From Candidatus Sulfomarinibacteraceae bacterium (GTDB lineage Bacteria > Acidobacteriota > Thermoanaerobaculia > Thermoanaerobaculales > Sulfomarinibacteraceae), in assembly GCA_963796455.1 (NCBI GenBank), contig CAWCLO010000004.1, positions 1,056,001-1,120,000 on the forward strand: a DNA stretch of 64,000 nt. Direction: 5' to 3'. A program made the position numbers and the translations under genes. Position 1 is the stretch's first letter. Each line of letters opens with the position of its first letter. Positions 1 to 64,000 of this stretch are shown in pieces. Under the pieces are notes generated by a model that did no database searches, had not been told where the DNA came from, and was given only the letters and a program-made list of their open reading frames with translations.

Positions 1-34
1 CGTTGAGAGTCGGGATGATGACGGCGAGCTTCAA
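1..34 (-). CDS. Glycosyltransferase family 2, N-terminus only (runs off the window)
   Basis: Reverse strand reads TTG-KLAVIIPTLN, the typical GT2 start motif, preceded by a GAGGAGG RBS. Confidence 0.7.
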   Translation of the reverse strand, partial: MKLAVIIPTLN

Positions 35-123
35 GGTGGGGTGCCTCCTCGGTGGGTTGATTCTAGACGAGACGAGTTGAGACCTTCGAACCCGGGGACC
101 GGATACGCTATTATTCCCCGGCT

Positions 124-483
124 ATGGAGAAGATCACTACCGTTGACGAGATTCCCGGCAAGGGCCTGCGATTCACTTACAAGGAGGGCCCTTTCGACGA
201 GGAGGGAATCCTCCTGAAGATGGCTGACGGGTCGGTGCGAGCATTCAAAAACGAGTGCCGACACCTGCCGATGCGTCTCGACGACCGCGAACCACGCGAA
301 CTCTGGGACCCAACCGGTCGCTATCTTGTTTGTTCATCACACGGCGCCCGTTACCAGCCTCACGACGGCCTTTGCGTCGGCGGACCGTGCGAGGGATCAC
401 ACCTGAGAACCCTCCCGATCGAAGTCCAGGATGGTGTTGTATACCTCGACACATCCAAGGTCGGTGGCTTTTTCAACGTCTGA
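124..483 (+). CDS. Rieske (2Fe-2S) ferredoxin-like protein
   Basis: CRH and CSSH Rieske ligand motifs, followed by G.C..GP. Confidence 0.9.
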   Translation: MEKITTVDEIPGKGLRFTYKEGPFDEEGILLKMADGSVRAFKNECRHLPMRLDDREPRELWDPTGRYLVCSSHGARYQPHDGLCVGGPCEGSHLRTLPIEVQDGVVYLDTSKVGGFFNV

Positions 484-552
484 CGCATTCGGACAAAACG
501 CAGCGGCCCGGAGCCGGCCATCTCGTCGCAACCACCACGTCACCAAGGACGG

Positions 553-1412
553 ACACCAGGAAAACCACAGGGGCACAGAGACACAGAGAGAGAACGCCCG
601 CAGATCACGCAGATAGACGCAGATGACAGCCTGATTGCGGAGACATCAGCCACCGCTGCAAACAAACCACCTCCGCCTCCCGAGTTCTTAACGCAGAGAC
701 GCAAAGGCGCTAAGGCGCAGAGGACTTCCCGGCGCCATCCCCGGTCCGGCGAGATCCTGGCCGCCCAGGGCGGCCAGAAACCGCTGGGTCAGGAAACCGC
801 TCCGAAAACCAGCTCTCGTCTCGGTTTCCTGACCCAGCGGCCTGCGCAGTCGCGCAGGTCTCGCCTTCTTCCTCTCCCTTTCTTCAATTGAGGATGGGTG
901 CCCCCCGAAGCAAGGCAGAACCGGCATGCCGTAGGCGTGCCGGACGGTGGGAAGCGGGGTGACTCCGAGCGCTGGCGATTGGAGTCTCCCCTCTTCTCAC
1001 CGGCGACGGGCGATCGGAGATCGTCTGGCGATCTGCCGACACTGATGGCGCCCTCGCACAAGTTCGCCAACCAGGCCTTGGCGTCTCTGCGACTTTGCGT
1101 TCTTTGCGTTCTTTGCGGTTCAACCATGTGCACGCGAGACGCGTGCACCACCATGGTGGTGCAGCCGTCCCGGCTGCACTTCGGTCGTGCCTTTGCGATG
1201 GCTTCTGTGTTTTTCTGTGTGCTCTGTGGTCCTTTACGCCAGCCCTCTTCGTTCCCTCTCTGTGTCTCCGTGCCTCCGTGGTTTTCCTGGTGTGACCCCT
1301 TAGTGCCTTTGTGTCTTCGTGTTTGCGGCGAGTTCGTGTGCGATGGATCTGCGTCCATCTGCGTGATCTGCGGGCGTTCTCTCTCTCTGTGTCTCTGTGC
1401 CTCCGTGGTTTT
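553..1412. repeat. Nested inverted-repeat / REP mosaic between convergent genes
   Basis: About 65-bp inverted repeat, 561-624 vs 1347-1412 (CACAGAG and CGCAGAT units); partial extra copy 1257-1293; CGCAAAG/CTTTGCG arrays; 19-bp IR 781-799/822-840; several small hairpins. Confidence 0.85.
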
Positions 1413-1423
1413 CGGCCTCGGAA

Positions 1424-2227
1424 TCACATCGAGTCGACGAACTCATTCATCTTGTCGAAAGCCTCGCCGATCGACTCAACGCTCCACAAAAGCGGCTGAT
1501 AGGTGGTGATCGGATACTCGGTGTCCTTCGCCGCCCAGGGATCAAATGGTCTGATCTCGACCTCACCGGACAACGAGTGCTCGAGCTCGCCAAAGCTCGA
1601 CAGCAGCCCCGCACCATAGGCCTTCACCTGACCGTTCTCGATCAGCACGCCATACTCGATAGTGAACCAATAAAGGGTCGCCAACTGTTCGATCTGCTCG
1701 TCGTTGGCACGCAATGATCCTTCCCCTATTTTTTGCGAGAGGTCGGCAAACTGGGGAATTCCAAGCATCGGCGCGTGCCCCATCAATTCGTGCACGATGT
1801 CGGGTTCCGGCGTATAAAGCGGTTGCGAGTGGTGCCTGATGTACTGCGTGGCGCAGAAGACGCGCCGCGACAGCGCCTCCAGAAACTGACGCGCCGAAAC
1901 GAGACCTGCGACCGGGTGCAGGCGGAAACCCGTCCGTTGGGTCAGAAACTCGCTCACGTCGGCGAGTTGCGGAACCTGGTCCTCGCGATGCCCGATGTCA
2001 TCGATGACATCAACGAACTCGTGGCATGCGTGGGTCGGGTAGAGGGCTGTGAGTTTGCGAAATGCGGTGCCCCATGTCTGTCTTTCGGTCTCGGTGTAGA
2101 CCACTCGCTGCGGGGGTATATCCGAATCCAGAGGCGGTGCGAGCACCGCGATCTCTCCGCGCCGCTTCCTGTATTCCTCGTCGTTGAATCCAGGATGATC
2201 CGCTTCGAGCTCGACAATGTGTTCCAT
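1424..2227 (-). CDS. phhA: Phenylalanine 4-monooxygenase (biopterin-dependent aromatic amino acid hydroxylase)
   Basis: ELEADHPGF, TQYIRH, PEPDIVHELMGH, YWFTIEYG, KAYGAGLLSS; GGAG RBS before ATG 2227. Confidence 0.93.
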   Translation of the reverse strand: MEHIVELEADHPGFNDEEYRKRRGEIAVLAPPLDSDIPPQRVVYTETERQTWGTAFRKLTALYPTHACHEFVDVIDDIGHREDQVPQLADVSEFLTQRTGFRLHPVAGLVSARQFLEALSRRVFCATQYIRHHSQPLYTPEPDIVHELMGHAPMLGIPQFADLSQKIGEGSLRANDEQIEQLATLYWFTIEYGVLIENGQVKAYGAGLLSSFGELEHSLSGEVEIRPFDPWAAKDTEYPITTYQPLLWSVESIGEAFDKMNEFVDSM

Positions 2228-2246
2228 ACGCCACTCCAATTCAATT

Positions 2247-2282
2247 GCAGGATACAAGATGCAGGATACAAGATGCGGGATT
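2247..2282 (+). repeat. Heptamer tandem array (CAGGATA/CAAGATG)
   Basis: caggata caagatg caggata caagatg cgggatt. Confidence 0.75.
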
Positions 2283-2304
2283 ACTCTTTTCCAAGAGTGT
2301 GTCT

Positions 2305-3072
2305 CGGACAGCGTTCAGGGACAGCGACCGCAATCAGTGTTCAGCGGCAGCGTTCAGTCATCAGCGATCAGCTGCAGGGACTGCGAACAGCGCTCACTTT
2401 GTCGGGTTCAACATCCGCCAAGTCATGGCACGGACCTGATCGAAGCCCTTCATCGCCTGACTGGCATCAATCCGGCTGATCGCCCCGGCGTGAGCGAGGA
2501 GTTCCAAGTGGCTGTCGACCTCTTTCGCCGAGGCGTAGGCGATTCTCCAGTGATTCAACCGGTCTCTACCGAATCGGCCGTGCCCTTCTGCCAGGTTCGC
2601 AGGGACCGAACTTGGCGACCGGATTACCTGATCGGCTATGGATTTCAGCGGAGCTGGAACCCTCATCACGAGCTTGATCGCGATTCCTGCTGCTTCGAGG
2701 GCTTTCGAGTGGGCAATGAGGTTGGTGGTCGTGGCGGCTTTGGACATGGTCACCTCCGGGTCGTTCATGCCCAGACCCACAAGCCGGTGTGGCGGTCGAT
2801 GTCAAGGATGCCCTGCACCCTGCCTGTCCTTGACATCGGCCGCCCACCGGCTACCCCTTCCTTTGAACGACCCGGAGGCGGCCACTTCGTCGCCTGTACT
2901 CCTGACCGCTGGCCGCTGTTCCCTGACGCTGTTCCCTGACGCTGTTGCCTGTCGCTGTTCTCTGTCGCTGTCCCTGGACGCTGTCCCTGCCGCTGTCCCT
3001 GGACGCTGTCCCTGCCGCTGTCCCTGGACGCTGTCCCTGAACGCTGTCCCTGCAGCTGTTCGCTGCCCCCTG
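2305..3072 (-). mobile_element. Putative repeat-flanked element carrying a four-helix-bundle gene
   Basis: Gene bracketed by inverted arrays: CAGGGACAGCG-type at 2305-2393 and (CGCTGTCCCTG-N1-2)n at about 2901-3072; related gene-less copies elsewhere in the window. Confidence 0.6.
2394..2747 (-). CDS. Four helix bundle protein (23S rRNA IVP / Avd-like family)
   Basis: DQVIRSPSSVPANLAEGHGR and IAYASAKEV match the family pattern Q..RA..S+..N+AEG..R...A.GS..E; GGAGG RBS; 117 aa. Confidence 0.88.
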   Translation of the reverse strand: MSKAATTTNLIAHSKALEAAGIAIKLVMRVPAPLKSIADQVIRSPSSVPANLAEGHGRFGRDRLNHWRIAYASAKEVDSHLELLAHAGAISRIDASQAMKGFDQVRAMTWRMLNPTK

Positions 3073-3159
3073 GATGAACCCCACGACCTGGACTGGGGTC
3101 GTGCAGAATCCACGATTCGGGAGGCACGATGATCGGACAGATTCGGTCCATTGGGGGCG

Positions 3160-3195
3160 AAAATCCGAAATTCGAAATCCGAAATCCGAAATCTG
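3160..3195 (+). repeat. Heptamer tandem array (AAATCCG)
   Basis: aaatccg aaattcg aaatccg aaatccg aaatctg. Confidence 0.8.
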
Positions 3196-3245
3196 AGCTC
3201 GTGGGCTGCGAATTTCCGTTAATCTCACCCCTGGAGGTTCGTTTA

Positions 3246-3824
3246 ATGGTTGACGAGAAAGAAGAGGAGGACCGAGTGGAAGCTGCTCTCGCCAATTCTG
3301 ACAACGACACCGCCGGCTGGCTGGAAACGATCTATCGCGACGACGCGACGGTGGTGCTCCAGACCGCCTACCGGGTCACCGGCAATGCTGCGGATGCCGA
3401 GGACGTGTTGCAAACCGTTTTCACACGGCTCGCCCGGCGCACCGACCGGCCCGACTTCTCCACCGGTTCGCGCGCCTATCTCAGGCGAGCGGCGACAAAC
3501 GCCGCCCTCGACATCGTGCAATCCAAGCGAGCCAGGAGCGGCGTCTCCCTCGAGGCCGTTGGTGATGATGGAGCTCCGGACGAAGGTCCGTCCCCGGCCC
3601 GGCAACACCTCGGTCGTGAGATGCACCGGCATCTTCGGCAGGCCTTGACGAAGCTGAGCCGCCGCGGTGCCGAGGTCTTCGTCCTGCGCTATTTCGAGGG
3701 ACTCGACAACACCGAAATCGCCGAACACCTCGGTACAAGCACCAACACCGTCGCGGTGACCCTTCACCGCGCACGCGCCCGCCTTAAAGAAGAGATGGGC
3801 CCATTCATGGGAGGCATCCAATGA
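3246..3824 (+). CDS. ECF RNA polymerase sigma factor
   Basis: AEDVLQTVF (region 2); VFVLRYFEGLDNTEIAEHLG...LHRAR (region 4); GGAGG RBS. Confidence 0.93.
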   Translation: MVDEKEEEDRVEAALANSDNDTAGWLETIYRDDATVVLQTAYRVTGNAADAEDVLQTVFTRLARRTDRPDFSTGSRAYLRRAATNAALDIVQSKRARSGVSLEAVGDDGAPDEGPSPARQHLGREMHRHLRQALTKLSRRGAEVFVLRYFEGLDNTEIAEHLGTSTNTVAVTLHRARARLKEEMGPFMGGIQ

Positions 3825-6451
3825 CCGATCACAGCAATGACATCGACCGCCAGATTGAACTCGCTGCGCGGGAAATCGAAGCAAAACAGCTCGATCAACA
3901 AACAGAAACCGAGGCCATCGACCGGGTTTGGGAGAAGATTTCAACCGATCTCGGCGCCACCAGGCCCTTGACGAGCTGTGAGGACTTTCAGACCGAGATT
4001 CCGGCTTTTGTTGCCGGCGAGCTCTCGGACGCCCGTGCCCTCCTGGTGGGCGATCACACCCGTGAGTGCGTCCCGTGCCGCCGGGCCCTTTTGGAAGCGC
4101 GGAGCGGAGTCCGGGTCGCCCCGGCTGCGGTCAGGACCAGCTCGTGGTCGGCTTTCCGCACGAATGCCCTCCGAATCGCCGCTGCGATCGTTCTCTGTGC
4201 CGGTGGATACGGCGCCTACATCGCTGTCGGCAACTCGATGGCCGATCGCCGGCTCGAGGCCACCATCGAGTCGATCGATGGTTCGCTGCAACTCGTGGAA
4301 GGCTCCAGTTCTGCGGCCCTCGCGCCGGGCGACGTCTTTCGGGCGCGTCAAGTTCTCCGGACGAACAAAGATTCCGGCGCTCTCTTCCGTCTCGCCGATG
4401 GCTCACTGATCGAGATGGACGAACGTTCAGAGATCAGCCTCCGCGCCACACGGCAGGGCTCTACAATTGACCTGTCGCGGGGCAATATCATCGTCCACGC
4501 CGCCAAACAAAACGATGGCCGGCTGTTTGTCGACACCAATGACTGCCGGGTCGCCGTCAAGGGAACCATCTTTGCGGTAGATCACGGGCTCAAGGGCTCC
4601 CGGGTGTCGGTGATCGAGGGTGAAGTCGAAGTCAGAGAAGGTGCGGCGCTGGCCGTGCTGCGTCCCGGAGACCAGATCACAACCGGCAGCCGGCTCCGCC
4701 GGGTGCCGCTCGAAGACCAGTTCGGGTGGAGCCGCGACGCCGAAAAACACCGCGCACTCCTGCGCGAGTTAACCGTCCTCCGTCGGGTCGTGGCCGACGC
4801 CGTCGATACGGCGCCTCCCCGGACCTCGACGTTCCTCCTCGATCTCGTGCCCCCCGACACCATGTTCTATGCGGCGATGCCAAATGTGGCGGAAGACTTC
4901 GATGCCGCCCGTGCAGCTTTTTATGAACGCCTCGAAGCCAGTGAGGTGCTCGCGAGCTGGTGGCAGGAAACTGTGGTCGACAAGGGTTTCGACACCCAGA
5001 TCGAAGAGCTCCTGGACCGCGTGCAGCCTCTTGGCGATGCCATCGGTGCTGAGGCCGCGATCGCTGTCCCCGCTTCGATGATGCTCAACGATGGTCCCCC
5101 GGTTTTCATGGCCGAAGTGGACGACCCGGAGACCGTCCGCCAGTTCATTTCGAGCTTGATTGAGGAGGCCGATGCCGACGGTGAAATGAACGGCGAAGTT
5201 GTTCTGATTGACGATCCACGCACCGCAGCCCCGGTTGAAGCCGAGGTGGTCGTGTGGGTGGATGGAGATCTGCTCGCGGCCGCCTCCGATCTCGAGGCGC
5301 TCCGGGCTCTCGCCTTCCGGGTCGATAATCCCGGACAGCGTGAATTCATCGGAACAGATCTCCACACTCGCCTCAGCCAGGCCTATGCACAGGGCGTGGG
5401 CTGGATCGCCGGTGTCGACATCAAAGCGGCCATGGCGCGTGCGGCTGAGGAGATGGAAGCCGACGAGGTTGAGGTCCTGGAGGATCTCGGCATACTCGAT
5501 GCAACCACGATGGTGATCGAGCGCCACCGCGACGGTGACTGGTACGCCACCGATGCCGAGGTGTTGTTCGACCAACCGCGACGCGGTGTGATGGCGTGGC
5601 TTGCCGAGCCGGCGGCAATGGGCAGCCTCGAGTTTGTTTCACCAGAGGCATATATCGCTGCTTCGGCCGTGACGCGCGACGCGTCCGAGATGTTCGACGA
5701 TCTCATGGCCTTCGTGTCAACGCAGGACGAAAACGCGTTTGAACAACTGCGGCTCTTCGAGGAACGTTTCGGCATCAACATCCGGGATGACCTGGCCGCG
5801 ACATTCGGCGGCGAAGCGACGCTGGCCCTTGACGGACCGATGCTACCGGTTCCGTCGTGGAAGTTGATCGTCGAGGTCTATGATCCGGAAACGCTCCTGC
5901 ACACGATTGAAAGGGCCGTTGCCGAGGTCAATGTCATGCTCGCCGAAAAGGACGAGGGTTCGGTTCAACTCGAAGCGGCGGATTTCGCAGGACGTACCTA
6001 CTTCACGCTGAGCCGTGAGGGGATCGATGGTGCGGTTGTGTTGACGACCGTCGACGGCTATATGGTGATGGCGCCGAGCCGGGCACTCATCGAGCAGGCA
6101 ATCGGTTATCGGAGCTCGGGTGTGACCCTGGCAAGTTCCGATGCATTTCGGGCTCTGCTGCCCGACAACGGCTACACCGATTGTTCGGCCCTGGTTTACC
6201 GCGATCTCAATTCACTTTTAGATGCTGTGCCGGCCGAGATGCTCGGCGACGCCGAGATCATCGACAGCCTCAGCGACGAACTCAGCAAGGGTCTGGTCTG
6301 CGTCTTCGGTGAGAGCGACCGGGTGCGTGCGAGCGCCACCGGCGGCAGCCTGATGGGGCTCGGTTCAATGCTCGGGATGCACGGGGCCATGCAAGCTGAC
6401 ACTGTCATCGAGGAGATCGAAACGACAGACACGGTATCATCTGAGGGATGA
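3821..6451 (+). CDS. Anti-sigma factor: zinc-finger (HxxxCxxC), TM helix, FecR domain and large periplasmic domain
   Basis: HTRECVPC; hydrophobic helix; [11 protein letters not shown]ecR motif; ATGA overlap with the sigma gene. Confidence 0.82.
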
Positions 6452-7401
6452 ATCCAGCCGAAACGTCATCGCAGCCGGCGATCGAGCTCGACGGACTCTC
6501 CGTCAACCTCGGCGGCCGACCGATCCTGGTGGATCTGCACGCCTCCCTCCGGGGGCGTGCGATCGGTCTCCTCGGGCCCAACGGTGCGGGCAAGACCACC
6601 CTCTTGAGGACCATGCTCGGCTTCTTCCCACCGACCTCCGGAAACGCAGCCGTCCTCGGCCTCTCCCTTGCCTCAGAAGGGAAAGAGCTTCGCGCTCAGG
6701 TCGGTTACATGCCGGAAAACGACGCCTTTATCGCGGGCATGACGGCAGTCCACTTCGTGCGATTCATGGCCGAGCTCAGTGGTGTGGCCGCCGAACCGGC
6801 CCTCGAACGGGCCCACGAGACCCTCTTCTATGTCGGCCTCGGTGAAGCCCGTTATCGCAAGCTCGGGACCTTCTCCACCGGGATGAAACAGATGGTCAAG
6901 CTGGCTCAGGCCCTTGTCCACGGGCCGCGGCTCCTGATGCTCGATGAACCCACCAACGGTCTCGATCCGCCAGCCCGCAAAAGGATGTTGGATCTGGTGA
7001 TGGAAATCCGCGACCGAGGCGAAACCAATATTCTCCTCTCGTCACACCTCCTGCAGGACGTCGAAATGGTCTGCGACGAGGTCGTGATTCTGAAAGATGG
7101 GCGTATCGCCGCCAGCTGTGATCTCGAGTCCGAGCGTCGCGCCAACAAGTCCTTTGTCGAAGTCGAGCTTCACACGCCCACCCCGGCTTTTGCCGACGCC
7201 CTTACCGAGCTCGGGTGTGAATTCGCCGTCAGGGACGGCGGCCGAATTAAACTCGTGCTGCCGGAGGGACGAACCGTTCGCGACCTCTACACCGCGGCCG
7301 ATCGCCTCGGAGTCGGCATCCGCCACCTCGATCTCAAACGCGACTCGCTGCAGGACATCTTCCTGCGTGCGATGGAGGGAGATGTCAATGGCGGTGTATG
7401 A
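6448..7401 (+). CDS. ABC transporter ATP-binding protein
   Basis: [24 protein letters not shown]. Confidence 0.95.
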
Positions 7402-8248
7402 GCGGATCTGGCGCCGCTACACGGGCGAATTGACTCCCCTCAAGTGGCGCTTTCTGGTGGTCAGTAAATATGCCCTCGGAGACACTTTCGCTTCCAGGAT
7501 CTTTACCGCTTTCTACGCACTGTGTTTTCTTCCTTCGGTGGTCGGCATTTTGTTCATCTACCTCAGCCACAACGTGTCGTTGCTGCAACAACTCGGCATG
7601 CCCGAAGATCTGATGAAGGTGCTCACATCCAAGTTCTTCATGGTTTTGTTTTCCTGGCAGGCTATCCCCGCCTTTCTGGTGGCGGTCCTGGTTTCACCGA
7701 GCCTGATCGCGGCCGATCTCTCGAACAACGCCATGCCGCTCTACCTCAGCCGCCCTCTGACCCGTTCGGAGTACGTGCTCGGAAAAATGACCGTTTTGGC
7801 TCTGCTGCTTTCACCGATGACCTGGATCATGGGTCTCCTGATCTTCGGGCTCCAGGCCTATCTCGAGGGCGGGCGCTGGTGGATCGACAACTACCAGATC
7901 GGGATGGCCTATCTCGTCGGCCACCTGACCTGGATCGTCGTCATTTCCTTCCTGACCCTCGCGATCTCGGCATGGGTGCGTTACAAACCGGTGGCTCGTG
8001 GCGCGCTCTTCGCGATCATCTTCATCCTTGCGGGCTTCGCCACAGCGGTGAACGGGGTGACCCGGACCTCATGGGGTGATCTCATCCATATCGTCCAGGC
8101 AATCAACAGCGTGGTCATGTCGCTCTTCGGCGCGCCAACCCCGAGCGGGCTGCCCGTTTTCTATAACTGGCTCACCCTGGCCGGCGTGACGGCGCTCAGC
8201 ATCTGGCTCATTCATCGGAAATTGCGCGCCCACGAGGTCGTCAAATGA
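7388..8248 (+). CDS. ABC-2 type permease
   Basis: About 6 TM helices; [16 protein letters not shown] motif. Confidence 0.88.
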
Positions 8249-9192
8249 GCTCGGACCGCATCGTTTTCCATGACGTTTCGAAGTTCTACGGCGAGGTCCT
8301 CGGTGTCAACAAGGTCAGCCTGGAAGTGTCTCCCGGGCTGACCGGCCTGGTAGGTCCGAATGGATCCGGCAAGAGCACGCTCATGCATCTGATGACGGGC
8401 CTTCTGCGTCCGAGCCGCGGTGAGATCTCGGTGCTCGGCATCAGTCCAGATAAACCCGAGGAGCTTTTTCGGGTTCTCGGCTATTGCACTCAATACGACA
8501 CATTTCCAAACGGTTCCACGGGTTTGAGTTTTCTCCGCCACACCCTGGCGATGCACGGTTTCAAGGGCCCCGAGGCCGACGAGCGCGCCTGGGCGTCTCT
8601 CGAGCGGGTCGGTCTGACCGACGCCGCCCGGCGGCGAATTGCCGGCTACTCCAAGGGCATGCGGCAACGAATCAAGTTGGCTCACGCCAACTGTCACGGC
8701 CCCAAGGTGCTCGTCCTCGACGAACCTCTGAACGGTCTCGATCCCATGGGGCGAGCCGAAATGATCGAGCTCTTTTCCGAACTCGCCCACGAAGGCCGGC
8801 ACGTCATCGTCTCCAGCCACATCCTGCACGAGGTGGACATCATCTCCGATGGGGTCATCATGATTCATGGAGGGGCCATCGTCGCCGAAGGCGAAATCCG
8901 CGCGGTCCGCGGTGAGATCACCTCGCACCCGATCCAGGTTCTGATCAGGTGCGATCGACCGCACGCTGTCGCGGCCAGGGTCTTCGAGCTCGAACACGTG
9001 GTCGAGGCCCGGATCATCGATACCGAGGGTCTGCTGGTCCGTACCCGTGAGGCCACGTCCTTTTTTACCGAACTGAACCGGATCGTCCTCGATACGGAGG
9101 TCGTCATCGAGACCGTGGCGCCGGCGGACGAAAGCGTGCACGCGGTCTATGACTATCTCATCGGCGAGAGCTCGGGTGGAGGTGGTGCATGA
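8245..9192 (+). CDS. ABC transporter ATP-binding protein
   Basis: GPNGSGKS, YSKGMRQ, LDEPLNGLD. Confidence 0.95.
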   Translation: MSSDRIVFHDVSKFYGEVLGVNKVSLEVSPGLTGLVGPNGSGKSTLMHLMTGLLRPSRGEISVLGISPDKPEELFRVLGYCTQYDTFPNGSTGLSFLRHTLAMHGFKGPEADERAWASLERVGLTDAARRRIAGYSKGMRQRIKLAHANCHGPKVLVLDEPLNGLDPMGRAEMIELFSELAHEGRHVIVSSHILHEVDIISDGVIMIHGGAIVAEGEIRAVRGEITSHPIQVLIRCDRPHAVAARVFELEHVVEARIIDTEGLLVRTREATSFFTELNRIVLDTEVVIETVAPADESVHAVYDYLIGESSGGGGA

Positions 9193-10016
9193 ATCCGGAG
9201 ACCACCAGCACCCCTTTGTGGCGCACCCAACTGTCGACCATCGTGCGTACCGAAGTCGTGCGGACCCTCTTCAGCCGGCGATCGATCGCAGTCTACCTGC
9301 TGGTCGCAATGCCACTGGCGCTCATGTTGTTGCGGGCGCTCTTCATGCCGTCATCGATGCGGGCGAACGCCACCCACGCCACCACCGAATTCGCCGAGGT
9401 CTTCCACATTTTCATTCTTCGATTCGTGATCTTCTTTTCCAACGCCATGATCTTTGTCCGCCTCTTTCGCGGCGAGATGCTCGAGAAATCGCTGCACTAT
9501 ACGCTGCTGGCTCCGGTTCGGAGGGACCTGCTGGTGGCCGGGAAGTATCTTGGTGGGGTTATTTCGGCCATGCTGATCCTCCTCCCGACCACCGTTCTTT
9601 CTTATGTCCTGGTTTTTCTGCCGCACGGCAGCAAAGGCTTGGCACTCATGGCCTCGCGCAACGGGCTTGCAAATCTGGGCGGTTATCTCCTGATCACGAC
9701 CCTCGCCTGCTTCGCCTATGGGTCTCTCTTCATGCTCGCCGGTCTTTTCTTCAAAAACCCGATGGTGCCTGCGGTTCTCTTTTTGGGGTGGGAGATCTTG
9801 ACGCCCTTCCTACCGACCCTGCTGAAGTACCTCAGCTTTGTTCACTATCTGGTTTCCTTCGCGCCGGTTCCCGTGAGCCTCGGGGCCTTTGCCCTCCTCG
9901 CAAGACCGGTCCCGTGGTGGATCGCTCTGCTGGCGATTTTCTCGGTATCGGCGGCGCTGGTCTTTCTTGCCTCGATGGTCGCGAAGCGTTTGGAAGTTAC
10001 CTACTCGGTCGACTGA
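9189..10016 (+). CDS. ABC-2 type permease
   Basis: Multi-TM; LLAPVRRDLLVAGK motif. Confidence 0.88.
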   Translation: MNPETTSTPLWRTQLSTIVRTEVVRTLFSRRSIAVYLLVAMPLALMLLRALFMPSSMRANATHATTEFAEVFHIFILRFVIFFSNAMIFVRLFRGEMLEKSLHYTLLAPVRRDLLVAGKYLGGVISAMLILLPTTVLSYVLVFLPHGSKGLALMASRNGLANLGGYLLITTLACFAYGSLFMLAGLFFKNPMVPAVLFLGWEILTPFLPTLLKYLSFVHYLVSFAPVPVSLGAFALLARPVPWWIALLAIFSVSAALVFLASMVAKRLEVTYSVD

Positions 10017-10089
10017 GCAGCGGTGAAAGCACACGAGTGAGCAAGGAAAAAGAAGGCTCTGAGGAGGCCAGAAGCATCAGGATTGCCCG

Positions 10090-10123
10090 TCTCCCTTTCC
10101 CCCTTTCTCCCTTTCCCATTTCT
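10090..10123 (+). repeat. Octamer array (CTCCCTTT family)
   Basis: ctcccttt cccctttctcccttt cccattt, the same unit as 21473-21555. Confidence 0.7.
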
Positions 10124-11222
10124 AGCCCAGAGGATCCGGAGAATCGAAACCCAAAAATACAGGTTCGGGTCGCAACTCGATCCCGAAGCGCTCAACGACT
10201 TGCTGTCGAATCTCCCGGGCAAATGCCACGAGATCGCCGGCGGAACCGCCTCCGTAGTGAATCAGTGCAAGCGCGTGGGCGGAGGAGATCCCGACAGAAC
10301 CCCGCCGCTCTCCCTTTGAAAACCCCGCTTTCTCGATGAGCCACGCCGCCGGGATTTTATGTTGCCCCTTCCTCATTTCGAAAGTGGGGACGATCTCTTC
10401 GGTTGGAAGATCACCTTGGATCATCGCCAACGCCGCATCATCGACCACGGGATTGATGAAAAAGGAACCAACGCTGCGGCTGTTCGGGTCGTCGGAGTCG
10501 ATGACCATCGACTTGGCTCTCCGAAGTTCCAAAACGGCGTCTCGAGTTTCGGCAAGCGACGCCGAAGCCGATCGGGCGTCGAGCATCTTCTGCAACTCCC
10601 GGTATTTGATCGACGGTGCACCTCCGCGGCGCAGGCGGTAGCACACGGTGAGCACCAGGTACCGTCCCGGCCGCTCTCGAAAAAAGCTCGTCCGATAGCC
10701 AAAGCCGCATTCCGCAGCGCGCAACGAGCGCACCGAGAGGTCGGTCAGATCCAGAACTTGCACCATGTCGATCACCGATGCCACGTCCTGTCCGTAGGCG
10801 CCCACGTTCTGGATCGGAGTTGCTCCGACCCGACCGGGGATCCCCGACAGACACTCCAGACCTGCGAGATCTTCCTCCACCGTCCGTTCCACGAGCGCGT
10901 CCCACTCTTCACCGGCGGCCGCGGTCAGCTTGACCTCTGCTCCAGATTCTCCCGTCGAGATACCTTGAAGAGCCACATGGAGCACGATGCCGGGCCAACC
11001 ACCGTCAGCCACCACGAGGTTGGATCCGCCCCCGACTATCGCCACCGGTAAATCCTCCTGTCGCGCCCATCGCAGCGCTTCAGAAGCGGTTTCGATGGTG
11101 TCCACTTTCACCAGATAGCGGGCTTCCCCTCCCAGATCGAGGGTGGTCAGTGGAGCCAGGGGCACGCCCGAGAGAATTTTTTGGCGCAGGGTCTGGGCTG
11201 AGTTGTCATTGCGTTCGGTCAT
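10122..11222 (-). CDS. murB: UDP-N-acetylenolpyruvoylglucosamine reductase
   Basis: GGGSNL, GLECLSGIPG, PIQNVGAYG, FGYRTS, SVGSFFINP, HALALI, LRPEP. Confidence 0.96.
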   Translation of the reverse strand: MTERNDNSAQTLRQKILSGVPLAPLTTLDLGGEARYLVKVDTIETASEALRWARQEDLPVAIVGGGSNLVVADGGWPGIVLHVALQGISTGESGAEVKLTAAAGEEWDALVERTVEEDLAGLECLSGIPGRVGATPIQNVGAYGQDVASVIDMVQVLDLTDLSVRSLRAAECGFGYRTSFFRERPGRYLVLTVCYRLRRGGAPSIKYRELQKMLDARSASASLAETRDAVLELRRAKSMVIDSDDPNSRSVGSFFINPVVDDAALAMIQGDLPTEEIVPTFEMRKGQHKIPAAWLIEKAGFSKGERRGSVGISSAHALALIHYGGGSAGDLVAFAREIRQQVVERFGIELRPEPVFLGFDSPDPLG

Positions 11223-11410
11223 CAGGCGCTCAGTGTGCCTCAACGGAAGACAATCGACAAATCGTGAGATTTAAATTTCAAAGTTCGGTTGTGAAAATCT
11301 GCTCTCGAAGCGAGCATTTTTTGCGAAAAACTCCGCAAGTTCAACGATATTTGAACATATATATGGATATTCGTCTCCACTTGGATATAATGAGAAGAGG
11401 GCGGGGACAT

Positions 11411-12100
11411 ATGAAAAGACAGGTGGTCATGACACGTGTGGACAAGCCTGCGTTCGAGCAGGCGAGAAAGGCTCTCCACACGAGCGATATCGATCTCCAC
11501 CATGCTCCGTGGGACGACAACACCCTTGAACTTGTCCAGAGCACCAGATTCGATGTCATCATCATCGGTTTTCCCGGCCCGATCACCTCGCTCCGGCGGT
11601 TCGTCCGGTGTGTCAGGGCACCTGGTTCGGCCTGCCAACGATGCGGTGTCATCCTCCTCTCCGAACCCGACCATCTCGATGCCGCCCAGACCTTCGTCGG
11701 GGTCGGCATCAACCGCGCCGTCGCCTCGGACAACATCGGTGAGCTTCTCGACGCATCAATCGTCGAGCTCTCTTCGGTAGCGCCGCGGATTCCACTCCGC
11801 GCCCCGACCCGGGTGGTGCTTCACCTCGAGGACCGCCCGCTGCGAACCTTCTGCCAAACCGAAAACGTCTCGGAGACGGGCATGCTCCTGCGTGGATTCG
11901 GTCACTACCCTCCCGGTACGACGATCGATTTCGAAATCAATATTCCGGGCCAGAGCGACCCCATCCGCGGGTCGGCGACCATCGCCCGCACCACCAATGT
12001 CACCCTCGAACGGCTGGAGGGGGTTGGCGCCCGATTCGAAAACTTCCTCGGTGCGGATGGCGGAAGATTAACCGAATACCTCAACGACCACCTGCACTGA
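11411..12100 (+). CDS. Degenerate receiver-like domain plus C-terminal PilZ domain
   Basis: APRIPLR and NVSETGMLL PilZ motifs; paralog of 42677-43363. Confidence 0.75.
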   Translation: MKRQVVMTRVDKPAFEQARKALHTSDIDLHHAPWDDNTLELVQSTRFDVIIIGFPGPITSLRRFVRCVRAPGSACQRCGVILLSEPDHLDAAQTFVGVGINRAVASDNIGELLDASIVELSSVAPRIPLRAPTRVVLHLEDRPLRTFCQTENVSETGMLLRGFGHYPPGTTIDFEINIPGQSDPIRGSATIARTTNVTLERLEGVGARFENFLGADGGRLTEYLNDHLH

Positions 12101-12142
12101 AGACCGGTCCGATATCAAACCGATTGAATCTGGGGGCTGGGT

Positions 12143-13123
12143 CTATCCCGGCCCTTCTTCATTCCATTCCCGCCACATTCTTTCGAGCTCGTCGACCAAC
12201 TCGATGTCGGCGCGGATGTCGTTGACCCGGTTGATCTGAACGATGGTGGTGGGCGAGGTGAAGTTGACCTCGGTGAGGTGCTCGCCGATGAAATCGAGGC
12301 CGAGCAGATAGAGACCCTCGGGGTTGAGATCCTCGGCCACGACGCGGCACGCCTCGAGTTGTCGCGGCGTCGGTTCGAGCCGCGCGGCCACCGCCCCCTG
12401 ATGGAGATTTGCGAGGCGCGATCCCGACGCCGGAACCCGCAGGACCGAACCGAGAACCCGATCATTTATAGTCAGTATGCGGAGATCACCGGACGATTCG
12501 ATCGCCTCGAGAAAGGGCTGCACGATCACGTGCGGTTGCCATTCCTGCCAGTATCGCTGGAGGGCTTCAACGGTTACATCCGGCTCGACAAAGGTCACAC
12601 CGATGCCGCAATAGGTGTTCTCCGGTTTGAGCACCACCTCACCTGAATGTGCCCGTACAGCGGCTTCCAGCTCGTCGAGGTTCGTACACACTGCGGTGGG
12701 CGCCGCAAATTCGGGGTATCGGAGTGCCGTTGTGTGCTCGGACAACTCGTAGGTCGCCGGCGGGCGGTTGATCTGAACGATCCGTTCCGGAGCGGACTCG
12801 AAGTGGCGGGTTCTCGAGATGAAGAGCTCATCCACCGGTGGGTCCTTGCGCTGCAGGATGACGCGGTACTCCTCGACCGAGGCCGAGCGCACGGGCCCGA
12901 GCTCCCAGAATGGCTTGCGATCCGCATCGGATACCAGAACAGATCGCACCGGGAGGTTGCCGAGAAATTTTTCCGAACTCTGATCGGGATCGGTTGCCGG
13001 CAGATCCAAATAGTCCACCGCGATCCCACGGGAGAGCAATTCCGTGCTCAAACACACTCCGAGATCGAATTCGGGGTTGAGATCCCCGAGGCTGTCAGCG
13101 ACCAGCAAGTATCGCGTCTTCAT
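12143..13123 (-). CDS. gshB: Glutathione synthetase (prokaryotic ATP-grasp type)
   Basis: RKDPPVD, VVLKP, QPFLEAIESSGDLRI, ANLHQG, GLDFIGEHLTEVNFTSPT. Confidence 0.85.
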   Translation of the reverse strand: MKTRYLLVADSLGDLNPEFDLGVCLSTELLSRGIAVDYLDLPATDPDQSSEKFLGNLPVRSVLVSDADRKPFWELGPVRSASVEEYRVILQRKDPPVDELFISRTRHFESAPERIVQINRPPATYELSEHTTALRYPEFAAPTAVCTNLDELEAAVRAHSGEVVLKPENTYCGIGVTFVEPDVTVEALQRYWQEWQPHVIVQPFLEAIESSGDLRILTINDRVLGSVLRVPASGSRLANLHQGAVAARLEPTPRQLEACRVVAEDLNPEGLYLLGLDFIGEHLTEVNFTSPTTIVQINRVNDIRADIELVDELERMWREWNEEGPG

Positions 13124-13222
13124 GTCTGGCATTCTGCCATGGCCAAGCACCGAAGGTCACCCGTTGGGTTCAGGTGCCCGGACTCATTGACGTGGACAGG
13201 TTGTCCCTGTCAGCATGGATGG

Positions 13223-13999
13223 GTGCTTCATATCGAACCGATCTGTGCATTCTCCGATAATTATGTCTGGCTCATGTGGGCGCCGCCATTCGATGCCGCA
13301 GTTATCGTCGACCCCGGCGAAGCCCGTCCGGTCCTTCGCCAGGTTGAACGGCGCGACCTGCGGATCTCGGCGATTCTCCTGACCCACCACCACGATGACC
13401 ATGTCGGCGGCGTCCGAGACCTCCTGAAACGCGGTCCCGCCCCGGTTTACGGACCGAGTCACGAGTCGATCCCCGTAATCGACCACCCCCTCGACGAAGG
13501 AGATCGGGTTTCGCTCTCGGAATTCGGAATCGAGCTCGAGGTTCTTGATGTTCCAGGCCACACCATCGACCACATCGCATACGTCGGTCCTGGTTTTGCG
13601 CTCGTGGGCGATTCACTCTTCGCGGGTGGCTGTGGGCGAATCTTCGAAGGGACTCCGCACCAGATGTACAAGTCTCTGGCAAAAATCGCGGCGCTGCCAC
13701 CCGATACCTCCATCTATTGCGCTCACGAATACACCGCCGCCAACCTTCGATTCGCCCTCGAACTCGAACCCGAAAACCGGCAACTCTCCGATCGCCTCGA
13801 CAAAACCCGCGAGACCCGTATCCAGGGCCTCCCAACCGTCCCTTCGACCCTCGCAGAGGAATTGGCAACCAATCCGTTTCTGCGCTGTGACGAACCGGAG
13901 ATCAAGGCTGCGGCGGAAGCGCGTGTGGGCCGTCCTCTTGATGGACCTGCCGAGGTCTTCGCCGTCATCAGGCGCTGGAAGGACGGCTGGCCGGGATGA
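13223..13999 (+). CDS. gloB: Hydroxyacylglutathione hydrolase (glyoxalase II)
   Basis: AFSDNYVW, THHHDDHVGG, PGHTIDH, GDSLFAGGCGR, CAHEYT, NPFLR. Confidence 0.95.
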   Translation: MLHIEPICAFSDNYVWLMWAPPFDAAVIVDPGEARPVLRQVERRDLRISAILLTHHHDDHVGGVRDLLKRGPAPVYGPSHESIPVIDHPLDEGDRVSLSEFGIELEVLDVPGHTIDHIAYVGPGFALVGDSLFAGGCGRIFEGTPHQMYKSLAKIAALPPDTSIYCAHEYTAANLRFALELEPENRQLSDRLDKTRETRIQGLPTVPSTLAEELATNPFLRCDEPEIKAAAEARVGRPLDGPAEVFAVIRRWKDGWPG

Positions 14000-14271
14000 C
14001 GGATGCAAAAAAGATAACCATCTATACCAAAAGGTGGTGCGGCTACTGCTGGGCAGCCCGCAGGCTCTTTTCGAAGCTCGGGCTTTTGTTCGAAGAAATT
14101 CCGCTCGACGGTCGCCCGGAGCTGCGTCGTGAAGTTTCCTCGGCCGCCGGAGGTTGGCCCACAGTGCCGATGATTTTCCTTGGTGATGAGTTCATCGGAG
14201 GCTACACCGAAGCGGCAAAGCTCCACCGTCAAGGCGGGTTGCTGAGCGCCTGCGGACAAAGCTCTTCGTAG
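13996..14271 (+). CDS. Glutaredoxin (Grx3-like)
   Basis: CGYC active site, TVP, FIGG. Confidence 0.9.
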   Translation: MTDAKKITIYTKRWCGYCWAARRLFSKLGLLFEEIPLDGRPELRREVSSAAGGWPTVPMIFLGDEFIGGYTEAAKLHRQGGLLSACGQSSS

Positions 14272-14386
14272 ATCGCCGTGAGCAGCAGGCTTGACTTCGA
14301 AGAACCCTCAAGCCGGCGGTTTCGACGCGTCCGCCGGTTCCGTGTAGAATTCAGAACTCCAACGCGACTGGATATTCGAAATCACA

Positions 14387-15115
14387 ATGCCTACACCCCG
14401 TACCCGACTCCGATTGGTCCTCCTTCAGGTCCGCAGCGAAATCATCTCGTTGCGGCAGGAGCAGAGCTGTTTTATCGAGCGCTGTCGGGTCGCGAGACGG
14501 CAGTTCGAGTTCATCAATCTGGTCGACGAGCCCGAACTCCGCTGGCATCACGTGGAAAACGCACACGCCGTGATCATCGGCGGCGCAGGGGCATTCTCGG
14601 TGACCAAGGAACACCCGTTTACAAAACCCCTGCGCGATGTCGTGCACCAACTCATTGATCTCGACCGGCCGGTGTTCGGCGCGTGTTGGGGTCATCAGTT
14701 CCTTGGCGATCTCGGCGGCGGCACGGTGATCGAAGACAAGGAACGATCCGAGGTCGGCACCTTTCCCATCGAACTCACCGCCGACGGTCGCTCTGACCCT
14801 CTCTTCGAGGAATTCCCCGATCGCTTTCATGTTCAACTCGGGCACAACGACCGGGTCAGCAAACTGGGACCGGGGTGGCTCGATCTCGCGCGGTCGAAGA
14901 TCTGCCCCGCTCAGGCGATTCGTCTTGCAGACAAACCGGTCTACGGCACCCAGTTTCACAGCGAAATGGACGAAGAGAGCCTTCGCGAACGGCTGTTGGT
15001 CTTTCTGAAGGACTATGTAGGCGGCGAGGAAGAGTACCAACAGATCCTGCGCGGCCTGCGGCCGTCAATCGAAGCCGATCGGCTGATGGAGCTGTTTCTC
15101 GAAAAGTATGCATAA
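14387..15115 (+). CDS. Type 1 glutamine amidotransferase (GuaA-like)
   Basis: FGACWGHQ nucleophile motif and QFHSE. Confidence 0.88.
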   Translation: MPTPRTRLRLVLLQVRSEIISLRQEQSCFIERCRVARRQFEFINLVDEPELRWHHVENAHAVIIGGAGAFSVTKEHPFTKPLRDVVHQLIDLDRPVFGACWGHQFLGDLGGGTVIEDKERSEVGTFPIELTADGRSDPLFEEFPDRFHVQLGHNDRVSKLGPGWLDLARSKICPAQAIRLADKPVYGTQFHSEMDEESLRERLLVFLKDYVGGEEEYQQILRGLRPSIEADRLMELFLEKYA

Positions 15116-15185
15116 CCGGACGATGCATCAAAGGGCCGGAGTGCCCAAGAAACCGAACCATTCCTGTCCAGGACATTGCCTCGTC

Positions 15186-15376
15186 CGGCGTTCAGGGACA
15201 GCGATCAGCGGCAGGGGCGGTGAACAGCCGCCGGATCATCGCACGAACCTGGTCAAAGAGGTTCATTGCGTCACGGCACCTGACAGTTGGCGCTGAACAC
15301 TGACAACTGTTCCCGGTCGCTGACAGCTGTCGCTGATCGCTGTTACCTGTCGCTGTCGCTGGACACTGTCCCTGCA
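15186..15376 (-). mobile_element. Internally deleted relative of the four-helix-bundle element
   Basis: Same inverted GACAGC arms; 15217-15269 encodes AMNLFDQVRAMIRRL vs AMKGFDQVRAMTWRM at the C-terminus of 2394-2747. Confidence 0.75.
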
Positions 15377-15377
15377 A

Positions 15378-17240
15378 TCACGTGCTGATCAGAAGCGGAA
15401 CAACCACCCACGCTAGGGCCGCCGCTGCGGCATGGACCAACGCGGCGCCCCAGACGCTTCCGCTTCGCTCGCGCACCGCGCCGCAGACGAGACCGAGAAC
15501 AAAGCTCGAAACCATCCAGGCAAGAGTGTTCGTCCCCGCAATACCGAGCCAGGTGGGCGGTGCGAAACAGGCAGTGACCGCCAACATGTATGCGGCGGCC
15601 GACACCAGATTCGGTATCGAGAGGAAACGCCGGCCGCTCCACAGCATGATCGGGTAGGCGGTCACCAATGTCCCGTGGACCACCCCGCGCATCAGCACCT
15701 CGATGCCCACCACGCCAGCCAGCAGGGCCACCGCGTACCACCACCCGGTGATCCTGAACGCTTCAGCACCGAGAGCACCTTGGAGAGGGATCCACGCGCC
15801 TCCGGCCACTGCAGCGAGAGCAGCCACCGGCAGCAGGGCCACAGGGCCCCAGTTCCGCACTCGTCCGAGACCAAAATGGCCTGGGAATCGCGCCTTGCCG
15901 AGAACTGCAAGCGCCAGGGCGAGCCCGAGCAGAACCAGAGTTCCAATCGAGTAGGCCCCTGGACCACGTTCGGCAAAAGCGCCGAATCCGGCAAATCCCC
16001 CGGCGAGCACAGCCAAAACCACGACCGCGCTCGACGCTGCGAGGGCAACCGCGACGGACGCCAGCCGCCGTCCCACGGATGGGGGCTGATAAACCCAGCG
16101 ACAAATGCCGACGATCTCGTTCAGTGACAATGCGGTCCCGGTGGCTCGCGGTGAACCACCAATATCGTCGGAACCACCCCATTTATTGTCCCCTTTTGCC
16201 GCACGATCCAACAGATTGAGTCGTTCATAGACGCTCTCGAGGGTTGTCGACAAAAAGGGGTCGGTCTGACGGAGGGTATAGGTTGTTCCATCTTTCTCGA
16301 GCAGTAGGAGACCGAGGCGGTCGCCGTGACTTTCTTTGAGTTGTTCCTCCACCTCGTAGATCCCGGCATCCGAACGGCAGGCAAGGGCAAAGCGCTGCGG
16401 CCCGATCCAGACCCGTGCCGTTTCTTCGATCTCATGCAGGTCCTTGAAATCGGCGGCACTGTAGAACTCTTCGTCGATCTGTTGCAGAACTGACGCGGTG
16501 TACTCCAGAAAATCGACGTCGTTCCACTCTCCCTCTTTCTTGAGTTCGATTTCGCGGGCGCGAAGAGCGTTGATGAGGCCGAATGTGGCGCGCTGGAGTT
16601 CGTCTGAATAACCCGTGATCCCCGCCAATTCAAGGCCATGAGCGTCGATCGCTCCCTGGAGACGAACCATGGGCATGATTCGCCGCCGGAGATCGCTGCC
16701 GTCGTCGCTCAGACGGCGATGATTGAGCAGCAACCAGATCGCGAGTACGGTATCGAAATCGGGCTCGTTGGCATGAACGGTCCACCGTTCGCCGGCAAGG
16801 TCCAGGCCCTTGAGGATCACAACCATCGCCTGCTCACAGCTGGCGAGCGTAAAGGCTCGGACGCAGCCTTCGTGGTGGTCGAGGTTATAGACCCCGCGCG
16901 AGCCGTCCATAAACGGTTCACCCTGCGCGGCGCCATCCAGATAGATCGTGCCCTTGGGAGACTTTCGAGCCGACGATGCGGAGACGCTGAGACCGCGTTT
17001 GATCCGCACCCGTATATTCGAGGCCTCGACACACATCAGGTAGGACCCGACCTCGTCCTCTTTCCACTGGTAGCGCAAGGGGAGGTGCCGTTGAGTGACC
17101 GAAGCGTCAGAAATCACAGCAGTGACGGCGGTGTGGGGAGCGGTCGGTGTCTTGAGCAGGCCTGCCGCAGTCTTGAAGCGCTTGCTCAGATCTCCGATCC
17201 CTTGACGGCCTTCCTCGTCGGGTGGCGGATTCATGGCCAT
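15378..17240 (-). CDS. DHH-like domain fused to a C-terminal CPBP/Abi-like membrane domain
   Basis: LDHHEG and NEPDFD motifs in the N-terminal part; about 8 TMs with EVLMRG and RSGSVW...H in the C-terminal part. Confidence 0.6.
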   Translation of the reverse strand: MAMNPPPDEEGRQGIGDLSKRFKTAAGLLKTPTAPHTAVTAVISDASVTQRHLPLRYQWKEDEVGSYLMCVEASNIRVRIKRGLSVSASSARKSPKGTIYLDGAAQGEPFMDGSRGVYNLDHHEGCVRAFTLASCEQAMVVILKGLDLAGERWTVHANEPDFDTVLAIWLLLNHRRLSDDGSDLRRRIMPMVRLQGAIDAHGLELAGITGYSDELQRATFGLINALRAREIELKKEGEWNDVDFLEYTASVLQQIDEEFYSAADFKDLHEIEETARVWIGPQRFALACRSDAGIYEVEEQLKESHGDRLGLLLLEKDGTTYTLRQTDPFLSTTLESVYERLNLLDRAAKGDNKWGGSDDIGGSPRATGTALSLNEIVGICRWVYQPPSVGRRLASVAVALAASSAVVVLAVLAGGFAGFGAFAERGPGAYSIGTLVLLGLALALAVLGKARFPGHFGLGRVRNWGPVALLPVAALAAVAGGAWIPLQGALGAEAFRITGWWYAVALLAGVVGIEVLMRGVVHGTLVTAYPIMLWSGRRFLSIPNLVSAAAYMLAVTACFAPPTWLGIAGTNTLAWMVSSFVLGLVCGAVRERSGSVWGAALVHAAAAALAWVVVPLLIST

Positions 17241-17296
17241 GATTGTACCCCTACCCCGCCGTGCGGTTGTAAGATATCGCACGGATGGAGGAGATT

Positions 17297-18370
17297 ATGA
17301 ACAAAAAAATATACGTCGTCTTGGTGATCATCGTTGCGATCGTTGCCCTTTCAGCCTTTGCGGACGAGCCGGATTCAGCCGCGCTCGAGGCGATCGAACG
17401 AACTCGCGAGAGCATGGGCCATCAGTTCGACAGCCTGGCAAAAATGGTTGATGACGTGCTCTGGCACCAACGAGTCGGCGACATCGCCGTTGTCGACAAG
17501 AGCCGGATCTATGGTCCTCCACGTTGGAAAGAGGAAAATCCGACTGGAGTCAATGCGGGCAATCAACTCAAGTTTTATACCTACCTCTTTACACCAAAAA
17601 ACTTCGATGACGCGGGCAAGCTCCCGCTGCTGGTCCTGCCACATGGCGGCGTCCACGCGGATTTCACCACCTACTACGCGCACATCGTGCGTGAGTTGGT
17701 CTCCCAGGGCTACATCGTGGTGGCGCCCGAGTACCGCGGATCCACCGGATATGGACGCGGCATGTACGAAGACATCGACTACGGAGGCCTCGAAGTGGAG
17801 GACACGCTCGCAGCCCGCGACTGGGCCGTCAAAAACCACCCGCGGGTCGATCCGGACCGGGTCGGTGTTCTCGGTTGGAGCCACGGTGGGCTGATCACAC
17901 TCTTCAGCCTCTTCCGTTATCCCGATTCTTATGCCTGCGGTTTTGCCGGTGTCCCGGTCTCGGACCTGGTACAACGGATGGGTTATCACTCGCAGGGGTA
18001 TCGGGATCTCTACGAGGCCGACTATTTCATCGGCGCTTCGGCCCAGGAAAACCTCGAAGAATACAAGCGTCGATCCCCGGTCTGGTCCGTGGACAAGCTC
18101 ACGAAACCACTTCGTATTCACACCAATATCCACGATGAGGATGTCAATTACATCGAGGTTGAACACCTCATCCAGGCCCTCACCGCCGCCGGCAAGGACT
18201 TCGAACACGAGGTCTCCGATGTGCCTGGTGGACACAGCTTTGACCGTCTCGATACCCCTGAAGCCTGGCGCTACCGGAAACAAATCTACGCCTTTCTCGC
18301 GCGCTACCTCAAACCGCCGAATCCGGGGATCTCGCTCGGAATTACGGCGGAGGGCCGCGCCGCTCCTTAG
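17297..18370 (+). CDS. Secreted S9 (prolyl oligopeptidase family) peptidase
   Basis: Signal peptide, HGG, YRGSTGYG, GWSHGG, catalytic D and H; GGAGGAG RBS. Confidence 0.92.
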   Translation: MNKKIYVVLVIIVAIVALSAFADEPDSAALEAIERTRESMGHQFDSLAKMVDDVLWHQRVGDIAVVDKSRIYGPPRWKEENPTGVNAGNQLKFYTYLFTPKNFDDAGKLPLLVLPHGGVHADFTTYYAHIVRELVSQGYIVVAPEYRGSTGYGRGMYEDIDYGGLEVEDTLAARDWAVKNHPRVDPDRVGVLGWSHGGLITLFSLFRYPDSYACGFAGVPVSDLVQRMGYHSQGYRDLYEADYFIGASAQENLEEYKRRSPVWSVDKLTKPLRIHTNIHDEDVNYIEVEHLIQALTAAGKDFEHEVSDVPGGHSFDRLDTPEAWRYRKQIYAFLARYLKPPNPGISLGITAEGRAAP

Positions 18371-18435
18371 TCCGTCTGTTCGCGAGGAAAGTAATTCTCC
18401 AGAAGGGGCGAGGTTGATCCTCGCCTCTTTTGCTT

Positions 18436-18750
18436 GAAAGGGAGAAAGGGCGCAGGGGAGAAAGGGGGAACGCACCACACGATGCTCGATACTCGATGCT
18501 GGATGCTGGACGCTCAATCCCGAGACCGTTGCCATTACGGTTAACGAAAGGGGGAAAGGGAGAACCGTACCGGAGACGTCATTCGTGATAAGGGCCGCGT
18601 CTCCTCTGCCCCTCTGCTCCTCTGCTCCTCTGCTCCTCTGCTCCTCTGCTCCTCTGCTCCTCTGCTCCTCTGCTCCTCTGCCCCTCTGCCCCTCTGCCCC
18701 TCTGCCCCTCTTGCCCCTCTGCCCCTCTGCCTCCTCTGCCCCTCTGCTCC
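18436..18750. repeat. Modular repeat mosaic ending in about 18 copies of C(T/C)CCTCTG
   Basis: GGAGAAAG units, CTCGATA/CTGGATG heptamers, GTGATAAGG at 18585, octamer array 18601-18750. Confidence 0.9.
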
Positions 18751-18976
18751 CGTACCCACAACCACCCCACATCCGTCACACTTCTCTCTCACTTTTTGCT
18801 CATCTTGCCCTCATTTCAAATGCGCAGCCGCGGCCAATCCTGAATACAGGACCAAGCGGCACGACAACTCGACCGGGAACGTGAAGGCCGCGGCGGATTC
18901 GCCGCACTTCGATGTGCCATAGAGGAGTTGGCACGCTCCACCTCAACCGAATCCCCGCTTGGTCCGAGGGGGCTCG

Positions 18977-19564
18977 ATGGTCGTTCGCGCTGTGCTGGCA
19001 GCACTCGTGATTCTGGCAACCATCATGAATGCACGTGCAGAAGAAAGCGGTGCGCCTCCCCCCTCTCGGGCCGTGTCCTCAGCGATCAACATCACCGCAT
19101 TTCGATCACCAGAAGTGATTGCTCCATTCGCAACTACCCGGCAAAAACCCTGGATTCACCCCGATCTGACGTCCGAACTCGCCGCAAAACTCACCATCGC
19201 GATCGAGATCGCTAACGACCGGATCAACACGCTACCGGCCTGTTCCGGTCTCTTCAGAAAACTCGGGAGCGAAGCCTCCGATACCCTCGGCTCGGTATTT
19301 ATTCTCCCTGCCCAGGATCAGCACGAAAAATCCGTGTGCAGCCGTGTTGTAGCCTTGACAATGATGGGGACATCAAAGACCTGGGTCTGTCAGAGCCTCG
19401 CGAAACTCTCGGACAAACAGGTGGCTATGGTCCTGATTCACGAAGCACTGCACCACGCCGGTCTCCGTGAACGGCCAAAAAAACTGGGCACCAGAATCAG
19501 GGACCGAACTGCCAAGACGTCGGCTGAGATCAATCAAATGGTCAGCATCTCCTGTCGTCTATGA
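18977..19564 (+). CDS. Secreted hypothetical protein with HExxH zincin-like motif
   Basis: Signal peptide; LIHEALHHAG; several Cys. Confidence 0.65.
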   Translation: MVVRAVLAALVILATIMNARAEESGAPPPSRAVSSAINITAFRSPEVIAPFATTRQKPWIHPDLTSELAAKLTIAIEIANDRINTLPACSGLFRKLGSEASDTLGSVFILPAQDQHEKSVCSRVVALTMMGTSKTWVCQSLAKLSDKQVAMVLIHEALHHAGLRERPKKLGTRIRDRTAKTSAEINQMVSISCRL

Positions 19565-20180
19565 TTCGGAGAATGGGGCCCAGTCCGAACCATCACTTTC
19601 TCCCCACATTTCCTCCATTTCTTTGATCGAGACACAATACATATTTGAAATACGCATATTTTTTCCAAGAGGACTCCCCTCTTGAATCCTCCGCCCGTGT
19701 ACACGACCACGGGCCCTTTTTATATCTTGAGGAATCAACACAGTTCCCAATAGAAATTTTCGACAGACGGTCGAAGTGTCAGATCAGGAAGACAAGCTTC
19801 AAAGCGTGCCTCTTCTTGAGAACGTTTTCTATTCGGAATGCCCACAAATACCCCACACGAAAATCATATCTTCCTCATTTCTTATCCCACAAATTCCCCC
19901 AAGATTGAGAGAGATTTAAAAATGCGCGAATAAAATTTGGAGCCGAATGTTGACCTGACACCATCAAAAGGCTTGCACTTATGATCAACCGGACCCATAT
20001 TCGAAGAACAACGCCGGCGCGAGGGATGGGGTTCGCTGATTCGAAGATAGCGACTTGCGGTTTTCCGGCGAGTTCCCGGGGAAGAATCAAACCGACGCCG
20101 TCGAATTGGGATCGACAGGGGAATCCACTCAATGGTGGATTGACGGTAGTGCGAGCGAATCTAGGAGGAGGTTGGTTCAG

Positions 20181-20933
20181 ATGGCACGGAAGATCGAGGC
20201 CCTGAGCATGCCGAAGGGTCAGGGATCCCGGTACACTGCGGAGCCTTCATTCAGGCTCCATGAGTGGCTTGTGGAACCCGACCTCAATCTGATCAGCCGA
20301 GACGGTCTCCAGATTCGTCTCGAGGTCAAAATTATGGAACTTCTGACCTTCTTTGCCCAACGCGGATCCCGCCTGCTGACCCGGCAGGAACTGGTTGACG
20401 GTGTCTGGAACGCCGATTTCATCTGCGACAACACATTGACACACGCGATCGCGGAACTGCGCGCCGCCCTGGGCGACAACTGTCGAGAGCCGATGTATAT
20501 CGAAACCATCCACCGGCGTGGCTATCGGTTGGTGGCGCCGGTAACGACACTCGAGGGCCGGATCCCTAAGGAAACCGGAAGCCCCTCCCGTTATCGAATC
20601 GTCGATTCCACCCACAGCATCCAGCTTCGAGAAGGCGCCAATCTGATCGGCCGCGCACCCGAGGCGACGGTTCGTATCGATTCAATCTGGGTCTCGCGAG
20701 ATCATGCACGCATTCTCATCGACGAGGCCGCGGCGACGCTCGAGGACCTCGCGAGCCGCAACGGCACCTTCCTCAATGGTATTGAGGTGGTGAGATCCAT
20801 GCGGCTCGCCGCGGGCGACACGATCTTTCTCGGCAAGCACACCAACCCTCTCCACTTCATGGAGTCGGGACCGCAGGCTTCCACCGAGCCCATGACCGAA
20901 AATACCCCTATGGATCGTCTGGCCAGGAACTGA
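20181..20933 (+). CDS. CadC/OmpR-type winged-helix regulator with FHA domain
   Basis: IAELRAALGD...YIETIHRRGY wHTH; IGR, VSRDHA, SRNGTFLNG FHA motifs; GGAGGAGG upstream. Confidence 0.9.
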   Translation: MARKIEALSMPKGQGSRYTAEPSFRLHEWLVEPDLNLISRDGLQIRLEVKIMELLTFFAQRGSRLLTRQELVDGVWNADFICDNTLTHAIAELRAALGDNCREPMYIETIHRRGYRLVAPVTTLEGRIPKETGSPSRYRIVDSTHSIQLREGANLIGRAPEATVRIDSIWVSRDHARILIDEAAATLEDLASRNGTFLNGIEVVRSMRLAAGDTIFLGKHTNPLHFMESGPQASTEPMTENTPMDRLARN

Positions 20934-21000
20934 CAAACGACTCTTTCCGTCCCTGATCACGGTCGCGAAAGTGCAAAAAAGAGTCGGCCTGCGTACCTCC

Positions 21001-21563
21001 CACTCGATACTCGATACTCGATGCTGGATGCTGGATACCGGACCCACGATCCCCTTCCCCACCAACGTCGGAACGGGAGAAAGGGTACAGGGGAGAAAAG
21101 GAGAACGAGCCTCCACATGGCGGAGGGACTGAGTACCCATCGCTATCGGAATCGCTATCGATGGGAAACGGTTGGATTATTCTCCTTGACGCGCTCGCGG
21201 TTCCAATGCTTTCCCGGAAAGTAGAACCAACCAGGACGGACATTTCCAGCATGCGAACAGCGCCTCCCGATGTCATCCTGAGCGAAGCCCCTACAGGGGC
21301 GAAGTCGAAGGATCTATGAGATGAACGGAACAACCCCAGTCCGCAGATCCTTCGACTACGCGCCGAAGGCGCTCCGCTCAGGATGACATATTGAACGACA
21401 GTTCCGATACCGTTACCGAACGGGGGAATAGGGAAAACGCACCGGTGACGACGTTCGTGATAAGGAGAGGGTCTCCCTTTCTCCCTTTCTCCCTTTCTCC
21501 CTTCTCCCTTTCTCCCCTCCTTCTCCCTTTCTCCCTTTCTCCCTTTCTCCCTTTCTCCTCTGC
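21001..21563. repeat. Modular repeat mosaic with a REP-like inverted pair and a CTCCCTTT array
   Basis: Heptamers 21003-21037; TGTCATCCTGAGCG...GAAGGATCT pair 21270-21389; GTGATAAGG at 21457; octamer array 21473-21563. Confidence 0.9.
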
Positions 21564-21617
21564 TCAAACTCCCTGCTCTGCTAAAGTGCAAGCAGAACCG
21601 ACGGGAGGATCAGCGAA

Positions 21618-23012
21618 ATGGCATTGCTCGAGGGCAAGCCCATGTCGAACGTGGATGCGGCGTGGCTTCACATGGAAGACCCCACCAACCTGATGCTGAT
21701 TGCAGGGGTGATGTCCTTCTATGAAAAGCTCGATTTCGGTGAACTCAAAAATATCATCGAGGATCGTCTGTTGCCTTTCGACCGCTTTCGTCAGAAGGTG
21801 ATTGTCTCCACGATTCCAGGCATTGGACCACGCTGGGTTGATGACCCGCACTTCAACCTCAGATCACATCTTCTGCGAGTGGCTCTGCCGGATCCCGGTG
21901 GTCAAGACGAGTTGCAGGAAATGGTCTCCAGCCTTATGAGCACGCCGCTCGACTATTCAAAACCCCTCTGGCAGTTCCAGTACATCGAGAACTATCGCGG
22001 CGGCAGCGCGGTCGTTGCGAGAATCCACCACTGCATCGCCGACGGCATCGCTCTGGTCCGGGTCCTTCTGGGAATGACCGACGATTCGCCCACCGGTTCT
22101 CCCCATGCCCGCCGCAAACGGCGTCGAAGGCGGCCTCTCGGCGGCGGATATTGGCTTCCCGAAGTGGTGAACGACGCCGTCTATTCGGTCGGTCGGATCA
22201 CCGGGCGGATGATCGACAAAACACTCGAAACCGTCACCGACCCGCAACGGGCCGCTCAGTTGATCGCCGAGGGCGCCAAAAGTACGGGGGTGCTGGCCCG
22301 CCTGGCAACGATGCCGGCCGATCCCGACACCGTGTTCGCCGGCGAGCTCTGCACTGCCAAACGCTGTGCCTGGTCGAAGGTCATGCCTCTCGATCAGGTC
22401 AAGGCCTTCAGCAAGGCTCACGACGCGACGATCAACGACGTGCTCCTGGCAGGAGTTGCCGGCGCCTTGCGCCGATACATGATCCAACGAAAAACCGAAG
22501 TTGACGGGGTCGGTATCCGAGCGGTGGTGCCTGTCAATCTGCGACCCGAGTCGGAGATCATCAAGCTCGGCAACAAGTTCGGCCTCGTTTTCCTTGAACT
22601 GCCGGTTGGTGTGGCGGGTCAGATGGACCGGTTACGGGAGCTCAAAAAGCGGATGGACGCGATCAAGGCGTCGTCAGAACCCATGGTGATCTATGCCCTT
22701 CTCAACGCGGTCGGCATCACCGGGCCCAAAGTCGAAAGCCTGGCCCTGCAACTCTTCGGATCCAAAGCGACGGCGGTCATGACCAACGTTCCCGGGCCGC
22801 GCGAGGAGATCTATCTCGCCGGCAAGGCAATGCGCAGCATGATGTTCTGGGTGCCGCAATCAGCTCGTCTCGGCCTTGGTGTGAGCATCTTGAGTTACGC
22901 CGGTCAGGTGCGCCTTGGGATTGCCGTCGATTCCGGGCTCGTGCCCAATCCGGGCGACATCATCGATGCATTCCAGGAGGAGATGGCGGAGATGATGAGT
23001 GAGGCCTCCTGA
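21618..23012 (+). CDS. Wax ester synthase / diacylglycerol acyltransferase (WS/DGAT)
   Basis: HHCIADG catalytic motif, PLWQF, TINDV, VPVNLR, TNVPGP. Confidence 0.93.
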   Translation: MALLEGKPMSNVDAAWLHMEDPTNLMLIAGVMSFYEKLDFGELKNIIEDRLLPFDRFRQKVIVSTIPGIGPRWVDDPHFNLRSHLLRVALPDPGGQDELQEMVSSLMSTPLDYSKPLWQFQYIENYRGGSAVVARIHHCIADGIALVRVLLGMTDDSPTGSPHARRKRRRRRPLGGGYWLPEVVNDAVYSVGRITGRMIDKTLETVTDPQRAAQLIAEGAKSTGVLARLATMPADPDTVFAGELCTAKRCAWSKVMPLDQVKAFSKAHDATINDVLLAGVAGALRRYMIQRKTEVDGVGIRAVVPVNLRPESEIIKLGNKFGLVFLELPVGVAGQMDRLRELKKRMDAIKASSEPMVIYALLNAVGITGPKVESLALQLFGSKATAVMTNVPGPREEIYLAGKAMRSMMFWVPQSARLGLGVSILSYAGQVRLGIAVDSGLVPNPGDIIDAFQEEMAEMMSEAS

Positions 23013-23591
23013 GAGAGAGGGTGAAGGGGATAGGGCCCCGTCACTCGATACTCGAGGGATGCTGGATGCTGGAACCAAACGTCGAACCCTTCCGATCCCG
23101 ATCCCGTTCCCGAAAGGGAGAAAGGGGGAAAGGGAGAAAGGGAGAAACGGAGAACCGCACCCCACAGCGCAGAGGAGCAGAGGGGCGGAGGGGCAGAGGG
23201 GAAACCACCCGGCACTGATCTGCCCTGCATGGGAATGTCGCCTCCCGATGTCATCCTGAGCGGAGCCCGCAGGGCGTAGTCGAAGGATCTATGAGACGGA
23301 CCGAAGCCCCCTTGTGCCGCAGATCCTTCGACTTCGCGCTCGAAGCGCTCCGCTCAGGATGACATCTTGAACGATCGTTCCGGTCCCGATCCCGCTCCCG
23401 ATCCCGTATGGGGCTGACCGTACCCCCGGGGTTGAGGGAGCGTTCGCTATCGCTATCGCTATCGAACGGCTGCTATGGATACCGACCTCGTAAGAGAGAC
23501 AGGGCCTCACCGGTTCCGTAGATCGTGATAAGGGCAGAGTCTCCTCTGCTCCTCTGCTCCTCTGCTCCTCTGCTCCTCTGCTCCTCTGCTC
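23013..23591. repeat. Modular repeat mosaic with a REP-like inverted pair and a CTCCTCTG x6 array
   Basis: GGAGAAAG and CAGAGGAG left arms; REP pair 23248-23365; hexamer runs; GTGATAAGG at 23525; array 23541-23591. Confidence 0.9.
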
Positions 23592-24081
23592 AGAAGTCCA
23601 GACTCCCCTGACCACTCTCATGTGCCAGCAGCCATTTCTTGCGCCACAGTCCGCCGGCGTAGCCCGTCAACTCCCCGCCCGACCCGATCACACGATGGCA
23701 GGGCACGATGATGGCAATCGGGTTGCGGGCGTTAGCGGTCCCAACCGCCCGCGACGCTCCGGGATCGCCAAGACGGCGCGCAATCGCACCATAGGTTTCC
23801 GTGGATCCATAAGGAATCTGCACCAGGTCATCCCACACCCGTCTTTCGAAATCACTTCCGGAGGGATCGACCTCGAGATCGAAAATCGTTCTTTCGCCGG
23901 CGAAGTACTGTTCGAGCTGCCGCACCACTTGCCCACATCCGGGGTCACTCTCGGTCGCGGGCAGGTCATCCTGATCGAGGAACTTCACTGCAAGGAGTAA
24001 GCCCTCCTCGTTGACCGAGACCTCGATCTGACCGATCGGCGACTCGAGTCGAGCCGAAGCTACACCATCGGGAGAAGTCAC
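23590..24081 (-). CDS. ogt: Methylated-DNA--protein-cysteine methyltransferase
   Basis: IPYGSTETYG, SRAVG, PCHRV active site, GYAGG; start uncertain. Confidence 0.92.
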   Translation of the reverse strand: MTSPDGVASARLESPIGQIEVSVNEEGLLLAVKFLDQDDLPATESDPGCGQVVRQLEQYFAGERTIFDLEVDPSGSDFERRVWDDLVQIPYGSTETYGAIARRLGDPGASRAVGTANARNPIAIIVPCHRVIGSGGELTGYAGGLWRKKWLLAHESGQGSLDF

Positions 24082-24287
24082 GCCTCGACCGGACCCCGGA
24101 TCGGTTCGAACACAAATAGTCTGACATCCATATGGTTTTCCCCTTTTTGTAGCAGACCCGCCGGTGATTGAATCGAAGACTACCATGGACCAACCGGTGC
24201 CATTGTTTCGAAGTCGCCGGGATCAGGGGTGATTTCGTCCTCGCGGACACGAAGAAATCCTGACTGAACAACCCTTATACTCATGCG

Positions 24288-26333
24288 GTGAGCGAGTTCT
24301 TCACCACCGCATGCCCGCGGAATTGTTACTCGACCTGTGGTTTCAGGGTGGAGGTTTCGGAAGGGCGAATTCGCACAATCGAAAGCCACCCTGCGAACCT
24401 CGCGACATCCGAGGGCCCCTGTCTCAAAGGCCTGGCCTATGTCGAACGGGTTTATTCCGATGATCGCCTCCTCTATCCGCTCGAGCGAAAAGAGAACGGG
24501 CGATTCGAGCGCATCTCGTGGGATCGAGCCCTCGATCGGATCGCTTCCGAGCTTCTATCGGCCCGCGACCGCCACGGTCCCAGGAGCGTGTTCTTTTATG
24601 CAGGCAGCGGTACCAAGGGGCTGATGAACGAGGTTCCAACCGAATTCTGGCGTCTGTTTGGCGGCTGTACCACGACCTATGGAGATCTCTGTTGGCCGGC
24701 CGGTCTGGAGGCGACCCGGCTGACTCTCGGCGACAATCGCCACAGCGCACCCTGGGATCTGGTCAATGCTCGACTCATCATCCTGTGGGGCAAAAACCCG
24801 GCCGAAACCAACATCCACCAGATGCGTTTTGTTCACAAGGCGGTGGATGGCGGCGCCAAACTCGTCGTGATCGATCCCCGCCGGACGGAATCGGCGGAGG
24901 GTGCGGACCTCCTGGTCCAACCGCGACCCGGTACTGATGGAGCCCTCGCTCTCGGCATCGCCCGTCTGCTGATTTCCAGCTCGGCCATCGACGAGGATTT
25001 CGTCCGGGCCCACGTTCACGGATTTGACGAATTCGCGGCGATGGTTGGTGAATACCCGCCCCATGTGGTTGAAGAAATCACCGACGTTCCAATCCGGGGC
25101 ATCGAGAAGTTGGCGGAGATGATTGCTGCATCCGACGCGGTCAGCATCTGCGCCGGATTCGGAATGCAGCGCTATACCAATTCCGCACAAACGATGCGGG
25201 CGATGATCGCCCTCCTGGCCGTGACCGGTAATCTCGGCAAACCAGGGGCTGGTTGGATCTACGCAAATCTCCAGAGTCACATTTTTTCGCCCTGCAAGGA
25301 CCCACTTGCCCTCTACCCAAACGCAGACGATGAGGACCCGATTCGTGCATCGGTATCCACCGCACGCCTCGGACCCGCGATGGTCGAACAAAATGCCCCG
25401 CCACTCTCGGTGGCCTGGGTGGAGCGAGGCAATCCAGTCACCCAGAACCCGAACACAATGGCGGTTCTCGATGCCTTCCGCAGTCTCGACTTCCGAGTCG
25501 TTGTGGATCAGTTTCTGACCGATACGGCACGCGAGGCCGATATCGTCCTTCCCGCAAAAACCATGTTCGAGCAGACCGATGTCATCAACGCCTATTGGCA
25601 TCCATATATCCAGATCAAGGACAAAATCATCGAATCGCCCGGCGAGGTCCGTCCGGAATCGGAGATCTACTGGGAGCTCGCCCAACGTCTCGGAATGCCC
25701 GAGCGCGAGATCGCGGCTCGGTTGCCCGCTCCCACCGACGAGGCGGTGGAGAAATGGCTCGAAGATCGCCTGGAGCCGTACCGGCAACTCAGCCTCGAGA
25801 TATTGCGAAATGGACCTGTGATCGCACCCGGGGCCCAGGAGATCGCCTGGTCCGACCTTTCCTTCCCGACGCCATCGGGGCGTATCGAGCTCTCTTCCAA
25901 GGAGGCGGCGGACCGGTGGTCAGCTGACACCCTGCCGCGTTTTCGGAAACCGGTCGAAGGCCCGGGCGCCGGCCAAAGGAAATACCCCCTCCATCTTCTG
26001 ACGCCAAACACCAAAAACCGGATCCACTCACAATTCGGGGAGCTGCCGTCGATCAGGGCCCTCGACCCGGAGTGCAGACTCGAGGTCCATCCAACCGACG
26101 CCGTAGCGCGGGGAATCTCCGAGTCCGACCGCGTTCGGGTGTTCAACGACCGCGGCTCGATCGAGGTCCCCGTTCGATTCGATCACAGCCTGCGACCCGG
26201 GTGCATCTCCATTCACAACGGTTGGTGGTTGTCCGAGGGCGGTGGTGTCAACCTGCTTTCAGAGGCTCGAGAAACCGATATGGGACATGGTGCGGCGTTC
26301 CACGAAAACGCCGTCGAGATGGAACGCGCCTGA
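24288..26333 (+). CDS. Molybdopterin (bis-PGD) oxidoreductase catalytic subunit
   Basis: CPRNCYSTC...C FS0 motif, WGKNPAETN, PRPGTDGALA, ADIVLPA, C-terminal binding domain; no Tat signal. Confidence 0.93.
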   Translation: MSEFFTTACPRNCYSTCGFRVEVSEGRIRTIESHPANLATSEGPCLKGLAYVERVYSDDRLLYPLERKENGRFERISWDRALDRIASELLSARDRHGPRSVFFYAGSGTKGLMNEVPTEFWRLFGGCTTTYGDLCWPAGLEATRLTLGDNRHSAPWDLVNARLIILWGKNPAETNIHQMRFVHKAVDGGAKLVVIDPRRTESAEGADLLVQPRPGTDGALALGIARLLISSSAIDEDFVRAHVHGFDEFAAMVGEYPPHVVEEITDVPIRGIEKLAEMIAASDAVSICAGFGMQRYTNSAQTMRAMIALLAVTGNLGKPGAGWIYANLQSHIFSPCKDPLALYPNADDEDPIRASVSTARLGPAMVEQNAPPLSVAWVERGNPVTQNPNTMAVLDAFRSLDFRVVVDQFLTDTAREADIVLPAKTMFEQTDVINAYWHPYIQIKDKIIESPGEVRPESEIYWELAQRLGMPEREIAARLPAPTDEAVEKWLEDRLEPYRQLSLEILRNGPVIAPGAQEIAWSDLSFPTPSGRIELSSKEAADRWSADTLPRFRKPVEGPGAGQRKYPLHLLTPNTKNRIHSQFGELPSIRALDPECRLEVHPTDAVARGISESDRVRVFNDRGSIEVPVRFDHSLRPGCISIHNGWWLSEGGGVNLLSEARETDMGHGAAFHENAVEMERA

Positions 26334-27637
26334 TGGCTCAGGGGCTCTTCGTTCTCGATGTCGACCGCTGTACCGGGTGTTCCGCCTGCGTCGTGGCCTG
26401 CAGAAACGAGAACCCGGTTGCACAAGATCTCAGTTGGCGTGAGGTCCAAACATACAACCGACAACGCCTCCCGTCTGCTCCGGTCTTTCACTACTCCCTC
26501 AGCTGCAATCACTGCCTCGAACCGGCATGCATGAGGGGTTGTCCCGCCAATGCCTACAGCAAGGACCCCACGACGGGTGCCGTCCTCATCGACCCCGCAC
26601 ACTGTTTCGGCTGCCGGTATTGTTCCTGGCTCTGTCCCTACGATGCCCCTCGTATCAGCAACCAATCCCGCATCATGGAGAAGTGCACCTTCTGTAATCA
26701 CCGCCAGGAAGAAGGCCTCGAGCCTGCCTGTGTGGTCGCCTGCCCCACCGATGCGCTTCGATTCGAAGCCGCTTCCGAGCCCGCGGTTGTCCACCGGCCC
26801 GGCTTTCCCGAGACCGGTCTTCACCCGGCCATCAAGGTGATCGGTCGCCGGCGTGAGGCCGCACCCACGGCGGTGGCCACCTTCGATCGACCGTCGTTGC
26901 CACAAACCGGGCTCCACCTCGATTGGAGCGGGCTCAAAAACGAGTGGTCGCTGTGGCTCTTTTCCACCGTAGCGACCATTCTCGTGGCGTGGTTCACCTC
27001 GGCCGCCACCAACGGTGAGGATGTTGTTCTCGCTCTTTTCGCATCAGTTGGCGCCCTTTCGATGGCTGTCAGCGTCCTCCACCTGGGTCGAATCAGCAGA
27101 TTCTGGCGAGCGATACTGAATATCCGATATTCCTGGGTCAGTCGCGAAGTGTTTTTCTTTTCGATCTTTTTTGCATCCGCCTGCTTCGCCATTATGCGGC
27201 CTCCACCGAATTGGCTCCTCTGGACCATTGCGGGCTTTGGGTTTGCAGCGCTCTATTCAATGGACATGGTTTATCGAATACCCGGCCAGCCGGTCCAAAC
27301 CGTGCCGCACAGCGCCATGGCGATCCTGAGTGCCGCCTTCTACATCGGGATCCTCATCGCGAGTCCGGTGCTCCTGTGGCCGGTCGCCGCGGTGAAGGCG
27401 GTTCTTTATCTGGCGCGACCCATCTACCCTCCACCCGGTCTCGCCGCCCTCGCGCCACTGCGCCTCGGCGTAGGTCTGCTCATTCCGTGCGTGCTGGCAA
27501 CGGCTGCGAGCCCCGCTGTTTCGGGCTTCGCGATATGGGCCGCGATCTTTGGCGAGCTCATCGACCGCGGCGAGTTCTACGCCTCCCTCCGATTCCTGAC
27601 CCCGGCAGAGCAAATTGAGATCGATCTCGAGGAGTGA
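26333..27637 (+). CDS. DmsB-like 4Fe-4S subunit fused to a DmsC-like membrane anchor
   Basis: Four Cys clusters (CTGCSACVVAC, CNHCLEPAC, CFGCRYC, CTFC) then EWSL, HLG, SWVSRE and multiple TMs. Confidence 0.88.
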   Translation: MAQGLFVLDVDRCTGCSACVVACRNENPVAQDLSWREVQTYNRQRLPSAPVFHYSLSCNHCLEPACMRGCPANAYSKDPTTGAVLIDPAHCFGCRYCSWLCPYDAPRISNQSRIMEKCTFCNHRQEEGLEPACVVACPTDALRFEAASEPAVVHRPGFPETGLHPAIKVIGRRREAAPTAVATFDRPSLPQTGLHLDWSGLKNEWSLWLFSTVATILVAWFTSAATNGEDVVLALFASVGALSMAVSVLHLGRISRFWRAILNIRYSWVSREVFFFSIFFASACFAIMRPPPNWLLWTIAGFGFAALYSMDMVYRIPGQPVQTVPHSAMAILSAAFYIGILIASPVLLWPVAAVKAVLYLARPIYPPPGLAALAPLRLGVGLLIPCVLATAASPAVSGFAIWAAIFGELIDRGEFYASLRFLTPAEQIEIDLEE

Positions 27638-27660
27638 GATAGAAGCCCGAACTCCGGAGG

Positions 27661-27960
27661 CAGCGACAGTGTCCAGCGGCAGCGGCAGAGAGCAGCGACA
27701 GGGGACAGTGATCAGTGTTCAGGGGCAGAGACCGGGGGCTGCAATCAGGTGCAGTGCCGGCGTGGTCACCTCAGGGGCGTTCAACAGAAGATACAGCCGC
27801 AGTGCTGTAGGCGTCTCGCCTGCACACCGTGCGGCCGAGACGGCCGCACCACAAAGACCGGAGCCCCGAGCAACTGAGTGCCGTTCACTGTCCCGGCCGC
27901 TGATCGCTGACGCTGGTGACTGAACGCTGCCGCTGCCGCTGGACACTGTCGCTGTCCCTG
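27661..27960. mobile_element. Gene-less MITE-like relative of the four-helix-bundle element, with an internal REP pair
   Basis: Perfect 28-bp IR 27661-27688/27927-27954; right arm shares CAGCGGCAGCGTTCAGTCA (inverted) with 2342-2360; REP hairpins 27806-27852. Confidence 0.75.
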
Positions 27961-27996
27961 TACGTTATCGAAACTCTGTCTTGGACTAGCGGTAAC

Positions 27997-28034
27997 CAGT
28001 ATCGAGCATCCAGCATCCAGTATCGAGTATCGAG
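27997..28034 (-). repeat. Heptamer array (CTCGATA/CTGGATG family, reverse orientation)
   Basis: cagtatcgagcatccagcatccagtatcgagtatcgag. Confidence 0.8.
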
Positions 28035-28147
28035 CGATGTCGCCCTCACCCTCGCTCCAATCCGTTCAGTCGAATCTCCAACGGAATCATCCAGCTCTTC
28101 ATTCGTAGTCCGTACTACTGCTAACATCCCCGGTGGAGGATTCTCCG

Positions 28148-29278
28148 ATGTCATTTGAACTTACCAAGCGCCAACAAGACACCGCGGCCGCCGCCATCAC
28201 GATTTTATCGGCGGTGGTGATCATCCTCGCGATCGGCACCCTTTTTTATTTTGTCGGTGCATTCCTGGTGAAGTTCTCGGCTGTTTTCCTGCCGTTGGCG
28301 GTCGCTGCCGTCGCTGCACTGGTGGTCAAACCGTTTTACGAGGCGATCAGGAAGCGGCTGCCACTGGGAAAAGTGGCGGCGTTGGTCGTCGTGTTCTTAT
28401 CGGTGATCATCCCGATCGCGGGACTGGTCTGGTTTTTCGGGGCCATCATCGCCGACCAGATCAAGGGCATCGTGCAGAGTTTTCCCCAGTGGTGGGAGGC
28501 CGCAATGGAGTGGGTCAAAGTGCGGGCTCCACAGGCATTTCAGCTCTACCGTGAGACCGAAGTCGGACAGGCCCTCGGGGCGGCGGTCGAGGAACAAAGC
28601 GACGCCCTCGTCAACGTCGCCAGATTCATGGGAGAACGAGCCGTATCAGCCGGCGCCGGTGTTCTCTCGGGCGTCGGACTCCTGTTGGGTTGGGTCGTGA
28701 CCCCGATCTATTTTTCTTTCTTTCTCATGGCCGACACCAAACCGATCAACAATCTCGAGCAGTATCTGCCTTTTCTCAAACCCGATACCCGGCAGGACCT
28801 TGTCTATCTCTTTCGGGAATTCGTCCACATCATCGTTTCCTTTTTTCGCGGTCAGCTCATCATCGCCTTCCTGCAGGGTCTTCTCTTTGCCATCGGCTTC
28901 ACCCTGGTGGGACTCAAATACGGTTTCGTGATCGGTCTGACTCTCGGCTTCCTCAATATCGTGCCCTATCTCGGCAATATCATCGGTCTCGCCACGGCGC
29001 TCCCCCTGGCCTTTTTCCAACCGGATGGAGGCATCGTTCGGGTCCTGCTGGTGCTGGTGGTTTTCGCCGCGGTACAGATCATCGAGGGTTATTTTTTGAC
29101 GCCGAAAATCATGGGCGACCGCACCGGGCTCCACCCGATCGTCATCATCGTCGCCATTTTCTTCTGGGGCACCGCGCTCAATGGGATCATGGGGATGATC
29201 CTGGCGATTCCCTTGACCGCATTCATGGTGGTCTTCTGGCGCCTGGCGCGGGAGAAATATCTGCCTGAACTGGTTTAA
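28148..29278 (+). CDS. AI-2E family transporter
   Basis: Multi-TM; NIVPYLG, QIIEGYFLTPKIMG, GLHP, LAIPL. Confidence 0.92.
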   Translation: MSFELTKRQQDTAAAAITILSAVVIILAIGTLFYFVGAFLVKFSAVFLPLAVAAVAALVVKPFYEAIRKRLPLGKVAALVVVFLSVIIPIAGLVWFFGAIIADQIKGIVQSFPQWWEAAMEWVKVRAPQAFQLYRETEVGQALGAAVEEQSDALVNVARFMGERAVSAGAGVLSGVGLLLGWVVTPIYFSFFLMADTKPINNLEQYLPFLKPDTRQDLVYLFREFVHIIVSFFRGQLIIAFLQGLLFAIGFTLVGLKYGFVIGLTLGFLNIVPYLGNIIGLATALPLAFFQPDGGIVRVLLVLVVFAAVQIIEGYFLTPKIMGDRTGLHPIVIIVAIFFWGTALNGIMGMILAIPLTAFMVVFWRLAREKYLPELV

Positions 29279-29324
29279 CAACTCTCTTATATAGCGATTT
29301 GGTTATTTTGTGTATCATGAACTC

Positions 29325-31037
29325 ATGAAAGGCTGTCGGAGAATACCGCCGATGCTCATCATCCTCGTGATGGTCGGGTTATCGATCACCGCTTCGCTCG
29401 AGGCCAACAGCTTCGGGATCAACGTCCACGTGCCAAACGCTACGGTCCTCGACCGTGTGACCGAGGCTGGAATCGGTTGGGTGCGAATCGACTTCCTGTG
29501 GTCACTGGTGGAACCCGAAGAAGATTTCTACGACTGGACGATGTACGACGACGTGATTGCCGAGATCGAGAACCGCAATCTTCGGATCCTGGCGAATTTT
29601 CACGGCACCCCGGGGTGGGCGACCGATGGCGACGAATTTTCCGGCGTTCCATCAGATCCGGAGCAGGTTCAGGAAATGGTCTATCTGGCGGCGAAGAGAT
29701 ATCGCGGTCGAATCCATGCCTGGGGTTTGTGGAACGAACCGAACCTCCCCCGGTTTTGGCAGGGCACTCGGGCCGAGTACATCGAGACTGTTCTTCTGCC
29801 GGGATCCGCGGGCATTCGCGCCGCCGATGCCGATGCACTGGTCTCCGCGCCGGACACGGCCCATCTCTCGAGCGGAAATTGGGACGACTGGCTTGACCGG
29901 GTGATTCGGGACGCCGGGCACGCGATCGACGTGCTCACCCACCACGTCTACCCCTCCGACGGACGGGCGGCGGAGGTCACCAACGACCTCGTCCAGGACC
30001 AACGATTTCCGTGGGAGGATCTTTCGGTCAACGAGGTTCTGACCCGGGCGGGTTGGACAGATCGGCCCTTCTGGCTCACCGAAACCGGTGTACAGAGTGT
30101 CGAGCAGGGAAACGTGGGTCAGGCCGAATTTTATGAGAATCTGCTGGTTGACTGGTTTGGATTCAACCCCGAAGCCCGCTGGGTCGATCGGGTCTTTTTC
30201 TATGAGATCCACGATCCACCGGACCCGACCCCCTGGTCCTTCGGAATTCTCTGGTCGCGACCCGATCTGGCGCGTAAACCGTCATTTTATTCTTATCGCG
30301 ATTTCATAGGTGGTGCAGTCGTCGACGATGCCGAGATCGCCAACCTCGAGGTTCCTGGAGTGGTATCACCGGGAGAATTGGTGGCTGTACCGATCACGTT
30401 CCGCAACACCGGCTCCTCGGTGTGGCGCGGATCGAGAGCGTACCGCCTCCACATTCAGAGCGATTCCTTCTGGTCGATCGCGGACCCGGATGTCATCCCC
30501 GCCGATCGCGACGTCCACCCCGGGGACACCGTGGAACTGGTATTCCGGGTTCAATCTCCGCTCTTCACGCCGAACAGCCTACGTTCGGTTGCCTCCTTTC
30601 AGCTTCGGATAGCGGATGGAGGCGGCGACCCCTTTGGCCAACCAACGACCGTAACCATCGTTTCCAGCCCGGTCGCGCCGACCGAAATCGTCGAGCATCC
30701 GCGGTCGGTGACGGTGCTCGAGGGCCGTCGCGCGGTTTTCTGGGTTGCGGCCGAAGCTTCCACCGAGCTTCGTTATCGTTGGCGACGCAACAGCGTTCCG
30801 CTCAACGATGGCGGACCAATCGCAGGGAGCCATTCGGTGCGGCTCATGGTTGACGATGTCGATATTCACCAAGTAGGCGACTACGACTGCGTCATCGAAA
30901 ATGCGGCCGGCAGCGTGATCACGGAGGCTGCAATTCTGGCGACCAGTGAGTTCACTCCTATGCGCAGCGGCAGCCGTCGTCTCTTACCGGGGATCTCGGG
31001 CAAGTTTGGCGGCAAGCGCACGAAAGCAGTTCATTGA
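29325..31037 (+). CDS. Secreted clan GH-A glycoside hydrolase with C-terminal Ig-like domains
   Basis: Signal peptide; WVRIDF, WNEPN, HVY, WLTETG; NTGSSVW Ig-like domain; Ig domain with GDYDC; start uncertain. Confidence 0.82.
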   Translation: MKGCRRIPPMLIILVMVGLSITASLEANSFGINVHVPNATVLDRVTEAGIGWVRIDFLWSLVEPEEDFYDWTMYDDVIAEIENRNLRILANFHGTPGWATDGDEFSGVPSDPEQVQEMVYLAAKRYRGRIHAWGLWNEPNLPRFWQGTRAEYIETVLLPGSAGIRAADADALVSAPDTAHLSSGNWDDWLDRVIRDAGHAIDVLTHHVYPSDGRAAEVTNDLVQDQRFPWEDLSVNEVLTRAGWTDRPFWLTETGVQSVEQGNVGQAEFYENLLVDWFGFNPEARWVDRVFFYEIHDPPDPTPWSFGILWSRPDLARKPSFYSYRDFIGGAVVDDAEIANLEVPGVVSPGELVAVPITFRNTGSSVWRGSRAYRLHIQSDSFWSIADPDVIPADRDVHPGDTVELVFRVQSPLFTPNSLRSVASFQLRIADGGGDPFGQPTTVTIVSSPVAPTEIVEHPRSVTVLEGRRAVFWVAAEASTELRYRWRRNSVPLNDGGPIAGSHSVRLMVDDVDIHQVGDYDCVIENAAGSVITEAAILATSEFTPMRSGSRRLLPGISGKFGGKRTKAVH

Positions 31038-31044
31038 GCGCGAT

Positions 31045-31869
31045 TCAGCGTCTGTTCAGCCAGTCTGAATAGAGCTCTGGACGCCGATCGCGGAGGAACA
31101 GTTCACGGGCGTGACTCTTGGCGACCTCTGAGAGATCGAGATCGGCAAAAAGAATCGCATCCTCCCCCTCCGGAGCTCGCGCAACAACCCTGCCGTCCGG
31201 TGCGCAGACGAAGGACTCTCCAGCAAAATCGAGGCACTCCTCCGCTCCAACCCGGTTGCACAGGGCCGTGAAATAACCATTCTGAAAGGCTGCCACCCGC
31301 AGTTCGGCCTCGTAGAGTCCATCGGGCCACTCCCCCACCGCGCCCGCCTGGGGCACGATCACGACCTCGGCGCCCGCGAGGGCCAGCGATCGCATGTACT
31401 CGGGATAGTGTCGGTCGTAGCAGATGGAAACCCCGATCCGGCCGGCGCTGGTCTCGAAGACCGGTGTGCCCGTATCGCCGGGTGCGTAGTAGCCCTTTTC
31501 GTGAAAACACGCATAGTCGGTGATGTGGACCATGCGGGTACGACCCAGAAGGGCCCCATCGCTGTCGATCACCGGTGAACAGTCGTAGCAGTTCTCGCCG
31601 TCCCGCTCAAAAAGATTGAGGACGACCACAACGCCGTGTTCGGCGGCTCGTTTGGAGAACAGCTCCGTCACCGGGCCCGGCACCTCTTCCGCCAGATCCT
31701 TCGGATCGCCGGCGGCCGGCCGCTGCGGGTAGAAAGGCTCGAATGCGAGTTCGGCAAAACAGATCAGATCGGCGCCGTCCGCGACGGCGCGATCGAGGGC
31801 CTCAAGCCCCCGTTTGACATTCTCCGGTCGATTCTCGGTTGCGTGTTGTTGGATCAGTGCGATACGCAT
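31045..31869 (-). CDS. Carbon-nitrogen hydrolase (N-carbamoylputrescine amidase-like)
   Basis: FAEL, ICYDRHYPE, NRVG, GESF. Confidence 0.9.
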   Translation of the reverse strand: MRIALIQQHATENRPENVKRGLEALDRAVADGADLICFAELAFEPFYPQRPAAGDPKDLAEEVPGPVTELFSKRAAEHGVVVVLNLFERDGENCYDCSPVIDSDGALLGRTRMVHITDYACFHEKGYYAPGDTGTPVFETSAGRIGVSICYDRHYPEYMRSLALAGAEVVIVPQAGAVGEWPDGLYEAELRVAAFQNGYFTALCNRVGAEECLDFAGESFVCAPDGRVVARAPEGEDAILFADLDLSEVAKSHARELFLRDRRPELYSDWLNRR

Positions 31870-31889
31870 GTGCCTCCTGCAAGCCTTGC

Positions 31890-32420
31890 CTATTTTTGTT
31901 TTGTATAGATTCCGACAAATACATGGCGCCAGTTTTCACCGCCATCGAGTGAGGTGCGCCACTGTTGGACCACCCGCCCGTCGGGCATCGGTCGCCAGCT
32001 GATCTCGTGTTCGACGGATGCGTTGCCATCGGGGGTCGGAGTTTTTCCCCGGAGCACCATTTTTCCGTCCTCGATTCCGCCGTCGAGAAGGAGCAACATG
32101 CCATTGGTGTCGACCCAGGTCTGGTGCCATTCTTCCCGGTGCTTGGCGTAGATGTTGAAGCTCGAACCACGGGTTCCCTGGGCGCCCTCCCAGTTTTCCT
32201 GGATGGCGCAACCATTGAAGACCTTTTCCACCCGATTGGTTCCCTGAAAGTTCCCCTCCTCGTCCGCTACCCGCCAGTTCCCGACCCAGAAGTCGAATTG
32301 TAAATACTCGAATGAGGTGCAGGGTTTTGCCGGCTGTGTTTCCTGGGCAACGGAAATGGTTGCCGACGCAACCACGACGACCGAAAAACAAATGGCCGCA
32401 GTGAATCTGACCGATTTCAT
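31890..32420 (-). CDS. Secreted hypothetical protein (DUF1579-like beta-rich)
   Basis: Signal peptide; QFDFWVGNW, WHQTWVD, SLDGGENW; GGAGG RBS. Confidence 0.75.
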   Translation of the reverse strand: MKSVRFTAAICFSVVVVASATISVAQETQPAKPCTSFEYLQFDFWVGNWRVADEEGNFQGTNRVEKVFNGCAIQENWEGAQGTRGSSFNIYAKHREEWHQTWVDTNGMLLLLDGGIEDGKMVLRGKTPTPDGNASVEHEISWRPMPDGRVVQQWRTSLDGGENWRHVFVGIYTKQK

Positions 32421-32448
32421 GTTTCCTCCGCTGTGTTGATGCGGATGA

Positions 32449-33042
32449 TTATGACTGATCCGGCCGTCGTCCGCGGGCAGCGCTGCAGAACTGCTGCAGT
32501 TCCGCCACATCCGCCTCGACGTCGTCGGTCGCGGGCAACGGCGCTCGAAAACGAATCTCACCCGTCGGGTAGTCGAATGCGATCGCAATGATCGGCACAC
32601 CCGCAGCCACCGCGATTCGATGAAAGCCTGTCTTCCAACCTGCAACGGCGCTTCTCGTCCCCTCCGGCGCCAGCGCCAGGATCATCTGCTCGGTTGAGCG
32701 GAACATTTCGCCAACCTGTTCGACGACGCCGCGAGGGTCGCTGCGGTTCACCGGGATCCCTCCGAGCGAACGCATGAGTATTCCCAGGGGCCCTTTGAAA
32801 AGCGTGTGTTTGCCGAGAAATCTGGCATCGAGATCGAGGGCCAGCATCGCCACGACTCCGACGATGAAGTCCCAGTTTGAAGAGTGGGGAGCGACGGCCC
32901 AGACCGCCTTGGGTGAATTGGGGACCTCGCCATGAAAGGACCAACCAGCCATCTTCATGATCAGGCGTCCAAAGGCCCGCCCAACCCGCCAGCCTCGGGT
33001 TGGCACGAGTGGTCCGAGCTGTGGGAAACAGGTGTCAGGCAT
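32449..33042 (-). CDS. Lysophospholipid acyltransferase (PlsC-like)
   Basis: PHSSNWD HxxxxD motif; APEGTR. Confidence 0.9.
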   Translation of the reverse strand: MPDTCFPQLGPLVPTRGWRVGRAFGRLIMKMAGWSFHGEVPNSPKAVWAVAPHSSNWDFIVGVVAMLALDLDARFLGKHTLFKGPLGILMRSLGGIPVNRSDPRGVVEQVGEMFRSTEQMILALAPEGTRSAVAGWKTGFHRIAVAAGVPIIAIAFDYPTGEIRFRAPLPATDDVEADVAELQQFCSAARGRRPDQS

Positions 33043-33112
33043 CAGGACGCATTATAAGCCCGACTGAACGTTTCGGATGCGCATCCGTCGTCCCTCGCGT
33101 CACGATCGGCAC

Positions 33113-33137
33113 AAAAAAACCCGCCCCGAAGGGCGGG
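33113..33137 (-). terminator. Rho-independent terminator of the TonB receptor gene
   Basis: CCCGCCC-cgaa-GGGCGGG stem preceded by A7 (U-tract on the minus strand). Confidence 0.85.
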
Positions 33138-33158
33138 CTGGAATTGCATATGCGGTGC

Positions 33159-35967
33159 TCAGAATTCGATCCGGAGGCCGATTTCCCAACTGCGCGGCAG
33201 CGACCAGCTGGTCGCCTCACCGAGGTCAAACTCGGGTGTGGGAATTCCATTGACAAAGATCACTCCGCAACCTTGGATCGCGGTGCAGACTCCAGTGACG
33301 TTTTCGCTCGAAAAGGCGTTGTAAACAGAACCGATCAAGGCCAATCGAACACCGCCGATGGAAAAACCCTTGGTCAACTGGAGATCGGTCCGGTACGCCG
33401 AATCGCCCTCACGATTGCCGCGTGGCTCGACAAAATAGAGGCCGTAGGGGATGGCCGGAAACTGTTGACCTTGCCATTCCTGACCGCTCCACGCGAAGTT
33501 CGCATGAGGTTCCCAACGAAAGGCCGAAGACCAACTCGTGTCGAAGGCGATGATCCAATCACCCTTGAAGGCGAAGAACCCGTTGAGCTTGAAGCGGTGC
33601 TGGCGGTGGTCGTTGAGATATCCGTATCGATTGTCGAAGTGCGCCGGGTTGACATCGAAGTCTTCGTTGCTGCCCTGGCTCAAGCCGAGGCTTCCCTTGG
33701 AATTGGAATAGGTATAGGAGGCGAGCAGCGTCAGCCAGTCGAAGGACCGGGTTTCGTATTTCAGGATGAACGCGTTGTAGTCCCGAGCCAGTTGCGGCAG
33801 GTTCCCCAGGACATATGAACTGCACTCAGTGGTCGGGCCGGAAAAATCCGGCAGGTTGCTGGTACAGGTGTCCTCGTAGAGATCTTTGGTCTTTTTGTCC
33901 ACATATGAGACCTCGATCGAGGCCCGGCGCCCGACTTCACGTTCGTAGGCAAGGCTGAAGGTCTCGGCATAGGTCGGCGCCAAACCCGGGGCGATGGTCC
34001 CTGGCTCGTTGCCGGTGACATTCGCCGGGTCCAACACCCAGCCCCAGGGGTCACGATCGGGATCGTAGCCCTGGCCCGAGTACCCCCATCCAAACGCGCC
34101 TGCCCAGAACTCGCACTCCGCGGGCGAAGTGATCGGAAGTCCGAACACACCAACCATGAAGCCCTGGCACGAATACCATGTTGATGTCGGTTCGACGGCC
34201 TGGCGAACGTAGTCCGGCAGACTCAATGTGCTCGGGTCCATGAACTGCCCCCAGTTGGCGCGCACCAGGTTTTTTCCGTCCCCACTGATGTCCCACGCCA
34301 CGCCGATCCGCGGCTGGAGCTTGTCCAACTCGGCGATTCGTGAACCCACCTCGTTGTCGTAGCTCACCTGGTCGTATCGGAGACCGAGCTTGAGGGTGAC
34401 AGTCCGGCCGACCCTCCACGAGTCCTGGACGAAACCGGTCCACAGCGCGCCCTTGTAGGTCGTGGTTCCCGCAGTTTCGCTCTCGATTTGAGCAAAGGGC
34501 CCCCCGAAGAAGTCCTGATACTGATAGCCGACGGACCCGGGTGAACAGGCGCCGCCGGTGGTCCCGGTGGAACAGGTGGCCGATCGAGCATCGGTCCCGG
34601 AATACTGGATCCCACCCTTGATTTCGTGCGATCCTCCAAGCCCATTGACGAACCACGTCAAATCTGTCGCTATTTCATCCCGGCTTCGCTCGGTGTACTG
34701 CTGGTTGGTGAAGTTGTCGCTCAAGGCCCCGGATGCCAGATCAAGGGTGCCTGCGGTCACGAGATCGCCAGATTGCGGCCGCAGATCCACATCGGAACGG
34801 TAGAGACCGACCATCGTGTTCCACATCAGGGAATCCGACAGCATTCCGTTCGCCTCGAAGGTCACCAGATCGATGCCTTGTTTCTGGAACGCGGCGGCCT
34901 CCGGCTCGACGAATCGAAACGCGTTTTGGTTTTTGATCTCCGCCGGTGTGCCCGCGAGTTTTGCGACGAGTCGCCATTTTTGAGAGGCTTGCCAGGTCAA
35001 CTTGAGGTCGAAATCCTGACCGCTGAACTCGCGTGTCAGCACCGAGCCGTCCGGCGTCCGTTCGGAACCGGTGTACTGGTAACCGAGGAAAAACCACAGT
35101 TTGTCCCGAAGAATCGGGCCGCCGAGGGTGAGCGCGAGGTTCTCAAAGGTGGTCTCGCGGGTTGACGAATCGTAATGGTCGCCACTCTCCTGGAAGGAGT
35201 TGCCTCTGTAGCGGATATCGGCGGTGCCGCTGAACTGATTTCCACCCGATTTGGTGATCAGGTTGACGATCCCTCCGGTTGCCCGCCCGAACTCCGCTTC
35301 GAAACCGGAAGTCTGAAACTCAATTTCTTCAAGCGCGTCAAAGTTGTAGCGCACTCCCCAGGTACCGGTGAGCGGGTCGGTTGTATCCTGGCCGTCTATG
35401 AAATAGGCGTTCTCGGAGATCGTCGAACCAAAAACCTGCGGGTTGGCATCCCCCGAACCGACCACCCCCGGGGTCTGGGCGAGCATCGAAAGGTAGCTTC
35501 GATTCGTGGCGCCGATCGCCGCGTTCTGCATGTATGTCCCGGTCAAAAACCTGTTCCGTGTTGACCTGTGTCGTGTCGACAACCGCCGCCTCGGTGGAGA
35601 CTTCGATTTCGCCCTCGAACGAGCCTTGGGGCATCTGTACAAAAAGCGATGCGGCACCCCCGAGCGGGACCTTGACTTCGTTCCGCTCCTGTCCGACAAA
35701 CCCTGAAAGCAATACACTTACGAGGTAATTTCCCGGCGCGAGACTGATGAACTGGAACTGGCCTTCGGCACCGGTCAACTGGACACGTTCACCGCCGATC
35801 AGAGCCTCCGAACCGATTGTCACCGTCGCGCCCGGTAAACCCTGTCCGCTTTCGTCAGTGACAACGCCGATCAAACGCCCCGTGGTGGTCTGAGCATGCA
35901 AACCAACGACCACCATGAGGGTGACTGCAAAAAACAGAATTGTCCTGCAATTGAACGCGCGGGTCAT
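33159..35967 (-). CDS. TonB-dependent receptor (Oar-like) with a frameshift near 35540
   Basis: Signal peptide and carboxypeptidase-regulatory-like domain in ORF 35338-35967; plug and barrel ending RIEF in ORF 33159-35717; removing one base restores ...EQVFDRTYMQN... Confidence 0.88.
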
Positions 35968-36035
35968 TTTTCTTCCTCCTTGACTCCTGCGGATATCCCC
36001 AAAAAAACAGCTAACTAAATATTATGGCACTTTTC

Positions 36036-36050
36036 GCAATTACCGTGCCA
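36036..36050 (-). promoter_or_regulatory. Sigma-54 (-24/-12) promoter for the TonB receptor gene
   Basis: Minus strand TGGCAC-GGTAA-TTGC, an exact consensus match about 70 bp upstream of the ATG. Confidence 0.8.
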
Positions 36051-36322
36051 GAAAAATCCGTTCTTTGAACAAAAAAAATGGATTTTCCGTCCGAGACACC
36101 GGACTCGAACCCGGCTTTTCGGGTGCAATTACAGTGGACTTCTTACTGTTATGATGGCTATCGGAAAACGATCCTCGAGGATCCGCACCCAGAAATGGCG
36201 ACCGTAACCGCGAAAGACACTACAATCAAGTACATCATAATGAGGTTCGTTCGTCGGCTCGATCAACGGACCCAATGGTCTCCGGCTGACAACAGGCACT
36301 TCGGACCGAGAGTGGGAAAAAA

Positions 36323-39151
36323 ATGAAACAACAGATACGAAAAAGCACCGTGAGAAGGCGATTCGAAATCGGGATATTGATCAGCCTTACGATGAGCGCT
36401 GCCGCCTTGGCCGCAGATGGCGAGCATGACCTCGTGAAAATGGCTCGAACGGAATTGGCCGCCGCGAGCGGTGGAACCGCGCGGGTCCAGGTACAGCAGG
36501 CAACGGGCACTCCCGGCATGATCCGCTTCCCGAAGGGACTCCAAACCCTGAGCGGGGACAGCGCCGAAAAACGAGCCCGCAGCTTTTTCAGCCAGTATGG
36601 ACGAAGCTTCGGAATCGCCTCTCCGGACAGGGATCTTCAGCTCGAGGCGAGCATTGTCGATCGTTACGGAATGGCCCACGTTGCATTCAGTCAAAGCTAC
36701 TTCGACGTGCCGGTATTCGGCGCCATGGTGCGCACCCATTTCAATGCCGATGGAACCCTCGCAACGGTCAACGGAACCCTGGTTCCCGGCTTGACGCTCG
36801 ATCCCGAGCCCACCATTTCGGCCGGAGAGGCATCCGACCTGGCACGGATCGCATTGGCCAAGGACCACAGTTTTCTCCCCTTTGCGTTCGACGTCGACTC
36901 CTCGCGACTCATGGTCTATCGGACGGGTCTGGCCCGCAACGTCCCTGGGGAAAACCACCTCGTGTGGGAAATCGAGGTTGCCCGCCTGCCTTCCGTACGT
37001 GAGTTCTTTTACGTCGATGCGCACTCGGGCGCCATCATCGACCGCATCCAGGGAATTCATTCTTTGACCCGATCCGTGCGCCACCAGACCCTCCAGAATC
37101 GGATCTGGAACGAGGGTGATCCACTGCCCTTCTCCGGTCTCAGTGCCAGCCAAAACATCGATGTCAACACGCTGATCAGCAGCGCAGAAGAGACCTACAA
37201 CCTGTTTTCAAACATCACCGGCGGTTCGTTCATCTCGTACAACGGCAACGACGCGGCGATGAACGCGATCTACGAAGCCGAGTTCCTCGAGTGTCCGAAC
37301 GCCTCCTGGAACGGGCTCACCACCAATTTCTGCGCCGGGCTTGCGGTGGACGACGTGATCGCCCACGAATGGACGCACGCATATACCGGGAGCACCCATG
37401 ACCTGATCTACCAGTGGCAACCGGGTGCCCTGAATGAGGCCTACTCCGACATATTCGGCGAGGTCGTCGACCTGCTGAACACGACCGGGCTCGACCAACC
37501 TGACGAGCCGCGCAATGCGGACGAATGTTCCGCGTTCTTCGGATCCGCCGGTGCCAGACTCGAGGTCGAATCACCGCAATCGGTTGCAGGATCCTACTCC
37601 GTTCGCGCCGGTGTCTTCAGCCCTGATCCGCCATGGTCCGTGAGCGGCCAACTCGAAGTCGTCAACGATGGAACGGGCGTCACCTCCGATGGTTGCCAAG
37701 AGATTGTCGGCTTCACGGCCGGTCGTATCGCCTTGATTGATCGCGGCGAATGCCCTTTCACCGACAAGGCAGCCAACGCCGAGGCGGCGGGGGCCATCGG
37801 AGTCATTGTCGTGAACAACCAGGGAGACGATCTGGTCAGCATGGGTGGCGTCCCTCCGGAAGGCTACGACACTCCTGTCATCTTCATCGGTCAATCCGAC
37901 GGAGAGAGCCTCGAAGCCGCCGCGCCCGATGGCGTCACCGCAACCATGGACCACTTGATCGCAAGCGACAATTCGGTCCGCTGGCTGGTCTCCGAGGACT
38001 CGCCCAACGGCGCGATTCGAGACATGTGGAACCCATCCTGCTTTGGTGATCCCGGTCGAGTCTCGGACTCCAACTACTGGTGCCGCGATCTCGACAACGG
38101 CGGAGTCCACATCAACAGCGGCATCCCAAATCATGCCTTCGCGCTGCTGGTCGACGGCGGAACCTCCAACGACTCCGAGATCACACCGATCGGGATGACA
38201 AAGGCCGCCCATATCTACTGGCGCTCGATGTCCGTCTATCAGGTTCCAACCACGAATTTTGCGGATCACGCCGACGCCATCGAACTCAGCTGTGCCGATC
38301 TGATCAATCAACCGATCACCGACCTCGTCACGGGAAATGTTTATCCCGAGACCATCGACGCCGGTGACTGCCAGCAGGTCACCCTCGCGCTGCAGGCCGT
38401 CGAGATGCGTCTGGAACCGACCCAGTGCGATTTTGAGCCCATTCTCGACAACCCCGCACCCATCGTGTTGCTGCCTTACGAACTTTTCTCCGAAACCTTT
38501 GAAACCGACCCCTCGGAGCGATGGACCTTGAGCAGTGAAGGAGTCTTCGAGGAGTACACACCGCGCAACTGGCGCTGGACCAACTTCCCACCGGAAGATC
38601 ACGAGGGCTCGGTTCTGCACGCGGTCAACAGCCCCTTTGTCGGCAACTGCCAGCCCGGCAACGACCAATCGGGAGTCAGCCGGGCGGAGAGCCCCGCCAT
38701 CACCCTCCCCTCGTGGACCCAGAAGGCGATGCTGATTTTCGATCACTACATCGCCACCGAGGATGGTTGGGATGGGGGAAACCTCAAGATCAGCGTCAAT
38801 GGCGGCGACTATCAACTCGTGACCGCCGAGACCTTTGAGTTCAACCCCTACAACGGCGCCATCATCGACACCGAAACAATTGACGATGAAGAGGTCAGCA
38901 ACACCAATCCTCTGGCGGGCGAAGCGGGTTACACCGGGCTCGATCAGGGCGAGATTTCCGGGAGCTGGGGCCAGTCACAGATCGATCTCTTAGCCTTTGC
39001 CGGAGCCGGAGACACGATTCGTTTCCGTTTCGACTTTGGTGTCGACGGCTGTACCGGAATCGAGGGCTGGTATCTCGATAACGTGGTGGTCAAGACCAAT
39101 GCGCCGGCCACAGCCATCGTCCGCCGCCCGTCCGGCAGGATGATCCCGTAA
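36323..39151 (+). CDS. Secreted M4 (thermolysin) metallopeptidase with propeptide and PA-domain insertion
   Basis: HEWTH, GALNEAYSD, GVHINSGI; IALIDRGECPF PA motif. Confidence 0.92.
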   Translation: MKQQIRKSTVRRRFEIGILISLTMSAAALAADGEHDLVKMARTELAAASGGTARVQVQQATGTPGMIRFPKGLQTLSGDSAEKRARSFFSQYGRSFGIASPDRDLQLEASIVDRYGMAHVAFSQSYFDVPVFGAMVRTHFNADGTLATVNGTLVPGLTLDPEPTISAGEASDLARIALAKDHSFLPFAFDVDSSRLMVYRTGLARNVPGENHLVWEIEVARLPSVREFFYVDAHSGAIIDRIQGIHSLTRSVRHQTLQNRIWNEGDPLPFSGLSASQNIDVNTLISSAEETYNLFSNITGGSFISYNGNDAAMNAIYEAEFLECPNASWNGLTTNFCAGLAVDDVIAHEWTHAYTGSTHDLIYQWQPGALNEAYSDIFGEVVDLLNTTGLDQPDEPRNADECSAFFGSAGARLEVESPQSVAGSYSVRAGVFSPDPPWSVSGQLEVVNDGTGVTSDGCQEIVGFTAGRIALIDRGECPFTDKAANAEAAGAIGVIVVNNQGDDLVSMGGVPPEGYDTPVIFIGQSDGESLEAAAPDGVTATMDHLIASDNSVRWLVSEDSPNGAIRDMWNPSCFGDPGRVSDSNYWCRDLDNGGVHINSGIPNHAFALLVDGGTSNDSEITPIGMTKAAHIYWRSMSVYQVPTTNFADHADAIELSCADLINQPITDLVTGNVYPETIDAGDCQQVTLALQAVEMRLEPTQCDFEPILDNPAPIVLLPYELFSETFETDPSERWTLSSEGVFEEYTPRNWRWTNFPPEDHEGSVLHAVNSPFVGNCQPGNDQSGVSRAESPAITLPSWTQKAMLIFDHYIATEDGWDGGNLKISVNGGDYQLVTAETFEFNPYNGAIIDTETIDDEEVSNTNPLAGEAGYTGLDQGEISGSWGQSQIDLLAFAGAGDTIRFRFDFGVDGCTGIEGWYLDNVVVKTNAPATAIVRRPSGRMIP

Positions 39152-39266
39152 GGAGAAAGGGAGAACCGTCCCGGAGGCCCTGTTGGTGATAAGGGGCGGG
39201 TATTAATAAAATTCCAAATTCCAAATTCCAAATTCCAAATTCCAAATTCCAAATTCCTGATCCCTT
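39152..39266 (+). repeat. GTGATAAGG cassette plus AAATTCC x7
   Basis: GGGAGAACCGTCCCGG...GTGATAAGG (39186); perfect heptamer array 39209-39257. Confidence 0.9.
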
Positions 39267-39331
39267 GTCCCTATTTGACCTCCCCCGTCCCAGCCTGAGA
39301 CAGCCCTTCTCCCGCACATAGCGCAGAATAC

Positions 39332-39347
39332 TGGCACGGAGCTTGCT
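39332..39347 (+). promoter_or_regulatory. Sigma-54 promoter
   Basis: TGGCAC-GGAGC-TTGCT, about 45 bp upstream of ATG 39392. Confidence 0.8.
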
Positions 39348-39391
39348 CAAACCCTGATTGACCGAAAGGCGCGACGTTTCAGGGGGTCACA

Positions 39392-39856
39392 ATGAGCAAC
39401 CCAGCAGAATTCATCGGCAAACACGAACGCGAGATCGAAGACCTGCGAGATCCATCCGCGATCCCGGATATGGTCCACGTCGTGGTTTCGACCCGTGAGG
39501 AAGAACTGTTGTGGGCCGTGTTCGACGGATTTTCCGAACTGCCCACTGTCCGCGTGACCGGTTGCTCGACCCTGCCGCAGACCCGCCAGATTTGTGCCGC
39601 CGATCCTCCGGGATACCTGATCATCGACATGACTCTGCTCGACCACGAACCGATGGACCTGATCACACTCGCCAATCTCAGCACCAGCCGCACCCATATC
39701 GTGGCGCTCACCGACCACCCGGTCTTCGAGATCGGCGCCCGCTTCGGAAAGGCCCGACTGACCTTTCTCCAGAAACCCGTATCAGCTCACGACCTGTTGC
39801 TCCTGCTCCGGCTTCGCCTCGGCGACGGGAACGAACAGCTTGCCGGTGTCTGCTGA
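39392..39856 (+). CDS. Atypical receiver-domain-like protein
   Basis: LIIDMTL, IVALT, FLQKPV follow the receiver pattern. Confidence 0.65.
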   Translation: MSNPAEFIGKHEREIEDLRDPSAIPDMVHVVVSTREEELLWAVFDGFSELPTVRVTGCSTLPQTRQICAADPPGYLIIDMTLLDHEPMDLITLANLSTSRTHIVALTDHPVFEIGARFGKARLTFLQKPVSAHDLLLLLRLRLGDGNEQLAGVC

Positions 39857-39889
39857 TTGTTGAAATCTCGTCGCAAGTTATTGAATCGG

Positions 39890-39918
39890 TTGACAAATTA
39901 ATTTAATGCTTATATATT
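39890..39918 (+). promoter_or_regulatory. Sigma-70 promoter
   Basis: TTGACA-17 bp-TATATT in an AT-rich patch. Confidence 0.75.
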
Positions 39919-39924
39919 CAATTA

Positions 39925-40085
39925 GTAGTCGAGGGGCGGCACGAGGCCGCAACTCACAAACTCGTTCGAAATCGGGCCCGTGATCCAACCATCCCCACAA
40001 CATTCGCCCACCTCAAAATCCAATCAAAATCCAACCAACCATCCCACCAGCCACACGGGCTCTCGACGAGTTTGTGTGTTCTGAT
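39925..40085 (+). ncRNA. Candidate sRNA or structured leader: long stem enclosing a C/A-rich loop
   Basis: CACAAACTCGT/ACGAGTTTGTG and GCCCGTG/CACGGGC stems enclose about 70 nt with only two G; follows a strong promoter; no ORF. Confidence 0.5.
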
Positions 40086-40218
40086 CAGAAGGTTGCGGTT
40101 ACTTGAACCCACCGATTTTCAGAGAAACCGCGCCCCCGTTTGAGTCGTAGGAGAGAGATATGATGCTCTCCGTGTTCAACGGCAATAAAACAGACCGCCG
40201 CCACCGTTGGTTGAATCG

Positions 40219-42337
40219 ATGCCTCTGATTCTTGCCACTTGTCTCGCCCTGTTGCTCGCCCCTCCGGCGATTGTTGCGGCCGAGGTCGATCTGCCCAAGC
40301 CCGGTCAGAAGTGGATCGAGCTGAAGACGACCAATTTTCGCTTTTTTTCAAATGCCGGCCGCGGCGCGACTCAGCGAGTGGCCATTGATCTCGAAGAACT
40401 GCGCTCGGTCCTGGCCGAACTCAGCGATTTCGAGCTGCAATCACCGGTACCGACCACGATCTACGTTTTTCGAAACGACCGTTCCTTCGAGCCCTTCAAA
40501 ATCCGGCACAACGGCGAACCAGCCGAGATCACCGGCTATTTTTCTCGTCAGGAGGGCGGCAACTACATCGCCGTCAGCGCCGATTCGCCGAGTGTCTCAG
40601 GGGTTGTCTTTCACGAATACGTCCACTTCATCACCGCCAACAATTTCGGCGAACTTCCGGTGTGGCTCTCCGAAGGGCTTGCCGAGTTCTATGAGACTTT
40701 CGAGGTCATCCGAGAGACCGTATTTATCGGTTTGCCTCTCCGATCGCATCTTTTTCATCTCCGCGGCACCCTGCCGATTCCTCTGTCCGAACTCCTTCTG
40801 GTTGATCATGAGTCTCCGCTGTACAACGAAACCGAGCGTCGAGGCGATCTTTATGCGGAATCCTGGGCCCTCACCCACTATCTGTTGCTCGGCAACCACG
40901 ATCGGCGCCGCCAGCTTACGAACTACCTCCATCTGTTGAACCAGGGTGCGACCTATTACGATGCATTTACCACGTCCTTCGGAGCCGACCTCGAAAAGCT
41001 GCAAGGCGAATTGCACGCCTACATCCGGAACCCCCGCATCCCCCACATCGAAACCCGGGCCGAGGTCGATCTCGAAGACAATATCGATGTCCGCCCATTG
41101 TCCTACTCAGAGGTGCTTTACCGGCTTGGTGATCTGCTGGCCAATCTGGCCGATGAACGCCCCGATCGGGTCGCCTTCTTCGAAGCCTCTGTCGCTGCCG
41201 ATCCCCGGAACGGATTGGCGCTGTCCGCTCTTGCTCTGGAGGCCGAGTATCGTGCCGATTGGAAGACCGCCCGGGACCTGCACCTGGACGCACTGAATGC
41301 AAATCCTGACGATCCCCTGATCCTCCATCGGTGGGGTGAGTACCTCACTGCGAGGGGCTCCGACTACCAGGCCGCATTGGTCGCGCTCAAGCGGAGTACG
41401 GAGATCGATCCGTCCTATGGGCCTTCATGGGTCGCGTTGGCCGACGCCCTGGCCGAAGCCGGCGTGACCGACGCCAAAGGGCTCGAGGCGGCCGAGACCG
41501 CCCACCGCCTGCTGCCGACCGATACCCGGGTGTCCAAGGACCTGGCACGGATCTATCTCCGGTTGGACCGCCGAGAGGATGCGGTTCAGCTGGTCGAGAC
41601 TTCTTTTCGTTCCCGCCCCGATCTCTATGCCCAGGCATGGGGAATGATTCTGCAGCGGGACATTCTCAGTAGCCGGGAGCTCCTGAGCGAAGGTCGCATC
41701 GACGAGGCGTCCCGGAGGTTGGCGCTGGCGAATGAGGCGGTCCAGAAAACGGGCAACCCCGGGCTTCATGAGCGAAGCATCCAGGCTGCAAACAACTCGA
41801 TCAATGACCATTTGATGGCAAAACAATGCGAAGAGGCCGAGATCCTGTACGCTTCCGGCGATGTCGAGGCCGCCAAGACAATCCTGCACAACGCGACCAC
41901 GATGAAGGACGAGGGACCGGTTGCGGCGGCTTGCCGCCGGCTCTCGAACACGATCCAGGGAGTCGATGATCCGCAGATTCAGACCGATCAACCGGGTGCA
42001 CGGGCGATTACGCCGCGATGAGGTCGAAAGGCTCAATCAGCTCCTCGCCAATCGTGATCTCGAAGGTTCTCGTGCCTATCTCGAGGAGCTTCGCGGCGGA
42101 CTTGCCGGTGAGCCCTTGTTCTGGGTTGACGAAAAGATTCGTGAGATCGAAGGAACGATACGATACAACCGCTATATCGATGACTATAACCGCGCGGTGG
42201 ATCTCTACAACGATGAGGACTATGGGGCGGCGATAACGATACTTGAACGGATCATTTCGACCCTGCCGCCGGGGCAACAGGCGCAATTCGCCAAGGCCCT
42301 CCTCAACGACGCCAGAAAGGCGGCCGATGCGGAGTGA
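40219..42337 (+). CDS. Secreted DUF1570/zincin-like and TPR protein with an apparent frameshift near 41975-42018
   Basis: Signal peptide; HEYVH...PVWLSEGLAEFY; YAESWAL; TPR-like helices continue in ORF 41921-42337. Confidence 0.78.
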
Positions 42338-42379
42338 ATTGTCTGTTATGCCTCGGCGCGTTGTCGTTCCGTGCGTGCC

Positions 42380-42676
42380 ATAGATCCTTCGACTTCGCGC
42401 CGGGGGCGCTTCGCTCAGGATGACATATTGAGAAGACCCACCGCACCTTTATGCAGGATGACAGATTGAAACGCCGCACCGTGCCCAAATCCAGCCTGGC
42501 CTATCGAAATGACCCTCGCGCGCAGTTTAGGTTGGTGGTCCCAATCGTCCTCAGAGGCCGAACCGACTGGCGACGCCCTCTCCCTATGTCATCCTGAGCG
42601 GAGGCGCCATCCGATGGCGCCGCAGTCGAAGGATCTATGGAATGACCGGAATTCCAAATTCCAAATTCCCGATCCC
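42380..42676. repeat. REP-like pair (TGTCATCCTGAGCG...GAAGGATCT) plus AAATTCC units
   Basis: Copies at 42380-42426 and 42587-42639; heptamers 42650-42669. Confidence 0.88.
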
Positions 42677-43363
42677 TTAGTCCCCCTCCAACTCACACCA
42701 CTTCTCGAGCGCCTCGAGGCAGCCATCGTCGAAATCGACAAAGCGAAGGGCAAATCCGGTGACCCGCTCGCGTCGCGGTTTTGCGTGACGGACCACCTCT
42801 CCGCGGCCCGAAATGACTTCGCCGTGCGGTAGGCCGAACTCGAAGGCACAGGTGGCGCCGACCGGGAGCATCGGTACATCGGTCACCAACATGCCGGAAC
42901 TGGAAAGATCCGCGACCCAGCCCCTTTGCGCATCCTTTCCTTTGTCAACCGAGGCGCGAAGCCAGGTGCTGATCCGGGGCGCATATCGTGGTGCAACCTG
43001 GAGCAGGTGGGCAGCGCCCTGTCCCAGTGAACCGAGGGGCTCCTGTCCCGAGAAGACCAGAAACGGGCCACCGGCAGCACCGAAGCCCGCTTCGGTTGCC
43101 ATTTCGGGGATGGTGAGAAGCAGCAAGGAACTGCTCTTGCTCGCGCTTTGGTTTTCGCGCAGGGTGGCGAGGAACTCACGCAGTTTCATGTCCGGAAGGG
43201 GGTAACGGCACACGACGAGGTGCTGTCTTTCGCGACGAGCGAGAGTCAGGGCTTCCGAGGCCTGTTCAGCCTTCTGCACGCCGAGACTGCTGCGCGAGAG
43301 AATCGGCAGAATGCGTGCAAATGTCTCGTCGTCGAGCGCCACTGTTAGGATCGCCTTCTTCAC
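42677..43363 (-). CDS. Degenerate receiver-like domain plus PilZ domain
   Basis: PRYAPR and DLSSSGM PilZ motifs. Confidence 0.78.
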   Translation of the reverse strand: MKKAILTVALDDETFARILPILSRSSLGVQKAEQASEALTLARRERQHLVVCRYPLPDMKLREFLATLRENQSASKSSSLLLLTIPEMATEAGFGAAGGPFLVFSGQEPLGSLGQGAAHLLQVAPRYAPRISTWLRASVDKGKDAQRGWVADLSSSGMLVTDVPMLPVGATCAFEFGLPHGEVISGRGEVVRHAKPRRERVTGFALRFVDFDDGCLEALEKWCELEGD

Positions 43364-43546
43364 GAATACCGATCCTTGTCAGGGAGAACGAGCATCCGTA
43401 GGAAAAAGCCAAACTGAGACATACAACAAGTTTAGCTCAACAGTCCGCCTGAGTGGAACAAAGAGTCAACCTGGATAGTAGGAGCCACCAAAGGATTGCC
43501 CAAATTGAAGGTTATACTCGAGCGACTCAGCAGGGGGTGACAACAG

Positions 43547-44476
43547 ATGATCACGGTGGAGAGGCTGCGCAAAAGCTTTGGTTCATTGGTGGCGGTAGAC
43601 GACGTTTCTTTCTCGGTCGACAAGGGCGAAATCTTTGGCCTCCTGGGCCCGAATGGCGCCGGCAAAACCACCAGCATCAATATGATCTGCGGCGTTCTCA
43701 AGCCCGACAGCGGGAGGGTTCTGATCGGCGGCAAGGATATCTGGCTGGAGCCCAAGACCGTGAAACGAGGTCTCGGTGTGGTGCCCCAGGAGATCGCCGT
43801 TTACGAGGATCTCTCGGCCCGCGACAATCTGAATTTCTGGGCTTCACTCTATGGGTTGTCCGGCAGCGATCTACGATCACGGGTCGACGAATCCCTGACG
43901 AGGGTCGGTCTTTCCGACCGCGCCGGCGACAAGGTCAAAACCTTTTCCGGCGGTATGAAACGGCGCCTCAACCTCTGCATGGGGCTGCTCCACCGCCCCG
44001 CCCTGCTGCTGCTCGACGAACCGACGGTCGGGATCGACCCGCAGGCGAGGCTCAATATTCTCGAGGTGGTTCGCGAGGTGGCTGAGGCGGGAACCACGGT
44101 GTTGTACACAACCCATTACATGGAGGAAGCGCAGGAGCTCTGCGATCGAATCGCGATCGTCGATCACGGCAAGATTCTCACCGTAGGCACCCTGGACGAA
44201 CTCACGCGGCTCGCCGGCGAGGCGGAGGTTCTCAGGCTTACCGGCGATTTCCAGGATCCATCGGTACGTGAACGCCTGGCCGCTTTGGACGGAGTGCGCA
44301 TCTTGAAGACAGACGACCGGCTCGTAGTGCTTTCGGTCGAGGCCGATGGTCCCGGTCTCCTGGCCATTCTCCCTCAGGTTCTGGGGGCTGAATTCGAGGT
44401 TGAAGATGTCTCGATCCAGCAGCCGAATCTCCAGAGTGTTTTCATCAGCCTGACCGGCGAAGAGTTGCGCGACTGA
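43547..44476 (+). CDS. ABC transporter ATP-binding protein (DrrA-like exporter)
   Basis: [25 protein letters not shown]. Confidence 0.95.
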   Translation: MITVERLRKSFGSLVAVDDVSFSVDKGEIFGLLGPNGAGKTTSINMICGVLKPDSGRVLIGGKDIWLEPKTVKRGLGVVPQEIAVYEDLSARDNLNFWASLYGLSGSDLRSRVDESLTRVGLSDRAGDKVKTFSGGMKRRLNLCMGLLHRPALLLLDEPTVGIDPQARLNILEVVREVAEAGTTVLYTTHYMEEAQELCDRIAIVDHGKILTVGTLDELTRLAGEAEVLRLTGDFQDPSVRERLAALDGVRILKTDDRLVVLSVEADGPGLLAILPQVLGAEFEVEDVSIQQPNLQSVFISLTGEELRD

Positions 44477-45723
44477 TGGGCCCCACAACCATCCTCCGTC
44501 GCGACCTCGTTCGCTATTGGCGCAACCCGCTCCGAACCGCACTGCTCTTTGCGCTGCCCCTGGTCATGGCGGCGATCTTTGCTCTTGTTTTTGGCGGCGG
44601 CGGCACGGATCAGATAACAATCAAGGTCCTGCTTTTCAATGAAGACGACGGTCTGCTGTCGACCGCCCTTGAAAATGCAGGCGGGTCGTCTGAAATGGAC
44701 CAGAATCTGGAGATCGTTCCGGTCGGCGAAGAGGGCTACGAGATGATGGAGCGCGGCGAGGCTTCGGCTTTGATCCACCTGCCACCGAAAATGACTGCCG
44801 ACTATCTCGCCGGAAACCCGACTCTCATCGAGGTCGTCAAAAACCCCTCTGAACGTTTTCTCCCGATGATTGTGGAAGAGGGCATTCGGATCGGGGTCGT
44901 CGGTCTGTCGGAGGCATCGCGGGTCTTTCGTTCCGAACTCGAACAGATCGGAACCTTCACCGCCCAGAATGGATTTCCAAGCAATCTTGCAGTCGCCACC
45001 CTCTCCTCCGATTTCAATCAAAAACTGGGCGGCGCCCAGGCGGTGCTTTTTCCACCGGTAATCACACTCGAAGCGGTGACGCTCGAACCCGAGAAACCGG
45101 AAGAAGAGGCATCGAATCTGAATATCCTCGCCTACTTTCTTCCCGGATTATCGATCATGGGAATCCTCTTCCTCGCACAATCGGCGACCCGCGACATCCT
45201 GCACGACCGTGAATCAGGTCTGCTGCGCCACCTCCTCACCGCACCGGTTTCAGTCGGTGACTATCTGTTTGGAAAGTGCCTTTCGGTCTTTGTGGTGACC
45301 GCGTTCGGCTTCAGCCTGTTGGTGGCGATCGGTGTGGCAGCGGGTATCAACTGGGGCCCGCCTGTCGCCGTGGCAGCGCTGGTCCTGGCCTCGGCCCTGG
45401 CGGTTGGAGGACTGCTCCTCTTGATCATGAGCCTGGTCAACAGCGAGCGCCAGGGAGACTCCCTGACAACCATCGTGATCATCGTGTCGTCGATGCTCGG
45501 AGGCGCCTTTATTCCGGTCTCCCAGATGCCGTCATTTCTTCGCCCGGTCTCTGCCATGACCATCGTTTTCTGGGCAACCGATGGCTTTTCCAAAATGATC
45601 GTCAAGGGTCTCGGTGTCGCCGCTGTCCTTCCGAACGTTGCGATTCTGACGCTCGCCGGCACCATCTTCATGGGCCTCGGCGCCTTCATCCTGCGGCGCA
45701 AGATCATCGGCGGAGGTGCGTGA
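44476..45723 (+). CDS. ABC-2 permease
   Basis: TM, periplasmic loop, then 5 TMs; DRESGLLRHLLTAP. Confidence 0.9.
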   Translation: MGPTTILRRDLVRYWRNPLRTALLFALPLVMAAIFALVFGGGGTDQITIKVLLFNEDDGLLSTALENAGGSSEMDQNLEIVPVGEEGYEMMERGEASALIHLPPKMTADYLAGNPTLIEVVKNPSERFLPMIVEEGIRIGVVGLSEASRVFRSELEQIGTFTAQNGFPSNLAVATLSSDFNQKLGGAQAVLFPPVITLEAVTLEPEKPEEEASNLNILAYFLPGLSIMGILFLAQSATRDILHDRESGLLRHLLTAPVSVGDYLFGKCLSVFVVTAFGFSLLVAIGVAAGINWGPPVAVAALVLASALAVGGLLLLIMSLVNSERQGDSLTTIVIIVSSMLGGAFIPVSQMPSFLRPVSAMTIVFWATDGFSKMIVKGLGVAAVLPNVAILTLAGTIFMGLGAFILRRKIIGGGA

Positions 45724-46886
45724 TGCGAAACATCTTCGTCATCGCCATCCACGACCTCCGTCTCACCCTTACCGACCGGGGTGCGCTGGCATGGCTCTTT
45801 TTGCTGCCGATTGTTTTTGCGACCTTTTTCGGCCTCGTCATGGGTGGCGGTTCTTCGCCGGTTGACATCGCCGCCGAATTGGCGGTCGTCGATCTCGATC
45901 AGACCCCGATCTCGCAAGGCCTGATCGACGAGATCGAGGGCGAAGGCGTCAACATCACCGAACTGACCGAAGAAGAACGCCGAATCGATCGCGAGCTCGT
46001 CCGCGTGCTGGTCATTCCGGAGGGTTTTGCATCCGGGGTGCTGACCGGCGAACAACAGGTTCTCCGCTTGGAAAAAGAGCCCGACACCTCGCAGGAGGCG
46101 GCGCTGGTCGTCCAGGCGAGGATTGTCGCCGCCATCGCCCGACTGCTCGGCCGATTGGTGGAAGCCGGCCAGGGCGTCGACCAGAGCGAGGCCATCTCCA
46201 CCGAGGCGTTTCTCGCTGTCGAAGTCCCTGCTGACCTTGTAACCATGGAGGTGAAGGTGGCCGGCGGCGCCTCGGTTATCCCGGATGGCTTCGCCCTGTC
46301 GATCCCAGGGAACGCGGTGATGTTCGTTTTGCTGGTCGCCCTCACCTACGGCGCGGCATCGATTTCGGGCGAACGCCGTTCGGGCAACCTCCGGAGGCTG
46401 GTCACCGCACCCGTCCGGCGAGGAGAAATCATCACCGGAAAGATCGTCGGCCGCTTCACGATCTCGGCCCTCCAGATCACGGTCATGGTCCTGATTGCGG
46501 TCATCGCAAATCGCACTCTTGGTGTCTACATCGGCGATCACCCGACTCAGACATGGATGGTTCTCCTGCTTTTCGGGGCGGTTGTCGCGCCGCTCGGGGT
46601 TCTGGTGGGCGGCATGATCGCGGACCCCGATCGCGCCGCGTCGGTGGGGGTCATCCTGACCATGGTGATGGCGGCCTTCGGTGGCTGTTGGTGGCCGCTC
46701 GAAGTCGTGTCAAAACCTCTCAAGACAGTGGCCTTGCTCTTTCCCACCGGCTGGGCCATGCGCACCCTGCACGGACTGATCTCATTTGGTCAGACACTCG
46801 GTGACCTGAAGATCAACCTGTTGGTCCTGGCGGGGTTCGGCCTCGTCTTTTTTGCAATCGCCTGGCGATCGCTTCGAGTGGATTGA
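45723..46886 (+). CDS. ABC-2 permease
   Basis: ERRSGNLRRLVTAP, GGCWWP. Confidence 0.9.
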   Translation: MRNIFVIAIHDLRLTLTDRGALAWLFLLPIVFATFFGLVMGGGSSPVDIAAELAVVDLDQTPISQGLIDEIEGEGVNITELTEEERRIDRELVRVLVIPEGFASGVLTGEQQVLRLEKEPDTSQEAALVVQARIVAAIARLLGRLVEAGQGVDQSEAISTEAFLAVEVPADLVTMEVKVAGGASVIPDGFALSIPGNAVMFVLLVALTYGAASISGERRSGNLRRLVTAPVRRGEIITGKIVGRFTISALQITVMVLIAVIANRTLGVYIGDHPTQTWMVLLLFGAVVAPLGVLVGGMIADPDRAASVGVILTMVMAAFGGCWWPLEVVSKPLKTVALLFPTGWAMRTLHGLISFGQTLGDLKINLLVLAGFGLVFFAIAWRSLRVD

Positions 46887-46927
46887 GGCCGTTGAAATGC
46901 CGGCCGGCTCCCCTCAGTCCATTTTCT

Positions 46928-47031
46928 TGAACCGCAAAGATCGCGAAGAGCGCGAAGAAGATTCCATTGTTCGCGGAACGCAAATGATCCATTGCGATGT
47001 CTTTGCGTTCTTGGCGTTCTTGGCGGTTTCA
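46928..47031. repeat. Inverted 9-mer arrays (AACCGCAAAG... / ...CTTGGCGGTT)
   Basis: Same family as 689-722 and 1085-1122. Confidence 0.8.
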
Positions 47032-47063
47032 TCTGGCATTCGATTCTACGAGCAGCATTCACT

Positions 47064-47442
47064 GAGATCCTTCGACTTCGCGCCCGGGGCGCTTCGCTCA
47101 GGATGACATCCGGAAAGCCTACAAAAACTACCGCCTCGTAACGACTTCGTGATGGTCGGTGCCTGCAACGCCATCGACACCGTGCCGGCTCGTCCAACCA
47201 AGGCTTCCCAATGTCATCCCGGGTGGAGCACACGGTTCGGATGCACTCTGAGCACACGAGTCGCCTCCCGATGCCGTCCTGGTGGAGAACGCGGTTCGGA
47301 TGCTCTCTGAGCACACGGGTCGCCTCCCGATGCCGTCCTGGTGGAGAACGCGGTTCGGATGCACTCTGAGCACACGGGTCGCCTCCCGATGTCATCCTGA
47401 GCGGAGGCGCCATCCGATGGCGCCGCAGTCGAAGGATCTATG
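47064..47442. repeat. REP-like pair enclosing a 59-bp tandem repeat (about 3 copies)
   Basis: REP copies 47064-47109 and 47389-47442; 59-bp period visible over about 47203-47399. Confidence 0.88.
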
Positions 47443-47483
47443 CTGCGCTCAAGACGGAAAAGTTGGTCGTGGTACAAAGAGCC

Positions 47484-48248
47484 ATGATCGATCTCCCGGC
47501 CACGCTCCAGACCACCGGCTACGATCGCCAAGAGGCTGAAAAGCTCAGCCGGCTGATCGATCTTTTCCTCGCCCTCCCAGACCCGCCGGATCCGCACGAT
47601 GTTTTTTCCGATTGGCCGCGACTGCGGGACCGCCTGGCCATGGCGATCGAAGATGAAGATGCCGACTCCATCGAAGAGCGCTTTCTCGAACTCTATGCCC
47701 ACCTTCACATGAATGAGGGGCACTACTCCGCCGCCGAACGCGACCGGATGGATGCAGCCGGTGGGTATTGGAATCACGCCGGTGGTATCAGCCCCGTCTT
47801 CAAGGCCGAACCGTGGATCGGCAAAGAAACCATCAGCGCCGATTTTGGCGCCGGCAACGGTCTCCAGGGTCTCCTGCTCCAGACCCTGTACCCTCACGAA
47901 GAAACGGTGCAGATCGAAATCTCCCATCGGATGGCTGAGATCGGCGATGGCCTCCGGTCCTGGTTGGGCATACCCTCCGACCGTGTTCGGTGGGTGGTCG
48001 ACGACGTCATGAACGTTTCGGCCGCGGGCTACGGCTTCATCTATCTCTATCGCCCGGTCCGTCCAGAGGGCCCCGGTAAGAGTTTCTACACCCGTTTTGC
48101 GGAAGAAGTGGAGTCCGAAACCGAAGCGCCGGTGATCTTTTCCATCGCCGATTGTCTTCGGAAATTCCTTTCTGATCGATTCGAGATCTTCTATCGCGAC
48201 GGGCATTTGACCTGCTTTCGCGCCGCCGCACGAATTGACCAGAGGTGA
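47484..48248 (+). CDS. SAM-dependent methyltransferase-like protein
   Basis: ADFGAGNG motif I, IEIS, IYLYRP. Confidence 0.65.
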   Translation: MIDLPATLQTTGYDRQEAEKLSRLIDLFLALPDPPDPHDVFSDWPRLRDRLAMAIEDEDADSIEERFLELYAHLHMNEGHYSAAERDRMDAAGGYWNHAGGISPVFKAEPWIGKETISADFGAGNGLQGLLLQTLYPHEETVQIEISHRMAEIGDGLRSWLGIPSDRVRWVVDDVMNVSAAGYGFIYLYRPVRPEGPGKSFYTRFAEEVESETEAPVIFSIADCLRKFLSDRFEIFYRDGHLTCFRAAARIDQR

Positions 48249-48304
48249 TCCCGGTCACCACCACTGGCTTCACGAACTGATAAATATCAAGGTGGAGGGT
48301 GCCC

Positions 48305-48520
48305 ATGATTCTGATCAACACACCGCTGCCTATCGAGTTGGTGAAGGGCCTCGACCGCGCCGCCCAGACCACCAATTGCGACCGCACGGAGATCATCCAG
48401 AAGGCGGTCGAGTCCTATCTCCGCGACTTCGACGACCAGAAGTCGACGCTCGACCAGCTCAATTTCTCCCGCGAACTCGAAATCGATTGGCACGAGATCG
48501 AGCACTACTTCGGTACCTGA
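48305..48520 (+). CDS. Ribbon-helix-helix (CopG-like) protein, antitoxin-like
   Basis: Beta strand then LDRAA...RTEIIQKAVESYL; acidic tail; GGAGG RBS. Confidence 0.7.
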   Translation: MILINTPLPIELVKGLDRAAQTTNCDRTEIIQKAVESYLRDFDDQKSTLDQLNFSRELEIDWHEIEHYFGT

Positions 48521-48541
48521 TACAGGAGGATCTGCGCTACT

Positions 48542-49162
48542 TCAGGTTCCGTACAATCGATCCCCAAAGTCCCCGAGGCCGGGAAGAATATATTTTCGGT
48601 CGTTGAGTTCTCGATCGAGGGCCGCCGAGTAAATCCTCGTGCCCGGTATCCGCCTCGAGATCAGATCGACCCCTTCCGGTGCCGCCACAATCACGACCAG
48701 ACGCACATCCTTCGCGCCGCGTGCCACGAGTCCCTCGATCGCCATGGCAGCCGATCCCCCTGTAGCCAACATGGGATCGAGCAGATAAACCACAGCGGCG
48801 CCGAGATCCTGCGGCACCTTTTCGTAATAACAGCGAGCCTGGGCGGTCTCCTCGTCCCGTTCGAGACCGAAGTAGCCGACTTCGGTCCCGGGCACCAGAT
48901 CGACGAAGGCCTGCAGCATTCCGATTCCGGCCCGCAATACCGGAACCGCCACCACCCGCGAGGCGATCCGTTTCGCGGTCGTGGTCTCGAGTGGAGTCTC
49001 CACCTCCTCATCCCGCATCGGCAGGTCTCGGGTAGCTTCCGCGACGAGGAAGGTCGACAGTCGGTAGGTCAGCGCTCGGTAGTCTTCAGATGAGGTGCGC
49101 CGGTCGCGCAATCGAGCCATGATGTCGTGCAGCAATGGATGGTCAACGATGTGCAGTGTCAT
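48542..49162 (-). CDS. upp: Uracil phosphoribosyltransferase
   Basis: VPVLRAG, LDPMLATGGS, YILPGLGDFGDRLYGT. Confidence 0.97.
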   Translation of the reverse strand: MTLHIVDHPLLHDIMARLRDRRTSSEDYRALTYRLSTFLVAEATRDLPMRDEEVETPLETTTAKRIASRVVAVPVLRAGIGMLQAFVDLVPGTEVGYFGLERDEETAQARCYYEKVPQDLGAAVVYLLDPMLATGGSAAMAIEGLVARGAKDVRLVVIVAAPEGVDLISRRIPGTRIYSAALDRELNDRKYILPGLGDFGDRLYGT

Positions 49163-49287
49163 GTCTATGGAAGTTAACACGGTCTCCGCATCGATATGCG
49201 GTGTCGCTCGAAACCGCCACTTCGCCGGCAACCCGTGTTAGCATCACCTCCAAGAAGAGACAGATTCTCGAAATGAAAGGTCAATAT

Positions 49288-50292
49288 ATGAAAACTCACA
49301 GGGGAGCGTTGTTGTTCTTGATCGCGATCGTCATGTTGACCGGTGGACTGGGTTCGGAGACCGGATTCGCCTCTGAAGGCGAAGAAACAGCCGCGGCAAA
49401 AACCCAGAAAGCGGTTCTCGTCACGGGTGCGAGCACCGGAATCGGGAGAAGCATCACGGAGGTCCTGGCCGCCAAGGGAGTTTTTGTCTACGCCGGTGCG
49501 CGCAAGGCCGAGGATCTGAAGGAGCTCGATGCAATCGAGAACGTCAAGTCGATCCGCCTCGACGTCACCATCCAGGAAGAAATTGACGCGGCGGTGGCAA
49601 CCATCAAAAACGAGGGCCGGGGGCTCTATGGCCTCGTCAACAACGCCGGCGTGGCCATCGTCGCTCCCCTCATCGAGGTTGAAGAATCGGAGCTCGACTT
49701 CCTCTTTGACGTCAATGTCTACGGCCCCTACCGCATCACCAAAGCTTTCGCTCCTTTGCTGATCGAATCAAAGGGCAGGATCACCACCATCTCCTCGATT
49801 TCCGGCATCCTCTCCGGCACCCTGTTCGGCCCGTACAGCATGAGCAAACATGCCATGGAGGCATACTCCGACTCGCTTGCGCGGGAAATGCAGCGCTTCG
49901 ACGTCAAGGTCAGCGTGGTGGAGCCTGGAAACTACAGCTCGGCGATCGGGGCGACTCTGAAAAAACGTATGGAAAAGAAGGGTATCGACCTCGAGGGCTC
50001 GCCTTATGAAAAGGAGATGACCGGAATGCTCGAGCGGGTCGGGGACCGGTCGGAACTCAAGGATCCCGTGGATGTTGCCAATGCGGTATACCACGCGCTC
50101 TTCGATCAAGCACCAAAGATGCGCTATCTGGTCGTTCCCAATCAGCAGGAAGCCATGTGGACGATCAGGAAGGCGATCCAGGAGCTCGTCGAGCTCAATG
50201 AAGACCAGGAGTTCAGTTATGACCGTGACCAGTTGATCGAGATGCTGGACACGGCTCTGGGGGCCAAGGCAAATAACGGCGGCGCCAACTGA
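49288..50292 (+). CDS. SDR oxidoreductase with N-terminal signal peptide
   Basis: TGASTGIG, NNAG, YSMSK. Confidence 0.92.
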   Translation: MKTHRGALLFLIAIVMLTGGLGSETGFASEGEETAAAKTQKAVLVTGASTGIGRSITEVLAAKGVFVYAGARKAEDLKELDAIENVKSIRLDVTIQEEIDAAVATIKNEGRGLYGLVNNAGVAIVAPLIEVEESELDFLFDVNVYGPYRITKAFAPLLIESKGRITTISSISGILSGTLFGPYSMSKHAMEAYSDSLAREMQRFDVKVSVVEPGNYSSAIGATLKKRMEKKGIDLEGSPYEKEMTGMLERVGDRSELKDPVDVANAVYHALFDQAPKMRYLVVPNQQEAMWTIRKAIQELVELNEDQEFSYDRDQLIEMLDTALGAKANNGGAN

Positions 50293-50423
50293 CGCCATGT
50301 GCTGAGATCTGGGTTTGATTTTCGGTTATCCGAAGTTTTGCAAAGACTTGCATAGTTGCTTCGCAGAGCTGATAATCTAATGAACAGACATGGAGACAGA
50401 GACGCAACGCCAAAGGAGCTCCC

Positions 50424-50870
50424 ATGCCCGATATCGCAACTGTCCTTCGTGAAGAGATCGCCCGGTTGGCCCGCAAGGAGGTCAAAAAACAGGTCGGTCC
50501 GCTCAAAAAGTCCAACACAGAGCTTCGCCGCACGGTGTCAACCCTCAAGACCGAGGTCGCCGAGTTGAAGCGAGCGATGCGGTTTCTTCAAAAACAGGAG
50601 AAACGCCGTCTCGAAAAACCGGTGGAAGCCAGCCCCGAGAAAACCGTCCGGTTTTCGCCTCGATGGGTCAAAGCGGACCGTCAACGTCTGGGTTTGGCCG
50701 CAAAAGACTATGCCCGCCTGATCGGCGTTTCCAGCCTGACCATTTACAACTGGGAGCATGGGAAATCGAAGCCCAACGCCGATCGGCTGGCCGCGTGGGC
50801 GGAGGTGCGGGGCATCGGCAAACGGGAGGCTCTTCGCCGCCTGGAATTACTGACCGGCCGCGAAACCTAG
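50424..50870 (+). CDS. Coiled-coil plus XRE helix-turn-helix DNA-binding protein
   Basis: EEIARLARKE; RLIGVSSLTIYNWEHGKSKP. Confidence 0.85.
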   Translation: MPDIATVLREEIARLARKEVKKQVGPLKKSNTELRRTVSTLKTEVAELKRAMRFLQKQEKRRLEKPVEASPEKTVRFSPRWVKADRQRLGLAAKDYARLIGVSSLTIYNWEHGKSKPNADRLAAWAEVRGIGKREALRRLELLTGRET

Positions 50871-50896
50871 AGAAAATCCACGGCAGCAATGTTCAT

Positions 50897-50927
50897 AGGG
50901 CGGGGTTGATCCCCGCCCTTTCTTTTG
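50897..50927 (+). terminator. Rho-independent terminator
   Basis: AGGGCGGGG-ttgat-CCCCGCCCT followed by TTCTTTT. Confidence 0.8.
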
Positions 50928-51024
50928 CAAACCCTGCAACCGCCGTCGGACCAAGACTAGTTGGTGCTATCGCCGATATGAAATGAGTTGGTGCCGGTGC
51001 GCGTATGATCATCAGGGAGTCACC

Positions 51025-51522
51025 ATGCGAAGCCTGACCGCTCTCGTTGGTACCGCCGCAGCAGGCGTGTTCCTCGCCGCCTTTCACTGGGAGCGGCTGC
51101 CGGAACGGGTGGCAAGCCACTTCGACTCCTCGGGGGTTGCCAACGGTTGGATGAGCAGGGACGCTCATTTCCTGTTCTCGATCGGTCTCGTTCTCGGTCT
51201 GTCGACCATGTTCCTGGCGGTTGCCTTCATGATCCGCCGCGTGCCGAAGAAGTGGGTCAACATCCCCAACAAAGACCACTGGTTTGGACCGGATCACGAA
51301 GAGGCCACCCGGCGCTACGTCGCATCCTGGGCGCTCGGATTTGGCGCCGTGATCAATCTTTATATGATCTTCGTCCTGCACATGGTTTTTCTGGCCAGCC
51401 GGGCCGACCCGGTAGCCGTCAACAACAGAACCATGATCCTCGGGCTGATCGTGTTTCTGGCGATCTCCGTATTGAGTACCGTCGGGTTACTCCGGCATTT
51501 TGCGAAGCCTCCCTCTTCCTGA
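51025..51522 (+). CDS. DUF1648-like membrane protein
   Basis: LPERVASHFDSSGVANGW, NIPNKDHW, 4 TMs. Confidence 0.8.
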   Translation: MRSLTALVGTAAAGVFLAAFHWERLPERVASHFDSSGVANGWMSRDAHFLFSIGLVLGLSTMFLAVAFMIRRVPKKWVNIPNKDHWFGPDHEEATRRYVASWALGFGAVINLYMIFVLHMVFLASRADPVAVNNRTMILGLIVFLAISVLSTVGLLRHFAKPPSS

Positions 51523-51570
51523 TTGCCGGGATGGAGTACTCCCCTCTTCAGCTCACTGCTGTCTGAGATC

Positions 51571-51996
51571 CGGGCGACAGCGACAGCAAGCTGCAAACAG
51601 GGGTGTTCAAAGGATGGAGAAACCTGTGTGCGTATCCGAGCCGTGAAATATACCGACCCGGTACCTGAGGCTAACGTCCCTTTTCGGGGGCTCGCAGCCA
51701 GGACGACAGAATCTACCGCTGAGTGCGCATCCGAGCCGCGAAGCGGCGAAAGAGAATAGCCTGGGGCGTGAGCCCCAGGTTTCCAACCCCACACAAATAT
51801 GCGAGCCCTGAAGGGGCGACAGACTCAACTGCCGCCGCTTCGCGGCTGTGACAAAAAAATACCGACCCGGTAGCTGGGGCTGACGCCCCAGGCTAATATC
51901 TGGCGCCCCTACGGGGCTCACAAAAAGGACGACAGAACACCGCCCCTGATGACCGATCGCTGACGCTGCCTGCCGTTCACGGTCGCTGTCCCTGAT
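51571..51996. repeat. REP-like hairpin cluster nested inside GACAGC-type arms
   Basis: AGCCGCGAAGCGGCG, TAGCCTGGGGCGT and AGCCCTGAAGGGGCG each with an inverted partner (51733-51920); outer arms 51571-51590 and 51946-51996. Confidence 0.82.
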
Positions 51997-52125
51997 CGGC
52001 GTCCGAGACGCTTTCATTCAACAGAGTGTCCAGGAGACAGAATCGACGAATCAGGATGCGGCTCTGAAGGTGGGCCTTGGCCCACCTTCAGGCTGCCCGA
52101 AATCCTCTCTCGGAAAGGCGTGTCT

Positions 52126-52935
52126 TCAATTCTGGACGGCCCGCTGCAAGACATCCACGAAGTTCTCAGGTTGGAACCAGTGCGGATTGTGGCCGCCTTC
52201 CATGACAACGACCTGCCACCCTCGCGATCGCGCCCGGTCGGCAAAAACACCGAAGTTGTCGGAGTCCTCTCCTTTTTCCACTGTCAGGATGTAAACTGCG
52301 TGAAGCGCGGTCGCCTCCGGATTGTCGATCACGATTTCTTCGGTGAAGGTGAGGAGGGGCTGCGGTACGTCAACCGGCGGCGGTTTTCCGGCCTCGACCC
52401 ACCTCGGGACGAGTTGCCAGGCCTCGGCATCGCCGGCTCCCGCCGTCGCCATCGAATCGATGGCGTCGCCAAAGAGACCGGAGACCGATTCGCCTTCCTC
52501 CGGAAGAATGGCGTCGAGATAGACCAGCGTGCGAATCCGTTCCGGGACACGCTCGGCAACACCGGTGATCACCATCCCGCCGTAGCTGTGTCCTACCAGC
52601 ACGATCTGGTGAAGATCCTCGAACTCGAGCACGTTGACGATGTCTTCGATGTGGGTCGAAAGCCCCACATCGGCGGCGGCCAGGTGAACCCTTTCACCGA
52701 GACCGGTCATCGTCGGCCTCAGAACAGAGTGACCCTCCGCCTCGAGCAGGGGCTGGACTTTGGCGAATTGCCATCCTCCACCCCAGGCTCCATGAACGAA
52801 GACGATGGTCATCGCCTCCGAATCGGATCTCCCCTGCTGCGGCTTTGAGGAACTGCACGCGGTTGTAGCCATTAGAGCCAGAGCCACGATCAGGAACGGC
52901 AGCAAACCACGCCCGTTCAATCCTGCTGGTTTCAT
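52126..52935 (-). CDS. Alpha/beta hydrolase (esterase), probable lipoprotein
   Basis: TTAC lipobox-like, VHGAW, GHSYGG; GGAGG RBS. Confidence 0.9.
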   Translation of the reverse strand: MKPAGLNGRGLLPFLIVALALMATTACSSSKPQQGRSDSEAMTIVFVHGAWGGGWQFAKVQPLLEAEGHSVLRPTMTGLGERVHLAAADVGLSTHIEDIVNVLEFEDLHQIVLVGHSYGGMVITGVAERVPERIRTLVYLDAILPEEGESVSGLFGDAIDSMATAGAGDAEAWQLVPRWVEAGKPPPVDVPQPLLTFTEEIVIDNPEATALHAVYILTVEKGEDSDNFGVFADRARSRGWQVVVMEGGHNPHWFQPENFVDVLQRAVQN

Positions 52936-53081
52936 CAGTCCTCCCTTTGCCCGGGCCCATCCTAAGCGATTGCGGATCGACCGAAGATGGAGCCAAAAAC
53001 CAGAATGGGCCATTTCTGTTCGGCAACTGCATCAAATCAAGACATTTCTCCTGTGACGAGCCTTTGATTCGGCTCCAGAAG

Positions 53082-53097
53082 TGGCATCAGTCTTGCT
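53082..53097 (+). promoter_or_regulatory. Possible sigma-54 promoter
   Basis: TGGCAT-CAGTC-TTGCT, but very close to ATG 53111. Confidence 0.45.
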
Positions 53098-53110
53098 CTT
53101 TGGAGTGATC

Positions 53111-55789
53111 ATGAGGACATTCGAGAGAGCCCTTTCATTCTTCGCCATCGCTTTCGCCGCCCTTTCTATTCTGGCGTTCGGGCCCGCAGCCCAAGCCGCC
53201 TATCTGGAAAACGTGCCACAGGTCCTGATCCAACCGGACGGCTCCCGAATCGAGTGTTTTGCCAGTGGTGACGAGCACTATCACTGGTTGCACGATGCCG
53301 AGGGCTTTGTCATCGTCCGCGATCCGGAGACCGGCTTCTGGGTTTGGGCGGAAGCGGCTGAGGGCGACCTCGCACCGACCGAGTACGTGGTCGGCCGCAT
53401 TCCACCGCGCTACCTGGATCTCGAGCCGAACATCGCTCCTGACCGAAGTGTGCTGGAAAACCGGAACGCGAACCTCTTCCAGGCGCCACCATCGCAGCCC
53501 GCTCCCGCAACCGGAACGATGGAAAACATAGTGATCTTCATCCGATTCAGTGATGAGGCAGAATTCGGCGAAGCCATCAGCGGCTACGATGAAGACTTCA
53601 ATTCAACCACACCGGGCGACAGTTCGATGAAGGCATATTTTGACGAGGTCTCGTACAACCAGCTCACCATCAATTCCACGTTCTATCCAACCCCCGGCAC
53701 CAACGTGGTTTCCTACCAAGACGCCCAACCCCGCGCCTACTATCAGCCTTATAACGCAGCCACGAACATCACGGGATACAGCACCTCCGGCGAAAGGACG
53801 ACCCGCGAACACACCCTTCTCAAAAACGCCGTCGACGCCGTCTCGTCGCAGGTTCCGGTAGGACTCGATGTAGATGGCGACAACGACGGGCGGGTCGATA
53901 ATGTCGTTTTTATCGTCAAGGGTTTCCCGGATGGGTGGAGTGACCTCCTCTGGCCCCACCGTTGGGCCCTCTATTCACAAACGGCCTCGATCAATGGCGC
54001 AACGGTCTGGGACTACAACCTCCAGCTGAGCTCTGCGATCGGGGTCGGTGTGCTGTGCCACGAAATGTTCCACTCCCTGGGGGCTCCTGATCTCTACCAC
54101 TACACTTCAAATGGAGTCCGTCCCGTCGGGCGGTGGGATCTGATGGAACAGAACGCGAACCCGCCGCAGCACATGACGATGTATATGAAGATGCGCTACG
54201 GCGATTGGGTCGCCTCGATCCCGACGATTACAACCAACGGGACCTACACCCTCAACCCGGTGACCTCCTCCACCAACAACGCTTACAGGATCGCCTCGCC
54301 CCACACTACCGGAGAGTACTTTGTCGTCGAATACCGGCGGAAGACCGGTACCTTCGAAAACTCGGTGCCCGGTTCGGGGCTGATCGTCTATCGAATCAAC
54401 ACCGCCGCGGATGGCACCGGGAATCGCAACGGCCCGCCCGATGAGGTCTACGTCTATCGCCCGGGCGGGAGCAACTCCGTCAACGGCGACCCCTACTCCG
54501 CCCATTTCAGCCTCGACACCGGCCGGACCCAGATCAACGACTCCACCGACCCGTCGTCTTTTCTTCAGGACAACAGTTCCGGTGGCCTCGATATCTCGGA
54601 TGTCACCGCCGCCGGGGCCACGATTTCGTTCGATGTGATCGTGGAGCCCGACGACGATTTCAGCATCAGCGCCACCCCGCCCAGCCAAGAGGTCTGCCAG
54701 GGATCCAACGCCGACTTCGAGGTGGCCGTTCAGCAGATCGCCGCCTTTTCGGGCCCGGTGTCTCTGAGCGCCGGCGGAACGCCCTCCGGAGCGACTGGTG
54801 CATTCTCCACCAACCCGGTCAACACGGTTCCCGGAACCAGCACCTTCACGGTGAGCAACACCGCGGCGGCTTCACCCGGCACTTCGACCATCACAATCAC
54901 CGGCACCGGGAGCCCGGGAAGCCACGACGACACGGTAGATCTCACCATCATCACGACCCCCAGCTCTGCGACCCTTCAAAGCCCACCCAACGGCGCCACC
55001 GGTATTTCGATAGCACCCATCTTCATCTGGAATGCGGTCGCCGGCGCCACTTCTTACACCATCCAGATCGCATCCGACGCAGGCTTCCAAAGCATCGTCG
55101 ACAGTGCCGTTGTCCAGGTCACGAATTACTCGGGCGCGACCCTCGACCCGGACACCACGTATCACTGGCGGGTTTTCGCCTCCAACTCCTGCGGACCGGG
55201 AAGCACCTCGGCACCCTTCAGCCTGACCACGGACGACGGATCGACGGTGTGCAGCAACATCCTCACGGAACCCGGCTTCGAGGCCGGGACCGGCTCAGCC
55301 TGGTCGGAGAGTTCGAGCAATGGGTGGATTCTCATCGATGATACTAACCCCCGTACCGGCACCTACTCCGCCTGGTTGGGTGGTGACGACGAGGAGACTT
55401 CAAATGTCTGGCAGGTGCCGGATATCGACGCATCGGCCTCATCCGCGACATTGAAATACTGGTACTTCATCGACTCGCCGGATTCTTGCGGCAATGATAA
55501 CGGTGGCCTCGAGATCAACGGGACGCCGGCAAGCGGCCACAATTATGACCTGTGTACGACCACAGATACAGGAGTCAACTGGCTCGAGTCCGCCACCGTC
55601 GATCTGCTTTCCCTGGCCGGTTCGTCCCCGACGATCACGTTCTTTGCCACCACGGACGAATCATCCATAAGCCACCTGTTCATTGATGACGTCACACTTG
55701 AAGTCTGTGTGCCGGGAGCTCCGCCCGCCATGTTCAGCGACGGCTTCGAATCGGGAGACACATCCTCCTGGACCAGCGCCGTGCCATAG
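53111..55789 (+). CDS. Secreted M6 (immune inhibitor A-like) metalloprotease with FN3-like and beta-sandwich domains
   Basis: QPDG propeptide, LWPHRW, HEMFHSLGAPDLY, WDLM, EYFVVEYR. Confidence 0.92.
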   Translation: MRTFERALSFFAIAFAALSILAFGPAAQAAYLENVPQVLIQPDGSRIECFASGDEHYHWLHDAEGFVIVRDPETGFWVWAEAAEGDLAPTEYVVGRIPPRYLDLEPNIAPDRSVLENRNANLFQAPPSQPAPATGTMENIVIFIRFSDEAEFGEAISGYDEDFNSTTPGDSSMKAYFDEVSYNQLTINSTFYPTPGTNVVSYQDAQPRAYYQPYNAATNITGYSTSGERTTREHTLLKNAVDAVSSQVPVGLDVDGDNDGRVDNVVFIVKGFPDGWSDLLWPHRWALYSQTASINGATVWDYNLQLSSAIGVGVLCHEMFHSLGAPDLYHYTSNGVRPVGRWDLMEQNANPPQHMTMYMKMRYGDWVASIPTITTNGTYTLNPVTSSTNNAYRIASPHTTGEYFVVEYRRKTGTFENSVPGSGLIVYRINTAADGTGNRNGPPDEVYVYRPGGSNSVNGDPYSAHFSLDTGRTQINDSTDPSSFLQDNSSGGLDISDVTAAGATISFDVIVEPDDDFSISATPPSQEVCQGSNADFEVAVQQIAAFSGPVSLSAGGTPSGATGAFSTNPVNTVPGTSTFTVSNTAAASPGTSTITITGTGSPGSHDDTVDLTIITTPSSATLQSPPNGATGISIAPIFIWNAVAGATSYTIQIASDAGFQSIVDSAVVQVTNYSGATLDPDTTYHWRVFASNSCGPGSTSAPFSLTTDDGSTVCSNILTEPGFEAGTGSAWSESSSNGWILIDDTNPRTGTYSAWLGGDDEETSNVWQVPDIDASASSATLKYWYFIDSPDSCGNDNGGLEINGTPASGHNYDLCTTTDTGVNWLESATVDLLSLAGSSPTITFFATTDESSISHLFIDDVTLEVCVPGAPPAMFSDGFESGDTSSWTSAVP

Positions 55790-55832
55790 GAAGCGCGGCG
55801 CCGGTCGAGGGGATGGCGGCGTACCCCGCGGC

Positions 55833-56645
55833 CTATGCCTGGTGCACCACGATCTGATCGAAGGGAATCTCGATGCCCGCCGCTTCGAGGGCATTGTAGA
55901 TTTCGATCCGGACGTTGTGCTGCATCGTTGGGAAGTTATCGGGCAAACTCCACGGCCGGGCATACAGATCCAGCGACGAGGCGCCGAAACCGCCAAAGGC
56001 CACATCCGGTGCCGGGTCCTCGAGCACGAGATCCGCTTGCACGCAGGCCTTCTGGATCACATCCATTGCCTTCGCCATATCGGTGCCGTAGGCGACGCCG
56101 ATGGAGATATTGGCCCGGACCTTTCCCTGCATCGCATAGTTGATGATCGAATCATCGGTGATCTTCGAGTTCGGAATGATGATTGTCTCGTTATCGGGAG
56201 TCCGCAACGTGGTCGCAAAAAGACCGATTTCTTGAACCCCACCGGTATGGCCTGCGACTGTCACCCGCTGACCGATATCGATCGGCCGGAAGACCAGCAT
56301 CATCACGCCGGCCGCAAAGTTCGACAAACTTCCCTGGAGGGCAAAACCGACCGCCAGGCCCGCTGCACCCAGGATGGCTACCAGACTCGTGCTCTGGACG
56401 CCGACCTTGCCGAGCGCCGCAATCACCGCGGCGGCAAGAATGCCGTATCGCACGATCGAGGCCAGGAATCGTCCGAGCGCCTGGTCCAGATTCCGTTTCG
56501 TGATCATCCTGACGACCACCCGGTAGGCCCATTTGGAGATCATCCAACCAATGATCAGAATCAGCAGGGCGGTCAATGCACCCACCAGTAACGGCGCATA
56601 GGGATCCAGGGCGTCGGGCAACAGAACTCTCATCGCTTCGAGCAT
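55833..56645 (-). CDS. mscS: Small-conductance mechanosensitive channel
   Basis: GAAGLAVGFALQGSLSNFAAG, IPNS, GIEIPF. Confidence 0.93.
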   Translation of the reverse strand: MLEAMRVLLPDALDPYAPLLVGALTALLILIIGWMISKWAYRVVVRMITKRNLDQALGRFLASIVRYGILAAAVIAALGKVGVQSTSLVAILGAAGLAVGFALQGSLSNFAAGVMMLVFRPIDIGQRVTVAGHTGGVQEIGLFATTLRTPDNETIIIPNSKITDDSIINYAMQGKVRANISIGVAYGTDMAKAMDVIQKACVQADLVLEDPAPDVAFGGFGASSLDLYARPWSLPDNFPTMQHNVRIEIYNALEAAGIEIPFDQIVVHQA

Positions 56646-56723
56646 TTCAATTCCTCCTTGTGCTGTGTTGACAGAGGGATTCTACAGAAAGTCACATGGG
56701 AGGGCGAACGGGTTACGAATATA

Positions 56724-56826
56724 GCTATGGGGCTATGGGGCTATGGGGCTATGGGGCTATGGGCCGTGAGGTTCTCTCAACGCAGTGTTAGGACCTCATC
56801 GCCTCACTGCCCCACTGCCTCATAGC
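56724..56826. repeat. CTATGGGG x5 array with a degenerate inverted arm
   Basis: Array 56725-56763; complementary units cctcatcg cctcactg ccccactg cctcatag at 56794-56825. Confidence 0.85.
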
Positions 56827-56830
56827 AACG

Positions 56831-56856
56831 AAAAAGGGGCTGCCGAAGCAGCCCCT
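56831..56856 (-). terminator. Rho-independent terminator of the second TonB receptor gene
   Basis: AGGGGCTGC-cgaa-GCAGCCCCT preceded by an A-tract. Confidence 0.85.
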
Positions 56857-56888
56857 GGTTGTGCGTGTGAACGCTGTTGATGAAAGCC

Positions 56889-59800
56889 CTAGAACTCGAA
56901 CTTGAGGGTCAAGCGGAGTTCGCGCGGCGCCTGGACGGCGTTGTCCAAACCGAACGCGACATCAAGGGCATCCGGACCGAGGCTCGCCAGCAGCGCAGAA
57001 TAATCATAGCCGGCAATGACATCGTCGGCGTCGATTGGAACGTCCTGCAGGGCAGTTTTGTTCCAGATCGAGGTCACTGCCGACTGGTCGAAGAGGTTGA
57101 GCACGGTCAGACCGACTGTGAAGCCCAGTCCCCGGCCAAAGGTAAAGGTATAGAAAAGCGAGAGATCGGTCTGGGTGATCCACTCGGTCCGGCCCAGATC
57201 GCCACGTCCAAAGGGATAGAACTCATTCCCCAGTGGCACTGTGCCGACGGTCGTGAGGGGAGTACCGCTGCCAAAGTATTGGTTAGCACCAACGTTGAGG
57301 CCCATCGGGAAACTATAGAGGAACTGTACACCGAGCTGATGGGTGCGGTCTGTCGGCAGGTCGCCGTATACGAGATCGCCGTCCTCATCGTAGTAGCCGA
57401 AGACCGAGTCGTAGAGCCGACTGACGTTCGGCGAACGGCGAGCTCCGGTTCCGGCGGCGTTGCGCGGACTGTAGAAATTGTTCATTTCGTCCGAATTGGC
57501 GAGACCGGAGTAGTTGCCGTAGAGGCGGCTGAGGGTGTAGTACGCCCGCAGCGACCAGTTGTCGGCAAAACGTTTGTCGAAGGTAAACTCGAGCGCATCG
57601 TAGTCGCGCTGCGGTTTCGGAAAACGCAGACCGTTATCGGTCGGCTCTTCGGTAAGGCCTTCGCCCGGATTGCCGATGACATAGACCTCACCGATGCCGG
57701 GGAAGAGGAAGCCGATGTCCTCGATCGAGCGCTTGAGCTCCTTGTGAACCAGGCGAGCACCCAGTTGCATTGTGTTGTTGAGTTGATGGTCAACACCGAT
57801 CTGGTATTCATAGTTCTCCATCGGTTTGATGTCGGGGTCGACGAGCGGCACGCCGATCGCTTCCCACTCCGCCGGGTCTGCGGCGTTATGCCGGCGATCC
57901 ACTGGCTCGATGAAGGTACCCGCGCCACAGACCGGGCGCTCATTGATCGTGTTGGTTCCGACACGGCAGCCGGCCGCGGTGTTGAGACCCGGGTTGGGCG
58001 AGTCCATTGTGTAGAAGAAGTCAACCCATTTGTTACCGCCGAAGGATCCACGTGGCATCTCGTACTTGGTCACATCGTAGTATTTGCCCATGGAACCATA
58101 GAGCTTCCACTTGGCGTTGTTCATGATGTCCCAGGCAAAACCGATACGCGGGGCGATCTTCTCACCGAAGTTGAACTCGATCGCCGGGTCGGGGCCGGTG
58201 GCGCCGAAGTTCGGGATCGCCTCATGCTCGGAACGGATGCCGAGGTTGAGGGTCAGGTTGGGCAGCACGCTCCACGCATCCTGGATGAAGATCGCTTCGT
58301 TGTTGGTCTCCACAGCACCGAAGGCCGAAATGTTGAGCAAACGGAAGTAGCCGTAATCTCCGGTCACGCTCTCCGATGACGTGGTTGTATAGGACTGATC
58401 CCAGTAATAGATAATACGATCTGCGTTATATCCCGATGCGACATCGTTGGCGATCTTCTCGTTCTGGTATCCGAATTTCAGCGAGTGGTCGCCGGCGCCA
58501 CGGAAGTACGCGGTGCCGTCGATTGCGTAGGCGGTCCGTTCGTAGATGTCACGAATGTCCACACCAGTCCTCAAGTTGTCACTGAGCCATCCGCGATCAT
58601 GCTGCCATTCCGGTGGGATGTCGGGATGCCGATCCACGAAACCGGCGAGACCGAAATAATTGTGAATGACCGGGAAGATGGGGATACCGGTGTCTTCACT
58701 GTTGGTCTTGTAATAGCCGACGCGGCCGCTGACGACAAAGCTGTCGCTGGCGATCCAGTCGGCATTCAAGTAATAGGTCTCACGCTCGCCCTTGACTCCA
58801 AGCGGTGAATAATTGTCATCGTCCGGAAGGTCGGAACGACCGTCAGGGTTGGGGAGCAGGCCATCCGTCTCATAAGGCGAGAGGTTGAGGCCGGCCTTCA
58901 ACAGCAGCGCACTCGAGATATTGGCGGACAGGTTCGCGGTCGCATAGTCGATCTGGAAGTCCTGCTTATAGGTCTGCGGATCATAGCTCACCCAATCCAC
59001 ATAACGCTCGGTCGAGCGAATGCCGGGGATATATGACGCAAAAAACCACAGACGATCCCGAAGGATCGGACCGCCGATCGAGAAACCCGGATCCCAGCGG
59101 GTCTCGTTGTCCTTTCTGTAGGTCTCGCGATACGCGAGGGTCGGATCCTCGAGGTCGTACTCGATCTCACCGCGCTGGGCGCCGTTCCAGGAATTATCCT
59201 CGTAGTCGACAAAGACCGAGCCGTGGAACTCGTTTGAGCCCGACTTGGTCACGGCGTTCACCACGCCGCCCATCGCGCCGCCATACTCGGCCATGTAACC
59301 GGCCGACTTGACCTGGACCTCTTCCATCATCTCGGCGCGAATCGGCACCGAGCTGTTTCCGATCTGAGGATCGGTGGTGTCGAGGCCGTCGATGATGAAA
59401 CGGTTCTCGAGACCGGAAGCGCCATCAACCATGATGCCGCCGCCCTGGTCCTCGGTCGTCGCGCCGGCAGCAAAGCTCACCACATCGGTGAAGTCCCGAC
59501 CGCGCGGAAGGAATTCGATCTCCCATTCGCGGACACTGAGTTCCGTCTGGCTCTCCGTGAAATCGATGGCGATCGTGTCCTGGTGGACGATGATCTCCTC
59601 CGAGAACGTCTGCTGAAGTGAGAAGTTGACAGTCGTGGACTGACCGAGCACCACCGTCATATCAGCCGACATCGGCTGAAAACCTTCAAAGGTTGTCGAC
59701 ACGGTGTAGGATCCTGGCGCCACCCTTGGAAAACGGAAGCGGCCATCGGCGGCAGAAACGGTTGACACCGTGCCGCTGGTACCACTCGCATTGACGAGCG

Positions 59801-59933
59801 CGCCGGCGATCGGCGTACCGACGTCGTTAACGACGGTACCGGTAATTGATCCTGTGGTTTCCTGCGCCACGACCGCGGTGCTGCCGAGCACCAGGATCGC
59901 AACCGCACACGAAATGATAAATCGTCTGGACAT
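56889..59933 (-). CDS. TonB-dependent receptor (Oar-like)
   Basis: Signal peptide, carboxypeptidase-regulatory-like domain, AEYGGAMGGVVNAVTKSG plug, APRIGFAWD, C-terminal FEF. Confidence 0.93.
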   Translation of the reverse strand: MSRRFIISCAVAILVLGSTAVVAQETTGSITGTVVNDVGTPIAGALVNASGTSGTVSTVSAADGRFRFPRVAPGSYTVSTTFEGFQPMSADMTVVLGQSTTVNFSLQQTFSEEIIVHQDTIAIDFTESQTELSVREWEIEFLPRGRDFTDVVSFAAGATTEDQGGGIMVDGASGLENRFIIDGLDTTDPQIGNSSVPIRAEMMEEVQVKSAGYMAEYGGAMGGVVNAVTKSGSNEFHGSVFVDYEDNSWNGAQRGEIEYDLEDPTLAYRETYRKDNETRWDPGFSIGGPILRDRLWFFASYIPGIRSTERYVDWVSYDPQTYKQDFQIDYATANLSANISSALLLKAGLNLSPYETDGLLPNPDGRSDLPDDDNYSPLGVKGERETYYLNADWIASDSFVVSGRVGYYKTNSEDTGIPIFPVIHNYFGLAGFVDRHPDIPPEWQHDRGWLSDNLRTGVDIRDIYERTAYAIDGTAYFRGAGDHSLKFGYQNEKIANDVASGYNADRIIYYWDQSYTTTSSESVTGDYGYFRLLNISAFGAVETNNEAIFIQDAWSVLPNLTLNLGIRSEHEAIPNFGATGPDPAIEFNFGEKIAPRIGFAWDIMNNAKWKLYGSMGKYYDVTKYEMPRGSFGGNKWVDFFYTMDSPNPGLNTAAGCRVGTNTINERPVCGAGTFIEPVDRRHNAADPAEWEAIGVPLVDPDIKPMENYEYQIGVDHQLNNTMQLGARLVHKELKRSIEDIGFLFPGIGEVYVIGNPGEGLTEEPTDNGLRFPKPQRDYDALEFTFDKRFADNWSLRAYYTLSRLYGNYSGLANSDEMNNFYSPRNAAGTGARRSPNVSRLYDSVFGYYDEDGDLVYGDLPTDRTHQLGVQFLYSFPMGLNVGANQYFGSGTPLTTVGTVPLGNEFYPFGRGDLGRTEWITQTDLSLFYTFTFGRGLGFTVGLTVLNLFDQSAVTSIWNKTALQDVPIDADDVIAGYDYSALLASLGPDALDVAFGLDNAVQAPRELRLTLKFEF

Positions 59934-60114
59934 GTTTCATTCCTCCTCGAAAAATGGATGACGATGCCGCACCGGGTGGTTTTGAAACCCCCGACCCGAT
60001 CCGGCGGCCGCGTGGGCCTGCCCCCTTCGCACCTTGGAGCCTCCTTTCAATCGATCAACAAGAAAATTGGGTTTTGACTGCATAATTCTGGTTGAATTCA
60101 TTCAATAAACGTTC

Positions 60115-60163
60115 CCCACCCGATGCCCACCCCATCCCCATAATTTGCCCACAACTACCCCAT
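60115..60163. promoter_or_regulatory. Five CCCA(C/T) boxes at 11-bp period
   Basis: Boxes at 60115, 60126, 60137, 60148 and 60159 upstream of the TonB receptor gene. Confidence 0.55.
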
Positions 60164-60413
60164 ATCAGAATTGGTTAACGCTGGTATTAAGAGGCTTATA
60201 CATTTTTACCGAACGTTCGTTTGGCGTTTCTTCCATAAACGACCGGCTTTTTTAATCCGATTTTCCGAACGAAGATTTCATAAACCGTACAAAAGAAGCG
60301 TCAAAGTTCAAATCCACCCGCGGCCGAGATCGCTTCACCGGGGAATCGTTCAGATCATGTGAATTCGACCAGTGCGCTGTCGGTGGTGCTAGGCTGCTGC
60401 GCCGGAGAATCAG

Positions 60414-61145
60414 TTGAAGCCGAGAATCCTTCTATTGCAGGCGCGGGACGACGACGATCCCATGGCGGAACACGAGCACAGATGTTTTGCCGATCAGAGC
60501 GGATTGCCGATTGAAAACGTGGTGGTCCACGATCTGTGTGCGGGACCGCCAACGCTTGCGCAGGTACGAGACTTCGACTGCCTGATGGTGGGCGGTGCCG
60601 GAGACTATTACGTCTCGAAGCAGAACCTCCCCCACTTCGAAGAGACCCTCGATCTCCTTCGCGAGATCGTCGCGGCACGACACCCGACCTTTGCGTCGTG
60701 CTTTGGTTATCAGTGCCTGGTGGCGGCCCTCGGCGGCGAGATCGTTTTTGACGCCGCCAACACCGAGGTCGGGACCTATGATCTGATGCTGACCGAAGAG
60801 GGTCGCCGCGATGAGCTCTTCGGCGCGATGCCCGATCGATTCCCAGCCCAGCTGGGTCGCAAGGACCGCGCAGTCCGCCACCCCGATGGCATTCCGAATC
60901 TTGCCCAAAGCGAGGCCTGCCCGCTGCAGGCCCTGCGGGTGCCGGGTGCACCGATCTGGGCAACCCAGTTCCACCCGGAACTCGACCGCGAAACCAATGC
61001 CGATCGCTACCGACACTACCTCGTTGGCTACGCGCCCCATATGAGTGACGAAGAAATGGCGGCTGCCCTCGAGCGCTTTGTCGAGAGTCCCGAGGCCTCC
61101 AGCCTGCTACAGCGGTTCCTCGATCTGGTTTTCAGCACCGGGTAG
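60414..61145 (+). CDS. Type 1 glutamine amidotransferase (paralog of 14387-15115)
   Basis: FASCFGYQ and QFHPE. Confidence 0.87.
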   Translation: MKPRILLLQARDDDDPMAEHEHRCFADQSGLPIENVVVHDLCAGPPTLAQVRDFDCLMVGGAGDYYVSKQNLPHFEETLDLLREIVAARHPTFASCFGYQCLVAALGGEIVFDAANTEVGTYDLMLTEEGRRDELFGAMPDRFPAQLGRKDRAVRHPDGIPNLAQSEACPLQALRVPGAPIWATQFHPELDRETNADRYRHYLVGYAPHMSDEEMAAALERFVESPEASSLLQRFLDLVFSTG

Positions 61146-61232
61146 TTTCGCCGTTTTTCACGCGCTTTTGAGAAGAATCTACATAGGGCTGTTTCGACCA
61201 TAGATATTTGACACCTAGGCTATAATTAGAAG

Positions 61233-61847
61233 GTGTCAAAAAGAACATTTTCCCTGTTTCACCTGGTGTTGATCTCTGTCCTCGTGACGGGCGGCGCTTT
61301 CGCGGCGGACCTCGTCTCCAACGGTGATTTCGGATCCAACACCAACGATTGGCGTCAGGTAGGACGCGGAACGATGACCCACGATGCCGACGGCGCGGTG
61401 GCGGCCGGATCCCTGAATCACGACGCCGGGCTCGCAGGAAACGCGAGCCAGGCCATCGCCGGCCAATGCATCAGCGGCGTACCGGGCGGCCAGGAGCTCC
61501 AGTTTCAGGCGTCGGTGAAAATCGTCGCTGGAAGCCCCTCCTATTGCCGGGTTGCTCTTTTTGAGAGCGAAGGCGACGACTGCCTCTGGATAGAGCTCGG
61601 GGCCGAGGCACGCCGAGCATTCTTTGGTGCGAACTGGAACACGATTGTCGGAGCTTCTCACACAACATCTCTGACAACCGGATCGGTTGAGTTGCGGCTT
61701 CATTGCGCAAAAACGACCGGCGACACCGCCGCCCTCGAGGTCCGATGGGACGATGTCGCCGTAACAACGGTCGGTCTTCCAACCCTGATCTTTGACGACG
61801 ATTTCGAGAGTGCGGACACCACCGAGTGGACCGCAACCTCACCCTGA
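61233..61847 (+). CDS. Secreted hypothetical beta-sandwich protein (CBM-like)
   Basis: Signal peptide, LVSNGDF start, RWDDVAV, C-terminal IFDDDFESADTTEW. Confidence 0.75.
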   Translation: MSKRTFSLFHLVLISVLVTGGAFAADLVSNGDFGSNTNDWRQVGRGTMTHDADGAVAAGSLNHDAGLAGNASQAIAGQCISGVPGGQELQFQASVKIVAGSPSYCRVALFESEGDDCLWIELGAEARRAFFGANWNTIVGASHTTSLTTGSVELRLHCAKTTGDTAALEVRWDDVAVTTVGLPTLIFDDDFESADTTEWTATSP

Positions 61848-61899
61848 AATCTTATACAAACAGCTTCTCCGCTTGATGGCGGAGAAAGGAGCTAGAAAA

Positions 61900-63450
61900 A
61901 TGCTGAACACGACTGCCTGCAAATATTCACTGGTTTTTCTCGGTGTCTGCGTTCTCGCGTTGTTGACGCCGTATCACGCTGCCGCGTCCAATGCGGGTGA
62001 GACCCGCACCCCGTCCGCTATCGCCTGGGCTCCAACCTTCGAGTTTCAAGCTGCCACCATTGCCGTTTCCGGTCCGGCCGGCGTCACCAGTTGGACCGTT
62101 GCCAAGGGCGGTCAGCTCTTGATCGATGCGGCAAGCCTCGAAGGGTGGGCGAAACGCCGCGGCTATTCCGTGGACGGATCGTACAACTTCGAGATTCGTT
62201 TTTCCGGCCAACCCAATGCCGGGACCCGTGCCTCCCAGGAAGCAACTCCAAAGGAATCCTCCGGACGTGAACACGAGGTCGCGGTCACAATGGTCAAGAT
62301 GCCGGTGTTGAGCGGGCATTTTCGCGTGGTGGACGGTTCGATCCTCACCGTTGATCCCGATACCGCCGAGACCGCAACCGCCAAAGACATCGTTCACGCC
62401 GACGACGTCATCACCCAATTCAGCCAGTGCATCGGCAACGATTGCGTTGACGGCGAGAGACTTCGGATTCGACACCTTGAGGCTCAAGGAAAACAACCTT
62501 CGGCTCCACTTCGACGACACCAGCGCTTCGGGGAGTTTTCCCGCCAACGACTGGAGGCTCATCGCCAATTCATCGGACAACGGTGGTCTGAACTACTTCG
62601 GCCTCGAGGACTCGACCGCCGGACGCAACCTCGTGGTTTTTGAAGCGGGCGCCCCGGCCAATTCGCTCTACCTTGATGACGCCGGCCGTTTGGGCCTGGG
62701 CACCTCGACACCGGCCGTCGAGCATCACATCGTCGATGGCAATACTCCGACAGTACGGCTCGACCAGGATAATACCCAGGGATGGCCAGCATACGTCTGG
62801 GACGTGGCCGCCAACGAAGCCAACTTTTTTATTCGCGATGTTACCGGCGGCTCCGATCTTGCGTTTCGCATCCAGCCCGGAACTCCTGAAAATGCATTGA
62901 CGCTTCGGTCGTCGGGCTATGTGGGACTGGGCACATGGGCTCCCGCCGAACCACTCGTCGTCCAGACCAGTGGCGAACCCGCAACCGTGCTCCTCAACAA
63001 TGTGGGCAACGGTACCTGGTATCTGACCTCCGCTGACGACGGCAGCTTCTCGATCAGTGAGACCGGCGTCGACGGCCAGGAACTGCTCGTCCTCGACAAC
63101 CTCGGCAACCTCACTACCTCAGGGACAGTCAACGGCATCTCGGACCGCGACCGCAAATTCGGATTCACCCCGGTCAACTCGGCACAGGTCCTCGAAGCGA
63201 TTGCCGGCATGTCCATCACCTCGTGGAGCCTGATCGGCGACACCCCGGGAGTCCGTCACGTCGGCCCCACCGCCCAGGACTTTTACGCAGCCTTCGGCCT
63301 CGGCAAGGACGAGCGCCACATCACCATGTCGGATGTGGGCGGCGTGGCCCTGGCCGCCATCAAGGCGCTTTCAACCGAACTCGCCGAACGCGATCTTTTG
63401 ATCGAGAACCTCGAGCAGCGCTTGCAAAGACTCGAAAAAGGGCACAGTGA
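61900..63450 (+). CDS. Secreted beta-helix-like protein with C-terminal peptidase S74 / intramolecular chaperone domain; frameshifts near 62458 and probably near 63440
   Basis: Signal peptide; DIVHADD...CVDGE then FGFDTLRLKENN in a shifted frame; LGLGTSTP repeats; SDRDRK...HVGPTAQDF...ALAAIKAL; coiled-coil end. Confidence 0.75.
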
Positions 63451-63458
63451 CAACCATC

Positions 63459-63686
63459 ATGGATATCTGTTCAGACCTGGAAGACTGCCGGTATTTCAAC
63501 GAGGTGTTGACTTCGATGCCCGACGTTGCGGAGTTGATGAAGCAACGCTTCTGCCAGGGCCACCCGGAAAAGTGCGCTCGAAGATCAGTACAGGAGGCGG
63601 TGGGAGGCCAGCATGTGCCCCTCCACCTCGCACCTGATGCTCTCGAAAAGGCTCTGCGAATCATCCAAAAATGGAGCTTCCCCTGA
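63459..63686 (+). CDS. Small Cys-containing hypothetical protein
   Basis: C-x5-C.YFN...MP...LMK..FC-x6-CAR...VP..L.P, a pattern I recall from small proteins of anaerobes. Confidence 0.6.
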   Translation: MDICSDLEDCRYFNEVLTSMPDVAELMKQRFCQGHPEKCARRSVQEAVGGQHVPLHLAPDALEKALRIIQKWSFP

Positions 63687-63813
63687 GCTGAATTCGAGCT
63701 GCAAGACCTGATAGCGGGTCCTTGCTTCATGACAGATTTCCGCTGATATCCGATCGAATTGGCAAGACCCGCGGTGTATGCTCTGGGCTCAGTCGCAATG
63801 CGGGAGAGCAGCC

Positions 63814-64000
63814 ATGGCGGAACCGTTCAAGAACTTGTTCAACCCGGATACGATTCGCGATCTTGCGCAAATGCTCGAAAGCGGTGGCCCCCTCGATCTC
63901 GATGCCTTCATGGAGGACGCGCTCGACGGCCTCGAAGAGCTCGAACTCAAGGATCGGATTCGTCTTCTCAGCAAGGTGATGCGTCGCCACCTCGAGCCCG
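63814..64000 (+). CDS. DNA alkylation repair protein (AlkC-like), 5' part only
   Basis: MAEPFKNLFN...LEELELKDRI; GGGAG RBS; truncated by the window end. Confidence 0.75.
   Translation, partial: MAEPFKNLFNPDTIRDLAQMLESGGPLDLDAFMEDALDGLEELELKDRIRLLSKVMRRHLEP

Follow-up and report, generated by a model that had tools for sequence, protein, structure and literature searches.

A multicopy insertion cassette with IS4-family ends and a four-helix-bundle passenger gene in a Candidatus Sulfomarinibacteraceae genome

The gene-bearing repeat unit described here, found in a 64,000-nucleotide stretch of a Candidatus Sulfomarinibacteraceae genome (the window), is a mobile element. We consider it probable that the window holds a one-ended copy of a multicopy cassette devoid of transposase, in which a module of arms, hairpin and gene lies between IS4-family ends and is mobilised in trans. 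We class the element as a mobile insertion cassette whose novelty lies in the cargo and in the exchangeable ends; for its protein we can only infer a role. According to the mechanism that we favour, a cognate IS4 transposase likely cuts and pastes the cassette in trans, and insertion would go into short heptamer arrays. The transposase would have been supplied by an IS4 element since lost or unassembled, and the gene would be a passenger, dispensable for the movement of its own copy. Recombination between copies would shuffle the cassettes and may help to keep them intact, and a leader stem would hold translation low. The original prediction, made from the sequence alone, had presented the gene and its arms as a spreading unit. 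The spreading was borne out by 65 copies, but the arms proved to be internal: the unit terminates in inverted repeats of the IS4 family, accompanied by a target duplication of 9 bp.

The gene of the window copy comprises 117 codons (ATG at 2745-2747, stop at 2394-2396, minus strand) and has phhA on one side and an ECF sigma gene on the other (Table 1). Its predicted membership of the TIGR02436 / 23S rRNA IVP family was confirmed, both profiles scoring above cut-off (TIGR02436, 54.3 bits against 24; PF05635, 52.1 bits against 33.8). PF05635 was the sole domain of the cassette gene and, as anticipated, no transposase is encoded within the unit. About ten units of 12-13 bp had been noted on one side, in complementary arms able to fold around the gene. 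Approximately 11 such units were found, spanning 2914-3052, with units complementary to them at 2306-2392, and the strand of the window copy had a folding energy of −380.9 kcal/mol (z = −8.1 relative to 20 shuffled sequences). Both heptamer arrays reported further out are present (2246-2281 and 3161-3193), but the latter does not belong to the element. The earlier left limit could not be upheld as the element edge, since the element extends further, to the terminal inverted repeat at 2282-2299. No end motif was detected for the second end of the window copy at up to four mismatches, and the upstream arm abuts DNA (3066-3165) that is single-copy in the genome. Two candidates for this end were rejected: an ISL3-type end at 3071-3080, which was a short match only, with no such end family among 20 genome matches, and the 3161-3193 array, which has a different unit, is separated by approximately 90 bp of single-copy DNA and shows no matching duplication. 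The window copy carried five non-synonymous private changes and one synonymous, the second-highest non-synonymous count among 58 copies, and its protein has Pro where the other 25 aligned proteins have Ala. It is probably immobile and decaying. The segment at 2228-2281 is devoid of the promoter-like and ribosome-binding motifs found upstream of phhA in relatives, and the cassette gene is oriented towards phhA, so that read-through could affect phhA.

Table 1. Features of the window copy, of derivative sites in the window and of unrelated family members in the same genome (positions in the window unless a contig is given)
Feature	Position	Strand	Basis or remark
Host heptamer array, ATnnnnn units, target class	2246..2281	.	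Target duplication survives as one copy, in the last 9 bp (2273-2281)
Terminal inverted repeat, IS4 left-end type	2282..2299	+	Differs from the 18-bp family motif at 4 positions; sole end remaining in the window copy
Downstream arm, a mosaic of 6-13-bp units that complement those of the upstream arm	2305..2393	-	
Four-helix-bundle gene TIGR02436 / PF05635 23S_rRNA_IVP, 117 aa	2394..2747	-	Profile searches
Structured leader	2747..2884	-	Outer stem 2747-2767 with 2864-2884 over GGAGG ribosome-binding site
Leader inner stem	2791-2808 with 2827-2844	-	Contains inverted TTGACA boxes
Upstream arm, about 11 units of 12-13 bp	2905..3067	-	Abuts unique DNA; second terminal repeat and subterminal segment absent
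Deletion derivative	15159..15376	-	Retains one terminal repeat (3 mismatches), the two arms and the final codons of the gene
Gene-less subfamily copy, palindrome replacing the gene	27661..27993	+	One terminal repeat (4 mismatches) adjoining a heptamer array
Decayed arms flanking an unrelated palindromic repeat	51571..52020	+	Loose member at best
Unrelated PF05635 genes, G000	C4:1278094, C1:983149, C9:2726, C10:733004		

The leader folds at −99.5 kcal/mol (z = −8.7). Two-sided changes were observed in 13 of its 29 consensus pairs across 28 chosen sequences from six genomes; these sequences are related, and the changes are therefore non-independent. The pairs of the TGTCAA/TTGACA core were invariant in the 28 sequences. 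Such a pattern would fit translational silencing combined with a sequence-specific site. Neither a sigma-70 promoter nor a terminator passed the scan, and Rfam returned only hairpin matches below threshold. At three loci of another genome, G006 (L145, L149 and L151), the outer leader stem was kept while the inner sequence differed, and the upstream arm contained a palindrome.

A genome-wide search for the protein and the arms, proposed as a check of the original prediction, showed both to be multicopy. In the own genome (G000; 5.0 Mb, 90.5% complete, 10 contigs), tblastn gave 59 full-length matches with 81-91% identity, distributed over 8 of the 10 contigs. The DNA-level search gave 104 matches, 65 of which were near full length; six of these had a net frameshift and one a stop, leaving 58 in frame, and in ten further copies one-base alignment gaps were balanced. 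At least three arm motifs per side were present in 56 of the 59 gene copies, compared with 7 of 2000 random window pairs. Complete copies measured 784-889 bp, contained the 117-aa gene and carried 17-bp terminal inverted repeats. Flank alignment placed the termini at CACT(CT/GC)TGTCCAA(G/A)ACA, with the arms lying internally. This end motif, at no more than two mismatches, matched the genome 223 times and the reversed genome not once. Inward-facing ends formed 59 pairs spanning 343-889 bp, and the full gene was enclosed in 23 of them. When the 59 gene copies were scanned with a relaxed end motif, the upstream end was found in 37, the downstream end in 41 and both in 29 (control, 0).

The 59 end pairs were flanked by a 9-bp direct repeat, exact in 20 and with at most one mismatch in 35, as compared to 1.85 and 7.2 upon shuffled pairing; there was no signal at 8 or 10 bp. 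In 24 of the 59 pairs, at least two of the nine positions differed. Because the target both starts and ends with AT, the duplication could conceivably be of 7 bp with one extra base at each end. Among non-consensus cases, the outer duplication positions matched in no more than 3 of 11 and 3 of 13, and the parent IS4 elements favour 9 bp over 7 bp. The sequence ATnnnnnAT lay immediately outside 149 of the 223 element ends. Heptamer arrays of the ATnnnnn class touched an element end in 80 of 187 cases and none in the remaining 107, and arrays similar to this target class were also present at the empty phhA site of two relatives (G013 and G018), both without an end motif. The arrays are thus disfavoured as excision footprints and are more likely to be targets.

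Arms had also been reported at three gene-less sites in the window, with non-autonomous derivatives as the suggested explanation. All three sites exist and gene-less derivatives were found, but the site at 51571-52020 is a loose member at best. Genome-wide, a palindrome replaced the gene in 20 of the 59 end pairs, nine of which had an exact duplication; the palindrome motif of this subfamily matched the genome 74 times, and these matches are not necessarily all cassettes. End pairs of about 310-390 bp were likewise found in G008, G020 and G021. The existence of gene-less copies with target duplications indicates that the protein is dispensable in cis.

The phhA-sigma interval served as the orthologous locus at which empty sites had been expected. 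Among 19 phhA loci of relatives, 17 retained the sigma gene, one was rearranged and one lay at a contig edge. In all 17 relatives holding both genes the cassette gene was absent, and the spacer measured 121-337 bp, compared to 1018 bp here; with approximately 75% DNA identity, these relatives are too distant to fix the insertion junction. Thus, the gene was neither single-copy nor syntenic, its copies were enriched for flanking arrays and empty sites did exist. Gene matches were present in 18 of 24 same-genus genomes (1-48 each; overall range 0-48) and, in another family, in 3 of the 16 genomes searched. In three metagenomes with near-identical phhA contigs (depth of about 3), the depth of the gene region reached 170-570, a value that sums all organisms; no joint spanning the insertion site was found in the metagenome contigs.

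A scan of GTDB with the end motif yielded 123 loci, with an IS4 transposase inward of the end in 22 and a four-helix-bundle gene in 9; only 56 of the 123 had 400 nt of room, and some overlap. Among the matches listed, the gene-bearing loci were from Sulfomarinibacteraceae. One IS4 element with cassette-type ends was identified in a same-genus genome, encoding a transposase with DUF4372 and DDE_Tnp_1 domains (NF033592). The 18 terminal bases of the cassette were identical to the 3' end of this element, and the left-end type of the cassette occurs 5' of IS4 transposases. The parent elements measured 1312-1518 bp, and an exact 9-bp duplication was seen in 5 of 10 two-ended elements with both flanks. 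The YREK motif was present in all 13 full-length transposases among the matches listed. IS4Sa is defined by CA------T ends, repeats of 8-10 bp and a length of 1150-1750 bp (PMC2266710, Table 1), and the parent elements match it in ends, repeat length, size and YREK motif, the features on which this assignment is based. The IS4-family ends and the 9-bp duplication point to ordinary mobilisation in trans by a DDE transposase and not to a new mechanism. Of the 25 genus genomes, a single one yielded the cognate transposase, which was not detected in the own genome (90.5% complete) or in 23 of the 24 others. Searches of the own genome gave no PF14294 and no PF01610 match, and tblastn with the genus IS4 protein returned nothing below E 4. 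The single PF01609 match in the own genome was rejected as a source, its flanks being without cassette ends. In G006, IS4 ends were present at 25 of 25 loci and the 9-bp duplication was exact at 13 of 25 (2.2 when shuffled). The copies in this genome are near-identical, which indicates recent spread, and the cognate transposase was not found there either.

The same arm-hairpin-gene module is carried between ends of a different type in sister species. In G008 and G014 these ends were GG(T/C)TCATCCGGAA, found upstream in 14 of 16 and 12 of 12 copies and downstream in 13 and 9, respectively; the 8-bp flank signal was weak, with exact repeats in 5 of 12 and 3 of 9, within the shuffled maximum. This type of end bounds ISL3 transposases at three of six genus loci examined. 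For most copies in G004 and G040, neither tested end type lay beside the gene, and the 40 matches in G040 had direct, not inverted, hexamer arrays on both sides. Five G040 loci (L172, L173, L177, L181 and L184) shared a common segment upstream of the array, possibly a third IS end. The IS4-ended genes formed one clade (support 100/98-99). They were nested among ISL3-ended genes in the tree, but not significantly so (AU p = 0.21). Each of the four unrelated PF05635 genes in the own genome (Table 1) was flanked by its own inverted arrays of 6-8-mers; short-repeat arms therefore seem to characterise the gene family and to predate the IS ends. At one locus in G017 (L241, 948-3186), heptamer arrays came after an ISL3 element and were succeeded by a four-helix-bundle module that terminates in a third ISL3-type end, a composite-like arrangement and a possible source of a cassette.

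The four-helix-bundle gene is under purifying selection. Pairwise dN/dS over the 58 copies was 0.142, and 0.076 in the core; shared alleles gave 0.15 and private changes 0.6-0.7 raw or 0.2-0.3 corrected. Private changes were non-synonymous or stop in 9 of 10 cases in truncated copies (seven copies) and in 30 of 47 in intact ones (Fisher p = 0.15). The copies are recombinant mosaics: all four gametes were observed in 45-58% of informative site pairs, and linkage decayed with distance (p = 0.001). The predicted structure of the window protein consists of four helices (pLDDT 92). The best structural matches were Xcc0516 (2GSC, TM 0.80), a homopentamer according to PMC4990558, and BT_0352 (2RLD). 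The predicted resemblance to the fold of Avd held (4DWL, TM 0.76, 9% identity, E 0.3), with Avd ranking behind these two; a family resemblance to Avd is stated in PMC10053308. No match to Avd was found at the sequence level. The own genome (90.5% complete) gave no RVT_1 match, and nothing ties the element to reverse transcription. Avd binds nucleic acid. The cassette protein most likely does so as well, plausibly binding its own structured leader.

Mobilisation in trans, taken alone, leaves purifying selection on a passenger unexplained. The favoured reading also has to accommodate the failure to find the cognate transposase in the own genome and most genus genomes, including the recently spread G006, as well as the G004 and G040 copies, most of which have neither tested end. 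An unlikely alternative is that the arm-leader-gene module is itself selfish. Its protein would then promote copying by working on the RNA or single-stranded DNA of the module, one conceivable route being recombination into MITEs already present or into short-repeat arrays, and IS ends would be vehicles acquired en route. This would agree with the occurrence of one module in IS4 ends (G000 and G006), in ISL3-type ends (G008 and G014) and in neither (G004 and G040), with the direct arrays of G040, with the arrays around the four unrelated PF05635 genes, with the dN/dS of shared alleles and with the Coxiella intervening sequence (IVS), which likewise has heptamer repeats before its gene (PMC4990558). 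However, gene-less copies with the same ends have exact target duplications, short end pairs occur in G008, G020 and G021, and the fold is without known catalytic role (2GSC, 2RLD). Moreover, the direction of end exchange lacks statistical support, and the segment shared by the five G040 copies may be an IS end. We hold as doubtful, though somewhat less so, the idea that such a vehicle-hopping module is the free-living form of ORF-bearing rRNA IVSs, its Avd-like protein binding the foldback nucleic acid of the module and promoting its copying. If true, the module would keep its gene intact while riding IS4 ends, ISL3 ends or bare short-repeat arrays, depending on the species.

The retention of intact genes might also reflect a benefit to the host, for instance as an RNA chaperone or defence factor, or addiction, host-level selection retaining intact copies after insertion. 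This reading addresses retention and is compatible with IS4 mobilisation; the 58 intact copies among 65, the dN/dS of private changes (0.2-0.7 depending on the correction) and the excess of non-synonymous or stop changes in truncated copies would all agree with it. That excess is non-significant, though, matches vary from 0 to 48 across the 24 same-genus genomes, selection per copy would be weak across approximately 60 redundant copies, and the ribosome-binding site is buried. We judge this reading to be very unlikely. Least probable of all, to the point of near-dismissal, is the reading in which a Y1 (RAYT-like) transposase recognises the arms as its palindromes and mobilises a REPIN-like foldback. 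Six Y1_Tnp matches were found in the own genome, and two Y1 genes are accompanied by palindromes similar to that of the gene-less subfamily. By eye, however, the cassette arms were absent from the flanks of the five Y1 genes shown, the terminal repeats correspond to IS4 ends, and the element is flanked by a 9-bp duplication. To our knowledge, HUH transposases do not make such target duplications.

Mobilisation in trans by an IS4 transposase, the reading preferred here, has a precedent in MIC231 of the IS231 subgroup (IS4 family), which comprises two IS inverted repeats and a passenger gene without a transposase, measures 0.7-3 kb and is moved in trans (PMC6199540). The cassette shares with mobile insertion cassettes the IS-type repeats on both sides (29 of 59 gene copies; one repeat in the window copy), a passenger gene, the lack of a transposase and, here, a 9-bp duplication. 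In contrast to MIC231, its ends are IS4Sa-like, about 65 gene-bearing copies occupy one chromosome set, a TIGR02436 gene is carried together with its arms and structured leader, the same cargo lies within ISL3-type ends in sister species, and movement in trans is a prediction. The end signature CA------T, the 9-bp duplication and the 18 identical terminal bases liken it to the IS4Sa subgroup (DUF4372 / NF033592). Unlike these elements, or any autonomous insertion sequence, it has no transposase of its own and encodes only PF05635, and its gene runs opposite to the transposase direction. Beyond the terminal repeat, blastn detected no similarity between the cassette and same-genus IS. The ORF-bearing 23S IVSs of Coxiella and Leptospira (S23p) have complementary arms around the gene, short tandem repeats beside it and a poorly accessible ribosome-binding site (PMC4990558). 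The cassette resembles them in protein family, gene-enclosing complementary arms, repeats near the gene and an occluded ribosome-binding site, but it lies outside rRNA and has IS ends; the one 23S gene of the own genome (C10:140644-143654, 3011 bp) holds no copy. Purifying selection also sets its gene apart from the Coxiella ORF, for which PMC4990558 describes decay. The likeness to Avd of diversity-generating retroelements is one of fold only; no reverse transcriptase was found beside the gene or in the genome, and Xcc0516 and BT_0352 are structurally closer. BrickBuilt of Porphyromonas gingivalis is an intergenic MITE with internal tandem units in one 23-nt array (PMC4596501); its abstract gives no protein-coding cargo and a single array, compared with the two inverted arms of the cassette. 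In contrast to REPIN/RAYT systems, the cassette arms were not seen in the five Y1 flanks shown, and likeness to the palindromes there is confined to the insert of the gene-less subfamily.

The original prediction had called the element undescribed. No account of this cassette was found in the literature searched, which included few subscription papers, but its class, the mobile insertion cassette, is known. In the text searched, MacGregor's TAACTGA paper does not mention the protein family. Proposals of long standing, cited in PMC4990558, hold that ORF-bearing rRNA IVSs are left over from transposition or are mobile and helped to move by their ORF. The present cassette places a gene of the IVS family in a transposed unit whose ends are defined. 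It comes with a candidate transposase, a preference for certain targets, gene-less copies as controls and a leader whose structure is conserved, and both the idea of IVS mobility and the function of the TIGR02436 family become open to direct test in a laboratory strain. The puzzle that it poses is a passenger dispensable in cis and yet under purifying selection across approximately 60 copies.

Several further repeats were observed. In G000, Y1 (RAYT-like) genes at C1:952748 and C4:210157 lie between palindromes like the insert of the gene-less subfamily, which might have arisen when IS4 ends came to enclose a REP-like unit. The window also contains a second dispersed repeat family with inverted arrays of 8-10-mers (540-1420), whose core had 22 genome matches of at least 400 nt, with 82-93% identity among the matches listed. 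Intergenic arrays of 6-9-mers, often in inverted pairs, were numerous throughout the window, and the IS4 and ISL3 elements of the genus sit within intergenic short-repeat arrays.
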